A stretch of 64,000 nucleotides of DNA from Shigella phage ESh17. The DNA lies in the sequence record ON528727; one strand, given 5' to 3'. The notes under the pieces were generated by a model, which had not been told where the DNA came from, did no database searches, and saw only the letters and a program-made list of their open reading frames with translations. The translations under genes were made by a program, and so were the position numbers. This document shows positions 1-64,000 of the stretch, in pieces; positions within the stretch are counted from its first letter, which is position 1; each line of letters begins with the position of its first letter.

Positions 1-225
1 TATAGAGCATTCAAAATGAAATTTGATTTTTATGCATGGCAAAAAGCCGGGAGACCGGCTAGTCGAGCATTTGGTTCTGATGGATATAATATTAGAGCCC
101 ATTGGAAATTTAATGCTCCAGCCGATTATTCTCCGGTAATTATTAACGGCGATGTTGTTATATTAACTAAAATTGGGTATTTTAGCGTTCCGCGAGAATT
201 TATTATAAATAATCATGTAATTTAA
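1..225 (+). CDS. hypothetical protein, possibly 5'-truncated at window edge
   Basis: ORF 16..225 in track; frame stays open back to position 1. Confidence 0.35.
   Translation, partial: YRAFKMKFDFYAWQKAGRPASRAFGSDGYNIRAHWKFNAPADYSPVIINGDVVILTKIGYFSVPREFIINNHVI
204..211 (+). promoter_or_regulatory. T4-type late promoter TATAAATA upstream of soc
   Basis: Exact TATAAATA 31 nt upstream of soc ATG. Confidence 0.5.
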
Positions 226-241
226 ATAAAAGGAGAATTAC

Positions 242-487
242 ATGGCTAGTACTCGCGGTTATGTTAATATCAAAACATTTGAGCAGAAATTAGATGGAAA
301 TAAGAAAATTGAAGGAAAGGAAATTTCCGTAGCTTTCCCTCTTTATTCTGATGTTCACAAAATTTCTGGTGCTCATTACCAGACATTCCCTTCAGAAAAA
401 GCAGCATATTCTACAGTATATGAAGAAAATCAACGTACTGAATGGATTGCTGCAAATGAAGATTTGTGGAAAGTAACTGGTGAATAA
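242..487 (+). CDS. soc: small outer capsid protein Soc
   Basis: 81-aa translation matches remembered T4 Soc; late promoter upstream, terminator downstream. Confidence 0.9.
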   Translation: MASTRGYVNIKTFEQKLDGNKKIEGKEISVAFPLYSDVHKISGAHYQTFPSEKAAYSTVYEENQRTEWIAANEDLWKVTGE

Positions 488-493
488 ATTCAA

Positions 494-518
494 GGACTCC
501 TTCGGGAGTCCTTTTTTT
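494..518 (+). terminator. intrinsic terminator (UUCG-loop hairpin + T7 tract)
   Basis: ggactccttcgggagtcc followed by ttttttt. Confidence 0.75.
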
Positions 519-528
519 CATTTAAATG

Positions 529-559
529 GTTTACTTTCCAAAATGAGTATGGTATAATA
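529..559 (+). promoter_or_regulatory. T4 early-type promoter (GTTTAC -35, TATAAT -10)
   Basis: ggtttac at 528-534, tataat at 554-559. Confidence 0.55.
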
Positions 560-584
560 GAATTATCTTATAGAGGAGAGCACT

Positions 585-791
585 ATGTTAAATCGTTGGA
601 TTAAACCGAATGAAGATTTAGATATTATCATTTCACGGCATGTAATGAAGAAATATGAATTGCAACCATGGTCTACAGAAGTTGTTGTGCATTCATTTAT
701 GATGTACGCAGATGGTTCTGTTGAATTTAATGCAGAGATTCGATATGATTATGGTGAAAAGCAAGTTGAATTCAAAAGAGGCTTTTTGTAA
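585..791 (+). CDS. hypothetical protein (68 aa)
   Basis: ORF track; stop overlaps next start (TAATG). Confidence 0.45.
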   Translation: MLNRWIKPNEDLDIIISRHVMKKYELQPWSTEVVVHSFMMYADGSVEFNAEIRYDYGEKQVEFKRGFL

Positions 792-1132
792 TGTTTATCT
801 TTAATTGGTTTAAAAGTTTCTTTACGGATTTTTTCTCTACAACTCCTGGGGAAGGTGTAGTTCCTATTTCAAATGACTACCTTCCTTTAACTGTAGTTGA
901 GTATGTTTATATGGGAGATGGAACAGTAGAAGCAGTTACTATGACTTATGAAGAAGCCCAAGAATATTATAAAAATCCTTGGCGCTGGTCAACACCTACT
1001 ACATCATCTAACACACAGAATACACAGTCTAGTTCTGATTCATATGATACTAATGTTCCTGTTCATGTATGGGCAGGGGATTCATGTGGAAGTTCTTGTG
1101 ATTCTAGTTGTTCATCTACATCTTGTGATTGA
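791..1132 (+). CDS. hypothetical protein with Cys/Ser-rich C-terminus
   Basis: ORF track; C-terminal [18 protein letters not shown]. Confidence 0.45.
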
Positions 1133-1140
1133 GGAAAATT

Positions 1141-1626
1141 ATGGAAGCAATTTTGTTTGAAATGTCTATCAATAGTATTAGTATGGCCTTTGTCAAGGAT
1201 GTTCCAATTACCGTAGCAGTAATGATTGATAAAAGATATGACAATAACATGTATCTAGTAGAAGATTTTATTTCAATGCCAATTCCAGAAGATGTTGAAA
1301 TAAAACTTAAAAAGATCGGAATTATTGAAACTGTACAAAATTCTCCATTTATGGCAATTCAAGCATTTACTAAATCTAACTATATTGATGTTAGTGAAGC
1401 ATATTATAATAATAAACCATTGTCCTTCTATTCATATGATTCAATATATGATTGGAAAATAGATAAAGGAAATAAATTTATAATTACGGACGAAAGTGCG
1501 CTATCATATTTTATTACCTCTTTATGGAATAATTTAAATCCAAATTTGCTAAAAATTCATAAATTTGACAATGCTCCTACTATTGTTTTAGGTAAAATAA
1601 ATGAAAGCTCTCAAGAAGATTCTTGA
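1141..1626 (+). CDS. hypothetical protein, 161 aa from ATG 1141; size and position fit T4 Mrh
   Basis: ORF track (TTG 1129 / ATG 1141); position between soc and modB. Confidence 0.5.
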
Positions 1627-1804
1627 ATGGTTCAATAGACCAAACTCAATGTACATTGATGATGGTTGGGTTGAACAAGCAAATAAAGAAATGCAGAACG
1701 AATCGGAAGAATGGATGAAATCAATGATTAGTGCTGAGAAAGAAAAGAAATTAGAACGCTCAGCGCTTAAATTGATGAGAGACATCTATGGGGATAAATC
1801 ATGA
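1601..1804 (+). CDS. hypothetical protein (67 aa)
   Basis: ORF track; overlaps upstream ORF by 26 nt. Confidence 0.4.
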
Positions 1805-1965
1805 GCAAAGATATGACGCTGGAAGAGGCTAAAGCAAAAGCAAATGAAGCAATGGATTTGCTTCTTAAAATTGGTAGTAAAATGATGGAAGAAAATGAGA
1901 AATATATCCAGGAAAACAAAATTCCCGACGGTCCATTAGTAGGCAAAAGGAAATCACATGATTGA
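1801..1965 (+). CDS. hypothetical small protein (54 aa)
   Basis: Manual translation [21 protein letters not shown]...; ATGA overlaps with both neighbours. Confidence 0.4.
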
Positions 1966-2428
1966 AGTAGCAAAACATTATTCAATAGAATTTATGTCTA
2001 AAGAAGGTAAATCAGTAAATACGCTTGATAAAAACTGCTCATTAATTATTCCTTTAGCAGAAAATCCGGATTTTTTAATTAAAGATATAAAAGAAAGAAA
2101 ATATCCAGAAAATATTATTCTAATTATAAAGCATACTGAAGATATTTTGCAAAATACTGATTCACCGTTTTCTTCTTCCGAAGCTTTAACTATTAAAGGC
2201 TATAAAAGAGCTCATGAATATGGTCTTTTTGACCTGTTTGAAGATGATAAAGTTAAATTAGCGAGTCAACCTTCGAAAAGTAAAACATTCATTATTGAAG
2301 ATATTAAAGATATAAATGCATTTGTTAAGATGGTCTGGGCTCATTTTGACGTTGGATTACGCTGGAGAATGTCCGAAGAAGAAAGAAAGATTGCTGAAGC
2401 TAATCGTCATTTTGGTTTTTATCGCTAG
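1958..2428 (+). CDS. hypothetical protein (156 aa)
   Basis: ORF track; co-oriented early array. Confidence 0.5.
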
Positions 2429-2436
2429 GAATTAAT

Positions 2437-2619
2437 ATGGATTTATTTGAGATGTTAGAAGATAATCATTCTACGAATATCCAGAATGATTCTAGTGATT
2501 ATAAGAAAGAGTACCGTATAGTATTACAGAATTATGGAATTGAAGCCCCAGATGCTCTTCTAGAAGAACTAGCTTCATACCATCTTGACCCTCCGCCCTG
2601 GGCTCCCTGGGCAAAATAA
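2437..2619 (+). CDS. hypothetical protein (60 aa)
   Basis: ORF track. Confidence 0.4.
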   Translation: MDLFEMLEDNHSTNIQNDSSDYKKEYRIVLQNYGIEAPDALLEELASYHLDPPPWAPWAK

Positions 2620-2630
2620 TTCAAAAAGTT

Positions 2631-2660
2631 GTTTACTTTCCTTTCTAACGATGATATGAT
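2631..2660 (+). promoter_or_regulatory. T4 early-type promoter
   Basis: gtttac 2631-2636, 18-nt spacer, tatgat 2655-2660. Confidence 0.55.
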
Positions 2661-2686
2661 AGCTTCTGAAGTATACGGAGGCTATC

Positions 2687-3310
2687 ATGATTATTAATCT
2701 TGCAGATGTTGAACAGTTATCTATAAAAGCTGAAAGCGTTGATTTTCAATATGATATGTATAAAAAAGTCTGTGAAAAATTTACTGACTTTGAGCAGTCA
2801 ATTCTTTGGCAATGTATGGAAGCCAAAAAGAATGAAGCTCTTCATCAGCAGTTGAATAAAATCGTTAAAAAGCATTTAACTAAATCGCCTTATCAGTTAT
2901 ATCGTGGTATATCAAAATCGACAAAAGAACTTATTAAAGATTTACAAGTTGGAGAAGTGTTTTCAACGAACAGGGTAGATTCATTTACTACTAGTTTATT
3001 CACAGCATGTTCTTTTTCTTATGCTGAATATTTTACTAAAATAATACTTCGCTTAAAAACTGATAAAGCTTTTAATTATTCTGACCATATCAGCGATATT
3101 ATACTTTCTTCTCCTAATACTGAGTTTAAGTACACGTATGAAGATACTGATGGGCTAGATTCAGAGCGTACTGATAACTTAATGATGATTGTGCGTGAAC
3201 AAGAATGGATGATTCCAATTGGAAAGTATAGAATAACTTCTATTTCAAAAGAAAAATTACACGATTCATTTGGAACATTTAAAGTTTATGATATTGAGGT
3301 AGTTGAATGA
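2687..3310 (+). CDS. modB: ADP-ribosyltransferase ModB
   Basis: 207 aa; R (LYRG), S-T-S-like (TTS) and E-x-E (EQEWMIP) motifs; directly upstream of modA. Confidence 0.7.
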   Translation: MIINLADVEQLSIKAESVDFQYDMYKKVCEKFTDFEQSILWQCMEAKKNEALHQQLNKIVKKHLTKSPYQLYRGISKSTKELIKDLQVGEVFSTNRVDSFTTSLFTACSFSYAEYFTKIILRLKTDKAFNYSDHISDIILSSPNTEFKYTYEDTDGLDSERTDNLMMIVREQEWMIPIGKYRITSISKEKLHDSFGTFKVYDIEVVE

Positions 3311-3909
3311 AATACTCAGTAATGCAACTAAAAGATTTTAAAATAAAATCAATGGATGCATCGGTGCGTGCTTCTATTCGTGAAGAATTACTTTCTGAAG
3401 GGTTTAATTTATCTGAAATTGAACTTTTAATTCATTGTATTACCAACAAACCAGATGACCATACTTGGTTAAATGAAATAATCAAATCTCGTTTGGTTCC
3501 AAACGATAAACCTCTTTGGAGAGGTGTTCCAGTCGAGACTAAGCAAGTATTAAATCAAGGAATTGATGTTATTATATTTGATAAAGTAGTATCAGCTTCA
3601 TATGATAAAAATATAGCTCTGCATTTTGCTTCCGGTTTAGAGTATAACACACAAGTTATTTTTGAATTCAAAGCTCCCATGGTATTCAATTTCCAGGAGT
3701 ATGCTATAAAAGCTCTACGCTGTAAAGAATACAATCCAAACTTTAAGTTTCCGGATAGCCATCGTTATCGTAATATGGAATTAGTTTCAGATGAACAAGA
3801 AGTAATGATACCAGCTGGAAGTGTATTTAGAATTGCAGATAGATACGAGTACAAAAAGTATTCAACATACACTATCTATACTCTTGAATTTGAAGGATTT
3901 AATCTATAA
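3307..3909 (+). CDS. modA: ADP-ribosyltransferase ModA
   Basis: 200 aa; translation matches remembered T4 ModA; R-S-EQE motifs. Confidence 0.85.
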   Translation: MKYSVMQLKDFKIKSMDASVRASIREELLSEGFNLSEIELLIHCITNKPDDHTWLNEIIKSRLVPNDKPLWRGVPVETKQVLNQGIDVIIFDKVVSASYDKNIALHFASGLEYNTQVIFEFKAPMVFNFQEYAIKALRCKEYNPNFKFPDSHRYRNMELVSDEQEVMIPAGSVFRIADRYEYKKYSTYTIYTLEFEGFNL

Positions 3910-3966
3910 TGGAAGGACTTAGATTCATTATACCATGAAAGTTTTAAAGCATTTTTACATAAAGTT

Positions 3967-3996
3967 GTTTACAAGTTAAGGTAAAAATGTTATAGT
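3967..3996 (+). promoter_or_regulatory. T4 early-type promoter
   Basis: gtttac 3967-3972, 18-nt spacer, tatagt 3991-3996. Confidence 0.5.
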
Positions 3997-4032
3997 ATAA
4001 GTAGTTAACCGTCCGTAAGATGTGAGAAAAAT

Positions 4033-4779
4033 ATGAAGCTGTCTAATAACCAAATTCGTAAAATTAAACGTCGTCTAGAGCATACTCAGGCATCTGCAAA
4101 AAGACGTTCTAAAGATTTTAACTTAGACTTCAATTACATTAAGAACATTTTAGATCAGAAAGTTTGCGCTTACTCGGGAGAACCTTTTGATAATCGTATT
4201 GAAGGAGAGAAATTATCATTAGAACGTTTTGATAATAACGTTGGATACATTAAAGGGAATGTTATTGCAGTAAAGAAAAAGTATAATACATTTCGTTCTG
4301 ATTATACTTTAGAAGAGTTAATTGAAAAGCGTGATTTATTTGCTTTGCGAATTGGTCGTTCATCTGCGAAAAAAGTTCATAAACTAAATTTAGATGAAAA
4401 GAAATGGGCTAAAATCAAAAAGACTTATAATCAAATTAAAGCTATACAGAAAAAACGTGAAAACCGAATTGAACACATTTCTCAGCTTTCTAAATCAAAA
4501 CAGACCTCTGACATTAAGCTAAGAATTATAGCACTTAAAGCTCGTATTGACGGTTCTCGCATAGCAGAAGGCGCTGAAGTTGTTAAACTGAACGTTCTTC
4601 TTAAAGGTTCGGATTGGAAAATTGTGAAAAAGTTGTCAGAAGCAGAAATGCAATATGATATGTGTGATAAAATTATTCAAGGTGTAGAGCGGTATCAAAA
4701 CTTGTCTTTTATTGATAAACTTAAACTGAAAAGAGGATATCCGCTAAATTGTTCAATTTTTAAACTTATCCGAGGATAA
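4033..4779 (+). CDS. srd: Srd-like protein (248 aa)
   Basis: Size and position between modA and dda as in T4. Confidence 0.5.
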   Translation: MKLSNNQIRKIKRRLEHTQASAKRRSKDFNLDFNYIKNILDQKVCAYSGEPFDNRIEGEKLSLERFDNNVGYIKGNVIAVKKKYNTFRSDYTLEELIEKRDLFALRIGRSSAKKVHKLNLDEKKWAKIKKTYNQIKAIQKKRENRIEHISQLSKSKQTSDIKLRIIALKARIDGSRIAEGAEVVKLNVLLKGSDWKIVKKLSEAEMQYDMCDKIIQGVERYQNLSFIDKLKLKRGYPLNCSIFKLIRG

Positions 4780-4780
4780 T

Positions 4781-5092
4781 ATGGTTTATGTATACGCGAT
4801 AGTTTACCGAGACAAAGACGGATTTACGGCGCCAGTTCCGCTTGATGAACATCGTCCTGCTGTATTTTTTGAATGGAAGATTGCTGATAAAGTATTTACC
4901 ACTCTTAAAGAGCAGTATCAACTAGCTTTAGGTAAGGGAATTCCAAGATTAGTTGAGACTCCACGTAAATTTTGGTTTAATAAAATAGAAGTTAAACATG
5001 TTAAGCCTGACGTAGACACACAAAGATTATATCAGCGAATTTTAGATACTGGGCGTATTGTTAGTATACCAATTGCAGGGAATTTACGATGA
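4781..5092 (+). CDS. hypothetical protein (dda.1 position)
   Basis: ORF track; ATGA overlap with dda. Confidence 0.5.
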   Translation: MVYVYAIVYRDKDGFTAPVPLDEHRPAVFFEWKIADKVFTTLKEQYQLALGKGIPRLVETPRKFWFNKIEVKHVKPDVDTQRLYQRILDTGRIVSIPIAGNLR

Positions 5093-6408
5093 CATTTGAT
5101 GATTTGACCGAAGGCCAGAAAAATGCCTTTAACATCGTTATGAAGGCTATTAAAGAAAAGAAACATCATGTAACTATTAATGGACCTGCTGGTACCGGTA
5201 AGACTACTCTTACCAAATTCATCATTGAAGCTTTAATATCTACGGGTGAAACTGGTATCATTTTGGCAGCTCCTACACATGCAGCTAAAAAGATTCTTTC
5301 AAAACTGTCGGGGAAAGAAGCGAGTACTATTCACAGTATTCTTAAAATTAACCCGGTAACATATGAAGAAAACGTTCTTTTTGAACAGAAGGAAGTACCG
5401 GATTTAGCTAAATGCAGGGTATTAATCTGCGACGAAGTGTCAATGTATGATAGAAAGCTATTCAAAATTCTGCTTTCAACTATCCCGCCGTGGTGTACTA
5501 TAATTGGAATAGGCGATAATAAGCAAATTAGACCTGTTGATCCAGGAGAAAATACTGCTTATATCAGTCCATTCTTTACACACAAAGATTTTTATCAGTG
5601 TGAACTTACTGAAGTTAAACGCAGTAATGCTCCTATTATTGATGTAGCTACTGATGTTCGCAACGGTAAGTGGATTTATGATAAAGTTGTTGACGGGCAT
5701 GGAGTACGTGGATTTACTGGTGATACCGCTTTACGCGATTTTATGGTAAATTATTTTTCAATCGTAAAATCATTAGATGATTTGTTTGAAAATCGCGTAA
5801 TGGCATTTACGAATAAATCTGTTGACAAGTTAAATAGCATTATTCGCAAAAAGATTTTTGAAACTGATAAAGATTTTATTGTCGGTGAAATTATTGTAAT
5901 GCAGGAACCATTAATTAAAACATATAAAATTGATGGAAAGCCTGTGTCAGAAATTATTTTTAATAACGGACAATTAGTTCGTATTATAGAAGCAGAGTAT
6001 ACATCAACCTTTGTTAAAGCTCGTGGTGTTTCTGGAGAATACTTAATTCGTCATTGGGATTTAACAGTAGAAACTTACGGCGATGATGAATATTATCGTG
6101 AAAAGATTAAAATAATTTCATCTGATGAAGAGCTATATAAGTTTAACCTATTTTTAGGTAAAACGGCAGAAACTTATAAAAATTGGAACAAAGGCGGAAA
6201 AGCTCCATGGAGTGATTTTTGGGATGCTAAATCACAGTTCAGTAAAGTGAAAGCACTTCCTGCATCAACATTCCATAAAGCTCAGGGTATGTCTGTAGAC
6301 CGTGCTTTCATTTATACGCCTTGTATTCATTATGCAGATGCTGAATTGGCCCAACAACTTCTTTATGTTGGTGTTACCCGTGGTCGTTATGATGTATTTT
6401 ATGTATGA
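5089..6408 (+). CDS. dda: Dda DNA helicase (SF1B)
   Basis: 439 aa; Walker A GPAGTGKT; matches remembered T4 Dda. Confidence 0.95.
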   Translation: MTFDDLTEGQKNAFNIVMKAIKEKKHHVTINGPAGTGKTTLTKFIIEALISTGETGIILAAPTHAAKKILSKLSGKEASTIHSILKINPVTYEENVLFEQKEVPDLAKCRVLICDEVSMYDRKLFKILLSTIPPWCTIIGIGDNKQIRPVDPGENTAYISPFFTHKDFYQCELTEVKRSNAPIIDVATDVRNGKWIYDKVVDGHGVRGFTGDTALRDFMVNYFSIVKSLDDLFENRVMAFTNKSVDKLNSIIRKKIFETDKDFIVGEIIVMQEPLIKTYKIDGKPVSEIIFNNGQLVRIIEAEYTSTFVKARGVSGEYLIRHWDLTVETYGDDEYYREKIKIISSDEELYKFNLFLGKTAETYKNWNKGGKAPWSDFWDAKSQFSKVKALPASTFHKAQGMSVDRAFIYTPCIHYADAELAQQLLYVGVTRGRYDVFYV

Positions 6409-6414
6409 TTAAAT

Positions 6415-6675
6415 TTGAGGAAGCTATTCGTGGAAATAACTAAAGACCAGTTTTATCTGCTTCAAGATAAAGTTAGCGAAATTTATGAATTAGCTTATAG
6501 TAAAAATCGTAGAAATGTAAAAATTGAATCTGGAAAGTTAATGCTTCAATTAGAAGAAATTGAACGAGATTTAATTGCGTTAGAATTCTTTTGTGGCGAA
6601 GTGAAAACTGTTACAATCAGTGATTATGTTTTAGGTGAAATTAGCCATCTTTATAAGGCGGTTATTAATGATTGA
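6415..6675 (+). CDS. hypothetical protein; non-ATG start (TTG 6415 or GTG 6430)
   Basis: ORF track; paralogous to next ORF. Confidence 0.4.
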   Translation: MRKLFVEITKDQFYLLQDKVSEIYELAYSKNRRNVKIESGKLMLQLEEIERDLIALEFFCGEVKTVTISDYVLGEISHLYKAVIND

Positions 6676-6910
6676 ATTAAGTTTGCATCAGTTTAAATCT
6701 CTTATGACAAATGTTAAAGCTGTCATTGAGGAAAATTCTAGTCCTGAAAATATTACTATTCGCGAAAAAGCTTTAAAGATAGTATACAGTCTTGAAGAGA
6801 TACAAAAAGATATTGAATCTATGGCAAAATTTATTGATGAGCCTATTAATAAAGTTTATATCCAAGATTATACTGTAGGTCAAATTCGCGATTTAGCAAG
6901 GAAAATTTAA
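6668..6910 (+). CDS. hypothetical protein (80 aa from ATG 6668)
   Basis: ORF track (6635) trimmed to ATG overlapping upstream stop; paralog of preceding ORF. Confidence 0.4.
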   Translation: MIELSLHQFKSLMTNVKAVIEENSSPENITIREKALKIVYSLEEIQKDIESMAKFIDEPINKVYIQDYTVGQIRDLARKI

Positions 6911-7593
6911 TGTTTGATTTTATTATAGATTTTGAAACAATGGGAAGCGGTGAAAAAGCAGCTGTTATTGATTTGGCTGTAATTGCTTTTGACCCTAACC
7001 CAGAAGTTGTTGAAACATTCGATGAACTAGTTTCACGTGGGATTAAAATTAAATTTGACTTAAAAAGTCAAAAAGGACATCGTCTTTTTACTAAAAGTAC
7101 TATCGAATGGTGGAAGAATCAATCTCCTGAAGCTCGAAAAAATATTGCACCGTCCGATGAAGATGTAAGCACTATCGACGGTATTGCGAAATTTAATGAT
7201 TACATCAATGCACATAATATCGATCCTTGGAAATCTCAAGGCTGGTGCCGTGGAATGTCGTTTGATTTTCCAATTTTAGTCGATCTCATTCGTGATGTTC
7301 AACGTCTTAATGGTGTTTCTGAGAATGAACTTGATACGTTTAAGTTAGAACCTTGTAAATTCTGGAATCAGCGTGATATTCGTACTAGAATTGAAGCACT
7401 TCTGCTTGTTCGTGATATGACCACGTGCCCTCTTCCAAAGGGAACTTTAGATGGATTCGTTGCACATGATTCTATTCATGACTGTGCGAAAGACATCCTG
7501 ATGATGAAGTATGCTTTGCGGTATGCTATGGGTCTTGAAGACGCTCCATCAGAGGAAGAATGCGATCCTCTATCTTTTCCAACAAAACGATAA
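6910..7593 (+). CDS. dexA: exonuclease A (DexA)
   Basis: 227 aa; size, position and N-terminus as remembered for T4 DexA. Confidence 0.85.
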   Translation: MFDFIIDFETMGSGEKAAVIDLAVIAFDPNPEVVETFDELVSRGIKIKFDLKSQKGHRLFTKSTIEWWKNQSPEARKNIAPSDEDVSTIDGIAKFNDYINAHNIDPWKSQGWCRGMSFDFPILVDLIRDVQRLNGVSENELDTFKLEPCKFWNQRDIRTRIEALLLVRDMTTCPLPKGTLDGFVAHDSIHDCAKDILMMKYALRYAMGLEDAPSEEECDPLSFPTKR

Positions 7594-7598
7594 AAGTT

Positions 7599-7628
7599 GT
7601 TTACTTCCTCGGTTAGTTATGGTATTAT
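7599..7628 (+). promoter_or_regulatory. T4 early-type promoter
   Basis: gtttac 7599-7604, 18-nt spacer, tattat 7623-7628. Confidence 0.55.
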
Positions 7629-7655
7629 AACACCATAGCTACTGAGGATAATAAA

Positions 7656-8159
7656 ATGAAAATTTATCGTGTTGAATCATCTTTTAGTATTCTTAATAAT
7701 GAAGATGCTATAACAATACGTCGAAATCTTTGTGTTCAAATAACGCCATACAGGAGTATAATAGATTCATGGAGAGAAGAATGGTTATTACACGTAGGTT
7801 ATGACAGACCTAATTTTATGCATCATAGTAATGATAATAAAAGAATTCCTCTTCCGCACGAAGACAAACTATTAGTTAAAAATGCTAATATAGCAATTAA
7901 TACTAATTTTGAGAAAGAAGAATATGTAGGCGTAGATCACTATATTCCAGGATGGTTTATAGCTCTTTATCATTTTGCTTTCGCTAGCGAATATGATATG
8001 ATGAGATGGTTCACACGAGAAGAGCGCGAAGAATTATCTTCTAAAGGATTTTATCTCGCTGTATACGAAGTTCCTGAAGATGAAGTTATCATTGGTGGGC
8101 ACCAAGTAATGTTCCGCAAATCGCATGCTGAACTCGTAGATTTTATTGAAATGAGATAA
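7656..8159 (+). CDS. hypothetical protein (167 aa)
   Basis: ORF track; preceded by early promoter. Confidence 0.5.
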   Translation: MKIYRVESSFSILNNEDAITIRRNLCVQITPYRSIIDSWREEWLLHVGYDRPNFMHHSNDNKRIPLPHEDKLLVKNANIAINTNFEKEEYVGVDHYIPGWFIALYHFAFASEYDMMRWFTREEREELSSKGFYLAVYEVPEDEVIIGGHQVMFRKSHAELVDFIEMR

Positions 8160-8161
8160 TT

Positions 8162-8701
8162 ATGAAATTTAATTATAATCCTGAATACGCACCAAATCCG
8201 GTAGCTAAGCTGATTGATTTTGATGTTGTAAGCACTTATGTATGCCCTGTTAAACCACTGGAAATTAAGGAAACTACTATGACTACCGCTATTGAAATCG
8301 GCAAAACCTACAAACTGGTTGAACCTGAAATTAAAACTACTGAACTAAATATAGGTTATAAAGAACTGACTAGTGTTTTTGGTGAAGGCGAGTTTGTGGT
8401 TAAAAGTTTTTCAAAAAGTAATTGGTATGATAAGAATAAAGCTTACGTGATTCGAGCACATCGCTTAGATAATGATGAAGTAATTAAAACTATGGCCTTT
8501 GAAGCAGAGCTTATCCTCTTCAAAGAAGTTGATCCTACTGACCTTTTGACTCATGCGGTAGCTATTAAGACCCCATTTATTTCGGTCTGTGGTTGGGTAA
8601 CAGACCAATGGATTGAAGATGGTGTTGAACTTCTGAACGTTGTTCATGCAGGTGATTTTAGCGTAGTACCTCGTAGTGCAGTGGTAGCTATTTTGAATTA
8701 A
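8162..8701 (+). CDS. hypothetical protein (179 aa), paralog of 8778..9269
   Basis: Shared C-terminal block ...TDQWIEDGVELLNVVHAGDF... Confidence 0.5.
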   Translation: MKFNYNPEYAPNPVAKLIDFDVVSTYVCPVKPLEIKETTMTTAIEIGKTYKLVEPEIKTTELNIGYKELTSVFGEGEFVVKSFSKSNWYDKNKAYVIRAHRLDNDEVIKTMAFEAELILFKEVDPTDLLTHAVAIKTPFISVCGWVTDQWIEDGVELLNVVHAGDFSVVPRSAVVAILN

Positions 8702-8703
8702 TA

Positions 8704-8733
8704 GTTTACAAACTCTTGGGACCAGAGTATAAT
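8704..8733 (+). promoter_or_regulatory. T4 early-type promoter with -10 inside a hairpin
   Basis: gtttac 8704-8709, tataat 8728-8733, flanking inverted repeat gggacca/tggtccc. Confidence 0.55.
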
Positions 8734-8777
8734 GGTCCCGTGGAGTATAAAATCTTTTTAACAAGTGAGAGATAACT

Positions 8778-9269
8778 ATGATTATTAATATTGGTGAATT
8801 AGCTCGTGTATCTGATAAATCCCGTTCTAAAGCAGCAGGAAAATTGGTTGAAGTTGTAAGCATTCAGCTTAAACACGGCGTTAAAGATGAAGATTCTGAA
8901 GTAAAAGTGCGTATCATTCCTAAAGATGGAAAGTCTAAACCCCAGTTTGGCTATGTTCGTGCGAAATTTCTTGAGTCTGCGTTTTTAAAAGCTGTTCCTG
9001 CTAAAGGAATTGAAACGATTGATACTTCGCATGTAGGTGTAGACTTTAAGTGGAAACTCGGTCAAGCTATCAAGTTCGTTGCTCCTTATGAGTTTGAATT
9101 TACTGAAGGTGAGGAAGGTGTTGTTAACCGTACTCGCGCTATGTGTGCATACATTACCGATCAATGGGTAGAAGACGGTGTTAAGCTGTACAACGCGGTA
9201 TTTTTAGGAACATATAAAGTCATTCCTGAAAGTTGGATTAAACACTATAGCAAAGCTCGCTATGCATAA
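8778..9269 (+). CDS. MotB-like protein (163 aa)
   Basis: Size and position relative to dexA and cef; paralog of upstream ORF. Confidence 0.45.
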   Translation: MIINIGELARVSDKSRSKAAGKLVEVVSIQLKHGVKDEDSEVKVRIIPKDGKSKPQFGYVRAKFLESAFLKAVPAKGIETIDTSHVGVDFKWKLGQAIKFVAPYEFEFTEGEEGVVNRTRAMCAYITDQWVEDGVKLYNAVFLGTYKVIPESWIKHYSKARYA

Positions 9270-9294
9270 AGTTTAAAATTTTTTCATAAAACTA

Positions 9295-9342
9295 TATACA
9301 TCAGTAGTTGATTATGGTACTATATCAATATCAACTACTGAT
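9295..9342 (+). promoter_or_regulatory. promoter-like element with perfect 13-bp inverted repeat around -10
   Basis: atcagtagttgat (9300-9312) / atcaactactgat (9330-9342) flank tggtactata. Confidence 0.45.
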
Positions 9343-9366
9343 ACAGAAAACAACTTGGAGAATAAA

Positions 9367-9636
9367 ATGGAAAACTTAATTATCATCGAGCAATCTTTCA
9401 ATGATTATGGTATGGCTTACGGTTATCGTGCGATAATGGAAGATTCTCGTGGATGTGTTATCGATATTGCTGAATGCAAAGATTTACTGCAGCTTTTGAA
9501 GATTGTTCGTAAAAATTGGGATTGTGAAAACATTAAAGCTCGTGTTGTAACGGAAGAAGAAACTGTTTTTCATGATGTAAAATTCGCCAAAGGTGCTGCT
9601 ACTCTTCTGAAACGCATCGCTCCACTGTTTAATTAA
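9367..9636 (+). CDS. hypothetical protein (89 aa from ATG)
   Basis: ORF track (TTG 9355) trimmed to ATG 9367. Confidence 0.45.
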   Translation: MENLIIIEQSFNDYGMAYGYRAIMEDSRGCVIDIAECKDLLQLLKIVRKNWDCENIKARVVTEEETVFHDVKFAKGAATLLKRIAPLFN

Positions 9637-9649
9637 TGAGGAAATTGTA

Positions 9650-9865
9650 ATGAAACGTAAAATTGTTCAGAAATGCACTAATGACGAATTTGAAGATGTA
9701 TTATTCGATCCAGATTTGGTAGTAGTTCAAAAGGAACACACCATCAAGTTTACTCACTTGACTTCGGTTTATGTGTATGAAAAGGTTGGTGATAAACAAC
9801 CGATTTATGGTGTATTCCGTGAAATCACTGAAGACGGTACAACTTACTGGAAGGAAATTTATTAA
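9650..9865 (+). CDS. Cef-like protein (71 aa)
   Basis: Size and position as T4 cef; sequence not verified. Confidence 0.4.
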
Positions 9866-10293
9866 TGGCTATTAGATTTGAAGTTAATAAATGGTATCAA
9901 TTTAAAAATAAACAAGCTCAAGAAAATTTTATTAAAGACCATACTGATAACGGAATCTATGCGCGTCGTTTAGGTATGCATCCTTTTAAAATTTTAGATG
10001 CTGACCATCTTGGTCGTCCTACTAAAATTATGTCATTTACTGGTGCAATTGGATATGCAAAACATGGTGATATCCTTGATGAAAACTTTATCTGGCTTTC
10101 TACTAACGAAGCTGAGTTCTTTGATGAAGTGGAAAATCCATATCAGGCTGCTGAAGAACAAGAGCAGGAAGAGCAGGAAGAGCAAGAACAAATAGAAGAT
10201 TTCACAGAATTCCCAGTCATGAAAGTTACTATTGAAAATAATGAACAGGCGTGGTCTTTGTATCAGATGTTGAAAGCTCACTTTAAGGAATAA
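9865..10293 (+). CDS. GoF-like acidic protein (142 aa)
   Basis: Size and position as T4 goF; [13 protein letters not shown] low-complexity tract. Confidence 0.4.
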
Positions 10294-10295
10294 TT

Positions 10296-10472
10296 ATGCC
10301 GCTTTATGATTATAAATGTCAATCTAAAGACTGTGCAAAAGAATACGAAAAAATCAAGAAAATTTCTGAAAGGGATACTGATGTATGTCCTGATTGTCAT
10401 CGGATTGCTATTCGGTTAGTTTCCGCTCCTAAGCATGTGAATGGTGGTTTTTACGACTTACTTAAAGGGTAA
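10296..10472 (+). CDS. zinc-ribbon protein (58 aa)
   Basis: CxxC...CxxC pattern (YKCQSKDC ... CPDCH), FmdB-like. Confidence 0.5.
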   Translation: MPLYDYKCQSKDCAKEYEKIKKISERDTDVCPDCHRIAIRLVSAPKHVNGGFYDLLKG

Positions 10473-10474
10473 TT

Positions 10475-10846
10475 ATGTTTAAAATTGGTAAGAAATATCG
10501 CATTCGCGAAGGTGAAGAAAAGAAATATCTATTTTCTGCTATTTATAGGAATGGTTCTATTAATGCCGTAATATCTACAAGCGAATTTATCGTTGAAGAT
10601 ATGAAAGGTAATAACGTTACAATGATTAGTACAGCATCTGGAAATGATGGAAAAATTCTTCACAGTTTTCAGAGTAATGTTCTAATATATGATGAAGAAT
10701 TTGACTTCTTCGAAGAAGTTCCCGAAGATTTTGATTTTGAATGCACTATCACTATGAAATCTGGTGACCCTCTTTCATTTACGGTTAAAGATGAAAGAAG
10801 TCGCTTGAGAATTATTAGTCTTCTTCAAGCCATTAAATTTGAGTGA
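10475..10846 (+). CDS. hypothetical protein (123 aa)
   Basis: ORF track. Confidence 0.45.
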   Translation: MFKIGKKYRIREGEEKKYLFSAIYRNGSINAVISTSEFIVEDMKGNNVTMISTASGNDGKILHSFQSNVLIYDEEFDFFEEVPEDFDFECTITMKSGDPLSFTVKDERSRLRIISLLQAIKFE

Positions 10847-10850
10847 AATT

Positions 10851-11111
10851 ATGAAATATATTAATCGTTCTATCGCAGCATTAGTATTAGCAGTGTCTTT
10901 AGCAGGATGTACTGATGCTGATAATGCAACCAAAGTTTTGTCTTCAAGTGGTTTTACTAATATTGAAATCACTGGATATAACTGGTTCGGTTGCTCTGAA
11001 AATGATTTCCAACATACTGGATTTCGTGCTATTGGACCTACCGGGCAGAAAGTAGAAGGAACCGTATGTTCTGGTCTATTCTTCAAGGATTCGACTATCC
11101 GTTTTAAATAA
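10851..11111 (+). CDS. putative lipoprotein (86 aa)
   Basis: Signal peptide with lipobox LAGC. Confidence 0.5.
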   Translation: MKYINRSIAALVLAVSLAGCTDADNATKVLSSSGFTNIEITGYNWFGCSENDFQHTGFRAIGPTGQKVEGTVCSGLFFKDSTIRFK

Positions 11112-11128
11112 AAGGCCTTCGGGCCTTT
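11112..11128 (+). terminator. hairpin terminator (weak T-tract)
   Basis: ggccttcgggcc + ttt. Confidence 0.45.
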
Positions 11129-11180
11129 AGCTTTATGATTACCGGAGTATAATATTCCCGAAACCAAACGAGGATAAGTG

Positions 11181-12998
11181 ATGATTAAGAATGAAATTAA
11201 AATTCTGAGCGATATTGAACATATCAAAAAGCGTAGCGGCATGTACATTGGTTCTTCTGCTAATGAAATGCATGAGCGCTTTCTGTTTGGTAAATGGGAA
11301 AGTGTTCAGTATGTACCTGGTCTTGTTAAGCTTATTGATGAAATTATCGATAACTCAGTAGATGAAGGTATTCGTACTAAGTTTAAATTCGCGAATAAAA
11401 TTAATGTTACTATCAAAAACAATCAAGTAACTGTTGAAGATAACGGTCGTGGTATTCCACAAGCGATGGTTAAAACACCTACTGGTGAAGAAATTCCTGG
11501 TCCTGTTGCCGCCTGGACTATTCCAAAAGCAGGTGGTAATTTCGGTGATGATAAAGAACGCGTCACTGGCGGTATGAACGGTGTTGGTTCTAGTTTAACT
11601 AACATTTTTTCTGTGATGTTTGTCGGTGAAACTGGCGACGGTCAAAATAATATTGTAGTTCGTTGTTCAAATGGCATGGAAAATAAATCATGGGAAACTA
11701 TTCCTGGAAAATGGAAAGGAACTCGTGTTACTTTCATTCCTGATTTTATGTCATTTGAAACTAATGAGCTATCTCAAGTTTATCTTGACATTACATTGGA
11801 TCGTCTCCAGACACTTGCAGTAGTTTATCCTGATATTCAATTTACATTTAATGGTAAAAAGGTTCAAGGTAATTTTAAGAAATATGCACGCCAATATGAT
11901 GAGCATGCTATCGTTCAAGAACAAGAAAATTGTTCTATTGCGGTTGGTCGTTCACCGGATGGTTTTCGTCAATTAACATACGTCAATAACATTCATACTA
12001 AGAATGGTGGCCATCATATTGACTGTGTTATGGATGATATTTGTGAAGACCTTATTCCACAAATCAAACGCAAGTTCAAAATTGATGTAACTAAAGCACG
12101 TGTTAAAGAATGTTTGACTATCGTCATGTTTGTTCGTGATATGAAAAACATGCGATTTGATTCTCAGACTAAAGAGCGTTTGACTTCTCCATTTGGTGAA
12201 ATTCGTAGTCATATTCAGCTTGATGCTAAAAAGATTTCACGCGCTATTTTAAACAATGAAGCAATTTTAATGCCAATTATTGAAGCTGCTTTGGCTCGTA
12301 AATTGGCGGCAGAAAAAGCAGCAGAAACTAAAGCAGCTAAAAAGGCCTCTAAAGCTAAGGTTCATAAACATATTAAAGCGAATCTTTGTGGTAAAGATGC
12401 TGATACTACTCTTTTCTTGACTGAAGGTGATTCGGCTATTGGATATCTCATTGATGTTCGTGATAAAGAACTTCATGGTGGTTATCCATTACGTGGTAAA
12501 GTTCTCAACAGTTGGGGTATGTCTTATGCAGATATGCTTAAAAACAAAGAACTATTTGATATTTGCGCAATCACTGGATTAGTTCTCGGTGAAAAAGCTG
12601 AAAACTTGAATTATCATAATATCGCTATTATGACTGATGCTGACCATGATGGTCTAGGAAGCATTTATCCTTCTCTGCTCGGATTTTTTAGTAATTGGCC
12701 AGAATTGTTTGAGCAAGGAAGAATTCGCTTTGTCAAAACTCCTGTAATCATCGCTCAGGTCGGTAAAAAACAAGAATGGTTTTATACAGTCGCTGAATAT
12801 GAGAGTGCTAAAGATGCTCTACCTAAACATAGCATCCGTTATATTAAGGGACTTGGCTCTTTGGAAAAATCTGAATATCGTGAGATGATTCAAAACCCAG
12901 TATATGATGTTGTTAAACTTCCTGAGAACTGGAAAGAGCTTTTTGAAATGCTCATGGGAGATAATGCTGATCTTCGTAAAGAATGGATGAGCCAGTAG
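11181..12998 (+). CDS. 39: DNA topoisomerase II large subunit, uninterrupted gp39+gp60 fusion
   Basis: 605 aa from ATG 11181; GHKL ATPase N-terminus and gp60-type C-terminus ...AIMTDADHDGLGSIYPSLLG...REWMSQ in one ORF. Confidence 0.95.
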   Translation: MIKNEIKILSDIEHIKKRSGMYIGSSANEMHERFLFGKWESVQYVPGLVKLIDEIIDNSVDEGIRTKFKFANKINVTIKNNQVTVEDNGRGIPQAMVKTPTGEEIPGPVAAWTIPKAGGNFGDDKERVTGGMNGVGSSLTNIFSVMFVGETGDGQNNIVVRCSNGMENKSWETIPGKWKGTRVTFIPDFMSFETNELSQVYLDITLDRLQTLAVVYPDIQFTFNGKKVQGNFKKYARQYDEHAIVQEQENCSIAVGRSPDGFRQLTYVNNIHTKNGGHHIDCVMDDICEDLIPQIKRKFKIDVTKARVKECLTIVMFVRDMKNMRFDSQTKERLTSPFGEIRSHIQLDAKKISRAILNNEAILMPIIEAALARKLAAEKAAETKAAKKASKAKVHKHIKANLCGKDADTTLFLTEGDSAIGYLIDVRDKELHGGYPLRGKVLNSWGMSYADMLKNKELFDICAITGLVLGEKAENLNYHNIAIMTDADHDGLGSIYPSLLGFFSNWPELFEQGRIRFVKTPVIIAQVGKKQEWFYTVAEYESAKDALPKHSIRYIKGLGSLEKSEYREMIQNPVYDVVKLPENWKELFEMLMGDNADLRKEWMSQ

Positions 12999-13027
12999 TT
13001 TACTTTACCACAAGGATGTGGTATAAT
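12998..13027 (+). promoter_or_regulatory. T4 early-type promoter
   Basis: gtttac 12998-13003, tataat 13022-13027. Confidence 0.55.
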
Positions 13028-13052
13028 TAATTGGGCAAATGAGGATATTGAA

Positions 13053-13256
13053 ATGAAATCATATAAAGTAAATTTAGAACTTTTTGATAAAGCAGTTCAT
13101 CGAGAATATAGAATCATTCAACGCTTTTTCGATATGGGAGAAGCCGAAGAATTTAAAAACCGCTTTAAAGATATTAGAGATAAAATTCAATCCGACAGTG
13201 CAACTAAAGATGAACTATTAGAAGTTGCTGAAGTTATTAAGCGTAATATGAATTAA
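13053..13256 (+). CDS. hypothetical protein (rIIA.1 position)
   Basis: ORF track. Confidence 0.5.
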
Positions 13257-13266
13257 TGAGGAAATT

Positions 13267-15444
13267 ATGATTATCACCACTGAAAAAGAAACAATTCTTG
13301 GTAATGGTTCTAAATCAAAAGCATTTAGCATCACAGCATCTCCTAAAGTATTTAAAATTCTGTCATCTGATTTGTATACAAACAAGATTCGCGCAGTAGT
13401 CCGTGAATTGATTACCAACATGATTGATGCCCATGCTCTCAATGGAAATCCTGAAAAATTTATCATTCAAGTTCCAGGACGATTAGATCCGCGATTTGTT
13501 TGCCGAGATTTTGGTCCGGGTATGAGCGATTTTGATATTCAAGGTGATGATAATTCTCCTGGGTTGTATAATTCATACTTTAGTTCATCTAAGGCTGAAT
13601 CTAACGATTTCATTGGCGGATTTGGTTTAGGTTCTAAATCTCCGTTTAGCTATACTGATACGTTTAGTATTACTTCATATCATAAAGGCGAAATTCGTGG
13701 TTATGTAGCTTACATGGATGGTGATGGTCCGCAAATTAAACCTACATTCGTAAAAGAAATGGGTCCAGACGATAAAACTGGTATTGAAATTGTAGTTCCA
13801 GTTGAAGAAAAAGACTTTAGAAACTTTGCTTATGAAGTTTCTTATATCATGCGACCATTCAAAGATTTGGCTATCATTAATGGTCTTGACCGCGAAATTG
13901 ATTATTTTCCGGATTTTGATGACTATTACGGCGTAAATCCAGAAAGATATTGGCCAGATCGTGGTGGATTGTATGCTATCTATGGTGGTATTGTTTATCC
14001 TATTGATGGTGTTATTAGAGACCGTAACTGGTTAAGCATCCGCAATGAAGTGAATTACATTAAGTTTCCAATGGGTTCACTTGATATTGCTCCATCACGC
14101 GAAGCTCTTTCACTAGATGATCGTACCCGTAAAAATATTATTGAGCGTGTTAAAGAGCTTAGTGAGAAGGCATTCAATGAAGATGTAAAACGATTTAAAG
14201 AATCTACATCTCCTCGTCATACATACCGCGAATTGATGAAGATGGGATATTCTGCTCGAGATTATATGATTAGTAATTCAGTCAAATTTACGACTAAAAA
14301 TCTGTCATATAAGAAGATGCAAAGCATGTTTGAACCTGATAGTAAACTATGTAATGCAGGAGTTGTGTATGAAGTAAATCTTGACCCTCGACTGAAGCGC
14401 ATTAAGCAAAGTCATGAAACTTCAGCCATTGCATCAAGTTATCGTCTGTTCGGTATTAATACAACAAAAATTAATATCGTTATTGATAATATTAAAAATC
14501 GTGTTAATATTGTCCGTGGATTAGCGCATGCGTTAGATGATAAAGAATTTAATAACACTTTAAATATTCATCACAACGAGCGTCTTCTGTTTATTAATCC
14601 GGAAGTAGAATCGCAGATTGATTTACTCCCTGATATTATGGCAATGTTTGAAAGTGATGAAGTTAACATTCATTATTTGTCAGAAATTGAAGCTTTAGTT
14701 AAAAGTTATATTCCGAAGGCAGTTAAAAGTAAAGCTCCTCGTCCTAAAGCTGCTACTGCATTTAAGTTTGAAATTAAAGACGGGCGCTGGGAAAAAGAGG
14801 AATTATTTACGCTCACATCAGAAGCAGATGAAATTACTGGGTATGTAGCGTATATGCATCGTTCTGATATTTTCTCTATGGATGGTACTACATCTCTTTG
14901 TCATCCATCTATGAATATTTTGATTCGTATGGCTAATCTTATTGGCATTAATGAATTTTATGTTATTCGTCCGCTTTTGCAGAAAAAGGTAAAAGAGCTC
15001 GGTCAGTGCCAATGTATTTTTGAAGCTTTGCGTGATTTATATGTAGATGCTTTTGATGATGTAGATTATGATAAGTATGTAGGTTATTCAAGTTCAGCTC
15101 AACGATATATTGATAAAATTATCAAGCATCCTGAACTAGATTTTATGATGAAGTACTTCAGTACAGATGAAGTTTCTGAAGAATATACACGACTCGCTAA
15201 TATAGTTAGTTCATTGCGCGGTGTATATTTTAATGGTGGAAAAGATACCATCGGTCATGACATCTGGACGGTAACTAATCTTTTTGATGAATTATCACGT
15301 AATGCTTCAAAAAATAGTGATAAAATGGTTGCTGAGTTTACCAAGAAATTCCGTATTGTTTCCGACTTCATCGGTTATCGCAACTCTTTAAGTGATGATG
15401 AAGTTTCCCAAATCGCTAAAACTATGAAGGCCCTTGCGGCCTAA
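13267..15444 (+). CDS. rIIA: rIIA protein
   Basis: 725 aa; matches remembered T4 rIIA. Confidence 0.95.
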
Positions 15445-15455
15445 TAAGGAAAATT

Positions 15456-16394
15456 ATGTACAATATTAAATGCCTGACCAAAAACGAACAAGCTGAAATT
15501 GTTAAACTGTATTCAAGTGGTAATTATACCCAACAGGAATTAGCTTATTGGAAGGATGTATCGGTTGACACAATCCGTCGTGTTTTGAAAAATGCTGAAG
15601 AAGCTAAACGCTCTAAAGTTACTATTAGCGGTGATATTACAGTTAAAGTTAATAGCGATGCAGTTATTGCTCCAGTTGCTAAATCTGACATTATTTGGAA
15701 TGCATCTAAAAAATTCATTTCAATTACTGTTGACGGTGTAACTTATAACGCAACTCCTAATACTCATTCAAACTTCCAGGAAATTCTTAATCTGCTTGTA
15801 GCGGATAGGCTGGAAGAAGCTGCACAAAAAATTAATGTTCGCCGTGCTGTTGAAAAATATATTTCCGGCGATGTTCGAATTGAAGGTGGAAGCTTGTTCT
15901 ATCAAAATATCGAATTGCGGTCTGGTTTGGTTGATCGTATTCTTGACTCGATGGAAAAAGGCGAAAACTTTGAATTTTATTTCCCGTTCTTGGAAAATCT
16001 GCTGGAAAACCCAAGCCAAAAAGCGGTATCTCGACTCTTTGATTTCTTGGTAGCAAACGATATTGAAATTACAGAAGATGGTTACTTCTATGCTTGGAAA
16101 GTAGTTCGCAGCAATTACTTTGACTGTCACTCAAACACCTTTGATAACAGTCCTGGTAAAGTAGTTAAAATGCCACGTACTCGTGTGAATGACGATGATA
16201 CACAAACTTGTTCTCGTGGTCTGCATGTGTGTTCTAAATCTTATATTCGTCACTTTGGTAGTTCAACTAGCCGAGTTGTAAAAGTTAAAGTACATCCACG
16301 TGATGTAGTATCAATTCCGATTGATTACAACGATGCTAAAATGCGTACTTGCCAATACGAAGTAGTTGAAGACGTTACTGAGCAATTTAAATAA
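15456..16394 (+). CDS. rIIB: rIIB protein
   Basis: 312 aa; matches remembered T4 rIIB. Confidence 0.95.
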   Translation: MYNIKCLTKNEQAEIVKLYSSGNYTQQELAYWKDVSVDTIRRVLKNAEEAKRSKVTISGDITVKVNSDAVIAPVAKSDIIWNASKKFISITVDGVTYNATPNTHSNFQEILNLLVADRLEEAAQKINVRRAVEKYISGDVRIEGGSLFYQNIELRSGLVDRILDSMEKGENFEFYFPFLENLLENPSQKAVSRLFDFLVANDIEITEDGYFYAWKVVRSNYFDCHSNTFDNSPGKVVKMPRTRVNDDDTQTCSRGLHVCSKSYIRHFGSSTSRVVKVKVHPRDVVSIPIDYNDAKMRTCQYEVVEDVTEQFK

Positions 16395-16406
16395 GGGCTT
16401 CGGCCC
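16395..16406 (+). other. UUCG-tetraloop hairpin after rIIB (no T-tract)
   Basis: gggcttcggccc. Confidence 0.4.
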
Positions 16407-16423
16407 TTGACTAAAGGAAATTT

Positions 16424-16618
16424 ATGTTAGGTTATCAAGCACGAGTAAAAGAAGAATACGATCAATTAATGCTCAAAATTAATGCACTGAGTAAATTTTT
16501 AGAAAGCGCAAAGTTTCTAACAGTTAGTGCAGTTGAGCAAGAACTGCTACTTTCACAGTTCATCTCAATGAAATCTTATGCTGAATGTCTAGAGAAAAGA
16601 ATTGCACAATTCAAATAA
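16424..16618 (+). CDS. hypothetical protein (64 aa) bracketed by two hairpins
   Basis: ORF track. Confidence 0.45.
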   Translation: MLGYQARVKEEYDQLMLKINALSKFLESAKFLTVSAVEQELLLSQFISMKSYAECLEKRIAQFK

Positions 16619-16623
16619 AATAA

Positions 16624-16645
16624 GGGGCTTCGGCCCTTTTGTTTT
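16624..16645 (+). terminator. intrinsic terminator
   Basis: gggcttcggccc + ttttgtttt. Confidence 0.6.
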
Positions 16646-16656
16646 AAGGAAAAATT

Positions 16657-16986
16657 ATGATTTATTGTATGAATATCGGTGATTCCGACATAAAAGAGAT
16701 TAAACTGCACGGAAACCATCACGCTAATATTGTGTACTGCAATAAATTTGAGTTTGGTCACGAAAAACTTGGGTTTCTTTACTGCAATGATATTATAGTC
16801 ATGGATAAAAAGGAACTCGATGAACTTGATCGTGAGTCTTTAGATGAAAATGACCGAATTTATTACGGCACTCTTAAAGTATATAACGCTTATCTCAGCG
16901 GTAAAAAGGAAAGTCTAAATGCAGAAAACGAATCCGGGTTTACAGAGACTATTTCAGATTCCGACATTTACCCTATCGAACAGTGA
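16657..16986 (+). CDS. hypothetical protein (109 aa)
   Basis: ORF track; 3' end overlaps denB start by 68 nt in another frame. Confidence 0.4.
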   Translation: MIYCMNIGDSDIKEIKLHGNHHANIVYCNKFEFGHEKLGFLYCNDIIVMDKKELDELDRESLDENDRIYYGTLKVYNAYLSGKKESLNAENESGFTETISDSDIYPIEQ

Positions 16987-17476
16987 CTTGACTAGTGAAA
17001 TGAAGGTCAAAATTGCTGATACAGCAAGATACTCTTTAAAACAAAACCCGAACCAGGATAAAGCAGAAGTTATCGAAAGATGTCGTATCGCGGTGTACGC
17101 AGAGTTTTTTGTAGCAGATTGGCTAAGCGGGTATGTTAACAAAGGCCAAGAGGATGTTAATGACCCGTATACATACGCATGGGATGTATTGGCGCATCCA
17201 AGATACTGCGGGCTTCGTGTAGAAGTTAAGACACATCAAACTGACTCACGTTGGATTTCTGTAACAACAGGATGCAGCGGAGAGTATCCATACGGTTCTG
17301 GAATAAATCTAGGGCCTATTCTGAATCATCAGGTCGCTGACTGTATAATTATATTCAACACTAAAGAAATTCATCCAGGTGTCATCCAGTACACTCCGAA
17401 GTTCATCGGTGATAGAGAAGACCTTCGTAAGGTTGTAAGAAAAAGCAACTACAACGGATGGTATCTTTCCATTTAA
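16919..17476 (+). CDS. denB: endonuclease IV (DenB)
   Basis: 185 aa equals T4 DenB length; position downstream of rIIB. Confidence 0.6.
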   Translation: MQKTNPGLQRLFQIPTFTLSNSDLTSEMKVKIADTARYSLKQNPNQDKAEVIERCRIAVYAEFFVADWLSGYVNKGQEDVNDPYTYAWDVLAHPRYCGLRVEVKTHQTDSRWISVTTGCSGEYPYGSGINLGPILNHQVADCIIIFNTKEIHPGVIQYTPKFIGDREDLRKVVRKSNYNGWYLSI

Positions 17477-17494
17477 AAAAATTTTCACAAAACG

Positions 17495-17524
17495 GTTTAC
17501 ATACCACAAGGACTGTGGTACTAT
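17495..17524 (+). promoter_or_regulatory. T4 early-type promoter (repeated cassette)
   Basis: aaaaaaattttcacaaaacGGTTTAC...tggTACTATacaactatc. Confidence 0.6.
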
Positions 17525-17551
17525 ACAACTATCAGCTACGGAGGAGTAAAA

Positions 17552-17815
17552 ATGAAATTTAAATTTTATTACGCTAAACATAAAATAACTGATGAGTTTG
17601 TGTCAGTTGAATATTCTAGCGATGATGAAGGTATGATTTATACTCGCTTGGGATTATCGCATTGGGAGTCTGATACGCCTTATTTTTCAACTCCCGAAGA
17701 AATTACACGCTTAGTTAATGGTCATATGAATGACCACTGGTGTGTAATTCTTTCAGATAGTCTTAAAGCGGCTATTAATAGTAATGAAATGAAAATCGCT
17801 GAGATTGAACTATGA
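17552..17815 (+). CDS. hypothetical protein (87 aa)
   Basis: ORF track. Confidence 0.5.
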   Translation: MKFKFYYAKHKITDEFVSVEYSSDDEGMIYTRLGLSHWESDTPYFSTPEEITRLVNGHMNDHWCVILSDSLKAAINSNEMKIAEIEL

Positions 17816-17901
17816 GTTCATTGTGGTGGTGGTGTTTTGTTTGGTTAATTAGTATTCCAGTAATTTGTTTAACATTTACTTTTGTGATGAGGTTATTATG
17901 A
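17812..17901 (+). CDS. small hydrophobic peptide (29 aa)
   Basis: Manual translation MSSLWWWCFVWLISIPVICLTFTFVMRLL; ATGA coupling. Confidence 0.35.
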   Translation: MSSLWWWCFVWLISIPVICLTFTFVMRLL

Positions 17902-17996
17902 AAATTTTGAATTCTGTACTTATTGCTTGTGCGTGGTGGGTTGCACAGGTTTCGGCAGTGGTGATTGGTATTCACATTTATTACGAATATTTTTAA
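17898..17996 (+). CDS. small transmembrane peptide (32 aa)
   Basis: Manual translation MKILNSVLIACAWWVAQVSAVVIGIHIYYEYF. Confidence 0.35.
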   Translation: MKILNSVLIACAWWVAQVSAVVIGIHIYYEYF

Positions 17997-18003
17997 AAAA
18001 GTT

Positions 18004-18033
18004 GTTTACAAGACTGTTCCTCTGCGGTACTAT
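18004..18033 (+). promoter_or_regulatory. T4 early-type promoter (repeated cassette)
   Basis: gtttac 18004-18009, tactat 18028-18033, leader caactatcaactacggagg. Confidence 0.6.
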
Positions 18034-18061
18034 ACAACTATCAACTACGGAGGAACACAAA

Positions 18062-18175
18062 ATGAAAAAGATTGTTAAAGCTATATGGAATGTAGTTATA
18101 ATACTAGTAGTTTTGAGTATATTCCCAATCGTTTTAATGATTGATGTATTAAACGTTTACTTTGGATTTATGTGA
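18062..18175 (+). CDS. small transmembrane peptide (37 aa)
   Basis: MKKIVKAIWNVVIILVVLSIFPIVLMIDVL...; track ORF 17927 would span the promoter. Confidence 0.4.
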   Translation: MKKIVKAIWNVVIILVVLSIFPIVLMIDVLNVYFGFM

Positions 18176-18182
18176 GGAAAAT

Positions 18183-18380
18183 ATGAAGCGTAAACGCAGT
18201 GCTTTTACATTTATTGAATGGTTTTTCGATAATATTTTTCCGGCTTTATTCATTTTCATGCTGATTTTTGCCTTAGGTTCAGTTGTAGTTGGAATCTATT
18301 TGATGGCGGTAGTCGGAATGGATATTCATCAAAATGGTTTAAAATCCGTAGTTGAAACAATTTGGAATGGTGTAAAATGA
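18183..18380 (+). CDS. small transmembrane protein (65 aa)
   Basis: ORF track trimmed to ATG after SD gaggaaaat. Confidence 0.45.
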   Translation: MKRKRSAFTFIEWFFDNIFPALFIFMLIFALGSVVVGIYLMAVVGMDIHQNGLKSVVETIWNGVK

Positions 18381-18487
18381 TGAATTTATTAAACATTTGG
18401 TTTTATATTCTTATGTTTTACATTGGTGCAAATTTCCCATATTGGATGGGATGGTCAACAACTGCGTTTGGATTTTATACTCCTTGA
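18377..18487 (+). CDS. small hydrophobic peptide (36 aa)
   Basis: Manual translation MMNLLNIWFYILMFYIGANFPYWMGW... Confidence 0.35.
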   Translation: MMNLLNIWFYILMFYIGANFPYWMGWSTTAFGFYTP

Positions 18488-18495
18488 GGTGAATT

Positions 18496-18711
18496 ATGAA
18501 AAGTTTTAAAGATGTAAAAGTTGGTGAAATTTTCTGTTTAGATAACGGTGATCAGTTAATTCGTATTTCACCTCTTAAGAGCACTAGCGAGAAACCGACA
18601 GTTAATGCTACTTTAGCAAATAACAGTAATGAACGTTTCTGTATTGAAAATGATACTGAAACTTATACTGTAGAAGAATTCTGGGAATTGAGCGTCGACT
18701 GCGACGATTAA
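18496..18711 (+). CDS. hypothetical protein (71 aa)
   Basis: ORF track. Confidence 0.5.
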   Translation: MKSFKDVKVGEIFCLDNGDQLIRISPLKSTSEKPTVNATLANNSNERFCIENDTETYTVEEFWELSVDCDD

Positions 18712-18771
18712 TTTAATGGCCGTATGTATTCATGCGGCCTTGGAGTAGAAAATAATTTAGAGGAAATTAAT

Positions 18772-19230
18772 ATGAAATATATGACTGTTACTGATCTGAA
18801 TAATGCAGGCGCTACTGTTATTGGTACAATCAAGGGCGGTGAGTGGTTTTTGGGAACTCCACATAAAGACATTTTATCTAAACCTGGATTTTACTTTTTA
18901 GTGAGTAAATTAGATGGTCGTCCATTTAGTAATCCATGCGTGTCCGCACGATTTTATGTAGGTAATCAGCGTTCTAAGCAAGGATTCAGTGCGGTTCTAA
19001 GTCATATTCGTCAGCGTCGGTCTCAGCTTGCGCGTACTATTGCAAATAACAATGTTCCATACACAGTATTTTATCTGCCTGCTTCTAAGATGAAACCTCT
19101 GACGACAGGATTTGGTAAAGGTCAGTTAGCTTTGGCATTTACTCGTAATCATCATTCTGAGTATCAAACACTTGAAGAAATGAACCGTATGTTGGCTGAT
19201 AACTTTAAATTTGTTTTGCAGGCATATTAA
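18772..19230 (+). CDS. ndd: nucleoid disruption protein Ndd
   Basis: 151 aa from MKYMTVTDL; size and position as T4 Ndd. Confidence 0.8.
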
Positions 19231-19310
19231 TGAGTAATTTCCATAATGAACATGTGATGCAGTTCTATCGTAACAATCTTAAAACCAAAGGCGTCTTCGG
19301 ACGCCAGTGA
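19230..19310 (+). CDS. stp: Stp peptide (26 aa)
   Basis: [26 protein letters not shown] matches remembered T4 Stp. Confidence 0.8.
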
Positions 19311-19317
19311 GGAAAAT

Positions 19318-19476
19318 ATGAATATCGCAAAATTATTAGGAGTTATTTCATTTATTTGTTGGATAGTAGCATGTGTTTTAACTATCTGTATCGATGCTAG
19401 CAGTGTGTTTTCACAAGCTTTAGCCCAGGGTATGTGTGCATATTTAACATTTGTGTTGTTATCTACTAATGATTAA
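19318..19476 (+). CDS. small membrane protein, Ac-like (52 aa)
   Basis: Hydrophobic 52-aa ORF at the T4 ac position. Confidence 0.5.
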   Translation: MNIAKLLGVISFICWIVACVLTICIDASSVFSQALAQGMCAYLTFVLLSTND

Positions 19477-19609
19477 GAAAATCTTGGGCTATTCATTAGC
19501 CCTTGCTACTTTATTGGTAGCACTATATTACGGAGTAATGTTCGGATTAATTCAAGTCGTGCTTTTCATTTCTGATGTTATTATGGCACTACATTCACTA
19601 GTATGGTAA
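19469..19609 (+). CDS. small transmembrane peptide (46 aa)
   Basis: Manual translation MIKKILGYSLALATLLVALYYGVMFGLIQ... Confidence 0.35.
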   Translation: MIKKILGYSLALATLLVALYYGVMFGLIQVVLFISDVIMALHSLVW

Positions 19610-19613
19610 ATTT

Positions 19614-20942
19614 ATGCAACTGAATAATCGCGATTTAAAAAGTATCATTGATAATGAAGCATTGGCTTATGCTATGTACACGGTTGAAAATCGTGCTATC
19701 CCAAATATGATTGATGGATTTAAGCCAGTTCAACGATTTGTTATTGCTCGAGCTCTTGATTTGGCGCGAGGAAATAAAGATAAGTTTCACAAACTTGCTT
19801 CTATTGCAGGTGGTGTAGCAGACCTTGGATATCATCATGGTGAAAACTCTGCGCAAGACGCAGGTGCTTTGATGGCTAACACTTGGAATAATAACTTTCC
19901 TCTGTTAGATGGTCAAGGAAATTTCGGTTCTCGTACCGTTCAAAAAGCAGCAGCAAGTCGTTATATTTTTGCTCGTGTAAGTAAAAATTTCTATAACGTA
20001 TATAAAGATACTGAATATGCTCCGGTACATCAAGATAAAGAACACATTCCGCCTGCTTTCTATTTGCCTATTATTCCTACTGTTCTTCTTAATGGTGTTT
20101 CCGGTATTGCAACTGGTTATGCAACTTACATTCTTCCTCATAGTGTTTCTTCTGTCAAGAAAGCTGTACTACAAGCTCTTCAAGGAAAGAAAGTAACTAA
20201 ACCGAAGGTAGAATTCCCAGAATTTCGTGGTGAAGTCGTTGAGATTGACGGTCAATATGAAATTCGTGGAACATATAAGTTTACTTCACGAACTCAAATG
20301 CATATCACTGAGATTCCGTATAAGTATGATCGTGAAACTTATGTGAGTAAAATCTTAGACCCACTTGAAGATAAAGGCTTCATTACATGGGATGATGCTT
20401 GCGGTGAGCATGGTTTTGGATTCAAAGTTAAATTCCGTAAAGAATATTCTTTGAGCGATAATGAAGAAGAACGCCATGCAAAAATTATGAAAGACTTCGG
20501 GTTGATTGAGCGTCGTTCTCAGAATATTACCGTCATTAATGAGAAAGGAAAGCTGCAAGTTTATGATAACGTAGTCGATTTAATTAAAGACTTTGTTGAA
20601 GTTCGTAAAACTTATGTCCAAAAACGAATTGATAACAAAATTAAAGAAACTGAATCAGCTTTTCGTTTAGCCTTTGCCAAGGCACATTTCATTAAGAAAG
20701 TAATTTCAGGTGAAATTGTTGTACAGGGTAAAACTCGTAAAGAACTGACCGAAGAACTTTCGAAAATCGATATGTATTCTTCTTATGTTGATAAACTAGT
20801 TGGAATGAATATTTTTCATATGACTTCCGACGAAGCAAAGAAACTTGCTGAAGAAGCTAAAGCTAAAAAAGAAGAAAACGAATATTGGAAAACTACTGAT
20901 GTAGTTACCGAATACACCAAAGATTTAGAGGAAATCAAATGA
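19614..20942 (+). CDS. 52: DNA topoisomerase II medium subunit (gp52)
   Basis: 442 aa; GyrA-like; matches T4 gp52 size and position. Confidence 0.9.
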   Translation: MQLNNRDLKSIIDNEALAYAMYTVENRAIPNMIDGFKPVQRFVIARALDLARGNKDKFHKLASIAGGVADLGYHHGENSAQDAGALMANTWNNNFPLLDGQGNFGSRTVQKAAASRYIFARVSKNFYNVYKDTEYAPVHQDKEHIPPAFYLPIIPTVLLNGVSGIATGYATYILPHSVSSVKKAVLQALQGKKVTKPKVEFPEFRGEVVEIDGQYEIRGTYKFTSRTQMHITEIPYKYDRETYVSKILDPLEDKGFITWDDACGEHGFGFKVKFRKEYSLSDNEEERHAKIMKDFGLIERRSQNITVINEKGKLQVYDNVVDLIKDFVEVRKTYVQKRIDNKIKETESAFRLAFAKAHFIKKVISGEIVVQGKTRKELTEELSKIDMYSSYVDKLVGMNIFHMTSDEAKKLAEEAKAKKEENEYWKTTDVVTEYTKDLEEIK

Positions 20943-21088
20943 GTCCATTCATTGGTATCACAAGCGCTGCATTAGTATCTGGTAGCATTTTACTGGCGGG
21001 TTTAGGCGTTGTCCCAGCCGTAGCAGGAGGTCTTCTTGCGTTCGGAATTCAACGTGTTATCATGACAGTTATCACAGTCATGCAGTAA
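20939..21088 (+). CDS. small transmembrane peptide (49 aa)
   Basis: Manual translation MSPFIGITSAALVSGSILLAGLGVVPAVAGG... Confidence 0.4.
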   Translation: MSPFIGITSAALVSGSILLAGLGVVPAVAGGLLAFGIQRVIMTVITVMQ

Positions 21089-21093
21089 TTTTA

Positions 21094-21119
21094 GGGAGAG
21101 CCGAGGCTCTCCCTTTTTT
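21094..21119 (+). terminator. intrinsic terminator
   Basis: gggagagccgaggctctccc + tttttt. Confidence 0.75.
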
Positions 21120-21143
21120 ATTTTAAAAATTTTTCACAAAACG

Positions 21144-21173
21144 GTTTACAACCAAAGCATACTGTGGTACTAT
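21144..21173 (+). promoter_or_regulatory. T4 early-type promoter (repeated cassette)
   Basis: gtttac 21144-21149, tactat 21168-21173. Confidence 0.6.
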
Positions 21174-21214
21174 ACAACTATCAACTACTGATACAGAATT
21201 ACGGAGATTAGAAA

Positions 21215-21850
21215 ATGTCTAAAGTAACTTACATCATCAAAGCTTCTAACGATGTTCTGAATGAAAAAACTGCTGCGATTTTAATTACCATTGCTAAGAA
21301 AGATTTCATTACAGCTGCAGAAGTTCGTGAGGTGCATCCAGATTTAGGTAACGCAGTAGTTAATAGTAATATTGGGGTATTGATTAAAAAAGGCCTGGTG
21401 GAGAAATCTGGTGATGGATTAATCATTACTGGTGAAGCTCAGGATATTATTTCAAATGCGGCAACTTTATATGCACAGGAAAATGCTCCTGAACTACTGA
21501 AAAAACGAGCGACTCGTAAAGCTCGTGAGATTACTTCCGATATGGAAGAAGATAAAGACTTCATGTTAAATCTTTTAGATGAAAATGGATTTGTTCTTAA
21601 AAAGGTTGAAACTTACCGCAGTAACTATCTTGCTATTTTAGAAAAACGCGCTCACGGAATTCGCAATTTTGAAATTAATAACAACGGAAATATGCGAATT
21701 TTTGGATACAAAATGATGGAACATCATATTCAGAAATTTACTGACATCGGAATGTCATGTAAAATCGCTAAAAACGGTAATGTGTATCTTGACATTAAAC
21801 GCTCAGTAGAAAACATTGAAGCAGTAATCACTGTAGCATCTGAACTGTGA
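21215..21850 (+). CDS. motA: middle-transcription activator MotA
   Basis: 211 aa; matches remembered T4 MotA. Confidence 0.9.
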   Translation: MSKVTYIIKASNDVLNEKTAAILITIAKKDFITAAEVREVHPDLGNAVVNSNIGVLIKKGLVEKSGDGLIITGEAQDIISNAATLYAQENAPELLKKRATRKAREITSDMEEDKDFMLNLLDENGFVLKKVETYRSNYLAILEKRAHGIRNFEINNNGNMRIFGYKMMEHHIQKFTDIGMSCKIAKNGNVYLDIKRSVENIEAVITVASEL

Positions 21851-21860
21851 GGAATAAATA

Positions 21861-22190
21861 ATGAACAAGTTAGAAATTGTTAATGAACTTCGTCGTTGCG
21901 CAGAACCTACTCAAGAGGGTTGGGATATTTGGTACCACGGAGCTTATCTTGGAACTATCGTAAAGATTAAGACTGGTAAATACATGATTATTCGTGAAAG
22001 TAAAGATGCTCCAGTAGGTATTCGCAATAATTTTATGGCAGCGATAAGTTCATTTACGGATGCAGCTTACGAAATTTACCTTGCCGATTATAAAGAATTC
22101 CAGGAATCTCAACCAGTTATTCGTTCAATTGGTGTTAACAGAGCTCAACAGAAAACTTTGTGGCAGCGTATTAAAGGATGGTTTAAATGA
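21861..22190 (+). CDS. hypothetical protein (109 aa)
   Basis: ORF track. Confidence 0.5.
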
Positions 22191-22648
22191 ACCCATTTAT
22201 TAATCGTTTAAAAATGCTGAATGTGCCTTTATCTCGTGAGACTCCAGAAAGTCTTGTTGAAAAATTTAAAGCGCATGGTTATAAATGCACAGAAGAAGAT
22301 ATTCTGAAAGAAGTTCCTGAAATCTGTTGGCAGACTGCGTACTGGGATGAAAACCAAAAGTATCAACGACGAATTGTCTGTGCAGCTAATCGTTTTAAAT
22401 TAAAAGATGGACGAACTCTTATTATTCCAGGTGCTCGTCATTATTCTAAAGATATGGCAGAAGTTTTAGATGTAGTTAAACCTCAATTAGTTACTCAACA
22501 AGTTTGTGATGATGACCAAGGGTTTATTGACCAATATAGTAATTATTGGACACGTGAAGAAGCAATGATTATTGCAACTTACGCTGGACAAGTACGTATT
22601 GAACGTGGTGGTAGTGAAAAAGAACTTTATTCTGAGGACCTTTACTAA
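22187..22648 (+). CDS. hypothetical protein (153 aa)
   Basis: ORF track; ATGA coupling. Confidence 0.5.
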
Positions 22649-22944
22649 TGAATATTAAACAGTTTCAAATTGATGGAATTATGAATCAAATCCAGGCACT
22701 GGAATATGCCAATAAAATGATGTCAACTAATTGGGGAATTTATACCAATGAGCCGGCATTTCAGTTCTGTAATATTGAATTCACTAAAAAGCTCGTAGGA
22801 AAAGATTATGTATGTCCATTTAGTTCTCCAGTAAATGGAATGTTAAAACCTGCTTTACGCGATCTTTATATTGCGATGAACGAAGAGATGATAAAAGAAT
22901 TAAAACGTCAACTGAAGGTGATTCAATTTGGCCAGGGAAATTAA
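22648..22944 (+). CDS. hypothetical protein (98 aa)
   Basis: ORF track. Confidence 0.5.
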   Translation: MNIKQFQIDGIMNQIQALEYANKMMSTNWGIYTNEPAFQFCNIEFTKKLVGKDYVCPFSSPVNGMLKPALRDLYIAMNEEMIKELKRQLKVIQFGQGN

Positions 22945-23228
22945 TTCAAAATCCGATTATTTTAATTCTCTCAATGATAAAGATAAAAATCTAATACGGC
23001 ATTTTATCGTTGAGATGGGATATACCGATACACGTGATTTAAGAGAACATATATTTGAATGTGGTGTAGCTAAAAGTTTTCATTCACATGCAAATGTTTG
23101 AGAGAGGTAATTCAGCACTATGAACAATTTAGTCGCAAAACATAATTTTAATAAAGCTTCTGTTCATAAGGATAAGAAGAAAGCGTTTAAAGAATCTAAT
23201 CGCAAACAGAAACATAAGGGGAAGGTCT

Positions 23229-23507
23229 ATGATTATTGATTCTCAGTCTGTGGTTCAATACACAATCAAAATTGATATTCTAGAAAAGCTATATAAGTTT
23301 CTACCAAACCTATACCATTCAATTGTTAATGAATTAGTTGAAGAACTACATCTTGAGAATAATGATTTCTTGATTGGAACTTATAAAGACCTCTCAAAAG
23401 CAGGATATTTCTACGTAATTCCAGCTCCAGGAAAAAGTATTGATGATGTATTAAAAACTATAATGATTTACGTCCATGATTATGAAATTGAAGATTATTT
23501 CGAATGA
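23229..23507 (+). CDS. arn: anti-restriction nuclease Arn (McrBC inhibitor)
   Basis: 92 aa; size and position as T4 Arn. Confidence 0.8.
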   Translation: MIIDSQSVVQYTIKIDILEKLYKFLPNLYHSIVNELVEELHLENNDFLIGTYKDLSKAGYFYVIPAPGKSIDDVLKTIMIYVHDYEIEDYFE

Positions 23508-23656
23508 GTCATAATCTTGAAAAAGTAATCGAGCATAATGTAGCTCAGGAACGTAAGTCGTTCAAGGAATTCGTAGAAAAAATTTTTGAAGAAAATAACA
23601 CAGACCAGTTTACAAATCAAGCGTCTGATGATATTATAACAAAGTCAACTAATTGA
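23504..23656 (+). CDS. hypothetical small protein (50 aa)
   Basis: Manual translation MSHNLEKVIEHNVAQERKSFKEF... Confidence 0.4.
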   Translation: MSHNLEKVIEHNVAQERKSFKEFVEKIFEENNTDQFTNQASDDIITKSTN

Positions 23657-23668
23657 GTGGTATAGTTA

Positions 23669-23941
23669 ATGAATAAAAACATTGATACAGTTCGTGAAAT
23701 TATTACCGTTGCGTCTATTTTGATTAAATTTTCCAGAGAAGATATTGTTGAGAATCGTGCTAATTTTATTGCATTTCTGAATGAGATTGGAGTAACGCAT
23801 GAAGGTAGAAAATTAAATCAGAATTCATTCCGTAAAATTGTTTCTGAATTAACTCAAGAAGATAAGAAAATCCTCATCGACGAATTCAACGAGGGTTTTG
23901 AGGGTGTATATCGATATCTAGAGATGTATACGAACAAATAA
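23669..23941 (+). CDS. asiA: anti-sigma70 factor AsiA
   Basis: 90 aa; matches remembered T4 AsiA. Confidence 0.9.
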   Translation: MNKNIDTVREIITVASILIKFSREDIVENRANFIAFLNEIGVTHEGRKLNQNSFRKIVSELTQEDKKILIDEFNEGFEGVYRYLEMYTNK

Positions 23942-24598
23942 TTATTTAGCCCTTCCTAATATTCTGGCCGCCTGAGCGCATATTGATTCAAGGCGGTCAT
24001 TACTTATATGATCATTTCTATACCAGTACATGGTTATCGTTCCAGCATAGATATTATCCAAATTAAAATATGGACAACTGTACATGTAGTTTATTTCGGG
24101 AGTAGGCTTTTTAGTTGGTAAAAAAGCAAATTTTGAGTCAGAATAATAATGACGTCCATTTAAATGAACTATATATTCATCCATAGTTTTATCAACAGGA
24201 TATCCTCCAAGTGATTTTTCAGTTATTGTTGAAGGTAATCTTCCTTCGTATGCTATAATATCAACAAAATAGTTTAAGTTTTTAGGGCGGAAAGAATACA
24301 CCGCACTAAAGTCTGCCTCAGATGATATATGAACTATCTGGAGTTGTTCCAGGGCGACAGATTCAAAGCGTGCATTTCTTTCCTTTTCAATAATTTCACT
24401 GTATGTTTCATACTTTGATTGCTTATAGTACTCAAAGAAACTATCTCCCCTATACCAAACAATCGCCATCATAAATAAAAGAATTACGACAGCTACCCGG
24501 GAAGCAAGAACTTTCCCGGTAGCGTTATCTTTGAACAAGCGATCTAGAACACCAAACAGAATATCAGAGGGCGAAAATGATATTCTAGGTGCTGCCAT
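23942..24598 (-). CDS. t: holin T
   Basis: 218 aa; N-terminal TM segment; matches T4 holin size and position. Confidence 0.9.
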   Translation of the reverse strand: MAAPRISFSPSDILFGVLDRLFKDNATGKVLASRVAVVILLFMMAIVWYRGDSFFEYYKQSKYETYSEIIEKERNARFESVALEQLQIVHISSEADFSAVYSFRPKNLNYFVDIIAYEGRLPSTITEKSLGGYPVDKTMDEYIVHLNGRHYYSDSKFAFLPTKKPTPEINYMYSCPYFNLDNIYAGTITMYWYRNDHISNDRLESICAQAARILGRAK

Positions 24599-24615
24599 AG
24601 ACCCTCCTTTTAAGA

Positions 24616-24623
24616 TATTTATA
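24616..24623 (-). promoter_or_regulatory. late promoter TATAAATA for t
   Basis: tatttata on plus strand overlapping gene 38 stop codon. Confidence 0.55.
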
Positions 24624-25170
24624 CGTAATGCTTGAATAAACGCTTATACCAAGGTTTCCGTTCTTTTTCAGGCCATGAAGGGAATTCACCACCTAAATGC
24701 TCATGCTTTTCTAAAAGAGCAAAGAACCGCTTAAGGTTTTTATAATAGAATTTTTCCTTTTTATTCGCGACAGAAGCTTCAATCATATTATTTAAAACTT
24801 GGAATTCTTTGTATAATTCTTCAATTTTTCTATTGCGAATTAAAACGCGTTTATATGTTTCGTCTTCTTTCCAACCGTCATCAGTCCATATATCAAATTC
24901 GCCGGGCTCATCAAAGGTTATACCAACCGGGCTTCCAATGTCACTTATAAAAATTTCTTCTTTATTAAAAGTCCATGCTCGTTTGCCGCGATGGTCTTCT
25001 TCATAAATCCAATCTTGAGTACGTTCATCAAATACAACTGCGTATCCTTCTTTAGGTTCTAAAGGTTTTTTAATTGTTGAATGAGCAGGAAGACCGAGTC
25101 CTTTAACCGGTTTGTAATTTTCTTCTTTGTAAAATTCTTTAGTGTCAAAATAATAATGATATATTTTCAT
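24619..25170 (-). CDS. 38: gp38 tail-fibre assembly chaperone (T4 type)
   Basis: 183 aa, T4-type gp38 length, directly downstream of gene 37. Confidence 0.85.
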   Translation of the reverse strand: MKIYHYYFDTKEFYKEENYKPVKGLGLPAHSTIKKPLEPKEGYAVVFDERTQDWIYEEDHRGKRAWTFNKEEIFISDIGSPVGITFDEPGEFDIWTDDGWKEDETYKRVLIRNRKIEELYKEFQVLNNMIEASVANKKEKFYYKNLKRFFALLEKHEHLGGEFPSWPEKERKPWYKRLFKHYV

Positions 25171-25197
25171 ATTCAGAAGGGGCCGAAGCCCCTCTCC

Positions 25198-28100
25198 TTA
25201 TGCTAAACGAACGATATAGTTAAAAGCGATGTTTTTAACCGTGTTTTCTGTATTACCTGTACTATTTACAGTGATAGTATGACCATGCGAGCCAATTGCT
25301 ACCGTGTGGGTATGAGCACCGATACCTACAGTATGGGTATGAGCACCAATACCTACTGTGTGAGCATGGTTACCTGTAGTGCTTGTAGTACCAGACCAAG
25401 TATGGGTATGAGCACCGTCTGAAGAAGTTTTGGCTATATTCGACCCTGCAGTAGCACCGCTCACAGATCCGGTGATTTTAGCGTTGGCGTTTGCACCTAC
25501 ACTATTATATCCGTCATAGAATATGTTATTGGGTATGCCGGCTTGTAACTGAGGACCTGAGCGCGCATGTTGGTGTGCACCAGCAGAACTCGTAGTACCG
25601 CTTACAGTATGAGAGTGGTTACCTGTGGTATTGCTAGTCTTAGTGCCATAGTCAAAGCTACTTGTCGTCTTAGTACCATAATCAAAACTCGACGTAGTTT
25701 TAGTACCCAAGTCAGTACTTGAAGCCGATGCACTATGGCTATGAGCCTTAACACCATCGGCTTCTGCGCTTAATACAGCTCGACCACTTGGTTTACCTTT
25801 AATAGTTTGCCCGCGCATATCTGGAATTACGCCAGATGGGTAAGCCATAGCCAATTTTGGGTATGCAGACTTATCAAAAGTCTGGCCTTCCATAATAGCG
25901 TAACCGTCAGGAGGAGTATCCGTTGGCCATGGAATAGGAGCACCGATTGGGTAACTCGATACAATATCGGTTTTAAGTGATTCAATTGTACTGTTTAAAT
26001 TAGCAAAATTGCCAGAACCACCTGTAATATTGCCGTCTGTACCTAAATAAACTGAACCCCCAGCAGAAACACGCTTAGGAGATATAAAATCACCATTTTT
26101 GGTAAATTCCCAACCTAAATCCTTTATAATAGCGCCAGTCGAACCGCCATCGCCGCCTTCATGATAATGAACTCTGAAGTTACCGCCGTTAATTAGAGTT
26201 CCCAGAGAATAACAACTGTTTCCTTGGACATATCGCTGTTTCAAAATAGGAACGTAAGTACTTGTATCTGTGCGATTAATATTCATATAGAATGGAGCAC
26301 GAACGTTTTCATTATTTTGTGAAGCAAAAGACCCTGCACCAGCCGGGCGAACTGTGTCAGTACATTCAGCATCAATATAAGCTGCTTGTCCTACCTGCAT
26401 ACGGTAATTAGGAGAAATGCGACTATTACTAGTAACAACAACAAGTTTGGTATCGTTGTCCACAGTAATCATATTACCGCCAGCGCCATCATCGCCTAAC
26501 GTAACAGAATGGCGCATTTGTACCATACCATTATTAAGACTAATACTAAGTGGGCGGAGATTACTTATTCCACCACTTTCACCGGCATCTTTAGGAGTCG
26601 GGATAATATGTAATGCTGTTTCTGAGCGACGGAAAATAGCACCGTATTCGGCATTCCAAATTCTTAATGCATCAGCAGTTCCACCGAATTTAGCTTGTCC
26701 GTTTACTGACATGCCATTATTAACACTCAAAGAAGATTCGGTTGTAATAGAACCAGAAGCAACAATACTACCTGAAGTTAATAAACCACCATTAACTCGG
26801 AGTTGAATAGGCCCGACAGTCGAACCAGGCGCAGGAGCTACACGTTGAGAATAAAAATGGTAACCTTGCCCATCACCTACCTCAAAAACTGTTTCACGGG
26901 AACGATCGCCAGATGCGTTAAATGAATTACCCCACGCTTTAACAGTTACATAGCTTTTATTCTGCCCAGCACGAGTACCGCCTTCCCACAAAATTTGCTT
27001 AGTACCATCAATTGTAGTAGTTGGAGCGAATGTTAGCCCAGCAGTAGAATTATTAGCTGCTAAATATATGCCATTATATATTGAAAGCTGCTTAACAGAT
27101 GTAATACCGCCATCAGCATAAAACATTACATTATTAGAGCCAGTTACCAATTTCAAAATACCCGGATTAACTTCCATACCTTTCCGAGTATTAATATTAG
27201 TTTTGCCTTTACCACGGAAATAGTGGTTCATTTTTCCGCCTGAGTTATAGCCAATATGCGTCTGGCCGTCTCCAGCAGCGTTTTCATCAGCCTGTGTTTG
27301 AACTGATAAAAATGCAGCGTTCGTTCCAGGCATAATCCATGTGGTGCCTTGGTCTTCTGAACGTCCAAATAATGCTTTACGAGTACTACGGAAACTGTCA
27401 GGAGTAATAGATGCAACAGACAATCCGGAACCAACTAAATCATAAACACCGGTTTTTTGATAGCGTAAACCAGTCCCGTTATCACCTAGAGCCAAATAAG
27501 CACCGAATCCTAATGCGCCACCATTACCATAATCGCTCGATGGAAAATCAGTAGTCATAGTGCCTAATGCAAGACTATTGCGGACAATCATCCGACCGTC
27601 ATTACGAATACCAAATTGTTTTGAAATAGGAGTAGAACCGGTCCACCAAGACATTTCATCAGCTTGGCCTGATTGAGCAGTACAAAGCTCATGCCATATG
27701 GTACCGCCTGATTTAGCGCGAACTTTACGAAGATAGTTTACTCCGTTAGTTTCACCGGTGCCTGGGTATACGTAGTTAACTAATGAATCCGTATCATATA
27801 CACCAAAGGCTTTGCCACCGTGAATAACTGTATCAGCTGCAATGCGTTTTGTTACTAACGAATCTGATGCTAAAATACGATTGGCTTGAAATTCACCGCC
27901 GTTTATAGAACGGAAATAGAATTCGCTATTAATGGTGCTTCCTGTTCCTTGTCTAACCCTAAGGCGTATTTCACCGTCAGTTGTAGTTTGAGGACGAGCA
28001 TATATAACGCCTCGTTCAGTGCCATCGGCATTTTCAAACCATAAATGGGCATTTGAGGCATCATTTGATGCTCTTGTATAAAACGAACCTTGCAATGCTC

Positions 28101-28392
28101 TAAAAACTTGAGCTGAAATACTACTACCAGCGGTAATCTGGCCACTTGTGGAAAAATTTCCAAAATTGTTTATTGGTCCATTGACGCGTAAAGTTCCATC
28201 AATAGTTACATTTCCACTGATATTACCGCCAGCGGAAATGCTTAAATCAATGATATTTCCTGAATCATCTTTAGTAAAAATTGTTCTATCTTTTAAGTTT
28301 ATAGCCAATTCACCTTCGGCTAATACTGAAGCAGCAGGACGTGCACCTGCGGTTTTGCTTCTTTTAAATTGTATTTGTTTTAAAGTAGCCAT
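25198..28392 (-). CDS. 37: gp37 long tail fibre distal subunit (receptor-binding)
   Basis: 1064 aa; His-box GxHxH repeats at C-terminus; T4 gp37-like N-terminus. Confidence 0.9.
25277..25369 (-). repeat. 27-nt tandem repeats encoding GIGAHTHTV units in gp37 tip
   Basis: gtgtgggtatgagcaccgatacctaca repeated about 3 times. Confidence 0.7.
25638..25727 (-). repeat. 30-nt tandem repeats encoding [10 protein letters not shown] units in gp37
   Basis: Three consecutive 30-nt units with high identity. Confidence 0.7.
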
Positions 28393-28400
28393 AAGTCCTC

Positions 28401-29066
28401 TTAATAATAGCCGAAATCTTGAACAGAATCCTTAATTACGATTTGGTCAAATCGTGGAACGTGTGAAGGTTGAGATGCAGGATTCTGCGAGAAAAAGTTT
28501 GGCGCTGTTAAATTACCTATCATGGTGTCACCAGACCGTAGCACCCTAGAGTTTGCATTTGCCGTAACAGTATTTATTGCTCCATCAACATAGTCCTTTC
28601 TAGTAAGGTCATTCGCTGCTATAGGAGCAGCCGCATCACTTCTTACTTGACCTGCTGCCGACACAACGCCTTTTGTACTAATATCACCATTACGTGCATT
28701 AATTACAACAGTTCGAGCTGCTGAACCTTGTGATGATTTAAAACCAATACCATTCCACGAAACAATATCGATATTTGCTACAGCAAAAGTAGCATTATCA
28801 CCGTTACCTGGATAAACACCGCATGGGTTTGTGTTGTTTACAGCATACGGAACTTGAACACCAGCATTAAATGTTACCTTTGATGCATAAGTACCACCAT
28901 TAGCTTTAGAAACGAAATCGTTATCAACAGCTTGTGGTTTATTGTATTCTGAATATATTTTAAATGATTTATAGAGTACATCGTCACCGGCTGGATTCAA
29001 TGGAAAATTTCCTTGATGCCAAATGACAGAGCCTCCAGTTGTTGAACCTACTTTTAAATCAGCCAT
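28401..29066 (-). CDS. 36: gp36 long tail fibre hinge subunit
   Basis: 221 aa; T4 gp36 size and position. Confidence 0.9.
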
Positions 29067-29089
29067 TGTATGCCCCTTTATTTTAATAG

Positions 29090-29097
29090 TATTTATA
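29090..29097 (-). promoter_or_regulatory. late promoter TATAAATA for gene 36
   Basis: tatttata on plus strand 23 nt upstream of the gene 36 ATG. Confidence 0.55.
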
Positions 29098-29128
29098 AAG
29101 AAAAAGGGAACCCGAAGGCTCCCTCAAT

Positions 29129-30244
29129 TTAAACTTCTCTAAATTCTTGCCCAAACACTTTACCAGTTTTAGACGATGCTTGCGTAGGAAGTACCATTAT
29201 ATCCGGAGGTGAAGCAGATTCACAGATATAATTAACACGAATGCCATTGACGCCAAATTCAGCAGGTTTCGAAATACCTCCATTTCTTGACACTTCAGAA
29301 AAGCTTAAATTTCTCATGCCACCTTGACCAGCTTGCGCAGTTCTCTGTGCATATATCGTAAATCCGACAGCGTTTTCTGGAACAACCACATAATCTTCTT
29401 TTAATTCCCAAGAACCAGCTTGCCCGGTAAACTCAGCTTGTGTCGAGGAAATATATCCATTCGATGCGTTATAAAAACGGATAGATATATTTGTAGTTCC
29501 AAGCGCAAGTAAATCGGCATCAGCATATAACTGTGCTTTGAGATAAAGAACATCGCCAGGAATTAAATTATAGTCAGATAATTTACTTATGGCAGCTGAA
29601 GTTGGTAGACGTGCAATTTCGTTATTAGTTCCTCCAACCGCCGACATAAATTGCTCAACGCTTTCGTATGTTCTTTTAGGAAATCCTGTGGCTCCAACGT
29701 CCTCTAAACTGTCAAATACAACATCTAAAATAGTTTGATAATCATCTGTGCTTTTTCTATTACTTAGTTTAACATGTTCTAATGCAATAGCTCTTTTAGA
29801 AGAAGTATAAAAGGCAGCATATGATACGTCAAATCTTGACAATAAAGAATCAGATGGAAAAGCAGACGTTCCTGCGGTTCTTAACCAAGATACTACTTCA
29901 GGAGGAAAATTAACCTTTCCGCTAGTTAATATAGCAACAAGTCTATTATTCGCCAAAGAATTCATGAAACTAACAAAAGCAGCTGATGTAGTATCATTTG
30001 AAGTAGAAAAAGCATATGACTTACTATCAACTAATGCTCCGGTGGAAGGGTCAAAAACTCTTAGATGAAGACCTGCGCTAAATGTTTGACTTCCAACAGG
30101 ATTATCTTGAAATTTAACGTATGGTCCTGCAGTAGAAAGCGGGCAAGAACCCGCTATACTTATTTTGTATCTTACTGAATTACTTTCCGATAAAAATGGC
30201 GTTTGGACATATCCTTGTCCAAACTCTGCCATAAATTTTTCCAT
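29129..30244 (-). CDS. 35: gp35 long tail fibre hinge connector
   Basis: 371 aa; T4 gp35 size and position. Confidence 0.9.
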   Translation of the reverse strand: MEKFMAEFGQGYVQTPFLSESNSVRYKISIAGSCPLSTAGPYVKFQDNPVGSQTFSAGLHLRVFDPSTGALVDSKSYAFSTSNDTTSAAFVSFMNSLANNRLVAILTSGKVNFPPEVVSWLRTAGTSAFPSDSLLSRFDVSYAAFYTSSKRAIALEHVKLSNRKSTDDYQTILDVVFDSLEDVGATGFPKRTYESVEQFMSAVGGTNNEIARLPTSAAISKLSDYNLIPGDVLYLKAQLYADADLLALGTTNISIRFYNASNGYISSTQAEFTGQAGSWELKEDYVVVPENAVGFTIYAQRTAQAGQGGMRNLSFSEVSRNGGISKPAEFGVNGIRVNYICESASPPDIMVLPTQASSKTGKVFGQEFREV

Positions 30245-30252
30245 AATACCTC

Positions 30253-33200
30253 TTATTCAATCCATTCAAATTTAACAGATTTATTCATTGGGTCAGGAAT
30301 AATGCGAACATTACCAATTCGTAAGAAATCACGAATAGTAAGATTCCCCATTGTAGCATTATCAGATGGCAAAGCACCGATATCAGACGGCTGAGGAGGG
30401 TTACCTCCATCAAATACCTGAACAAAACTCGACCAAGAATTTTTGGTTTTCTGCCATGTACGTGTCCAGCGAGTGGTACGTGCTTCTGGAGTCGTTGGAT
30501 AAGTAATCCAATCTTGGTAAAGCGAATCAAGTGTGTTACCAAACTGAGTCAATGTACCAGGAGATTTAACTTCTTCGCCACGTTCTAAGTATGGAAGTCC
30601 AGTCACTTCATTAGTTTTTTCAACCATTTTAAAATAACCCGGGAATTGGTTATAAGTAGCTGAATCATTAATATCGATTGACCAGAATCCTACAGTATCA
30701 GATGTCGGTGCACGGGTGTATAAATCAGCGGTTTTAGTACCCTGAGAACGAATTCTCGAGTTAACAGTTAAACCACCTGAATTTATAGTAGCACCTTTGG
30801 CAATGATTAAGCTTTCACCAATCGTTACTTGACCGGACTGATTGTTAATAGCTAAAGGACGTAATCCATTAAATCCGCCAGTCTGATCACCCGATGCAGT
30901 AAGCATGAAATAGGTGTTAGCAGCATCGTTGCGAATAAAGAATCCATAATCACCGTTTATTGCTCTGAAAGCATTTGCAGACTTGCTGATGAATTCACCA
31001 TTAGCAGTAACTGAACTACCAAATGTTGCAACGCCGCCCGCGTTCAAAGAACCCGAAGCATTAACGTTTATCGGCATCACAGTACCATTGATACTAAACG
31101 TTATATTCCCAGCTTTATTACGTTGAGAATAAAAGTGATTAGACGTTTCATCGCCAACCTCAAATACAGTAGAACGTGTTGTATCTGAACCGCCACCAAA
31201 CTGATTTCCCCAAACTCTGATAGTCATCGTCTGTACTGGGTTAGTTCCAGTTTGAGGTCCTTTCTCAAAAATCAGACGAGTTGCCGTTCCAGTATTAGAA
31301 ATAGTTAATGTGCTGTTTGCCGAAACTGATCCGCCAAACGTAGCAGTACTAGATGATACAAGAGGGGCACTCAGATTCGTTTGTTGGGTTAAGGTTAGTG
31401 AACCATTAACCGTCTGTGCAATATCCCTACGAATGAATTGAGATGAATCTAGACCATCTAATAAATTTGCGTCAGCAGCCTTTGCTTTTAATGGCAAATA
31501 GTTAGCGAGTACACGGTTTAATTCGTATGGTGATACTGCATAGCTATTTTTCTCGTATAATTCTAACGACTGTGTTGAACCAACTGTATCATTACCAACG
31601 AATGTAATTGAACCAGATGAAGTTTTAACAAAGCCTCTTATCGCAGTAGTTGCTGCCCAAGTAGGTTCACTCTGCACAATCCATTTTAAATTTTTTGGAG
31701 ATACAGCAGTATTTGCTGACGTTCCAGTCACAGTTTCAGACTGAGTTGCAACTTTAATAACGCCTTCTTGCGATTCGGTAGATTTAGTACCTAAAAGCTT
31801 TTTAGGAGTTATTAAAACATTATCTAATGTTCCTGCAGCAGCTTCAACTTGTGTAGCTACACGAAGTGTACCACGCTGTGTCTCATTTGCTTCAAGAATA
31901 TTAAGGGTATAATGGTCCCAGAGAGTTCCTGATTCAACTAATCCAGATAGAGCAACAACAGAAGTACGATCAGTACTATTAAATCTAGTTTTAATTTTTA
32001 ATGGTGTAGAGATACGAGTATCGTCGACGCCTGCGTCGAATTCAACTTGTGTAGCAATTTCAGCTATACCACTTAAACTTTCAGTTGCTCTACGGTCATT
32101 TAAAGTTTTAGGAGTGACTGCACGAGTATAATCAGTTCCTGCATTAACTTCACTTTGCGTAGCAATTTCAATTAAACCAATTCTTCCATCAGTTGATGTC
32201 TTTTTATGTAACGTTTCTGGCGTTACAACCGCATTTGCCCATCCTTCTTGGCTTTGTCCAGCAATTACTTCGCTTTCAACTGCTAAAATTACTGCACCTT
32301 GTTGTGTTGGAGTAGCTTTATACTGATCCAGAGCTTTAGGCGAAACAACTAAATTATTAGTGTTTTTATTATAAACGTTTGTACCATTTAATTCACGACT
32401 AGAAGCTGGAGTAGCTCCTGCGGTAGATACAAAGGTTACAATACCAGATAATGATTCAGAACCCTGACGAGCTTGAAGCTTTTTAGGAGTGATGATTGTA
32501 GTATCATCAGTACCTGCATTAGTTTCCTGTTGCGTAGCAATTTCAGCAACACCTCTGCGAGTTTCTGTAGCAGTTCTTTCATTCAGCTTTTTAGGAGTGA
32601 TGATAATATCATCAGCAAAAGAGAATGTGGTGTTCTGATTCACTTGAGCAGTTGTTGCTATTCTTGCGATACCTCTACGAGTTTCTGTAGCAGTACGGTT
32701 AGCTAATGTTTCTGGAGTAATTGCTAATTCTTTTTGTGGAGAATTTTCTAAATCGGCATTAGCTTGAGCTTGTGTAGCTAAAGCAATTACGCCTAATCTT
32801 GCTCTAGTAGAATCATTCAAAGAGTCTACTCTTTCTACGGTTGGAACGTTTTGTTGTACAACCCAGTATTTTCCATCAGAATCTTCTATATAAGCAAGTT
32901 GTAAAACTGGAACATAATTAGTTTCACCGTTAAAAACTAATTCTTGAACAGTTACCCATTTAGTTTCAGGCGGATATTCTGAACGTTTTGGGAATTGCAG
33001 CAATTGAACTGAAGAAGCAATTTTATCTTCACCGGCAGCTTTGATTTTAACTGTTTGTCCTTTTCTCATGTAATTCATGGAAATTTTAACAGTATCACCA
33101 ACGGAGATATTAGTAGGAAGCTGAAGCTCAATTGTTTGAGTTGTTCCGTTATTCGCACCAAATACCATAACTTCTTCGTTTGGACGAATATTAGAATTAG

Positions 33201-34122
33201 TCGTTATAATGCGTAAACGTGCTTTACTATCCCCGTCAAACAATCTCCACAATTTCTCATTATCATCAAACATCAAGAAACCGTCAATCGATGTACGGCC
33301 TTCAATGGAATGAGTTCCAACTTCTTGCACTGAAGTCGTTTCATCGTATGTAGTAACAATTGTATGATAAAGTGGATTCAGTTTATCTAAATCAACGAAA
33401 TTAATAATATCGCCATGATTAGCAAATCTCGGAAGTTTAATATTTATCGGTGCAGCAGAAGTAAATCTACGTACGATAAAATCGTTGGATTGCGCTTGAT
33501 AAGTATTCGCTGGTGTTACAACTACAGCTTCTCTGCTATAATCAGCTACATACATTTGCCACAGACGATTACTAAAAATTAAAACTAACTGTGACTTTGG
33601 ATGAGTCATTAGTACTGAACGTACTTGCTCGCCTCTGAAGTTTACAATACTTTGCACTGGAGCTACAATTAAAACTTGGTTAACTCCAGGTTTTCCTCCA
33701 ATGTCTTGGAGAACGATAGTATCACCGTCAATTGGAGTAGATGGTAAAGTAAATGTAATATCATTACCAGCTGCAGTGTTAACCGAAATAGCTTCACCGG
33801 ATTTTAATTGATATGAACCAGATGAGACTGTAATCCAGTTAGCATCGGTACGTAATGCTCTCCAGCGTCCACTATTAAAAGCTCCTGCCGGTTTTGGAAT
33901 ATCATTTATAGCAGCCCAAAAGCGGTTATCATAAATGATTACAAAATCTTTTAAATATCCACGAGTTGGATCGTATTGTTGAACTGTGTTTTCTTGAATT
34001 AGGTAATCAACGTTAACACCGTCAGTTCCTACGGCACGATCAGCTAAAGCTACGTTGATTATTTTATCGCCACCTGCGTCCAGACCATCTTCTGCTCTGA
34101 ACTTTCTTTTAATCTCGGCCAT
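30253..34122 (-). CDS. 34: gp34 long tail fibre proximal subunit
   Basis: 1289 aa equals T4 gp34 length; internal ATETRRG-type repeats. Confidence 0.95.
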   Translation of the reverse strand: MAEIKRKFRAEDGLDAGGDKIINVALADRAVGTDGVNVDYLIQENTVQQYDPTRGYLKDFVIIYDNRFWAAINDIPKPAGAFNSGRWRALRTDANWITVSSGSYQLKSGEAISVNTAAGNDITFTLPSTPIDGDTIVLQDIGGKPGVNQVLIVAPVQSIVNFRGEQVRSVLMTHPKSQLVLIFSNRLWQMYVADYSREAVVVTPANTYQAQSNDFIVRRFTSAAPINIKLPRFANHGDIINFVDLDKLNPLYHTIVTTYDETTSVQEVGTHSIEGRTSIDGFLMFDDNEKLWRLFDGDSKARLRIITTNSNIRPNEEVMVFGANNGTTQTIELQLPTNISVGDTVKISMNYMRKGQTVKIKAAGEDKIASSVQLLQFPKRSEYPPETKWVTVQELVFNGETNYVPVLQLAYIEDSDGKYWVVQQNVPTVERVDSLNDSTRARLGVIALATQAQANADLENSPQKELAITPETLANRTATETRRGIARIATTAQVNQNTTFSFADDIIITPKKLNERTATETRRGVAEIATQQETNAGTDDTTIITPKKLQARQGSESLSGIVTFVSTAGATPASSRELNGTNVYNKNTNNLVVSPKALDQYKATPTQQGAVILAVESEVIAGQSQEGWANAVVTPETLHKKTSTDGRIGLIEIATQSEVNAGTDYTRAVTPKTLNDRRATESLSGIAEIATQVEFDAGVDDTRISTPLKIKTRFNSTDRTSVVALSGLVESGTLWDHYTLNILEANETQRGTLRVATQVEAAAGTLDNVLITPKKLLGTKSTESQEGVIKVATQSETVTGTSANTAVSPKNLKWIVQSEPTWAATTAIRGFVKTSSGSITFVGNDTVGSTQSLELYEKNSYAVSPYELNRVLANYLPLKAKAADANLLDGLDSSQFIRRDIAQTVNGSLTLTQQTNLSAPLVSSSTATFGGSVSANSTLTISNTGTATRLIFEKGPQTGTNPVQTMTIRVWGNQFGGGSDTTRSTVFEVGDETSNHFYSQRNKAGNITFSINGTVMPINVNASGSLNAGGVATFGSSVTANGEFISKSANAFRAINGDYGFFIRNDAANTYFMLTASGDQTGGFNGLRPLAINNQSGQVTIGESLIIAKGATINSGGLTVNSRIRSQGTKTADLYTRAPTSDTVGFWSIDINDSATYNQFPGYFKMVEKTNEVTGLPYLERGEEVKSPGTLTQFGNTLDSLYQDWITYPTTPEARTTRWTRTWQKTKNSWSSFVQVFDGGNPPQPSDIGALPSDNATMGNLTIRDFLRIGNVRIIPDPMNKSVKFEWIE

Positions 34123-34156
34123 TCTCCCGGGCTCCTATTGTGTTTTCAATAATAAG

Positions 34157-34164
34157 TATTTATA
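34157..34164 (-). promoter_or_regulatory. late promoter TATAAATA for gene 34
   Basis: tatttata on plus strand upstream of minus-strand gene 34. Confidence 0.55.
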
Positions 34165-34167
34165 CTT

Positions 34168-34197
34168 GTTTACTTTAAGATTCGGATGGTATATAAT
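34168..34197 (+). promoter_or_regulatory. T4 early-type promoter for rnh (divergent from gene 34)
   Basis: gtttac 34168-34173, tataat 34192-34197. Confidence 0.55.
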
Positions 34198-34226
34198 AAA
34201 AATCTCACTAATTGAACGAGGTTCAT

Positions 34227-35144
34227 ATGGATTTAGAAATGATGCTGGATGAAGATTACAAAGAAGGAATCTGCTTAATTGACTTTAGTCAAATTGCGCT
34301 TTCAACTGCTTTGGTAAACTTTCCAGATAAAGAAAAAATTAATTTATCAATGGTTCGTCATTTGATATTGAACTCAATTAAGTTTAATGTCAAAAAAGCA
34401 AAAACTCTTGGATACACTAAAATTATATTGTGTATTGATAACGCGAAATCTGGATACTGGCGTCGTGATTTTGCTTATTATTATAAGAAAAACCGTGGAA
34501 AAGCACGAGAAGAATCTACTTGGGACTGGGAAGGTTATTTTGAATCCAGTCATAAAGTTATAGATGAATTGAAAGCTTATATGCCATACATTGTTATGGA
34601 TATTGATAAGTATGAAGCAGATGACCACATTGCTGTTCTTGTTAAAAAGTTCTCTTTAGAAGGACATAAGATTTTAATCATTTCGTCGGATGGTGACTTT
34701 ACACAGCTTCACAAATACCCAAATGTTAAGCAATGGTCACCGATGCACAAGAAATGGGTTAAAATTAAAAGCGGTTCTGCTGAAATTGACTGTATGACTA
34801 AAATCCTTAAAGGCGACAAAAAGGATAACGTTGCTTCAGTTAAAGTACGATCTGACTTTTGGTTTACCAGAGTTGAAGGTGAACGAACTCCTTCAATGAA
34901 AACTTCAATCGTTGAAGCTATTGCTAATGACCGTGAGCAAGCTAAGGTGCTTCTCACAGAATCTGAATATAATCGTTATAAAGAAAATTTAGTTCTAATT
35001 GATTTTGATTATATTCCTGATAATATTGCTTCAAACATTGTGAATTACTATAATTCATATAAATTACCACCTCGTGGCAAAATTTATTCATATTTTGTAA
35101 AAGCGGGTCTTTCTAAATTAACTAATAGCATTAATGAATTTTGA
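34227..35144 (+). CDS. rnh: RNase H (5'-3' exonuclease)
   Basis: 305 aa from MDLEMMLDEDY; matches T4 RNase H. Confidence 0.9.
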   Translation: MDLEMMLDEDYKEGICLIDFSQIALSTALVNFPDKEKINLSMVRHLILNSIKFNVKKAKTLGYTKIILCIDNAKSGYWRRDFAYYYKKNRGKAREESTWDWEGYFESSHKVIDELKAYMPYIVMDIDKYEADDHIAVLVKKFSLEGHKILIISSDGDFTQLHKYPNVKQWSPMHKKWVKIKSGSAEIDCMTKILKGDKKDNVASVKVRSDFWFTRVEGERTPSMKTSIVEAIANDREQAKVLLTESEYNRYKENLVLIDFDYIPDNIASNIVNYYNSYKLPPRGKIYSYFVKAGLSKLTNSINEF

Positions 35145-35152
35145 GGTGAATA

Positions 35153-35422
35153 ATGGCTAAAAAAGAAATGGTTGAATTTGATGAAGCTATCCATGGCGAA
35201 GACTTGGCTAAATTTATTAAAGAAGCATCTGATCATAAACTGAAAATTTCCGGTTATAATGAACTGATTAAAGATATTCGAATTCGTGCCAAAGATGAAC
35301 TTGGCGTTGATGGTAAGATGTTTAATCGTCTGTTAGCTTTGTATCATAAAGATAACCGTGATGTGTTTGAAGCTGAAACTGAAGAGGTAGTTGAACTTTA
35401 TGACACAGTTTTCTCTAAATGA
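35153..35422 (+). CDS. dsbA: dsDNA-binding protein DsbA
   Basis: 89 aa; T4 DsbA size and position. Confidence 0.85.
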   Translation: MAKKEMVEFDEAIHGEDLAKFIKEASDHKLKISGYNELIKDIRIRAKDELGVDGKMFNRLLALYHKDNRDVFEAETEEVVELYDTVFSK

Positions 35423-35738
35423 TATTCGTCCGGTCGATGAGACCGGTCTTTCAGAAAAAGAACTTTCAATTAAGAAAGAAAAGGATGAAATTGCAAAGCT
35501 TCTTGACCGCCAAGAAAATGGATTTATTATTGAAAAAATGGTAGAAGAGTTTGGAATGAGTTATCTTGAAGCTACAACAGCATTCTTAGAAGAAAATTCT
35601 ATTCCTGAAACTCAATTTGCTAAATTTATTCCTTCGGGTATAATTGAAAAAATTCAGTCAGAAGCTATTGACGAAAATCTTTTACGTCCTTCTGTTGTTC
35701 GTTGTGAAAAAACTAATACATTAGATTTTCTATTATGA
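35400..35738 (+). CDS. 33: late transcription co-activator gp33
   Basis: 112 aa from MTQFSLNDIRP. Confidence 0.85.
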   Translation: MTQFSLNDIRPVDETGLSEKELSIKKEKDEIAKLLDRQENGFIIEKMVEEFGMSYLEATTAFLEENSIPETQFAKFIPSGIIEKIQSEAIDENLLRPSVVRCEKTNTLDFLL

Positions 35739-36388
35739 TTAAACTCCGCATGCCTGCTGGTGGTGAAAGATATATTGATGGTAAATCAGTTTATAAATTA
35801 TACTTAATGATAAAACAACATATGAATGGAAAGTATGATGTAATTAAGTATAATTGGTGCATGCGGGTGTCTGATGCCGCTTATCAAAAGCGAAGGGATA
35901 AGTATTTTTTCCAGAAGTTATCAGAAAAATATAAATTAAAGGAACTTGCTTTAATCTTTATAAGCAATCTGGTTGCTAACCAAGATGCTTGGATTGGTGA
36001 CATCTCTGACGCTGATGCACTTGTGTTTTATCGTGAATATATCGGACGCTTAAAGCAAATTAAATTTAAGTTTGAAGAAGATATTCGCAATATTTACTAT
36101 TTTAGTAAAAAAGTTGAAGTTTCTGCTTTTAAAGAAATCTTTGAGTATAATCCAAAAGTTCAATCAAGTTATATTTTTAAACTACTTCAATCGAATATAA
36201 TTTCGTTTGAGACGTTTATCTTGCTTGATTCGTTTTTAAATATAATCGATAAACATGATGAACAGACTGATAATTTAGTCTGGAATAATTATTCTATAAA
36301 GTTAAAGGCTTATAGAAAAATTTTAAATATTGATTCACAGAAAGCTAAAAGTGTTTTTATTGAAACTGTGAAATCTTGTAAGTATTAA
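35735..36388 (+). CDS. 59: helicase loader gp59
   Basis: 217 aa; T4 gp59 size and position. Confidence 0.9.
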   Translation: MIKLRMPAGGERYIDGKSVYKLYLMIKQHMNGKYDVIKYNWCMRVSDAAYQKRRDKYFFQKLSEKYKLKELALIFISNLVANQDAWIGDISDADALVFYREYIGRLKQIKFKFEEDIRNIYYFSKKVEVSAFKEIFEYNPKVQSSYIFKLLQSNIISFETFILLDSFLNIIDKHDEQTDNLVWNNYSIKLKAYRKILNIDSQKAKSVFIETVKSCKY

Positions 36389-36396
36389 TTGCTTAT

Positions 36397-36404
36397 TATA
36401 AATA
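36397..36404 (+). promoter_or_regulatory. late promoter TATAAATA upstream of gene 32
   Basis: Exact TATAAATA. Confidence 0.5.
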
Positions 36405-36421
36405 GATTATAATTATCTCAC

Positions 36422-36453
36422 TGACCAGCTATGAGGTCATACATCGTCATAGC
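36422..36453 (+). promoter_or_regulatory. gene 32 autoregulatory translational operator (H-type pseudoknot)
   Basis: Stem1 tgacc/ggtca, stem2 gctatga/tcatagc, followed by A/U-rich tract before ATG 36488. Confidence 0.7.
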
Positions 36454-36487
36454 ACCAACTGTTAATTAAATTAAAAAGGAAATAAAA

Positions 36488-37396
36488 ATGTTTAAACGTA
36501 AATCTACTGCTGAACTCGCTGCACAAATGGCTAAACTGGCTGGAAATAAAGGTGGTTTTTCTTCTGAAGATAAAGGCGAGTGGAAACTGAAACTCGACAA
36601 TGCGGGTAACGGTCAAGCAGTAATTCGTTTTCTTCCGTCTAAAAATGATGAACAAGCACCATTCGCAATTCTTGTAAATCACGGTTTCAAGAAAAACGGT
36701 AAATGGTATATTGAAAACTGTTCATCTACCCACGGTGATTACGATTCTTGTCCAGTATGTCAGTACATCAATAAAAATGATTTGTACAACACTGACAATA
36801 AAGAATACGGTCTTGTTAAACGTAAAACTTCTTACTGGGCTAACATTCTTGTTGTAAAAGACCCAGCTGCTCCAGAAAATGAAGGTAAAGTATTTAAATA
36901 CCGTTTCGGTAAGAAAATCTGGGATAAAATCAATGCAATGATTGCAGTTGATGTTGAAATGGGTGAAACTCCGGTTGATGTAACTTGTCCGTGGGAAGGT
37001 GCTAACTTTGTACTGAAAGTTAAACAAGTTTCTGGTTTTAGTAACTACGACGAATCTAAATTCCTGAATCAATCTGCGATTCCAAACATTGATGATGAAT
37101 CTTTCCAGAAAGAACTGTTCGAACAAATGGTTGACCTTTCTGAAATGACTTCTAAAGATAAATTCAAATCGTTTGAAGAACTGAGCACTAAGTTCAGTCA
37201 AGTTATGGGAACTGCTGCTATGGGTGGTGCCGCAGCAACTGCTGCTAAGAAAGCCGATAAAGTTGCTGATGATTTGGATGCATTTAATGTTGATGACTTC
37301 AAAACAAAAACTGAAGATGATTTTATGAGCTCAAGCTCTGGCAGTTCATCTAGTGCTGATGACACGGACCTGGATGACCTTTTGAATGACCTTTAA
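36488..37396 (+). CDS. 32: ssDNA-binding protein gp32
   Basis: 302 aa; matches remembered T4 gp32 including acidic Ser-rich tail. Confidence 0.95.
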
Positions 37397-37418
37397 TAGA
37401 TTATATTACTAATTAATT

Positions 37419-37443
37419 GGGGACCTCTAGGGTCCCCTTTTTT
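37419..37443 (+). terminator. intrinsic terminator after gene 32
   Basis: ggggacctctagggtcccc + tttttt. Confidence 0.75.
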
Positions 37444-37468
37444 ATTTCAAAAATTTTTTCACAAAACG

Positions 37469-37498
37469 GTTTACATCCTTGTCCTTCCATGGTACTAT
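37469..37498 (+). promoter_or_regulatory. T4 early-type promoter (repeated cassette)
   Basis: gtttac 37469-37474, tactat 37493-37498. Confidence 0.6.
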
Positions 37499-37541
37499 AC
37501 AACTATCGGCAATACTGCTGATGATTAAAGAGGAAAATAAT

Positions 37542-37769
37542 ATGGCTAAAGTTGATATTGACATCGTTGATTTTGAATATATCGAAGAAATTATTCGTAA
37601 TCGTTATCCTGAACTTAGTATCACAAGCGTGCAAGATTCTAAGTTTTGGAGTATTCAAATCGTTATTGAAGGTCCTCTTGAAGACCTCACCCGCTTTATG
37701 GCTAATGAGTATTGTGATGGTATGGATTCTGAAGACGCAGAATTTTACATGGGACTGATTGAACAATAA
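37542..37769 (+). CDS. hypothetical protein (75 aa from ATG)
   Basis: Track ORF 37479 trimmed because the promoter lies inside it. Confidence 0.45.
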
Positions 37770-37815
37770 TTATCAAGGGGCTATTTGATAGCCCCGTTAA
37801 ACTGAGGAAATCAAA

Positions 37816-38202
37816 ATGGAAGTTGGAAAAACTTATATCATTAACCCTTTATTTAAAAATGACTTTGCTAACGAGTGCCGTTGCAATGTAATGATGCTAA
37901 ATTTAATAGAGAAGCACGGACCTAGTTTTGTTGTAGATGAAATGGAAAGTGATGATTGTGCTGGTGAATGTGTGGTACGTGTAACTATGGAAGATGGCAC
38001 TAAATACATGGCGGGTGGCCCACTTGAGACGTATTTTGAGATTTACTCTGAAGAATTCAAATACTTTACTGAGGTAACTTTAGAAAAGCCTCAATCCGCT
38101 AATGAAGGTATAGTTTCTGGCGTAACAAAAATTCACTGCATTGTTGACGAAAACAATGTAGATGAAATCATTGAACTTTTGCGAAAAACTTTCAAAAAGT
38201 AG
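37816..38202 (+). CDS. hypothetical protein (128 aa)
   Basis: ORF track. Confidence 0.5.
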   Translation: MEVGKTYIINPLFKNDFANECRCNVMMLNLIEKHGPSFVVDEMESDDCAGECVVRVTMEDGTKYMAGGPLETYFEIYSEEFKYFTEVTLEKPQSANEGIVSGVTKIHCIVDENNVDEIIELLRKTFKK

Positions 38203-38231
38203 TTTACAACAGGGTAGTAGTGTGATACTAT
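38202..38231 (+). promoter_or_regulatory. T4 early-type promoter
   Basis: gtttac 38202-38207, tactat 38226-38231. Confidence 0.55.
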
Positions 38232-38259
38232 TACCCTATCAACTACTGAGGAGAATAAA

Positions 38260-38502
38260 ATGAGATTACAACGCCAGAGCATCAAAGATTCAGAAGTTAG
38301 AGGTAAATGGTATTTTAATATCATCGGTAAAGATTCTGATCTCGTTGAAAAAGCTGAACATCTTTTACGTGACATGGGATGGGAAGATGAATGCGATGGA
38401 TGTCCTCTTTATGAAGACGGAGAAAGCGCAGGATTTTGGATTTACCATTCTGACGTCGAGCAGTTTAAAGCTGATTGGAAAATTGTGAAAAAGTCTGTTT
38501 GA
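38260..38502 (+). CDS. hypothetical protein (80 aa)
   Basis: ORF track. Confidence 0.5.
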   Translation: MRLQRQSIKDSEVRGKWYFNIIGKDSDLVEKAEHLLRDMGWEDECDGCPLYEDGESAGFWIYHSDVEQFKADWKIVKKSV

Positions 38503-38511
38503 GGAAATATA

Positions 38512-39332
<821 letters not shown>

Positions 39333-39340
39333 AATAACGC

Positions 39341-39700
39341 GTGGCGGAAAATATGAATTTTAATTATTACCCTATTCTATTAGAAAAAGACGCGAAACAG
39401 CCAAAGTGGCAGGGTCCTCAGTTTATTAAAGGTGTCTATCAATTAGTAGTTCCTAAAGACAAGATTTATAGCAGTTGTTTCACTGAATCCGCTTGCAGTA
39501 TTTTCGGTAATAGTTCTCCGTATTGGAATTTTGACATAAAGCTGGATAGAAATATCGATATTTGGTTGAAAGCTATGGATATTGGTAATATTACGTTTGA
39601 TGAGAATAATTATCATATTATTGGTCGCTTTTCCAAACGCGGTAAAGAATTATATTTCACGCCTGAAATTGAGAGAAAATTTGATGCTAAACCGTATTGA
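39341..39700 (+). CDS. hypothetical protein in frd-td insertion (ATG 39353 likely start)
   Basis: ORF track (GTG 39341); no recognisable motif. Confidence 0.5.
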   Translation: MAENMNFNYYPILLEKDAKQPKWQGPQFIKGVYQLVVPKDKIYSSCFTESACSIFGNSSPYWNFDIKLDRNIDIWLKAMDIGNITFDENNYHIIGRFSKRGKELYFTPEIERKFDAKPY

Positions 39701-39744
39701 TTATTAGCTTCATAAAATGTATTATAATTTATATAAGGTACTAA

Positions 39745-40605
39745 ATGAAACAATACCAAGATTTAATTAAAGACATTTTTGAAAATGGTTATGAAACCGA
39801 TGACCGAACAGGCACAGGAACAATTGCTTTGTTCGGTACTAAATTACGCTGGGATTTAACTAAAGGTTTTCCTGCAGTAACAACTAAGAAGCTCGCCTGG
39901 AATGCATGTATTGCTGAGCTTCTATGGTTTATTTCCGGTTCTACCAATGTTAATGATTTACGTCTTCGCACTCATGGTAGTCTTATTCAAGGTAAAACTA
40001 TTTGGGACGATAACTATGAAAACCAGGCTAAAGACCTAGGATATCATAGTGGTGAACTTGGTCCAATTTATGGAAAACAGTGGCGTGATTTTGGCGGTGT
40101 AGACCAAATTATAGAAGTTATTGATCGTATTAAAAAACTGCCAAATGATAGGCGTCAAATTGTTTCTGCATGGAATCCAGCTGAACTTAAATATATGGCA
40201 TTACCGCCTTGTCATATGTTCTATCAATTTAATGTTCGTAACGGATACCTTGACCTCCAGTGGTATCAACGTTCGGTAGATGTTTTCCTCGGTCTTCCAT
40301 TTAATATTGCATCATATGCTACGTTAGTTCATATTGTAGCTAAGATGTGTAATCTTATTCCGGGAGATTTGATATTTTCTGGCGGTAATACTCATATCTA
40401 TATGAATCACGTAGAACAATGTAAAGAAATTTTACGTCGTGAACCTATGGATTTATGCGAATTGCAATTAAAATTTCCAGATGAATTTGATGAATGGGAC
40501 ACAGAGTCGCAGGTATTTTGGTTGAGTCAATTCGCAAAGCCGCATAATTTTGTTCTTAACAACTATGAATCACACCCTCCTATTAAAGGAAAGATGGCGG
40601 TGTAA
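39745..40605 (+). CDS. td: thymidylate synthase (intron-less)
   Basis: 286 aa contiguous ORF; active-site PCH motif. Confidence 0.95.
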
Positions 40606-40625
40606 TTTTATTATTGCGAGGATAT

Positions 40626-40889
40626 ATGATTTTACGATTTAAAGATACTTCTGGCGTTGTTCTTTTTACACTTCCTAACCCAAGCGAGTTAGAAGTTCCA
40701 GGACCAGAACAGCCTATTACCATTTATGGTAAAAAATACTATACTCATAAAATGACTCGTGAGTATTTTGATAATAAAATTTCCACAGTTAAAACTTCTT
40801 CCGATTGTTACTATGATATTACTGTATTAACGGAAAAACAATATGACGAATTATTCCAGCGTGGGCCGTCTATGCCGGGTAGTGAATAA
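40626..40889 (+). CDS. hypothetical protein (87 aa from ATG)
   Basis: ORF track (TTG 40614). Confidence 0.45.
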
Positions 40890-41169
40890 ATACAAATCCG
40901 ACTTTGATGTTAATATTCACCGTGGTACATTTTGGGGAAATTACGTCGGTAAAGATGCTGGCAGCCGGGAGGCTGCCATTGAATTATTCAAAAAAGATTT
41001 TATACGTCGAATTAAATCCGGAGAAATAACTAAAGCACATTTAGAGCCTTTACGTGGAATGAGGCTAGGATGCACATGTAAACCAAAGCCGTGTCATGGT
41101 GATATAATAGCTCATATAGTTAACCGATTGTTTAAAGACGATTTTCAAGTTGAGGACTTATGCAATTAA
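40843..41169 (+). CDS. hypothetical protein with C-x-C...C-H motif (108 aa)
   Basis: ORF track; [14 protein letters not shown] motif. Confidence 0.5.
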
Positions 41170-43424
41170 TTAATGTTATCAAAAGTAGTGGTGTTTCTCA
41201 GAGCTTTGACCCGCAAAAAATTATTAAAGTTTTATCTTGGGCAGCTGAAGGAACATCAGTAGATCCTTATGAATTATATGAAAACATTAAATCTTATCTC
41301 CGTGATGGAATGACAACTGATGATATTCAGACTATTGTCATTAAGGCTGCTGCGAATTCTATTTCGGTTGAAGAACCTGATTATCAATATGTAGCTGCAC
41401 GCTGTTTAATGTTTGCTCTTCGTAAGCATGTTTACGGGCAGTATGAACCGCGTTCATTTATTGACCATATTTCTTACTGTGTAAATGAAGGTAAATATGA
41501 CCCTGAATTATTGTCAAAATATTCAGCAGAAGAAATTACATTTTTAGAATCAAAAATTAAGCACGAGCGGGATATGGAATTTACTTATTCCGGGGCGATG
41601 CAATTAAAAGAAAAATATCTAGTTAAAGATAAAACCACTGGTCAAATTTATGAAACTCCACAGTTTGCGTTTATGGCTATTGGAATGGCACTGCATCAAG
41701 ATGAACCTGTTGATAGATTAAAACATGTTATCCGTTTTTATGAAGCAGTATCAACCCGACAGATTTCATTGCCAACTCCTATTATGGCTGGTTGTCGTAC
41801 TCCGACTCGACAGTTCAGTTCATGTGTTGTTATTGAGGCAGGAGATTCGTTGAAGTCTATCAATAAGGCTTCCGCTTCAATTGTTGAATATATCTCTAAA
41901 CGCGCTGGAATTGGTATTAATGTTGGTATGATTCGTGCCGAAGGTTCTAAGATTGGCATGGGTGAAGTACGCCATACTGGTGTTATTCCTTTTTGGAAAC
42001 ATTTTCAGACTGCAGTTAAATCATGTTCACAGGGTGGAATTCGTGGCGGCGCTGCTACTGCTTATTATCCTATTTGGCATTTGGAAGTTGAAAATCTTCT
42101 CGTTTTGAAAAATAACAAAGGCGTAGAAGAAAACCGCATCCGTCATATGGATTATGGTGTTCAGTTGAATGATTTGATGATGGAACGATTTGGAAAGAAC
42201 GATTACATTACTTTGTTCAGTCCGCATGAAATGGGTGGCGAGCTTTATTATTCTTATTTTAAAGACCAAGACCGTTTCCGTGAATTATACGAAGCAGCAG
42301 AAAAAGACCCTAATATTCGTAAAAAGCGTATTAAAGCCCGTGAACTATTTGAATTGCTCATGACTGAACGTTCAGGAACAGCAAGGATTTATGTACAGTT
42401 CATTGATAATACGAATAACTATACTCCGTTTATTCGTGAAAAGGCACCTATTCGTCAAAGTAACTTGTGCTGTGAAATTGCTATTCCAACAAATGATGTG
42501 AATAGCCCTGATGCTGAAATTGGGTTGTGTACTCTCTCTGCATTTGTGTTGGATAACTTCGATTGGCAAGACCAAGATAAAATTAATGAATTGGCAGAAG
42601 TTCAAGTTCGTGCTCTTGATAATCTTTTGGATTACCAAGGATATCCAGTTCCTGAAGCAGAAAAAGCTAAAAAGCGTCGAAACCTTGGTGTAGGTGTTAC
42701 TAACTATGCAGCTTGGCTGGCAAGTAACTTTGCTTCTTATGAAGATGCTAACGATTTAACACATGAACTATTTGAGAGATTACAGTATGGACTCATTAAA
42801 GCATCCATTAATCTCGCCAAAGAAAAAGGACCTTGCGAATATTATTCAGACACTCGTTGGTCTCGAGGCGAATTACCTATCGACTGGTACAATAAAAAGA
42901 TTGACCAAATCGCAGCTCCAAAATACGTTTGTGACTGGTCGTCGCTGCGGGAAGACCTTAAGCTCTTTGGCATCCGTAATAGCACATTATCAGCACTTAT
43001 GCCATGTGAGTCATCTTCCCAAGTTTCTAACAGTACAAACGGTATCGAGCCTCCACGTGGACCAGTCTCTGTTAAAGAATCAAAAGAGGGCTCCTTTAAT
43101 CAAGTCGTGCCCAATATTGAGCATAACATAGACCTCTATGATTATACATGGAAATTAGCTAAGAAAGGTAATAAACCTTATCTTACGCAGGTAGCTATTA
43201 TGCTGAAATGGGTTTGTCAATCAGCTTCGGCGAATACATACTATGACCCGCAGATTTTTCCAAAAGGAAAGGTTCCAATGTCAATAATGATTGATGACCT
43301 TTTGTATTTTTGGTATTTTGGCGGAAAAAATTTCTATTATCATAATACCCGTGATGGTTCTGGTACTGATGATTATGAAATAGAAACTCCAAAAGCTGAA
43401 GATTGTTCATCCTGTAAATTATGA
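41160..43424 (+). CDS. nrdA: ribonucleotide reductase large subunit NrdA
   Basis: 754 aa; ATP-cone N-terminus and catalytic Cys motifs. Confidence 0.95.
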   Translation: MQLINVIKSSGVSQSFDPQKIIKVLSWAAEGTSVDPYELYENIKSYLRDGMTTDDIQTIVIKAAANSISVEEPDYQYVAARCLMFALRKHVYGQYEPRSFIDHISYCVNEGKYDPELLSKYSAEEITFLESKIKHERDMEFTYSGAMQLKEKYLVKDKTTGQIYETPQFAFMAIGMALHQDEPVDRLKHVIRFYEAVSTRQISLPTPIMAGCRTPTRQFSSCVVIEAGDSLKSINKASASIVEYISKRAGIGINVGMIRAEGSKIGMGEVRHTGVIPFWKHFQTAVKSCSQGGIRGGAATAYYPIWHLEVENLLVLKNNKGVEENRIRHMDYGVQLNDLMMERFGKNDYITLFSPHEMGGELYYSYFKDQDRFRELYEAAEKDPNIRKKRIKARELFELLMTERSGTARIYVQFIDNTNNYTPFIREKAPIRQSNLCCEIAIPTNDVNSPDAEIGLCTLSAFVLDNFDWQDQDKINELAEVQVRALDNLLDYQGYPVPEAEKAKKRRNLGVGVTNYAAWLASNFASYEDANDLTHELFERLQYGLIKASINLAKEKGPCEYYSDTRWSRGELPIDWYNKKIDQIAAPKYVCDWSSLREDLKLFGIRNSTLSALMPCESSSQVSNSTNGIEPPRGPVSVKESKEGSFNQVVPNIEHNIDLYDYTWKLAKKGNKPYLTQVAIMLKWVCQSASANTYYDPQIFPKGKVPMSIMIDDLLYFWYFGGKNFYYHNTRDGSGTDDYEIETPKAEDCSSCKL

Positions 43425-43475
43425 TATAATTTGACTCACGGACGAGTCACCAACTATTAACTAAGCGGAAAATTT

Positions 43476-44654
43476 ATGAGCACAGTTTTTAATACAAATC
43501 CAGTTGATGTTTTAAAAGAACCTATGTTTTTTGGTTCAGGTCTTGGTATTGCGCGTTATGATATTCAACGTCATAAAGTTTTTGAAGATTTAACCGAAAA
43601 GCAATTATCATTTTTCTGGCGTCCTGAAGAAGTAAACTTGATGATGGATGCTGCACAGTTTAATAAGCTTCCTCAGTATCAGAAAAATATTTTTACTAAT
43701 AATCTGAAATATCAATCACTTTTGGATAGCATTCAGGGTCGTGCGCCGTCTGCTGTACTTATGTCATTAATTTCAGACCCAAGCCTTGATACATGGGTTG
43801 CTACGTGGACTTTTAGTGAAACTATTCACAGCCGTTCATATACACATATCATGCGAAATCTTTATACTGATCCATCGAAGGTGTTTGATGAGATTGTATT
43901 AGATGAAGCTATTATGAAACGTGCTGAATCCATTGGACGTTATTATGATGATGTTCTGATTAAAACTCGTTATTGGGAAAACGCTAAAGCTGATATCAAA
44001 TACCAAAAAGAAATTAATGCAGACGAAGACGTTATTGAAGATGCTATTGAGCATGAGACATATTGGAAGCATGAGCTAATGAAATCTCTTTACCTCTGTT
44101 TGCATGTAATCAACGCATTGGAAGCTATTCGTTTTTATGTATCTTTCGCATGTACCTTTAACTTCCATAAAAACATGGAAATCATGGAAGGTAATGCCAA
44201 GATTATGAAGTTCATTGCGCGCGATGAGCAACTTCACCTTAAAGGCACTCAATATATTATTCGTCAGCTTCAATCCGGTACTGATGGTGATGAATGGGTT
44301 AAAATTGCTCAAGAGTGTGAACAAGAAGCAGTTGATATTTTCATGGAAGTTAACCGCCAAGAAAAAGATTGGGCGGTTCATTTATTTAAAGATGGCGATG
44401 TTCCTGGATTAAATACAAATAGCATGTGGAGCTTTATTGATTACTTAACTGTATCTCGTATGAAACAGTGTGGTCTTCCATGCCCAATTACCGATGCTCC
44501 GGTTAAACATCCATATCCTTGGATTCGTGAATATCTTAATTCTGATAATGTTCAATCCGCGCCACAAGAAGTAGAACTGTCATCTTATCTTGTTGCACAG
44601 ATTGATAATGATGTTGATGATAAAGTTATGATGAGTTTTAAAAAATATTTTTAA
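43476..44654 (+). CDS. nrdB: ribonucleotide reductase small subunit NrdB (intron-less)
   Basis: 392 aa contiguous ORF. Confidence 0.95.
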   Translation: MSTVFNTNPVDVLKEPMFFGSGLGIARYDIQRHKVFEDLTEKQLSFFWRPEEVNLMMDAAQFNKLPQYQKNIFTNNLKYQSLLDSIQGRAPSAVLMSLISDPSLDTWVATWTFSETIHSRSYTHIMRNLYTDPSKVFDEIVLDEAIMKRAESIGRYYDDVLIKTRYWENAKADIKYQKEINADEDVIEDAIEHETYWKHELMKSLYLCLHVINALEAIRFYVSFACTFNFHKNMEIMEGNAKIMKFIARDEQLHLKGTQYIIRQLQSGTDGDEWVKIAQECEQEAVDIFMEVNRQEKDWAVHLFKDGDVPGLNTNSMWSFIDYLTVSRMKQCGLPCPITDAPVKHPYPWIREYLNSDNVQSAPQEVELSSYLVAQIDNDVDDKVMMSFKKYF

Positions 44655-44658
44655 GGAG

Positions 44659-44678
44659 TGGGCCGCAAGGCCCATTTT
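44659..44678 (+). terminator. hairpin + T-tract between nrdB and denA
   Basis: tgggccgcaaggccca + tttt. Confidence 0.55.
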
Positions 44679-44681
44679 ATT

Positions 44682-46269
<1,588 letters not shown>

Positions 46270-46272
46270 GCT

Positions 46273-46330
46273 GTTTACAAGTCCCTCGTGTTGTGTTATA
46301 GTAGTCTTACTGACATAACATGAGGACTTT
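46273..46330 (+). promoter_or_regulatory. early-type promoter plus SD-sequestering hairpin (copy 1)
   Basis: gtttac 46273-46278, tatagt 46297-46302; gtccctcgtgtt...aacatgaggac. Confidence 0.5.
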
Positions 46331-46837
46331 ATGATGGATTTGCAGCTTATTACTACTGAAATGGTCGTTGAAGCATACGGTGATACTACAGATGGGATTT
46401 CTGTATTCAAAGGAAATCGTCGAGTTGGATATATCACCGATCTTAAGAAAGATTTAGCTAAGCAAGTCAAGCGGAAAACGACCATTAAAGAATATCGAAA
46501 TCGTCGTCTTGAGCAAGCTCGTGATATGCTTCCTGATGCGGTTGAAGAGATGAAAGTCTTTTTAGAAAATCAACTCGCTAAGTATGATTGTGATGTGTTC
46601 ATTAATCAGACTCAACCTAATGTTCATATTAACAACTGTAAATGCTATATCATCGTTAATCCTTTAACGGGAAAACATCGTCTTGGAATTAGTAATCCAA
46701 ATCGTAGCGCATCGGATATGGCAGAAGATGTTGAGGCATGCTTTAAAATTTCTAAATCTCCTGCTGAACATCATATTTTAATTAACGGTCTTTCTCAAGA
46801 CGATATTATAGAGGTTATTAAAACTTTATGCAATTAA
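46331..46837 (+). CDS. alc: Alc-like protein (host transcription shutoff)
   Basis: 168 aa; size and position between rnlA and pseT as in T4. Confidence 0.65.
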   Translation: MMDLQLITTEMVVEAYGDTTDGISVFKGNRRVGYITDLKKDLAKQVKRKTTIKEYRNRRLEQARDMLPDAVEEMKVFLENQLAKYDCDVFINQTQPNVHINNCKCYIIVNPLTGKHRLGISNPNRSASDMAEDVEACFKISKSPAEHHILINGLSQDDIIEVIKTLCN

Positions 46838-47181
46838 GTAATACGACAGCAGGTTTGCTATTACTTGTAATAGTATTTGGCGGAACATCTATTATTTTAA
46901 AAAATAAGGTAGAAAGATTAGAAACATCGGTTACTGAAATTACAAAAACGGCCAATGAAAACGCCTTAGCATTAAATAATTTGCGAATTCAGTATAATTA
47001 TATTGATGCGATGAATAATAAAAATCGTGAGGCAATTGCTGCTATTGAGCGTGAAAATGAAAAACTGCGCAAAGACGCAAAGAAGGCGGATGTGGTGGCT
47101 CATAAGCCAGGATTGGTTGAAAAACAAATCAACAACTCCTTCAACAAGTTCGCAGAAGACATCCAGGACCTTTCTAAATGA
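46828..47181 (+). CDS. hypothetical membrane-anchored coiled-coil protein
   Basis: ORF track; N-terminal TM segment. Confidence 0.5.
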   Translation: MQLSNTTAGLLLLVIVFGGTSIILKNKVERLETSVTEITKTANENALALNNLRIQYNYIDAMNNKNREAIAAIERENEKLRKDAKKADVVAHKPGLVEKQINNSFNKFAEDIQDLSK

Positions 47182-47477
47182 TTAAACTATCAGCAGTAAT
47201 ATTATCTATTGGTCTTCTAGTTGGTTGTTCTACAAAGCCTCTAGAAGTAAAGAAAGAAACAGTTCATCCTAATTGGCCTGTACAAATAAAGTCATATGAC
47301 GAAGCTAAACTATCTTGGCAAGTTAAAGTTATCGATGGTAAAGCTTGGGTCGGTATGCCATTTGAAGATTCTCAGGAATTTCGTATTTGGCTTAATGATG
47401 TAAAACGATATGTACATGACCAGAAAACTATGATATGCTATTATCGTCAAGAGTTAAAAGAGGATAAATGTAAATGA
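47178..47477 (+). CDS. putative lipoprotein (99 aa)
   Basis: Signal peptide with lipobox LLVGCS. Confidence 0.5.
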   Translation: MIKLSAVILSIGLLVGCSTKPLEVKKETVHPNWPVQIKSYDEAKLSWQVKVIDGKAWVGMPFEDSQEFRIWLNDVKRYVHDQKTMICYYRQELKEDKCK

Positions 47478-47701
47478 TTTCATGGCATCAATTTGAACAT
47501 CTCAAAGGATTGATTTATGAATCCGAGATGGCTGCAATGATTTATGGACGCCAGATTCAGCGGTTAGAATCTTTACCTCCAACTAATGATGTTTTATTAG
47601 CTCAATCACGTGCTAATCTCAAAAATGAATATCAAAATAAGTGGGGTAAAGCATCTAAAGACCTGTATGATTATATTCAATCATTGGTTGAGGAAAAATA
47701 A
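47474..47701 (+). CDS. hypothetical protein (75 aa)
   Basis: ORF track. Confidence 0.5.
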   Translation: MISWHQFEHLKGLIYESEMAAMIYGRQIQRLESLPPTNDVLLAQSRANLKNEYQNKWGKASKDLYDYIQSLVEEK

Positions 47702-48908
<1,207 letters not shown>

Positions 48909-48909
<1 letters not shown>

Positions 48910-49106
48910 TGGCTTTGCACCATGAAACTTGGGCTATTATTATTGTAAATAGTGGTTTAGTCGGTACTAGTAATGGACAATTTTGTGTATTCACTAGTGA
49001 AATCAGAGCATGGGAGGAATGTCTTAAATTAAGAGAAAAGAATCCCGATGTTGAACTAACAGTAAAGAAAACTAAACTGCCTTTACCATGGAAAACTTAT
49101 GAATAA
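48909..49106 (+). CDS. hypothetical protein (65 aa)
   Basis: Track ORF 48879 trimmed to ATG overlapping pseT stop. Confidence 0.45.
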
Positions 49107-49299
49107 CCTAGAAAAGATTTATCGTCTTTGTGATAAAATTGAAAAAGAAAAGAAATATCTATTTTGTCTATGGCCTATTGTTAACGGAAGATTAGGCCTA
49201 GATGTTCTTGATTATGAAACAGAAGACAAAGTAGATGGTTCAACTTTTGATAATGCATTGGATGTTATTGATTGGCTTGAAGAAAATTATGTGAGGTAA
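49099..49299 (+). CDS. hypothetical protein (66 aa)
   Basis: ORF track. Confidence 0.45.
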   Translation: MNNLEKIYRLCDKIEKEKKYLFCLWPIVNGRLGLDVLDYETEDKVDGSTFDNALDVIDWLEENYVR

Positions 49300-49301
49300 A
49301 T

Positions 49302-49577
49302 ATGTTTCCGACTTATTCTAAAATCGTAGAAGTAGTGTTTAGCCAAATTATTGCTAATAATATGTTTGAAAAGCTTGATAACGCAGCCGAGCTTCGAATT
49401 CATGCTCAAGTGACTCATGTATTGAACACTTTGCTTCCAGACCAGGTGGATTCTATTGCAATTACGCTATATCCAGGTTCCGCGCATATCATTGTTGTAT
49501 TCGGTCTTGATGCTGAGTTAGTTATCAAAGGCGACATTCGTTTTGAATCGCAGACAGCAGAATTCAAAGCAATTTAA
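49302..49577 (+). CDS. hypothetical protein (91 aa)
   Basis: ORF track. Confidence 0.5.
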   Translation: MFPTYSKIVEVVFSQIIANNMFEKLDNAAELRIHAQVTHVLNTLLPDQVDSIAITLYPGSAHIIVVFGLDAELVIKGDIRFESQTAEFKAI

Positions 49578-49579
49578 TA

Positions 49580-49609
49580 GTTTACTTTACGGTAGAGTTG
49601 TGATATTAT
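49580..49609 (+). promoter_or_regulatory. T4 early-type promoter with -10 inside a hairpin
   Basis: gtttac 49580-49585, tattat 49604-49609, inverted repeat ggtagag/ctctacc. Confidence 0.55.
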
Positions 49610-49638
49610 AGCTCTACCAAACAAATGAGGAAAACAAA

Positions 49639-49878
49639 ATGCTGCTAAGTGAAAAACCAATTACTGTTAAAGAATTCCAAGAAAAAGTTAAACTATTTGC
49701 GCAGGAATTAGTAAATAAGGTTTCTGAACGATTTCCTGAAACATCGGTTCGTGTTATTACCGAAACTCCTCGTTCAGTATTAGTAATTGTGAATCCAGGT
49801 GATGGCGATCAAATATCGCATCTTAAATTGGATTTTGATGGATTAGTTGAAGCACAAAGGGTGTATGGCGTACTATGA
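49639..49878 (+). CDS. hypothetical protein (79 aa)
   Basis: ORF track. Confidence 0.5.
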   Translation: MLLSEKPITVKEFQEKVKLFAQELVNKVSERFPETSVRVITETPRSVLVIVNPGDGDQISHLKLDFDGLVEAQRVYGVL

Positions 49879-50213
49879 TGAATTTAACTGATATAATTGA
49901 TAATTGTCTTGAAAATGATGCTGGCGATCATAGAGCGCTTGATTCTGAAACAGCACAGTTCATTAGAATAACTTTAATGAATGATACTCTGGTGAATAGT
50001 ATTCATCCTTCTGTGTATGATGCTATTATTGTGACGAAGTATCCAGTTGAGCTTCACAAAAAGATGGTTGGCGCAATTTTTATTGATAAGAAAAACCGCT
50101 TTAAAGATGGGCAGAATATAATTAGTTCTGTTATTAAAAGTATAACTAAACTTCGTCACGAAATTTATCGTGTTGAAACTGCTAAATCTGCTTATCTGGT
50201 GATTATGAAATGA
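49875..50213 (+). CDS. hypothetical protein (112 aa)
   Basis: ORF track. Confidence 0.5.
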   Translation: MMNLTDIIDNCLENDAGDHRALDSETAQFIRITLMNDTLVNSIHPSVYDAIIVTKYPVELHKKMVGAIFIDKKNRFKDGQNIISSVIKSITKLRHEIYRVETAKSAYLVIMK

Positions 50214-50791
50214 AAGCGAGTACAGTACTTCAAATTGCATATTTAGTATCACAGGAATCAAAATGTTGCTCCTGGAAGGTAGGAGCAGTAATTGAAAAGA
50301 ATGGACGTATTATTTCTACTGGGTATAATGGTTCCCCAGCAGGGGGTGTGAACTGTTGTGATTATGCTGCTGAGCAAGGTTGGTTGTTGAATAAGCCTAA
50401 ACACACTATCATTCAAGGTCATAAGCCTGAATGCGTATCATTTGGTTCAACTGATCGTTTTGTTTTGGCGAAAGAACATCGTAGCGCTCACTCTGAATGG
50501 TCGTCTAAAAATGAAATTCATGCTGAACTAAATGCAATTTTGTTTGCTGCACGAAATGGTTCTTCTATTGAAGGTGCTACTATGTATGTAACACTTTCTC
50601 CTTGCCCAGATTGCGCAAAAGCAATAGCTCAATCTGGTATTAAAAAGCTGGTTTATTGCGAAACATATGATAAAAATAAACCTGGCTGGGATGATATTCT
50701 GCGAAATGCAGGTATTGAAGTGTTTAATGTTCCTAAGAAAAACTTGAATAAGTTAAATTGGGAAAATATCAACGAATTCTGTGGTGAATAA
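50210..50791 (+). CDS. cd: dCMP deaminase
   Basis: 193 aa; zinc-binding HAE...PCxxC deaminase motifs. Confidence 0.9.
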   Translation: MKASTVLQIAYLVSQESKCCSWKVGAVIEKNGRIISTGYNGSPAGGVNCCDYAAEQGWLLNKPKHTIIQGHKPECVSFGSTDRFVLAKEHRSAHSEWSSKNEIHAELNAILFAARNGSSIEGATMYVTLSPCPDCAKAIAQSGIKKLVYCETYDKNKPGWDDILRNAGIEVFNVPKKNLNKLNWENINEFCGE

Positions 50792-51027
50792 TGAAATTTC
50801 GTTTGGTAAAGCTTACAGCAATTAGTTCTTATTCTAACGAGAACATCTCATTTGCTGTAGAGTATAAGAAATATTTTTTCTCTAAATGGAAACAGTATTA
50901 TAAAACTGATTGGACTAGTATTGATAGACCGTATAGTTGGAAATCTGATTTAGAAAAATGCCAAAAATTACTTTCCACCCTTAAAGAACGTGGAACAACT
51001 CATATTAAAACTGTAATAGGTAAATAA
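50791..51027 (+). CDS. hypothetical protein (78 aa)
   Basis: ORF track. Confidence 0.5.
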   Translation: MKFRLVKLTAISSYSNENISFAVEYKKYFFSKWKQYYKTDWTSIDRPYSWKSDLEKCQKLLSTLKERGTTHIKTVIGK

Positions 51028-51336
51028 ATGAAACTGACAACTGAGCAGAAAGTAGCAATTCGTGAAATTTTGAAAACTAAACTGTCCATGGGTGTTTCAA
51101 ACGTAGTTTTTGAAAAGTCTGACGGTACTATTCGTACTATGAAAGGTACTCGTGATGCAGACTTTATGCCAACCATGCAAACTGGTAAATTGACTGAATC
51201 TACTCGGAAAGAATCTACTGACATGATTCCAGTATTTGATGTTGAGCTTGGTGCGTGGCGAGGTTTTTCTATTGACAAATTGATTTCCGTTAATGGTATG
51301 AAAGTTGAGCATTTGCTTCAATTTATTGGTAAATAA
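51028..51336 (+). CDS. hypothetical protein (102 aa)
   Basis: ORF track. Confidence 0.5.
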   Translation: MKLTTEQKVAIREILKTKLSMGVSNVVFEKSDGTIRTMKGTRDADFMPTMQTGKLTESTRKESTDMIPVFDVELGAWRGFSIDKLISVNGMKVEHLLQFIGK

Positions 51337-51337
51337 A

Positions 51338-51362
51338 TGCTTTAAGAATTATTTGTTATTAT
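51338..51362 (+). promoter_or_regulatory. MotA-dependent middle promoter for gene 31
   Basis: MotA box aaaTGCTTTA 51338-51344, 12-nt spacer, tattat 51357-51362. Confidence 0.55.
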
Positions 51363-51392
51363 TAATTCATCTGTTAACAAAAAGGAAAAACG

Positions 51393-51728
51393 ATGTCTGA
51401 AGTACAACAGCTACCAATTCGTGCTGTCGGTGAATATGTTATTTTAGTTTCTGAACCTGCACAAGCCGGTGATGAAGAAGTTACAGAATCAGGACTTATT
51501 ATCGGTAAACGTGTTCAAGGTGAAGTTCCTGAACTGTGTGTAATTCACTCTGTTGGTCCTGATGTTCCTGAAGGTTTCTGTGAAGTTGGTGATTTGACTT
51601 CTCTTCCAGTTGGTCAAATTCGAAACGTTCCACATCCTTTTGTAGCTCTGGGTCTTAAGCAGCCAAAAGAAATTAAGCAAAAATTCGTTACCTGTCACTA
51701 TAAAGCTATTCCGTGTCTTTATAAGTGA
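51393..51728 (+). CDS. 31: co-chaperonin gp31 (GroES analogue)
   Basis: 111 aa; matches remembered T4 gp31. Confidence 0.9.
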
Positions 51729-51736
51729 TATAAATA
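51729..51736 (+). promoter_or_regulatory. late promoter TATAAATA downstream of gene 31
   Basis: Exact TATAAATA. Confidence 0.4.
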
Positions 51737-51875
51737 ATAATATGAATTGGGTGTCGGAATAATAAGTTAACCGAACAATTCTATGTGGTAGTCTACAACT
51801 GAGAGATCTGTCGAAAGAAGATGAAATTCAGAAGAACGTGACTACCGAGTTTTAATCTCTAACGAGAATTTTTAA

Positions 51876-52124
51876 ATGATTAAACAATTACAACACGCTC
51901 TTGAACTGCAACGAAACGCATGGAATAATGGTCACGAAAACTATGGCGCATCTATTGATGTTGAAGCCGAAGCTCTTGAAATCCTGCGTTATTTTAAACA
52001 TCTGAATCCTGCTCAAACTGCATTAGCTGCTGAGCTTCAGGAAAAAGATGAACTTAAATATGCTAAGCCTCTGGCTTCTGCTGCACGAAAAGCAGTTCGT
52101 CACTTTGTGGTAACACTGAAGTAA
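51876..52124 (+). CDS. rIII: rIII lysis-inhibition accessory protein
   Basis: 82 aa; size and position as T4 rIII. Confidence 0.8.
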   Translation: MIKQLQHALELQRNAWNNGHENYGASIDVEAEALEILRYFKHLNPAQTALAAELQEKDELKYAKPLASAARKAVRHFVVTLK

Positions 52125-52368
52125 TTTATTGGAGATTCACTGCCTTAGTGTGAGCTAAAATCGAGGAGCCGTCGAACTGTCTGATTAATGATTTGCGAAT
52201 CATTATAGTTTTAAGACCCCGGCAGTTTTACGGTGTACCTCTTGAATGTGAATGATGACGGGTTTATGGTTATCCTGTCGGTAAATATACAAAACCTAAG
52301 TACCCCCTTGAGGGCTTGCGCAGGCAATGCCAATAAGTCCTGCATTTTCATTTAAAAGAGAATTTATA

Positions 52369-52545
52369 ATGGCAAAACAAGTTAAAGCAAAGAAAGCAGT
52401 TGAAAAGAAAGTTGGTGATTCTAAACGCGCTGGCTACAAGCGTGGGTCGAACTCTCGTATCAATCAAACTGTTGAGAAGATCATGCGCCGAGCACGTGCG
52501 GTTCTTCGAGATGATGCTTCTCGTTTTGGTAAGCAGAAAGCATAA
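52369..52545 (+). CDS. hypothetical highly basic protein (58 aa from ATG)
   Basis: Track ORF 52327 trimmed; K/R-rich MAKQVKAKKAVEKK... Confidence 0.45.
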   Translation: MAKQVKAKKAVEKKVGDSKRAGYKRGSNSRINQTVEKIMRRARAVLRDDASRFGKQKA

Positions 52546-52550
52546 GTTGA

Positions 52551-52574
52551 GGACTCCTTCGGGAGTCCTTTTTT
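52551..52574 (+). terminator. intrinsic terminator (same hairpin as soc terminator)
   Basis: ggactccttcgggagtcc + tttttt. Confidence 0.75.
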
Positions 52575-52598
52575 ATTTTCCAAAGATTGCATAAAGTT

Positions 52599-52628
52599 GT
52601 TTACAGTATAGTTCCTTTGTGATAGTAT
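52599..52628 (+). promoter_or_regulatory. T4 early-type promoter
   Basis: gtttac 52599-52604, tagtat 52623-52628. Confidence 0.55.
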
Positions 52629-52655
52629 TATCTTACACAAACAAAGGAGAATAAA

Positions 52656-53024
52656 ATGAAAATCAATCTTAACTCATACATCAAAGGTAAAGATCACGAC
52701 GGCTATAAAGCTATCGAAACTAAAGAACTTCAGTGGCACTTATACAAAGAACAATTTGAATTTGTAAGTTGCATGACTCCTGAAGGTCCTTCTGATGATT
52801 TCTCTTGGAAAATAATGTTAACTAACTTTTTTACTGGAGATACATACGAATTGAAAACTTTGATTATTGGTAAAATTCGTTGTGAGACTTATGAAGATAA
52901 AGAAACTGGTTACTCTGAAGATGTTACGTGGTATCAAAATGGTCGTATTACCGCTGACCTCTTGATTGAAAAAATGAAAGCCAAAGGTGAATTAAATTTA
53001 GATAATTGGATTAAAGTTGCATAA
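52656..53024 (+). CDS. hypothetical protein (122 aa)
   Basis: ORF track. Confidence 0.5.
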   Translation: MKINLNSYIKGKDHDGYKAIETKELQWHLYKEQFEFVSCMTPEGPSDDFSWKIMLTNFFTGDTYELKTLIIGKIRCETYEDKETGYSEDVTWYQNGRITADLLIEKMKAKGELNLDNWIKVA

Positions 53025-53028
53025 AATA

Positions 53029-53057
53029 GTTTACTTTGGTACAGGATATGATATTAT
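53029..53057 (+). promoter_or_regulatory. T4 early-type promoter with -10 inside a hairpin
   Basis: gtttac 53029-53034, tattat 53052-53057, inverted repeat ggtacagg/cctgtacc. Confidence 0.55.
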
Positions 53058-53093
53058 ATACCTGTACCGCAATTAAACATCTTGGAGAATAAA

Positions 53094-53459
53094 ATGAACT
53101 ACATCAACTTTGAACGTAAATATGTTTCTAATGGTATTGCAGGTTCTATTGATACTATCTGCCTTTGGAAACATCAAAATGGATCAGTATGCGAAATTGA
53201 ACAGTATATGACTCCTAACTACGTTTATATGCGATTTGAAAATGGAATCACGGTTTCAATCACAATGGAAGGTTCAAACTTCAAAATCGCTCTGGATGAT
53301 GATTTTCGTCAACGTGATTTAGGGACTCATCCTTGCTGGAATGGTGCTAATCGCAAGCTTTTGGTTAAAACTTGGATTCGTCATATTCTGAGTAATAGAG
53401 CTAAACCTGAGCATCTTGAAGCAATCTTTGATGTAGTTCTTAACGAATTTGATATTTAA
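53094..53459 (+). CDS. hypothetical protein (121 aa from ATG)
   Basis: ORF track (TTG 53082) trimmed to ATG 53094. Confidence 0.5.
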   Translation: MNYINFERKYVSNGIAGSIDTICLWKHQNGSVCEIEQYMTPNYVYMRFENGITVSITMEGSNFKIALDDDFRQRDLGTHPCWNGANRKLLVKTWIRHILSNRAKPEHLEAIFDVVLNEFDI

Positions 53460-53469
53460 AATAAAATGA

Positions 53470-53483
53470 GGGGCTTCGGCCCC
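53470..53483 (+). other. UUCG-tetraloop hairpin (no T-tract)
   Basis: ggggcttcggcccc. Confidence 0.4.
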
Positions 53484-53500
53484 TTGCTGAGGAAAATACT

Positions 53501-53788
53501 ATGTTTATGACTACTTATTTTGATACTCGTAAAAACTTCTGTGAAGTGGTTTTCTCTAAGGCGCCTAAAGACCTTCCTGCTCATTTGCAACCTACCAGCG
53601 AATCGATTAAAAACTACGTTAATGTAGTATGTCCTTTAGAGTTCCGTACTGTAAATGGGCGCGATACTTTAGCTATCACTAAACTCAATCGTGAAATTGA
53701 CATTGACCCTTCAATTGCGCGCGAAATTAATATCTCTGATATTGGCGGCGGTAATGTTAAATCGCACGGTTTTCAGATGAGGTTCTAA
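53501..53788 (+). CDS. hypothetical protein (95 aa)
   Basis: ORF track. Confidence 0.5.
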   Translation: MFMTTYFDTRKNFCEVVFSKAPKDLPAHLQPTSESIKNYVNVVCPLEFRTVNGRDTLAITKLNREIDIDPSIAREINISDIGGGNVKSHGFQMRF

Positions 53789-53985
53789 TGAAATTCTTTT
53801 TAGGTCAAACTGTTGAATTAAAGGGAGTTGGTATACCTGGATTAATTTCTAAGGTTCTACCTCCATTTAAATGGAGTGGTATTCAAATAAAAGAGGCTTA
53901 TATTGTTTCCTGGGTAGATGGAAATGAAGACCTTCGTATGGGCGATGAATTATCTCCTATTTACGGATTAAAGGAATTAGTATGA
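53788..53985 (+). CDS. hypothetical protein (65 aa)
   Basis: ORF track. Confidence 0.45.
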   Translation: MKFFLGQTVELKGVGIPGLISKVLPPFKWSGIQIKEAYIVSWVDGNEDLRMGDELSPIYGLKELV

Positions 53986-54188
53986 ATATAATTAATAAGA
54001 TTTTTGGAATTCAGTACATTAAGGTCACATATAAAGTAACAGATAAAAATCCATATACTGATGAACACGAAGAACCACGAGTTGAGTCTATTATATTAGA
54101 AAAGGACCCTAACTGGCCAGTTGAATTTCGTCTTCCTTGCTATGGTCATTGGGCTGATGTTGAAATTATAAGCATTGAAAATGTCTGA
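53982..54188 (+). CDS. hypothetical protein (68 aa)
   Basis: ORF track. Confidence 0.45.
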   Translation: MNIINKIFGIQYIKVTYKVTDKNPYTDEHEEPRVESIILEKDPNWPVEFRLPCYGHWADVEIISIENV

Positions 54189-54639
54189 GTTAGAGATTAG
54201 AAGCAATTTTAGGTGGCCATCATGTGCATTAAGTAATTTCGCCCAATGGCCTTTCGTTATGGATGGTATTCAATTTGGAGGTCTTGAAGGATTCCTCCAA
54301 GGGTGCAAGGTGAAAAATGTTGAACAACAACGTCGTATATTTGGGTTATCCGGGCTTGCCGCCCAACAAGCTGGAAGGTCTTATGCTAGAGCTCAGGACC
54401 GTGGGACCCTCTTCTGGCTTGGAGTTCCATTTTCAAGATACTCCCCAGCGTGGAAAGAATTATACACAAATGCATATTTTGAAGCAGCGATCCAAAATAG
54501 GGGCTTTCGCGATGCATTACAAGCCTCGAAAGGAAAAGTTTTGAAGCACAGCATGGCTAGTGGTCTAACAAAAGATGATACAATACTAACCGAAGCTGAA
54601 TTTATTGATGTGTTAAACCTATTAAGAGACTCTCTATGA
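54181..54639 (+). CDS. NADAR (YbiA/DUF1768)-like protein
   Basis: N-terminal LSNF...PF..DG..F...E.F.Q..K pattern typical of NADAR. Confidence 0.6.
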   Translation: MSELEIRSNFRWPSCALSNFAQWPFVMDGIQFGGLEGFLQGCKVKNVEQQRRIFGLSGLAAQQAGRSYARAQDRGTLFWLGVPFSRYSPAWKELYTNAYFEAAIQNRGFRDALQASKGKVLKHSMASGLTKDDTILTEAEFIDVLNLLRDSL

Positions 54640-55499
54640 AGCCTACTATTTTAACTGATATTGATGGAGTATGTTTAAGCTGGCAATCAGGTCTTCCTTA
54701 TTTTGCTCAGAAATATAATCTTCCGTTAGAACATATTTTAAAAATGATCCAAGATGAGAAATTTATTTCTCCAGGTAAACTATTTAATTGTGATGAAGAA
54801 CTTGGCGTCAAGTTAATTGAAAAATACAATCGTTCAGATTTTATTCGTTACTTGTCTCCGTATAAAGATGCTCTGTGTGTAATTAACAAATTAAAAGAAG
54901 ATTATAATTTTGTAGCTGTTACAGCATTGGGTGATTCTATTGACGCTCTGTTGAATCGTCAATTTAATTTGAATGCTCTTTTTCCTGGTGCCTTCTCAGA
55001 AGTAATGATGTGTGGTCATGATTCTTCAAAAGAAGAGTTATTCAAAAAGGCAAAAGAGAAATATAACGTAATTTGTTATATTGACGATCTTGCTCACCAC
55101 TGCGATCATGCGAGTGAAATATTAAATGTTCCGGTTTATTGGATGGCTCGAGGAGAGCGTGACAATATTCCAAAAACTGCGCAGCGAGTTTATACATGGA
55201 ATGATGTAGAAAATAAGCTTTTTTCACCGAAGGAAAATAAAGAAAGTTTTGATAGTGAAAAAGCTATAAAAGATGTAATTGAGAAGATGGTTAAAAACGA
55301 TTCTTTTCGTTGGAACACTACCTGGAGAACTCCTGGATTTAATCCGTATAATCCATATTATACACATCCATATAATCCATATTATACACACCCGTATCAT
55401 ATGAATCCATTCCATACGTGGAGTTATACTAAGCCTGGTGATGCAGGGTATTTTAATAGATTTACTAGTGGTGATAATATTTTCCAAGGAGCATTCTAA
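54636..55499 (+). CDS. HAD-superfamily phosphatase-like protein with C-terminal Pro/Tyr/His repeat
   Basis: Motif I ILTDIDGVC; repeated NPYYTHPY units. Confidence 0.6.
   Translation: MKPTILTDIDGVCLSWQSGLPYFAQKYNLPLEHILKMIQDEKFISPGKLFNCDEELGVKLIEKYNRSDFIRYLSPYKDALCVINKLKEDYNFVAVTALGDSIDALLNRQFNLNALFPGAFSEVMMCGHDSSKEELFKKAKEKYNVICYIDDLAHHCDHASEILNVPVYWMARGERDNIPKTAQRVYTWNDVENKLFSPKENKESFDSEKAIKDVIEKMVKNDSFRWNTTWRTPGFNPYNPYYTHPYNPYYTHPYHMNPFHTWSYTKPGDAGYFNRFTSGDNIFQGAF
55341..55410 (+). repeat. imperfect 24-27 nt tandem repeat inside 54636..55499
   Basis: aatccatattatacacatccatat / aatccatattatacacacccgtatcat. Confidence 0.6.
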
Positions 55500-55768
55500 T
55501 GTTTGTCGTTCACACTATTTATGAAAATGAAGGTAATACTACACGTGATTATGGTCACGTAAATCAATTTTTTAGATGCAATCCAGAATTCCGAGCTCAA
55601 AAAGACGAACGAATTTTTAAAAAATGTGTAGAGCAAGGTTTCATTTATATCAAGCACTGGATGCAAGGAAATAAAGTTAGAACTACATATCATAGGTCTT
55701 TGACTGAGCTTAATGATGAATTGATTTATAATAGAGCTGTAAACCAAACTCTAAAGGATGAACAATGA
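55499..55768 (+). CDS. hypothetical protein (89 aa)
   Basis: ORF track. Confidence 0.5.
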   Translation: MFVVHTIYENEGNTTRDYGHVNQFFRCNPEFRAQKDERIFKKCVEQGFIYIKHWMQGNKVRTTYHRSLTELNDELIYNRAVNQTLKDEQ

Positions 55769-57228
55769 TTCTTAAAATTCTGAACGAAATAGCATCTATT
55801 GGTTCAACTAAGCAGAAGCAAGCAATTCTTGAAAAGAATAAAGATAATGAATTGCTTAAACGAGTATATCGTCTAACTTATTCTCGTGGGTTACAGTATT
55901 ATATCAAGAAATGGCCTAAACCTGGTATTGCTACCCAGAGTTTTGGAATGTTGACTCTTACCGATATGCTTGACTTCATTGAATTCACATTAGCTACTCG
56001 GAAATTGACTGGAAATGCGGCAATTGAAGAATTAACTGGATATATCACCGATGGTAAAAAGGATGATGTTGAAGTTTTGCGTCGGGTGATGATGCGAGAC
56101 CTTGAATGCGGTGCTTCAGTATCTATTGCAAACAAAGTTTGGCCAGGTTTAATTCCTGAACAACCTCAAATGCTGGCAAGTTCTTATGATGAAAAAGGCA
56201 TTAATAAGAATATCAAATTTCCAGCCTTTGCCCAATTAAAAGCTGATGGAGCTCGGTGTTTTGCCGAAGTCAGAGGTGATGAATTAGATGATGTTCGTCT
56301 TTTATCACGAGCTGGTAATGAATATCTAGGATTAGACCTTCTCAAAGAAGAGTTAATCAAAATGACCGCTGAAGCCCGCCAGATTCATCCAGAAGGTGTG
56401 TTAATTGATGGCGAATTGGTATACCATGAGCAAGTTAAAAAGGAGCCAGAAGGCCTAGATTTTCTTTTTGATGCTTATCCTGAAATTAGTAAAGCTAAAG
56501 AATTCGCCGAAGTAGCTGAATCTCGTACTGCATCTAATGGCATCGCCAATAAATCTTTAAAGGGAACCATTTCTGAAAAAGAAGCACAATGCATGAAGTT
56601 TCAGGTCTGGGATTATGTACCGTTGGTAGAAATATACGGTCTTCCGGCGTTTCGTTTAAAATATGATGTACGTTTTTCTAAACTAGAACAAATGACATCA
56701 GGATATGATAAAGTAATTTTAATTGAAAACCAGGTAGTAAATAACCTAGATGAAGCTAAGGTAATTTATAAAAAGTATATTGACCAAGGTCTTGAAGGTA
56801 TTATTCTCAAAAATACCGATGGATTGTGGGAAAATGCTCGTTCAAAAAATCTCTATAAATTTAAAGAAGTAATTGATGTTGATTTAAAAATTGTAGGAAT
56901 TTATCCTCACCGTAAAGACCCTACTAAAGCAGGTGGATTTATTCTTGAATCAGAGTGTGGAAAAATTAAAGTAAATGCTGGTTCAGGCTTAAAAGATAAA
57001 GCTGGTGTAAAATCGCATGAACTTGATCGTACTCGCATTATGGAAAACCAAAATTATTATATTGGAAAAATTCTAGAGTGCGAATGCAACGGTTGGTTAA
57101 AATCTGATGGACGTACTGATTACGTTAAATTATTTCTTCCGATTGCGATTCGTTTACGTGAAGATAAAACTAAAGCTAATACATTCGAGGATGTATTTGG
57201 TGATTTTCATGAGGTAACTGGTCTATGA
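55765..57228 (+). CDS. 30: ATP-dependent DNA ligase (gp30)
   Basis: 487 aa; matches remembered T4 DNA ligase; KADGAR adenylation motif. Confidence 0.95.
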   Translation: MILKILNEIASIGSTKQKQAILEKNKDNELLKRVYRLTYSRGLQYYIKKWPKPGIATQSFGMLTLTDMLDFIEFTLATRKLTGNAAIEELTGYITDGKKDDVEVLRRVMMRDLECGASVSIANKVWPGLIPEQPQMLASSYDEKGINKNIKFPAFAQLKADGARCFAEVRGDELDDVRLLSRAGNEYLGLDLLKEELIKMTAEARQIHPEGVLIDGELVYHEQVKKEPEGLDFLFDAYPEISKAKEFAEVAESRTASNGIANKSLKGTISEKEAQCMKFQVWDYVPLVEIYGLPAFRLKYDVRFSKLEQMTSGYDKVILIENQVVNNLDEAKVIYKKYIDQGLEGIILKNTDGLWENARSKNLYKFKEVIDVDLKIVGIYPHRKDPTKAGGFILESECGKIKVNAGSGLKDKAGVKSHELDRTRIMENQNYYIGKILECECNGWLKSDGRTDYVKLFLPIAIRLREDKTKANTFEDVFGDFHEVTGL

Positions 57229-57413
57229 AAGCTTACTTAGAAACAATTGTCATTGCTCAAAAAGAAGGTGGAGATGTTTCTACTTCTGTATCACAAGTCA
57301 TTCTCGAATTTGTAGATGCATATGCTTATAATAAATTCACAGAAACATTTGATGCCTATGAAAAAGGTCCAAAGTTTGAAATATATCGTACTCTCTTACC
57401 ACTAGATTACTAA
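57225..57413 (+). CDS. hypothetical protein (62 aa)
   Basis: ORF track; ATGA coupling to ligase. Confidence 0.45.
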   Translation: MKAYLETIVIAQKEGGDVSTSVSQVILEFVDAYAYNKFTETFDAYEKGPKFEIYRTLLPLDY

Positions 57414-57435
57414 AGGCCTTCGGGCCTTTAATTTT
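57414..57435 (+). terminator. hairpin terminator
   Basis: ggccttcgggcc + tttaatttt. Confidence 0.55.
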
Positions 57436-57465
57436 ATAAATAGAATAAACACTAGAGAGGATATG

Positions 57466-59559
57466 ATGGAACTCATTACAGAATTATTTGACGAAGATAC
57501 TACTCTTCCGATTACAAACTTAAATCCAAAGAAGAAAATACCGCAAATTTTTTCAGTTCATGTTGATGACGCAATTGAACAACCAGGCTTTCGTTTATGT
57601 ACCTATACATCTGGAGGTGATACTAATCGCGATTTAAAGATGGGCGATAAAATGATGCATATTGTTCCTTTTACATTAACTGCTAAAGGTTCAATTGCTA
57701 AATTAAAAGGTCTCGGTCCAAGCCCAATTAATTACATCAATTCAGTTTTTACTGTTGCAATGCAAACGATGCGTCAGTATAAAATTGATGCCTGCATGCT
57801 CCGTATTCTTAAGTCTAAAACTGCTGGTCAAGCTCGTCAAATTCAACTTATTGCTGATAGACTTATCCGCAGTCGTTCAGGTGGCAGATACGTCCTTCTT
57901 AAGGAACTCTGGGATTACGATAAAAAGTATGCATATATTCTTATACATCGCAAAAATGTATCACTAGAAGACATTCCAGGAGTTCCGGAAATTAGTACCG
58001 AGCTCTTTACTAAAGTTGAATCGAAGGTCGGTGATGTTTATATCAATAAAGATACTGGAGCTCAAGTAACTAAAAATGAGGCAATTGCAGCATCTATTGC
58101 GCAAGAAAATGATAAACGTTCTGACCAAGCTGTAATCGTTAAAGTTAAAATTTCACGTAGAGCAATTGCGCAAAGTCAATCATTGGAATCTTCTAGATTT
58201 GAAAGTGAATTATTCCAGAAGTATGAATCTACCGCAGCTAATTTCAATAAACCTGCTACCGCTCCTTTAATTCCCGAAGCAGAAGAAATGAAGCTTGGAA
58301 TTAATTCGTTAGCTTCTAAAACTAAGGCAGCAAAAATTATTGCCGAAGGAACTGCGAATGAACTTCACTATGACTATAAATTCTTTTCAAAAAGTGAGGT
58401 TGATGAAGTTTCAGAAAAAATTAAAGATGTAATTTTTAACGCAATCAAAAATGAACCAACTACTTCAATAAAATGTTTAGAGAAATACGCAGCAGCTGTT
58501 AATAAATTCTTTGAAGAATATAAAGATAATTGGCTTGATAAACATAATAAAACTCGTAAAGGGCAACCAGATGAAGTCTGGGGAGAAATAACTAAAAATG
58601 CATGGAATGCAGCAAAAACTAAATTCCTCAAACGAATGATTTATAGCTTTTCTGGAATTGGTGCTGGTCCAATGATTGATATTACTATTGCCCGTGATGG
58701 TTCTAAATATACTCCATCACAAAAGCGAGGTATTAGAGAATATTGTGGTTCAGGATATACAGACATTAATAATCTTCTTTTAGGTCGTTACAATCCAGAA
58801 CGATATGATGTAATGAGTGAAAAAGAAATTGAATCTGCTATAAATAATTTAGATTCAGCTTTTGAAAATGGTGACCGCATACCGGAAGGCATTACAGTTT
58901 ATCGTGCTCAAAGTATGACTGCTCCTATATACGAAGCACTAGTTAAAAATAAAGTGTTCTATTTCAGAAATTTTGTATCTACTTCTTTAACTCCTATCAT
59001 TTTTGGACGTTTTGGAATTACACATGCTGGTATTGGTCTTTTAGAACCAGAAGCTCGCAATGAATTAACAGTTGATAAAAATGAAGAAGGAATAACTATT
59101 AATCCAAACGAAATAAGAGCGTATAAAGAAAATCCTGAATACGTTAAAGTTCAAATAGGATGGGCAATTGATGGAGCTCATAAAGTTAATGTTGTATATC
59201 CAGGAAGTCTCGGAATAGCAACAGAAGCCGAAGTTATTCTACCGCGCGGATTGATGGTCAAAGTTAATAAAATAACTGATGCTTCTAATAATGACGGAAC
59301 CACGTCTAATAATACAAAACTCATTCAAGCTGAAGTTATGACCACCGAAGAACTCACCGAATCGGTAATTTATGACGGTGACCGTTTAATGGAAACCGGC
59401 GAAGTAGTTGCAATGACAGGTGATATTGAAATAGAAGACAGAGTTGACTTTGCATCATTTGTTTCATCAAATGTTAAACAGAAAGTAGAATCATCTCTTG
59501 GAATTATTGCGTCTTGCATAGATATTACAAACATGCCTTACAAGTTCGTTCAAGGATAA
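57466..59559 (+). CDS. alt: Alt ADP-ribosyltransferase (packaged, injected)
   Basis: About 697 aa from MELITELFDEDTT; matches remembered T4 Alt; R (YRAQ), STS, E-x-E (EAEVILP). Confidence 0.9.
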   Translation: MELITELFDEDTTLPITNLNPKKKIPQIFSVHVDDAIEQPGFRLCTYTSGGDTNRDLKMGDKMMHIVPFTLTAKGSIAKLKGLGPSPINYINSVFTVAMQTMRQYKIDACMLRILKSKTAGQARQIQLIADRLIRSRSGGRYVLLKELWDYDKKYAYILIHRKNVSLEDIPGVPEISTELFTKVESKVGDVYINKDTGAQVTKNEAIAASIAQENDKRSDQAVIVKVKISRRAIAQSQSLESSRFESELFQKYESTAANFNKPATAPLIPEAEEMKLGINSLASKTKAAKIIAEGTANELHYDYKFFSKSEVDEVSEKIKDVIFNAIKNEPTTSIKCLEKYAAAVNKFFEEYKDNWLDKHNKTRKGQPDEVWGEITKNAWNAAKTKFLKRMIYSFSGIGAGPMIDITIARDGSKYTPSQKRGIREYCGSGYTDINNLLLGRYNPERYDVMSEKEIESAINNLDSAFENGDRIPEGITVYRAQSMTAPIYEALVKNKVFYFRNFVSTSLTPIIFGRFGITHAGIGLLEPEARNELTVDKNEEGITINPNEIRAYKENPEYVKVQIGWAIDGAHKVNVVYPGSLGIATEAEVILPRGLMVKVNKITDASNNDGTTSNNTKLIQAEVMTTEELTESVIYDGDRLMETGEVVAMTGDIEIEDRVDFASFVSSNVKQKVESSLGIIASCIDITNMPYKFVQG

Positions 59560-59562
59560 ATC

Positions 59563-61620
59563 ATGGAACTTATTACAGAATTATTTGACGGCGCTTCGGC
59601 GCCGGTTGTTAACTTAAATCCTAAGCATAAAATACCACAAATTTTTGCTATTCAAGCCGGTGAAGAAAGCGTGCTTCCTGGATTTAGATTTTGTACATAC
59701 ACCTCTGGCGGTGATACGAATAAAAACGTTAAGCCAGGCGATAAAATGATGCATATCGTAATGATAGGTGTCAACGAGAAATTATCGCTGGTTAAGCTTA
59801 GAAACTTGGGTGGAAATCCAATTGGCGTCATTAATGCTGTTTTTGATACTGCTCTTCAAACAATGAAACAGTATAAAATTGACGCATGCCTATTCCGCGT
59901 ACTAAAAAGTAAAACAAATGGCGCTGCTCGTCAAATGCAAGTTATTGCTGACCGTTTAGTACGTACTAAAGGAGCAGGTCGATATGTTCTTTTAAAGGAA
60001 ATCTGGGACTATGATAAAAAGTATGCATATATTATGGTTTACCGTAAAAATGCCAATTTAGAAGACATTCCAGGTGTACCTCCTATTTCAACTGAGTTAT
60101 TCACAAAAGTTGAATCGAAGGTCGGTGATGTTTATGTAGATGTTAAAACAGGTAATGCTGTTCCTAAAGCTGTCGCTGTTGCTGCTTCTATTGCTTTAGA
60201 AAATGATAAGCGCACGGATCAAGCTGTTATTCAAAAAACTAAAATTAGTCGTCGATTAGCAGCACAAGCTCAATATTCTACTGTCGATGCTTCACTTCAG
60301 GGTGATAGCTTCGCTGCTAAGAAATATCAAGAGTTTGAATCTAAAGTTCCGGTATATAAAGCAGAAGGTCCGATGAACTCTGGCGTTATCCAGATTGGTT
60401 CAAACTTCAGCAAAGGAGCTATCGGTGGTATGAGGAGTGCTTCTCGTTTTAAATCTAGCGATTATGAACTAGAAAACTTCCGAAATCATATTGCATTGGC
60501 CCATGCACGTTTACGTGATCCATCTATCAAGTTGCAGAGCGATATAACATATCAAGGTTCTCAAGAATATTTAAAGAATAAAGAATTCTTTGATTATAAA
60601 ACTGATAAAATTTTAAGCGATCTTGCTGACATTAATATTTCTAATAGCTTTGATGTTATTAAGAAAATTATTAATGATTTAGTTAAAGGTTCTAAAGCTA
60701 CGCCAGATGAAAAGACAGCTATTATTCAATTTGTCATGAATGGCATTTATAAATTGATTAATGAATCTGCTGCCCAGGCATATGAATATGCAAGCACCGA
60801 AGTAACTCCAAAAGGATTAACTCAGGCTGAGTCTGATGTAATTGAAGATTATTGTGCAGATTCATATGTTGAAATGAACTCGTTCCTCTTGGGTAAACCA
60901 GATTCTACCCGTGAAGAATACATGGAACGAGCTATTAAACACATCGAGACAATGGATTCTGCATTCGCTAAAGGTTCAGTTCTTCCTCCAGGAACTACGC
61001 TTTATCGTGGACAAGAAGTTACTTTTAAAACTTTACGTCATAATATTGAAAACAAAATGTTCTATTTCAAGAACTTTGTATCCACGTCGCTTAAACCAAA
61101 CATCTTCGGTGAGCATGGTAAAAACTATATGGCTCTAGATGATTCCGGTGCAGTATTTTCTGGTGAAGGAGAAGGTTCTGTTGATGCTGAAGATTTAATG
61201 CATATGGGTAGTCACTCTGCTTATGCGAATGAAGACGCTGAAACTAGCGTAGGTATGGTAATTAAAGGGGCTGAGCGAATCAAAGTTATCGTTCCAGGTC
61301 ATTTATCAGGATTTCCATCAGAAGCTGAAGTTATTTTACCGCGTGGAATTTTGCTGAAGATTAATAAAGTGAGCACGTACATGATGAAAGAAACTGCTTA
61401 TAATAAGTATCTAATCGAAGGCACAATCGTTCCTCCTTCTGAACAATTAGAAGAATCGGTATATGATGGCGATCATCTAATGGAAACTGGTGAAGTTCGT
61501 CCAATGGCTGGGTTTAATCAATTCCTTGTAGAAGAATCAAAAGAAGAGGAAAACGAAGTTTCTCAAATCTTGGCTTCTTTGGTTAACATCAACGGAATGT
61601 CTAAAAAGTTCAAGATGTAG
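59563..61620 (+). CDS. Alt-like ADP-ribosyltransferase paralog
   Basis: 685 aa; N-terminus MELITELFDG and ART motifs YRGQ, STS, EAEVILP shared with Alt; central region divergent. Confidence 0.8.
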   Translation: MELITELFDGASAPVVNLNPKHKIPQIFAIQAGEESVLPGFRFCTYTSGGDTNKNVKPGDKMMHIVMIGVNEKLSLVKLRNLGGNPIGVINAVFDTALQTMKQYKIDACLFRVLKSKTNGAARQMQVIADRLVRTKGAGRYVLLKEIWDYDKKYAYIMVYRKNANLEDIPGVPPISTELFTKVESKVGDVYVDVKTGNAVPKAVAVAASIALENDKRTDQAVIQKTKISRRLAAQAQYSTVDASLQGDSFAAKKYQEFESKVPVYKAEGPMNSGVIQIGSNFSKGAIGGMRSASRFKSSDYELENFRNHIALAHARLRDPSIKLQSDITYQGSQEYLKNKEFFDYKTDKILSDLADINISNSFDVIKKIINDLVKGSKATPDEKTAIIQFVMNGIYKLINESAAQAYEYASTEVTPKGLTQAESDVIEDYCADSYVEMNSFLLGKPDSTREEYMERAIKHIETMDSAFAKGSVLPPGTTLYRGQEVTFKTLRHNIENKMFYFKNFVSTSLKPNIFGEHGKNYMALDDSGAVFSGEGEGSVDAEDLMHMGSHSAYANEDAETSVGMVIKGAERIKVIVPGHLSGFPSEAEVILPRGILLKINKVSTYMMKETAYNKYLIEGTIVPPSEQLEESVYDGDHLMETGEVRPMAGFNQFLVEESKEEENEVSQILASLVNINGMSKKFKM

Positions 61621-61680
61621 TTTACAAGTCCCTCGTGTTGTGTTACAATAGTTTTACTGACATAACATGAGGAACACAAA
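61620..61680 (+). promoter_or_regulatory. early-type promoter plus SD-sequestering hairpin (copy 2)
   Basis: Near-identical to 46273..46330. Confidence 0.5.
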
Positions 61681-61971
61681 ATGAAATCTTCTTTACGCTT
61701 TTTAGGTCAAGAACTTGTAGTTGAAGGCGTTATTCCTGCTGATAACGCTTTTAATGAAGCAGTTTATGATGAATTTATCAAAATTTTTGGAACAGATAAA
61801 AAGTTCGGAATTTTTCCTTCTGAAAATTTTTCAAAGCCAGAGCAGACTGAAAGCATTTTCCAAGGTGTAGTAACAGGTAAATTTGAGTCAGAAGCTCCGG
61901 TAAAAATTGAAGTTTATATTGAAGACAGTTTAGTTGCTTCAGTTGCTGCTTTTATTTCATTCCGTAAATAA
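61681..61971 (+). CDS. hypothetical protein (96 aa)
   Basis: ORF track. Confidence 0.5.
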   Translation: MKSSLRFLGQELVVEGVIPADNAFNEAVYDEFIKIFGTDKKFGIFPSENFSKPEQTESIFQGVVTGKFESEAPVKIEVYIEDSLVASVAAFISFRK

Positions 61972-61977
61972 AAATAT

Positions 61978-61995
61978 GGGGACCGAAAGGTCCCC
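61978..61995 (+). terminator. bidirectional hairpin between convergent genes
   Basis: ggggaccgaaaggtcccc between plus-strand ORF and minus-strand gene 54. Confidence 0.55.
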
Positions 61996-61999
61996 ATTG

Positions 62000-62965
62000 T
62001 TATATTGCTCCTAATATTTTACTTTGCGAATTGACAATTCCCGTCATAGTATTAATGTTTGAAATGCTTCCCGCAGTTCCTCCTAATCTACTAAGTCGTG
62101 AAAGCGAATTAGATAGTCCAGTAACACCTCCACTATTTCCGAGAACGCTTTGAATGCCATTTATAGCAGCAGATTCAAGCCACTCAAGCGCAGCTTGTCT
62201 ATCAACCGACCCAGCCTGCATGACTCTATACGCAAAAGTAACATCAAATGTAGTTATTTGGTTATCTCCATCATATGATAGCTCAGGAGCGCTCACTGAC
62301 ACTGGAATGCATCCGGTGAACATCACTGCAGTATGAGGTAATCCATTACGAGCATGAAGATTAACCTGAATATCTGCCTCAACATCTTGTGGCAAAGCAC
62401 GCAGTCCAGTTACTGGGTCTTGAACAGCGTTAACCCAGTCTTGCATTGCACGATAGTTACAAGCTTCTGAATCCATTCTAAATGAAATAACCAAAGGGTC
62501 TAATTCTCTCCCAGTTATACGAATATTAGGAGAGTTATAGTTCCAGTCAGTTTCATAGGATAATCTATTCTCTGGCATTTTTACAGAGTATATCATCAAT
62601 CCAGATGAATTATATGCCATATTAAAGAAGTCAATTAAATATGTACCAACTGTAAATGAACCCAATAAACTTTGAACTGTACGTTGACTCATGGCACCAA
62701 TAAGATATTTACTAACCCCTGATTTTCTTATCAGTTTTTGTGTGCCAGCAGTAATTAGCGTGGTAATTCCCTGATTAATATCGCCTTGAGTCAATCCTAA
62801 CCAATCTGAATTTAGACCCAAGTTATTATAAGAAAAGTTGCTAATTGAACTTATCAACGAAGAGCTTTTAGTTGATGGAGTTGTCGCAAAAACGCAGCTA
62901 AACATATTATTACGTTGAAAATCTGCGTTTATTGCTTGATTATTAAATTCCTCTAAAGAATACAT
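62000..62965 (-). CDS. 54: baseplate protein gp54
   Basis: 321 aa; T4 gp54 size and position. Confidence 0.8.
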   Translation of the reverse strand: MYSLEEFNNQAINADFQRNNMFSCVFATTPSTKSSSLISSISNFSYNNLGLNSDWLGLTQGDINQGITTLITAGTQKLIRKSGVSKYLIGAMSQRTVQSLLGSFTVGTYLIDFFNMAYNSSGLMIYSVKMPENRLSYETDWNYNSPNIRITGRELDPLVISFRMDSEACNYRAMQDWVNAVQDPVTGLRALPQDVEADIQVNLHARNGLPHTAVMFTGCIPVSVSAPELSYDGDNQITTFDVTFAYRVMQAGSVDRQAALEWLESAAINGIQSVLGNSGGVTGLSNSLSRLSRLGGTAGSISNINTMTGIVNSQSKILGAI

Positions 62966-64000
62966 TAAAAAGTCCCCGCATATAAAGAAGCACGGTTTAA
63001 CGTGATAATTTCTCTCATAGTAATCTCAAGAGTAAATGTACTAGGGAGGTTTGGAGCAATAGCTAATCCGTTAAAGTTACCATTAGGCGTTTTATCAAAT
63101 CTGATGCTCTGTATTTGGCATGGACCAAATATTTCCGTTTTTCCATCAAACTTAGATGTTGCGCCAAAGTTTTTCACCATCCAAATTGTCGGGTTTGAAA
63201 CTACTAAAACGTTAGTTAAACTTGATGTCATTTTCTCAAATAGTGTTTTATTTTTAGCTGCGTCTTCCGGAGATAAAGGTTCAATTAACGTAGAACGATA
63301 CCAATCATCTAAATACCCCTTTATTTCAGCAGCATATTGAGATTTACCAGTTTCACCATAAGAAAAATAGTTAAAATATTGATAGATATTAATAATAGCC
63401 ATCAAATCTTCTGTTGAACGTGGAGTCAAATCCCATGTAAACACTTTAGTTCTATTCTCAGCACCACCATACATACTTCTGGCTGTCGTATAAATCTGTT
63501 CATTATTATCAGCCATTATACCTTGTGTTATACTTTCCAGTGCCCCAAACACTGCAGTTGAAGCAATATTACTTAACACACCAGTAGCAGTACCTCCGCC
63601 TCTGCTGATAAGACTTTCTTGAACATCATTAAATCTGTGTGATGATGTATCAACATCAGATTTAGATCTCGGTAAAAGAATGTTTGCGACAGGAGCTTTA
63701 CTTATTGTTCCTGAATTGTTATTTGATATTAATCCATTTGATAGTTTTGATACTGTACTACTAATAGTGTTTCTAGCTGTACTTAAAATACTCGAAGATG
63801 AAGAAGAGTAGTTAGATCTCATCGATCTAAGACTTCCAGAATCCCTAGATGACATATTGTATGCAGTAAATAATAATCCATTCTTATATAGATCTGTTAC
63901 CTGGAAGTCCCCTGTAGTGTCATTACCACTAGCACGCCCAGTTGGAAACTGGGCAGTGTATGTTTTAGTTGCTACTTCTGATTTAGTACTCTGTCCGGCT
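62965..64000 (-). CDS. 48: baseplate protein gp48 (5' end beyond window)
   Basis: Frame stays open upstream of track ATG 63855 to the window edge. Confidence 0.75.
   Translation of the reverse strand, partial: AGQSTKSEVATKTYTAQFPTGRASGNDTTGDFQVTDLYKNGLLFTAYNMSSRDSGSLRSMRSNYSSSSSSILSTARNTISSTVSKLSNGLISNNNSGTISKAPVANILLPRSKSDVDTSSHRFNDVQESLISRGGGTATGVLSNIASTAVFGALESITQGIMADNNEQIYTTARSMYGGAENRTKVFTWDLTPRSTEDLMAIINIYQYFNYFSYGETGKSQYAAEIKGYLDDWYRSTLIEPLSPEDAAKNKTLFEKMTSSLTNVLVVSNPTIWMVKNFGATSKFDGKTEIFGPCQIQSIRFDKTPNGNFNGLAIAPNLPSTFTLEITMREIITLNRASLYAGTF

Follow-up and report, generated by a model that had tools for sequence, protein, structure and literature searches.

The DNA analysed here, a stretch of 64,000 bp from Shigella phage ESh17 that we refer to as the window, is collinear with phage T4 (NC_000866) and represents its reverse complement. 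The genes follow one another in the T4 order 30.6, 30.5, 30.4, 30.3, 30.2, 30.1, 30 (ligase), alt.1, alt and alt.-3, and the T4 comparison places genes 54 and 48 after alt.-3 on the opposite strand. The locus considered here is gene 30.3, now renamed adfN for anti-DarT factor NADAR (PMC11825919), and it is listed in Table 1 together with its neighbours, an embedded reading frame, and the genes for four ADP-ribosyltransferases.

Table 1. Positions of adfN, its neighbours and the ADP-ribosyltransferase genes in the window
Feature	Coordinates	Strand	Basis and remarks
modB, 207 aa	2687..3310	+	phrog_832; 96% identical to T4 ModB; ~51 kb upstream of adfN
modA, 200 aa	3307..3909	+	phrog_832; 97% identical to T4 ModA; ~50 kb upstream of adfN
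gene 30.4, 68 aa, function unknown	53982..54188	+	phrog_2042; stop overlaps adfN start
adfN (T4 gene 30.3), putative phage-type NADAR ADP-ribosylglycohydrolase	54181..54639	+	PF08010, T4 identity, fold; E36/K43 catalytic, H123 family-specific, helix 138-151
30.3' ORF, 75 codons, +1 frame within adfN	54317..54544	+	annotated in T4; intact in window
gene 30.2, 287 aa, HAD-like	54636..55499	+	phrog_420 E=3e-89; 90% identical to T4 gp30.2
alt, 698 aa	57463..59559	+	phrog_802 E=1e-272; PF03496 E=2e-37; 70% identical to T4 Alt
second full-length Alt paralogue, 685 aa	59563..61620	+	phrog_802 E=5e-256; PF03496 E=2e-20

Genes of the gene 30 region and the transferases

The adfN coordinates are exact, with the open reading frame running from an ATG to a TGA and coding for 152 amino acids. 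A longest-frame call begins instead at a TTG at 54175, six bases 5' of the ATG, but we prefer the ATG because it agrees with the T4 annotation and reproduces the published numbering of residues E36 and K43. The adfN start overlaps the termination codon of gene 30.4 (ATGTCTGA), and its own termination codon overlaps the start of gene 30.2 (ATGA), such that adfN lies in a tightly packed run of co-oriented genes.

The window protein shares 150 of its 152 residues (99%) with T4 gp30.3 and is 100% identical to a protein of phage vB-Eco-KMB23. The two differences from T4, K107R and I125M, are conservative substitutions, and I125M is only two residues away from H123. It resembles T4 AdfN (NP_049816) in its length, in the start and stop overlaps, in the flanking genes, in residues E36, K43 and H123, and in the C-terminal helix. 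The protein spans all of Pfam family PF08010 (Phage_30_3; profile positions 1-138 of 138) with a score of 234 bits against a cut-off of 36 (E=5.1e-70), and it also matches phrog_652, a PHROGs family of unknown function (E=3.5e-51). At the nucleotide level, the 4.3 kb around adfN match 727 phage records, of which Shigella phage ESh18 is the best at 98.9%; the matches are overwhelmingly to T4-like phages of Escherichia, Shigella and Yersinia.

The composition of adfN departs from that of its surroundings. Its GC content is 42.5% relative to 35.7% for the window, placing it at the 97.5th percentile of same-size windows, and its GC3 is 33% compared with approximately 22% in the neighbouring genes. 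A similar departure is seen in comparison with RB69, in which AdfN has 95% amino acid identity and the products of the flanking genes 43-73%, and where 78% of the codons at conserved residues are identical in adfN as against 50-62% in its neighbours. However, gp30.6 is likewise 95% identical to its RB69 counterpart, and 30.4 has 71% identical codons. The conservation of adfN relative to RB69 may reflect recent exchange between T-even genera, or alternatively strong constraint.

The 30.3' frame embedded within adfN was considered as a genuine overlapping gene and rejected on three grounds: in RB69 and ST2 a stop codon interrupts it, in WG01 it lacks an ATG, and synonymous change within the overlap is no lower than outside it, giving no sign of selection. 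Relative to T4 it also diverges faster than AdfN does. We conclude that 30.3' is probably not a functional gene.

On the other side of adfN, residues 8-12 of gp30.2 form a HAD-type DIDGV motif, and the protein weakly resembles a polynucleotide-kinase PHROG and has no match in Pfam. Relative to T4, gp30.2 carries a 10-residue insertion (NPYNPYYTHPYNPYYTHPY) in its Pro/Tyr-rich C-terminal region.

A preliminary description of this DNA reported that the window encodes ModA, ModB, Alt and an Alt paralogue, and all four are present, as judged by PHROG matches and identity to T4 proteins. Alt, ModA and ModB are arginine-specific transferases. The same description placed adfN alongside these genes, which holds only loosely: four genes separate adfN from alt, which begins 2.8 kb downstream, and modB and modA are about 50 kb upstream. 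The window phage differs from T4 in having a mosaic Alt and a second intact Alt paralogue. The second paralogue is 41% identical to both the first Alt and T4 Alt, has YR.Q, STS and E-x-E motifs visible in the alignments, and occupies the site at which T4 has the decayed fragments alt.-1 and alt.-2; the window phage thus has intact an ancestral duplicate of which T4 retains only fragments. The first Alt is approximately 99% identical to T4 Alt over its N-terminal 250 residues (1-250) and over its last ~60 residues, whereas identity falls to about 50% in the central region that includes the catalytic domain, a pattern that suggests either recombination or diversifying selection acting on the catalytic part.

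Elsewhere in the window, we note a single 606-aa ORF (11178-12998, + strand) containing GHKL ATPase, gyrase-B, Toprim and TOPRIM_C domains. In T4 the topoisomerase gene is split into genes 39 and 60 with a translational-bypass element; the 606-aa ORF seems to be an unsplit topoisomerase II large subunit in which the T4-type split is absent.

NADAR fold and catalytic residues of AdfN

Assignment of this protein to the NADAR family was originally proposed from an N-terminal LSNF..PF signature. The motif is indeed present, although LSNF and PF are separated by three residues rather than two, and it reads L17-SNF-AQW-PF-VM-DG-IQ-F-GGL-E36-G-F-L-Q-GC-K43 (LSNFAQWPFVMDGIQFGGLEGFLQGCK, residues 17-43). 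With a PF08010 match at E=5e-70 the motif is not a chance resemblance. The window protein alone does not reach the Pfam NADAR family PF08719 in a Pfam scan (hmmscan, E<=1), and a PDB search with the single protein sequence found no NADAR chain, its one candidate (3rjz, E=0.57) being rejected as a chance match. Because the single sequence reaches NADAR in neither Pfam nor the PDB, homologues were collected and a profile was built; 94 were recovered, and 60 full-length sequences with identities down to 35% were aligned.

The relationship to NADAR proteins is readily seen with this larger set. The 60-homologue profile matches E. coli YbiA (2b3w) in the PDB with E=0.006, and does so exactly over the LSNF...E..Q..K motif. 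Seven of the 60 homologues themselves match PF08719, the best with E=1.5e-7, and so provide a bridge between the two families. A profile comparison against NADAR had been suggested at the outset as a check on the assignment, and hhalign of the 60-homologue alignment with YbiA from the K-12 genome gives a probability of 93% (E=2.9e-7).

Structure prediction is in good agreement. AlphaFold2, using the alignment of the 60 homologues, gives a model with a pLDDT of 93.6 and a pTM of 0.88, for which the top three Foldseek matches in the PDB are all NADAR proteins with probabilities of 0.98-1.00: YbiA (2b3w; E=1e-4, TM 0.69), a NADAR of G. lovleyi (8bat), and a NADAR of P. nicotianae with ADP-ribose (8bau). 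All other matches have E>3. E36 and H123 do not vary among the 60 homologues, and K43 is kept in at least 90% of them; both E36 and K43 align with the corresponding YbiA residues in the profile match and in hhalign. In the model H123 comes immediately after the final predicted strand (E120-122). A His where the final strand ends, in place of the Glu of YbiA or the Asp of DarG1, marks the phage NADARs (PMC11125620, PMC11543638), and a phage subgroup with His at this signature position is attributed to earlier bioinformatics by de Souza and Aravind in the account given in PMC11543638. The placement of T4 gp30.3 among the NADARs likewise goes back to earlier bioinformatics, cited in a 2023 paper. 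Profile search, bridging homologues, predicted fold and catalytic residues thus all confirm the family assignment, and the window protein combines the NADAR fold and profile relationship with the catalytic Glu and Lys and the phage-type His.

The closest structural relative, YbiA, shares the PF08719 motif SNFA.WP..VDG....SE..FQ..K with the window protein. It differs in being only ~17-24% identical, in having Glu at the position of H123, and in serving as a housekeeping protein of riboflavin metabolism and swarming. A second informative comparison is with DarG1, the NADAR antitoxin associated with DarT1 (BC4488 subfamily; 8bat of G. lovleyi), which has the same fold (Foldseek probability 0.99) and shares with AdfN the hydrolysis of guanine-linked ADP-ribose and the Glu/Lys catalytic pair. 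However, DarG1 has Asp at the position of AdfN His123 and an N-terminal extension that is absent from the window protein, which in the AlphaFold2 model consists of the 152-aa core only. DarG1 also rescues cells from DarT1, whereas T4 AdfN does not do so outside of a T-even infection. No DarT-like toxin gene is found beside adfN, its neighbours being 30.4 and 30.2. Without the toxin neighbour and without the extension, AdfN is best regarded as an orphan antitoxin-like enzyme and not as a member of the DarG1 family.

AdfN, DarTG1 and the C-terminal helix

Both the observation of AdfN and its favoured role have been published before. The preliminary description raised protection of phage nucleic acid against ADP-ribosylating host defences as one role, and this agrees well with studies of the 99% identical T4 orthologue, which has been shown to neutralise DarTG1 (PMC11825919, PMC11125620 and the HIDEN-SEQ preprint). 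With chimeras from T2 x RB69 and T4 x RB69, Johannesman et al. (Nat Commun 2025; PMC11825919) traced resistance to DarTG1 to gene 30.3, and they found that deletion of adfN renders T4 and T2 sensitive to DarTG1 and that its expression rescues RB69. They describe T4 gp30.3 as a guanine-specific DNA ADP-ribosylglycohydrolase that is both necessary and sufficient against DarTG1; the purified protein strips ADP-ribose from DarT1-modified DNA, and the E36A and K43A substitutions impair rescue, with a partial loss in vivo (PMC11825919). In vitro, T4 gp30.3 hydrolyses guanosine-ADPr and not thymidine-ADPr, and it fails to rescue uninfected cells from DarT1 (Toxins 2024; PMC11125620). In a 2026 paper the T4 NADAR was tested again on guanosine-ADPr, and phage NADARs are absent from that paper's table of enzymes reversing cytidine-ADPr. 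Transposon sequencing (HIDEN-SEQ, 2025 preprint) shows that adfN insertions are lost on a DarTG1 host, where the gene is conditionally essential.

The C-terminus of the protein is of particular interest in regard to RB69. RB69 AdfN is 95% identical to the window protein over residues 1-137 but is frameshifted and ends at T137, and the window allele is full length. The RB69 truncation results from a 1-nt insertion that removes the last 15 residues and leaves the phage DarTG1-sensitive (PMC11825919); the C-terminal helix that this allele lacks is needed for full AdfN activity. Residues 138-152 (EAEFIDVLNLLRDSL) are present in the window protein, and a helix is predicted with high confidence at residues 138-151 in the AlphaFold2 model. 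Since the window allele is full length and every catalytic residue is kept, the phage is predicted to be DarTG1-resistant and its AdfN to be active, unlike those of RB69.

We therefore consider it highly probable (about 95%) that this ORF represents adfN (gene 30.3) as carried by a T4-like Tequatrovirus and encodes a minimal single-domain NADAR-fold N-glycohydrolase that counters DarTG1; its enzymatic activity and counter-defence role are those expected from the 99% identical T4 protein. A likely course of events, drawn by homology to T4, is that infection of a host carrying DarTG1 would release the DarT1 toxin, which would ADP-ribosylate guanine bases of the phage DNA and block its replication. 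AdfN would then cut the bond between ADP-ribose and guanine, with E36 and K43 positioning the ribose and the phosphate and H123 standing in for the Glu or Asp of the cellular NADARs. Removal of the ADP-ribose would restore unmodified DNA and allow replication to go on.

Neighbouring genes and alternative roles

The proximity of adfN to the transferase genes raises the question of whether these form a functional module, and we compared the neighbourhoods of 13 other loci containing a PF08010 gene. The order adfN, 30.2, ligase, Alt is kept together with the gene 30 block in RB69, Morganella phage Rgz1, Acinetobacter phage Melin and a metagenomic T-even contig, and WG01 and ST2 are consistent with this order over their shorter stretches. 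In seven distant loci (two Karamvirus records, Aeromonas phage AS-szw, Rhizobium phage P10VF, Ralstonia phage RSP15 and two metagenomic phages) neither an ADP-ribosyltransferase nor gp30.2 is present within 6-7 kb. We thus reject NADAR-transferase proximity as a conserved functional neighbourhood, as it occurs only within the gene 30 synteny block of the Straboviridae; its absence from the seven distant loci indicates that the closeness of adfN and Alt is inherited synteny and not a pairing of writer and eraser.

The contexts of the distant PF08010 genes are varied. In the two Karamvirus records the gene lies in a tRNA cluster, in Aeromonas phage AS-szw (7001-11509) it is near genes for PRPP synthetase and the NAD-salvage enzyme nicotinamide phosphoribosyltransferase, and in another distant locus (L004, 1-6468) it is near a Pribosyltran gene. 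Different clades may use the PF08010 NADAR in different contexts.

These comparisons bear on the proposal that AdfN reverses or trims the marks placed by Alt, the Alt paralogue, ModA and ModB on host proteins or RNA, and is located near to them for this reason. That adfN and alt belong to one early-gene run, with adfN 2.8 kb upstream, fits such a circuit, as do the recurrence of the gene order in Mosigvirus, Gualtarvirus, the Twarogvirinae phage Melin and the metagenomic T-even contig, and the early expression of T4-like NADARs together with ADP-ribosyltransferases (Iyer et al. 2022). Nonetheless, we regard it as very unlikely. The substrates differ, in that the recorded activities of phage NADARs are on guanine-ADPr in DNA and RNA, with thymidine-ADPr not hydrolysed and cytidine-ADPr unlisted, whereas the targets of Alt, ModA and ModB are host proteins, among them RNA polymerase alpha, S1 and EF-Tu. 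ModA and ModB are encoded 50 kb from adfN, the seven distant loci have no transferase nearby, and adfN is dispensable on E. coli K-12, a DarTG1 host being the sole condition under which a requirement is reported. We found no explicit statement in Schuller et al. (2023) on NADARs and protein-linked (arginine) ADP-ribose, and the case against protein erasure therefore rests on the recorded substrate range and on genetics. The earlier suggestions that the eraser is tied to the neighbouring writers, or that it tunes the modifications made by the phage itself, are thus unsupported; alt is part of the same early-gene run as adfN and is not functionally tied to it.

An alternative of a different kind is that AdfN acts mainly on soluble NAD or ADP-ribose derivatives and not on DNA adducts, with immune signals, riboflavin-pathway N-glycosides resembling the YbiA substrates, and RNA-repair by-products as candidates. 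A preference of phage NADARs for low-molecular-weight ADPr derivatives was put forward by Iyer et al. (2022), YbiA-type NADARs act on riboflavin intermediates, some PF08010 homologues (AS-szw, L004) have the NAD-salvage and PRPP neighbours described above, and the adjoining gp30.2 resembles a HAD phosphatase. However, the T4 protein removes ADP-ribose from DNA, its DarTG1-specific phenotype depends on the catalytic residues, and no soluble substrate is reported for the gp30.3 clade in the literature examined. We consider this very unlikely as the main role, although a secondary activity on small molecules may exist, and repair of DarT1-modified DNA remains the favoured role.

A further consideration is that T4 AdfN rescues non-T-even phages only weakly and uninfected E. 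coli not at all. Full activity therefore seems to need a T-even factor, as was postulated by the original authors. One version is that AdfN requires a phage-encoded partner from the same gene run, for which the HAD-like gp30.2 is a candidate; another is that AdfN also clears collateral ADP-ribosylation of nucleic acids by Alt and the Mod proteins. We view this pair of explanations as improbable. The start of 30.2 overlaps the adfN stop, and the two genes are neighbours in all Straboviridae loci examined in which the gene 30 block is kept (L010, L013-L016 and L018), although this adjacency is kept only within the Straboviridae and the distant homologues have no gp30.2 neighbour. Moreover, adfN is the only gene named in the text of the T4 transposon screen with DarTG1.

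Annotation of adfN homologues in public records has yet to reflect these findings. In a sample of 40 phage records from the 1,510 with an AdfN homologue, nearly all carry the label "hypothetical protein" and one is labelled "putative homing endonuclease"; in the Rhizobium phage P10VF locus the homologue is at 7004-7465. Public annotation is thus behind the functional work on AdfN of 2024-2025. The contribution of the present analysis is one of annotation and not of discovery: the gene can be named adfN, encoding an anti-DarTG1 NADAR ADP-ribosylglycohydrolase, resistance of the window phage to DarTG1, in contrast to RB69, is predictable from its sequence alone, and spreading the gene name would be useful.

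Follow-up and report, generated by a model that had tools for sequence, protein, structure and literature searches.

Alt is packaged at about 40 copies per head and injected together with the DNA, and it ADP-ribosylates the alpha subunit of E. coli RNA polymerase as well as other host proteins. For T4 Alt, mass spectrometry has mapped two sites of cleavage by the prohead protease gp21, ITE-6 and LTE-619 (PMC5694885). Duplications that gave rise to alt paralogs in T4-like phages have been on record since 2006 (PMC1524935). Evasion of Mokosh type I is rescued by T4 Alt and not by Bas37 Alt. Since the two proteins are not equivalent in this respect, divergence within the Alt family alters function.

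In this study, we analyzed a stretch of 64,000 nucleotides from Shigella phage ESh17 (ON528727), referred to here as the window, in which a second full-length Alt-like gene, alt2, follows alt. Alt2 resembles T4 Alt in its locus (gene 30/alt.1 to alt.-3/gene 54), its length (685 versus 682 amino acids), an N-terminal module of about 67% identity, an R-S-ExE ADP-ribosyltransferase (ART) domain, and gp21 motifs at both ends. It differs from T4 Alt in that overall identity is 41%, residues 239 to 415 are nonhomologous, the ART domains are 35% identical, and the insert between the STS and ExE motifs is a different one. Judged from its sequence, Alt2 is most likely an arginine-specific ART that, like Alt, is packaged in the capsid and injected, but its target set is most likely unlike that of Alt.

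The alt2 gene and its probable transcription unit

The alt stop codon TAA (59557 to 59559) is followed by ATC and then by the alt2 ATG at 59563, which leaves a gap of 3 nt, as had been reported in the sequence-only reading that preceded this analysis. The novelty implied in that reading did not hold. Alt2 is a known, widespread gene, and names in use are "Alt-like RNA polymerase ADP-ribosyltransferase" (RefSeq, given on homology only), alt.-2 (RB32), and "Alt2" (BASEL phage Bas37). Its product is identical to URY11875.1 of Shigella phage ESh18, annotated as "hypothetical protein" in GenBank (ESh18/ESh17), and 99% identical to Bas37 Alt2 (bas37_0032). The finding is a correct rediscovery of an annotated, uncharacterized gene and not a new kind of element.

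Like other members of the Alt family, alt2 is located between the DNA ligase gene (gene 30) and the baseplate genes 54/48. Residues 416 to 620 of the protein match PF03496 (ADPrib_exo_Tox) with 73.2 bits against a cutoff of 23.4 (E = 2.3e-20), and the phrog_802 profile covers it from end to end (E = 5e-256). A model in NCBIfam was found for neither Alt nor Alt2. The N-terminal domain had no match in the Pfam scan, although precomputed annotation assigns PF26846 to it; the PF03496 and PF26846 pair in the precomputed Pfam annotation is common to Alt2 and all full-length family members listed.

The alt gene probably starts at its second ATG (57466), yielding a protein of 697 amino acids that begins with MELITE. 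A terminator-like hairpin precedes it, just past the 62-amino-acid open reading frame that follows the ligase gene (Table 1). The consensus of T4 late promoters is TATAAATA. This motif occurs 10 times in the window, with 9.9 occurrences expected, and is no more common than by chance. The copy at 57435 to 57442 was read as a promoter because it lies directly upstream of alt and not because of motif frequency; it is likely the late promoter of an alt-alt2 unit. Neither a terminator-like site nor TATAAATA was found in the interval between the two genes. A late promoter specific for alt2 was rejected: there is no TATAAATA from 58847 to 59562, and a copy within alt, at 58839, could equally well be a chance occurrence. 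On this basis, alt2 would share transcripts with alt, most of them started at the late promoter that precedes alt, and its translation would rely on its own Shine-Dalgarno sequence. Between alt2 and alt.-3 lies a site resembling T4 early promoters. A tRNA scan of the window yielded none.

Table 1. Coordinates of features at the alt-alt2 locus in the window
Feature	Position	Strand	Remarks
Intrinsic-terminator-like hairpin	57411..57430	+	8-bp stem, 4 GC pairs, T-rich tail
TATAAATA, match to T4 late-promoter consensus	57435..57442	+	~20 nt upstream of alt start
alt	57463..59559	+	698 aa from first ATG; PF03496, E = 2e-37
AAGGA Shine-Dalgarno sequence of alt2	59552..59556	+	Within final alt codons, ATG 6 nt on; read from sequence
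alt2 (alt.-2 in RB32)	59563..61620	+	685 aa plus stop
Predicted N-terminal propeptide MELITE, residues 1-6	59563..59580	+	Ends in gp21 motif ITE-6; same as T4 Alt 1-6
Alt-family N-terminal alpha/beta domain, residues 7-238	59581..60276	+	67% identical to Alt; pLDDT roughly 70-90
9-bp direct repeat CTAAAAAGT, copy 1	59902..59910	+	Left end of T4 deletion
All-helical central region, residues 239-415	60277..60807	+	Without detectable homology to central region of Alt
R-S-ExE ART domain, residues 416-631	60808..61455	+	With variable acidic insert 521-565
Catalytic Arg482 codon	61006..61008	+	Y-R-G-Q
Ser507-Thr508-Ser509 codons	61081..61089	+	STS motif
Glu587-Ala588-Glu589 codons	61321..61329	+	ExE motif
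Predicted acidic C-terminal propeptide, residues 632-685	61456..61617	+	pI 4.6; gp21 cleavage after LEE-631
9-bp direct repeat CTAAAAAGT, copy 2	61601..61609	+	Right end of T4 deletion, 1699 bp apart
T4-early-type promoter-like site (TTTACA, 17 nt, TG-TACAAT)	61621..61649	+	10/12 matches, extended -10 TG
alt.-3, DUF5498	61681..61971	+	96 aa; PF17602, E = 1e-64; PMC11618068; downstream neighbor, separate from alt2
Hairpin of a bidirectional terminator, alt.-3/gene 54 interval	61976..61997	.	

Regional comparison of Alt2 with Alt

ESh17 Alt is 99% identical to Bas37 Alt and 70% identical to T4 Alt; in the latter comparison, near identity extends over ~245 residues at the N terminus and ~100 at the C terminus, and the middle and the ART core have diverged. 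Aligned by BLASTP, Alt and Alt2 are 41% identical across 719 columns (E = 1e-157), a similarity well outside what chance would give. This identity is distributed unevenly: it amounts to 67% for residues 1 to 238, 18% for residues 239 to 415, and 35% for the ART domain (residues 416 to 625), and rises to 71% for residues 626 to 650 around the C-terminal processing site, with ~30% in the flanking ART sequence and tail. Within the ART domain of Alt2, the insert at 521 to 565 is hypervariable (16% identity to Alt). The alignment bears out that the N-terminal ~230 residues and the C-terminal ART region are common to both proteins, and the motifs quoted from the sequence alone are all present (YRGQ at 481, STS at 507, and EAEV at 587). 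The central ~250 residues had been called unrelated; an unrelated stretch does exist, but its length is ~177 residues (239 to 415), and the ART domain has diverged as well. The regional identities agree with the architecture proposed beforehand, namely, a constant N-terminal module and constant processing and catalytic elements around a nonhomologous middle.

The two central regions gave no BLASTP match to one another, and the profile-profile comparison (hhalign) returned a probability of 0.15% (E = 0.4). Remote homology of the middle regions was therefore dropped, and they are considered nonhomologous at the sequence level. Since helices are predicted in both, they may still have a common fold. 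The structural model of Alt2 is of moderate confidence (pLDDT 72), being built on a shallow alignment of 21 sequences; in the central region, residues 300 to 410 reach a pLDDT of about 80 to 90, and confidence is low for 262 to 299. Residues 239 to 415 are a candidate substrate-recognition module.

For the ESh17 genome, we rejected the idea that alt and alt2 had recently undergone gene conversion, because the N-terminal 750 nt are 66% identical and exact runs do not exceed 30 nt. It does happen elsewhere, as seen in metagenomic chimeras.

The ART domain and its catalytic residues

The catalytic Arg, Ser-Thr-Ser, and Glu-x-Glu of Alt2 occur in the order typical of R-S-E ARTs, and the fold is that of the R-S-E (C2/C3/VIP2-like) mono-ADP-ribosyltransferases. 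In the C2/iota/VIP2 class, the ExE motif is a sign of arginine specificity. A family alignment of 21 sequences (42 to 97% identity) showed R482, S507, S509, E587, and E589 to be invariant and T508 nearly so. Loss of the catalytic Glu or Arg, named beforehand as an observation that would refute a tandem pair of injected effectors, did not occur, since the Arg, STS, and ExE elements are intact on alignment. Bacterial R-S-E ART toxins (Vis, C3, iota/CPILE-a, Certhrax, and VIP2) are 18 to 25% identical to Alt2 in sequence and have no counterpart of its N-terminal 415 residues; they are delivered by secretion or by the B component of a binary toxin, whereas Alt2 is presumed to be delivered from the phage head.

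The invariance of these residues bears on whether Alt2 could chiefly be a head-core or internal protein (e.g., for DNA condensation or head filling), with ART activity irrelevant or lost. Historical T4 alt mutants take more DNA into the head (PMC3012670), so internal proteins take up head volume, and the N-terminal domain of Alt2 is basic (pI 9.7). However, with every catalytic residue invariant and the ART domain under purifying selection (dN/dS of 0.039), we regard a mainly noncatalytic role as highly improbable.

Processing motifs and the case for packaging

The two gp21 sites of T4 Alt align with ITE-6 and LEE-631 of Alt2. L/I-x-E motifs are short, and further copies occur elsewhere in Alt2, but E6 and E631 are invariant in the family alignment, and the C-terminal site is embedded in a conserved block, ESxxYDGDxxxETGE. 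The predicted C-terminal propeptide is disordered in the model (pLDDT below 50). The N-terminal domain is presumed, in Alt2 as in Alt, to be a module for targeting to and retention in the prohead core. Together with the position of the gene behind the alt late promoter, the conserved gp21 motifs strengthen the case that Alt2 is packaged.

Alternatively, Alt2 might not be injected, either acting in the producing cell in the manner of ModA and ModB or being made late without entering the head. ModA and ModB are proteins of about 200 amino acids that have neither the Alt N-terminal module nor the propeptide motifs. Early transcription of the gene 30 region may continue past the terminator at 57411 to 57430. 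In the literature on "Alt-like," "Alt2," alt.-1/-3, and virion proteomics, we found no virion proteomics for Alt2 and no functional study of it, whether of activity, packaging, or target. Retention of the whole 230-residue N-terminal module and both cleavage motifs would go unexplained if Alt2 was not packaged, which makes a noninjected protein quite unlikely.

Distribution, selection, and functional data from relatives

T2, T6, and RB32 are among the roughly 400 phage records in which intact alt2 was found at 90% identity or more. The orthologs RB32 alt.-2, T2 and T6 Alt-like, and Bas37 Alt2 are about 97 to 99% identical to ESh17 Alt2 at the protein level, of equal length and in the same context, with no substantive difference. 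Among Tequatrovirus orthologs, the dN/dS of alt2 is 0.025 to 0.038, equal to that of alt (0.034); compared to RB32, the middle region contains 0 nonsynonymous and 13 synonymous differences. Dhakavirus WG01 harbors three tandem Alt-like genes. Its gp200 is 66% identical to Alt, and gp199 (707 amino acids) is the positional ortholog of Alt2, the last in the tandem and adjoining the alt.-3 homolog, with 49% identity over the full length and 48% over the Alt2-type middle region. WG01 differs from ESh17 in an additional upstream paralog, gp201 (631 amino acids), and in more diverged N-terminal domains. The presence of orthologs of both Alt and Alt2 in WG01 indicates that the lineages split before the genera diverged and that both were retained.

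This history is pertinent to the idea of a redundant backup, in which Alt2 would be packaged and active on essentially the substrates of Alt (RNA polymerase alpha, etc.), the gain being dose or robustness. The N-terminal module, processing sites, and ExE active site are common to both proteins; one copy suffices for T4, and many host proteins are among the described substrates of T4 Alt (PMC5512222). Yet the middles are nonhomologous, identity between the ART domains is no higher than 35%, and each lineage was kept across genera under strong purifying selection. Such diverged but separately conserved copies are the pattern expected of distinct functions, whereas dosage copies tend to homogenize or vanish. 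We therefore consider redundancy unlikely.

Transposon insertion data in E. coli K-12 are available for Bas37, whose Alt2 is a 99%-identical ortholog. Saturation was 0.71 ("Intermediate"; mean count, 44.5) for Alt2 and 0.92 ("Non-essential"; mean count, 203.6) for Alt (10.1101/2025.11.20.689424). Given its lower saturation, Alt2 appears to be nonneutral. The difference could also stem from polarity, toxicity of truncated products, or biased insertion and not from a lost Alt2 function. Of the six HIDEN-SEQ conditional-essentiality comparisons for Bas37 Alt2, our analysis covered two, and neither showed an effect (10.1101/2025.11.20.689424).

Loss of alt2 in T4

T4 carries alt.-1 and alt.-2 (61 and 67 amino acids) directly after alt, in the place of ESh17 alt2. 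These two open reading frames correspond to the leading ~116 codons of alt2, with about 95% DNA identity. In T4, 1699 bp (codons ~117 to 682) are missing between two 9-bp CTAAAAAGT direct repeats, and a 1-nt deletion split the remnant by a frameshift. From this sequence comparison, the repeat-bounded deletion plus the frameshift mark the T4 state as derived, and the window contains the intact ancestral form. The same deletion was found in 94 phage records, and truncated variants exist (P0006, P0008, and P0010). Since T4 grows well without alt2 and these deleted and truncated forms are known, there are many settings in which phages can do without the gene.

The remnants raise the question of whether alt2 is a decaying duplicate or an annotation artifact from a long chance open reading frame; the RB32 annotators also wrote of an "apparent insertion in alt.-2." Such a reading is scarcely credible and was refuted: the frame of 685 codons is unbroken in about 400 records, dN/dS is about 0.03, an ortholog exists in another genus (Dhakavirus), and it is the T4 form that is derived.

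T4, the reference for phage-directed ADP-ribosylation, is atypical at this locus. A second full-length Alt-type enzyme, deleted in T4, is encoded by ~4/5 of the sequenced relatives carrying this DNA. If Alt2 is injected and has targets of its own, the T4-based view of how a T-even infection proceeds in its first seconds would be incomplete, including what is understood of RNA polymerase "alteration" and of MazF or Mokosh neutralization, and Alt2 would be an obvious candidate for a host takeover or antidefense factor.

Proposed mode of action

We favor, with some reserve, the explanation that alt2 goes back to an ancient duplication of alt, is functional, and acts through packaging, trimming by gp21, injection, and arginine mono-ADP-ribosylation of its own set of substrates. 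The 76-kDa precursor would enter the prohead scaffolding core via the N-terminal module common to Alt. Trimming by gp21 after Glu6 (ITE) and Glu631 (LEE) would yield a mature protein of ~69 kDa (residues 7 to 631), which would be retained in the head and injected along with the DNA. In the newly infected cell, the R-S-ExE active site would use NAD+ to mono-ADP-ribosylate arginines on host proteins. A substrate set apart from that of Alt would derive from the nonhomologous helical middle, the diverged ART surface, and the insert at 521 to 565. Our data establish that the gene is intact, that its catalytic residues, fold, and cleavage motifs are conserved, that it is under purifying selection, how it is distributed, and that T4 has lost it; the timing of expression, packaging, cleavage, injection, enzymatic activity, and separate targets are inferred.

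A more speculative extension, which we consider possible but doubtful, is that T-even phages carry one to three injected effectors of a cassette type, with a constant frame for head loading and processing, made up of the N-terminal domain and the terminal propeptides, and a swappable middle and ART domain. Alt2 would then serve antidefense, its ADP-ribosylation target being not RNA polymerase but a host protein of immunity or stress, and its loss from T4 would contribute to differences among T-even phages in host range or sensitivity to defenses. The Alt N-terminal fold may likewise load non-ART cargo in other myoviruses.

Occurrence of the N-terminal domain

A search of 1.8 billion proteins with the N-terminal domain yielded 69 representatives, most of them 600 to 712 amino acids in length; an ART domain was present in 5 of the 8 that were scanned against Pfam. 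In two metagenomic proteins (P0183 and P0184), the Alt N-terminal domain is joined to a remainder without a Pfam match, and these C-terminal parts had no match in any isolated phage. In Providencia phage PSTCR6, the protein matching the N-terminal domain has 688 amino acids and is encoded in the same place after the ligase gene.

Gene order and distribution of alt2

The window is a segment of a T-even (Tequatrovirus) genome, in which the intact alt2 ORF of 685 aa directly follows alt, as the sequence-only reading had stated. Only ATC separates the alt stop codon (TAA, 59557-59559) from the alt2 ATG, and an AAGGA Shine-Dalgarno sequence is located 6 nt before the latter. Upstream, the start of the 62-aa ORF, named alt.1 in RB32, overlaps the ligase stop codon (ATGA). 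Over the 4.8 kb around alt2, identity was 99.7% with Shigella phage ESh18 and approximately 97% with T2, RB32, RB27, and RB33.

Features of the alt2 locus (window coordinates) and of the Alt2 protein (residues)
Feature	Location	Strand	Remark
DNA ligase gp30	55765-57228	+	
62-aa ORF between ligase and alt	57225-57413	+	Pfam PF24647 'Phage blade protein' (Phage_blade), E 2e-29
Terminator hairpin	57411-57430		Upstream of alt
TATAAATA, late-promoter match	57435-57442		Directly after the hairpin, ~20 nt before alt
alt	57463-59559	+	
alt2, 685-aa ORF	59563-61620	+	
Early-type promoter-like site	61621-61649		Good match; before alt.-3
alt.-3, 96 aa	61681-61971	+	DUF5498
Bidirectional terminator	61976-61997		Ends the unit
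Genes 54 and 48	After alt.-3	opposite	
Alpha/beta N-terminal domain	Alt2 ~12-224		AlphaFold model
Helical middle region	Alt2 ~250-415		AlphaFold model
ART domain	Alt2 ~420-625		AlphaFold model
Disordered tail	Alt2 629-685		AlphaFold model

The exact protein is deposited as a 'hypothetical protein' of Shigella phages ESh18 and ESh17 (GenBank URY11875.1/URY12159.1). Its cluster at 90% identity comprises 772 sequences, the T2 copy among them, and tblastn retrieved 401 phage records encoding it at 90% identity or more, including T2, T6, RB6, RB18, RB27, RB32, and RB33. The RefSeq product name is 'Alt-like RNA polymerase ADP-ribosyltransferase', and in the BASEL phage Bas37 (KarlGJung, MZ501089) the pair is named 'Alt' and 'Alt2', each 99% identical to its window protein. 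The alt.-1 and alt.-2 ORFs of T4, together with ORFs of other T4-like phages, have been described as paralogous alt duplications (Nolan et al. 2006, PMC1524935). alt2 is an already annotated and very common T-even gene, the only surprise being its absence from T4. Its interest is modest and lies in being a conserved, probably injected enzyme of most T-even phages, the function of which is now easy to test.

In RB32, the gene is annotated as alt.-2 with the remark 'apparent insertion in alt.-2; similar to alt'. After alt, T4 carries two small ORFs of 61 and 67 aa that jointly represent the first ~116 codons of alt2. In a DNA alignment, 1699 bp flanked by two copies of CTAAAAAGT (window positions 59902 and 61601) were missing from T4, and a 1-nt deletion splits the remnant into the two ORFs. 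The change was thus a loss on the T4 side rather than a gain in the other phages. Among 499 phage records with alt2-locus DNA, the T4-type junction was found in 94 and the intact gene in approximately 400.

Comparison of Alt and Alt2

Alt2 and the Alt of the window shared 41% identity (BLASTP, E 1e-157), and at the sequence level this similarity is modular. Identity was 67% over residues 1-238, which bears out the claim of a common N-terminal part of ~230 residues, 18% over 239-415, 35% over 416-625, 71% over 626-650, and ~29% in the tail. The catalytic domain, judged by these values, is far more diverged from Alt than the N-terminal module. An unrelated middle of ~250 residues had also been proposed; BLASTP found no match between the two middle regions, and profile-profile comparison of both lineages gave a probability of 0.15%, but the region spans only ~177 residues. 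With modules this unequally conserved, it is improbable that Alt2 is a redundant copy acting through dose.

An ADPrib_exo_Tox domain was detected at residues 416-620 (Pfam, 73 bits; cutoff, 23.4). In alignment A1 of the Alt2 family (21 sequences, 42 to 97% identical to the query), R482, S507, S509, E587, and E589 were invariant and T508 nearly so; the catalytic Arg and Glu, whose loss would have spoken against the sequence-only reading, are thus kept. The AlphaFold model (pLDDT 72) comprised four parts. That Alt2, with this conserved catalytic set, is mainly a structural internal protein appears very unlikely.

Age, selection, and recombination

The Dhakavirus Escherichia phage WG01 (L003, 1012-7124) carries three tandem Alt-like genes of 631, 693, and 707 aa at the ligase-to-gene-54 locus; the phages examined had between one and three copies there. 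The last copy, gp199, is the Alt2 ortholog (49% identity), with a middle region matching only that of Alt2 (48%); the window Alt has its ortholog in gp200 (66%), whose middle region matches only that of Alt (65%). Both lineages therefore predate the genus split, and both were kept. Among Tequatrovirus orthologs, dN/dS was 0.025 to 0.038 for alt2 and 0.034 for alt, and the alt2 middle regions of the window and RB32 differed at 0 nonsynonymous and 13 synonymous positions. That alt2 is a decaying duplicate is effectively refuted.

The shared N-terminal parts of alt and alt2 in the window were only 66% identical in DNA, so they were conserved through selection; recent conversion was rejected as the cause of their likeness on the same grounds. 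In alignment A1, four metagenomic Alt2 variants (P0003, P0004, P0005, and P0007) start with Alt-type sequence of increasing length before turning to Alt2-type, the switch falling at about residues 55, 105, 195, and 220. Tandem copies therefore occasionally recombine, and the switch points, read from the alignment, are the trace that such recombination or conversion has left.

Predicted expression, processing, and function of Alt2

TATAAATA is the T4 late-promoter consensus. The interval between alt and alt2 contained neither a terminator-like site nor a further TATAAATA. A second copy on the + strand (58839-58846) is located inside alt, ~720 nt upstream of alt2, and may be either a late promoter within that gene or a chance match; the window contained 10 matches, with 9.9 expected. 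alt.-3 appears, from its promoter-like site, to have an early-type promoter of its own.

T4 Alt is a prohead-core protein of about 40 copies, which the prohead protease gp21 cuts at ITE-6 and, according to mass spectrometry, at LTE-619 to yield a 68-kDa mature form (PMC5694885; PMC9026906). The N terminus of Alt2, MELITE, is identical to that of T4 Alt, and the site aligned to LTE-619 is LEE-631, within the conserved block ESxxYDGDxxxETGE. Mature Alt2 is predicted to comprise residues 7-631 (69.1 kDa), leaving an acidic C-terminal propeptide of 54 residues. Alongside these putative gp21 sites, a nonpackaged intracellular enzyme seems doubtful, slightly more so than a dose copy.

We consider it fairly probable that Alt2 represents a second injected arginine mono-ADP-ribosyltransferase, packaged in the head and processed by gp21, with substrates other than, or additional to, those of Alt. 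[quoted passage not shown] The sequence-only reading was correct in observation, and its interpretation as a tandem pair of injected effectors with different targets is reasonable.

Published data on Alt, Alt2, and alt.-3

A literature search found no paper on Alt2 function. In a Bas37 transposon-sequencing preprint (10.1101/2025.11.20.689424), Alt2 was hit in E. coli K-12 at 116 of 164 TA sites (saturation 0.71, 'Intermediate', mean count 44.5) and Alt at 164 of 179 (saturation 0.92, 'Non-essential', mean count 203.6). These values suggest, without proving, that alt2 disruption carries a cost for the phage. The two conditional comparisons considered showed no strain-specific effect for Alt2; the alt.-3 ortholog bas37_0031 was depleted on E. 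coli CFT073 (log2FC -2.70, q 0.02). According to the same study, T4 Alt has a part in evading Mokosh type I, and the Bas37 allele, which is the window's (99% identity), cannot replace it; divergence within the Alt family therefore changes function. C-terminal extension mutants of alt.-3 allow T4 to escape the CmdTAC defense system (PMC11618068).

N-terminal fold in other phages and further observations

When the model of Alt2 residues 1-415 (m389f1484f99a) was searched against BFVD with Foldseek, matches beyond Alt homologs were uncharacterized large proteins of other phages (E 1e-5 to 1e-3, 170 to 240 columns, 11 to 16% identity), including Dickeya RC-2014, Shigella MK-13, Erwinia phiEa2809, Vibrio VP-1, and Agrobacterium Atu_ph07. 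Of these large proteins, one bears an annotated Zeta-toxin domain and one a deaminase domain. The Alt N-terminal domain, judged by this modeled fold, may serve more generally to load varied cargo into heads. In the metagenomic proteins P0183 (485 aa) and P0184 (541 aa), an Alt-type N-terminal domain covers ~140 to 200 residues. The rest of each protein gave no Pfam match, and the C-terminal parts were unmatched in isolated phages; these proteins may be non-ART fusions.

Compared with T4 Alt, the window Alt (57463-59559; 70% overall identity) has a mosaic structure: the two proteins hardly differ over residues 1-245 and over the final ~100, which start at the ExE motif, whereas conservation is far lower over residues ~246-585, covering the middle and most of the ART core. 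A 287-aa ORF (54636-55499) upstream of the ligase region begins with a DxDG-type motif (MKPTILTDIDGV...), which we take to be HAD-phosphatase-like, and has a short tandem peptide repeat at its end (NPYNPYYTHPYNPYYTHPY). Between 24001 and 34000, GC content rises to 0.37-0.42 with negative GC skew, probably reflecting a block of opposite-strand genes.
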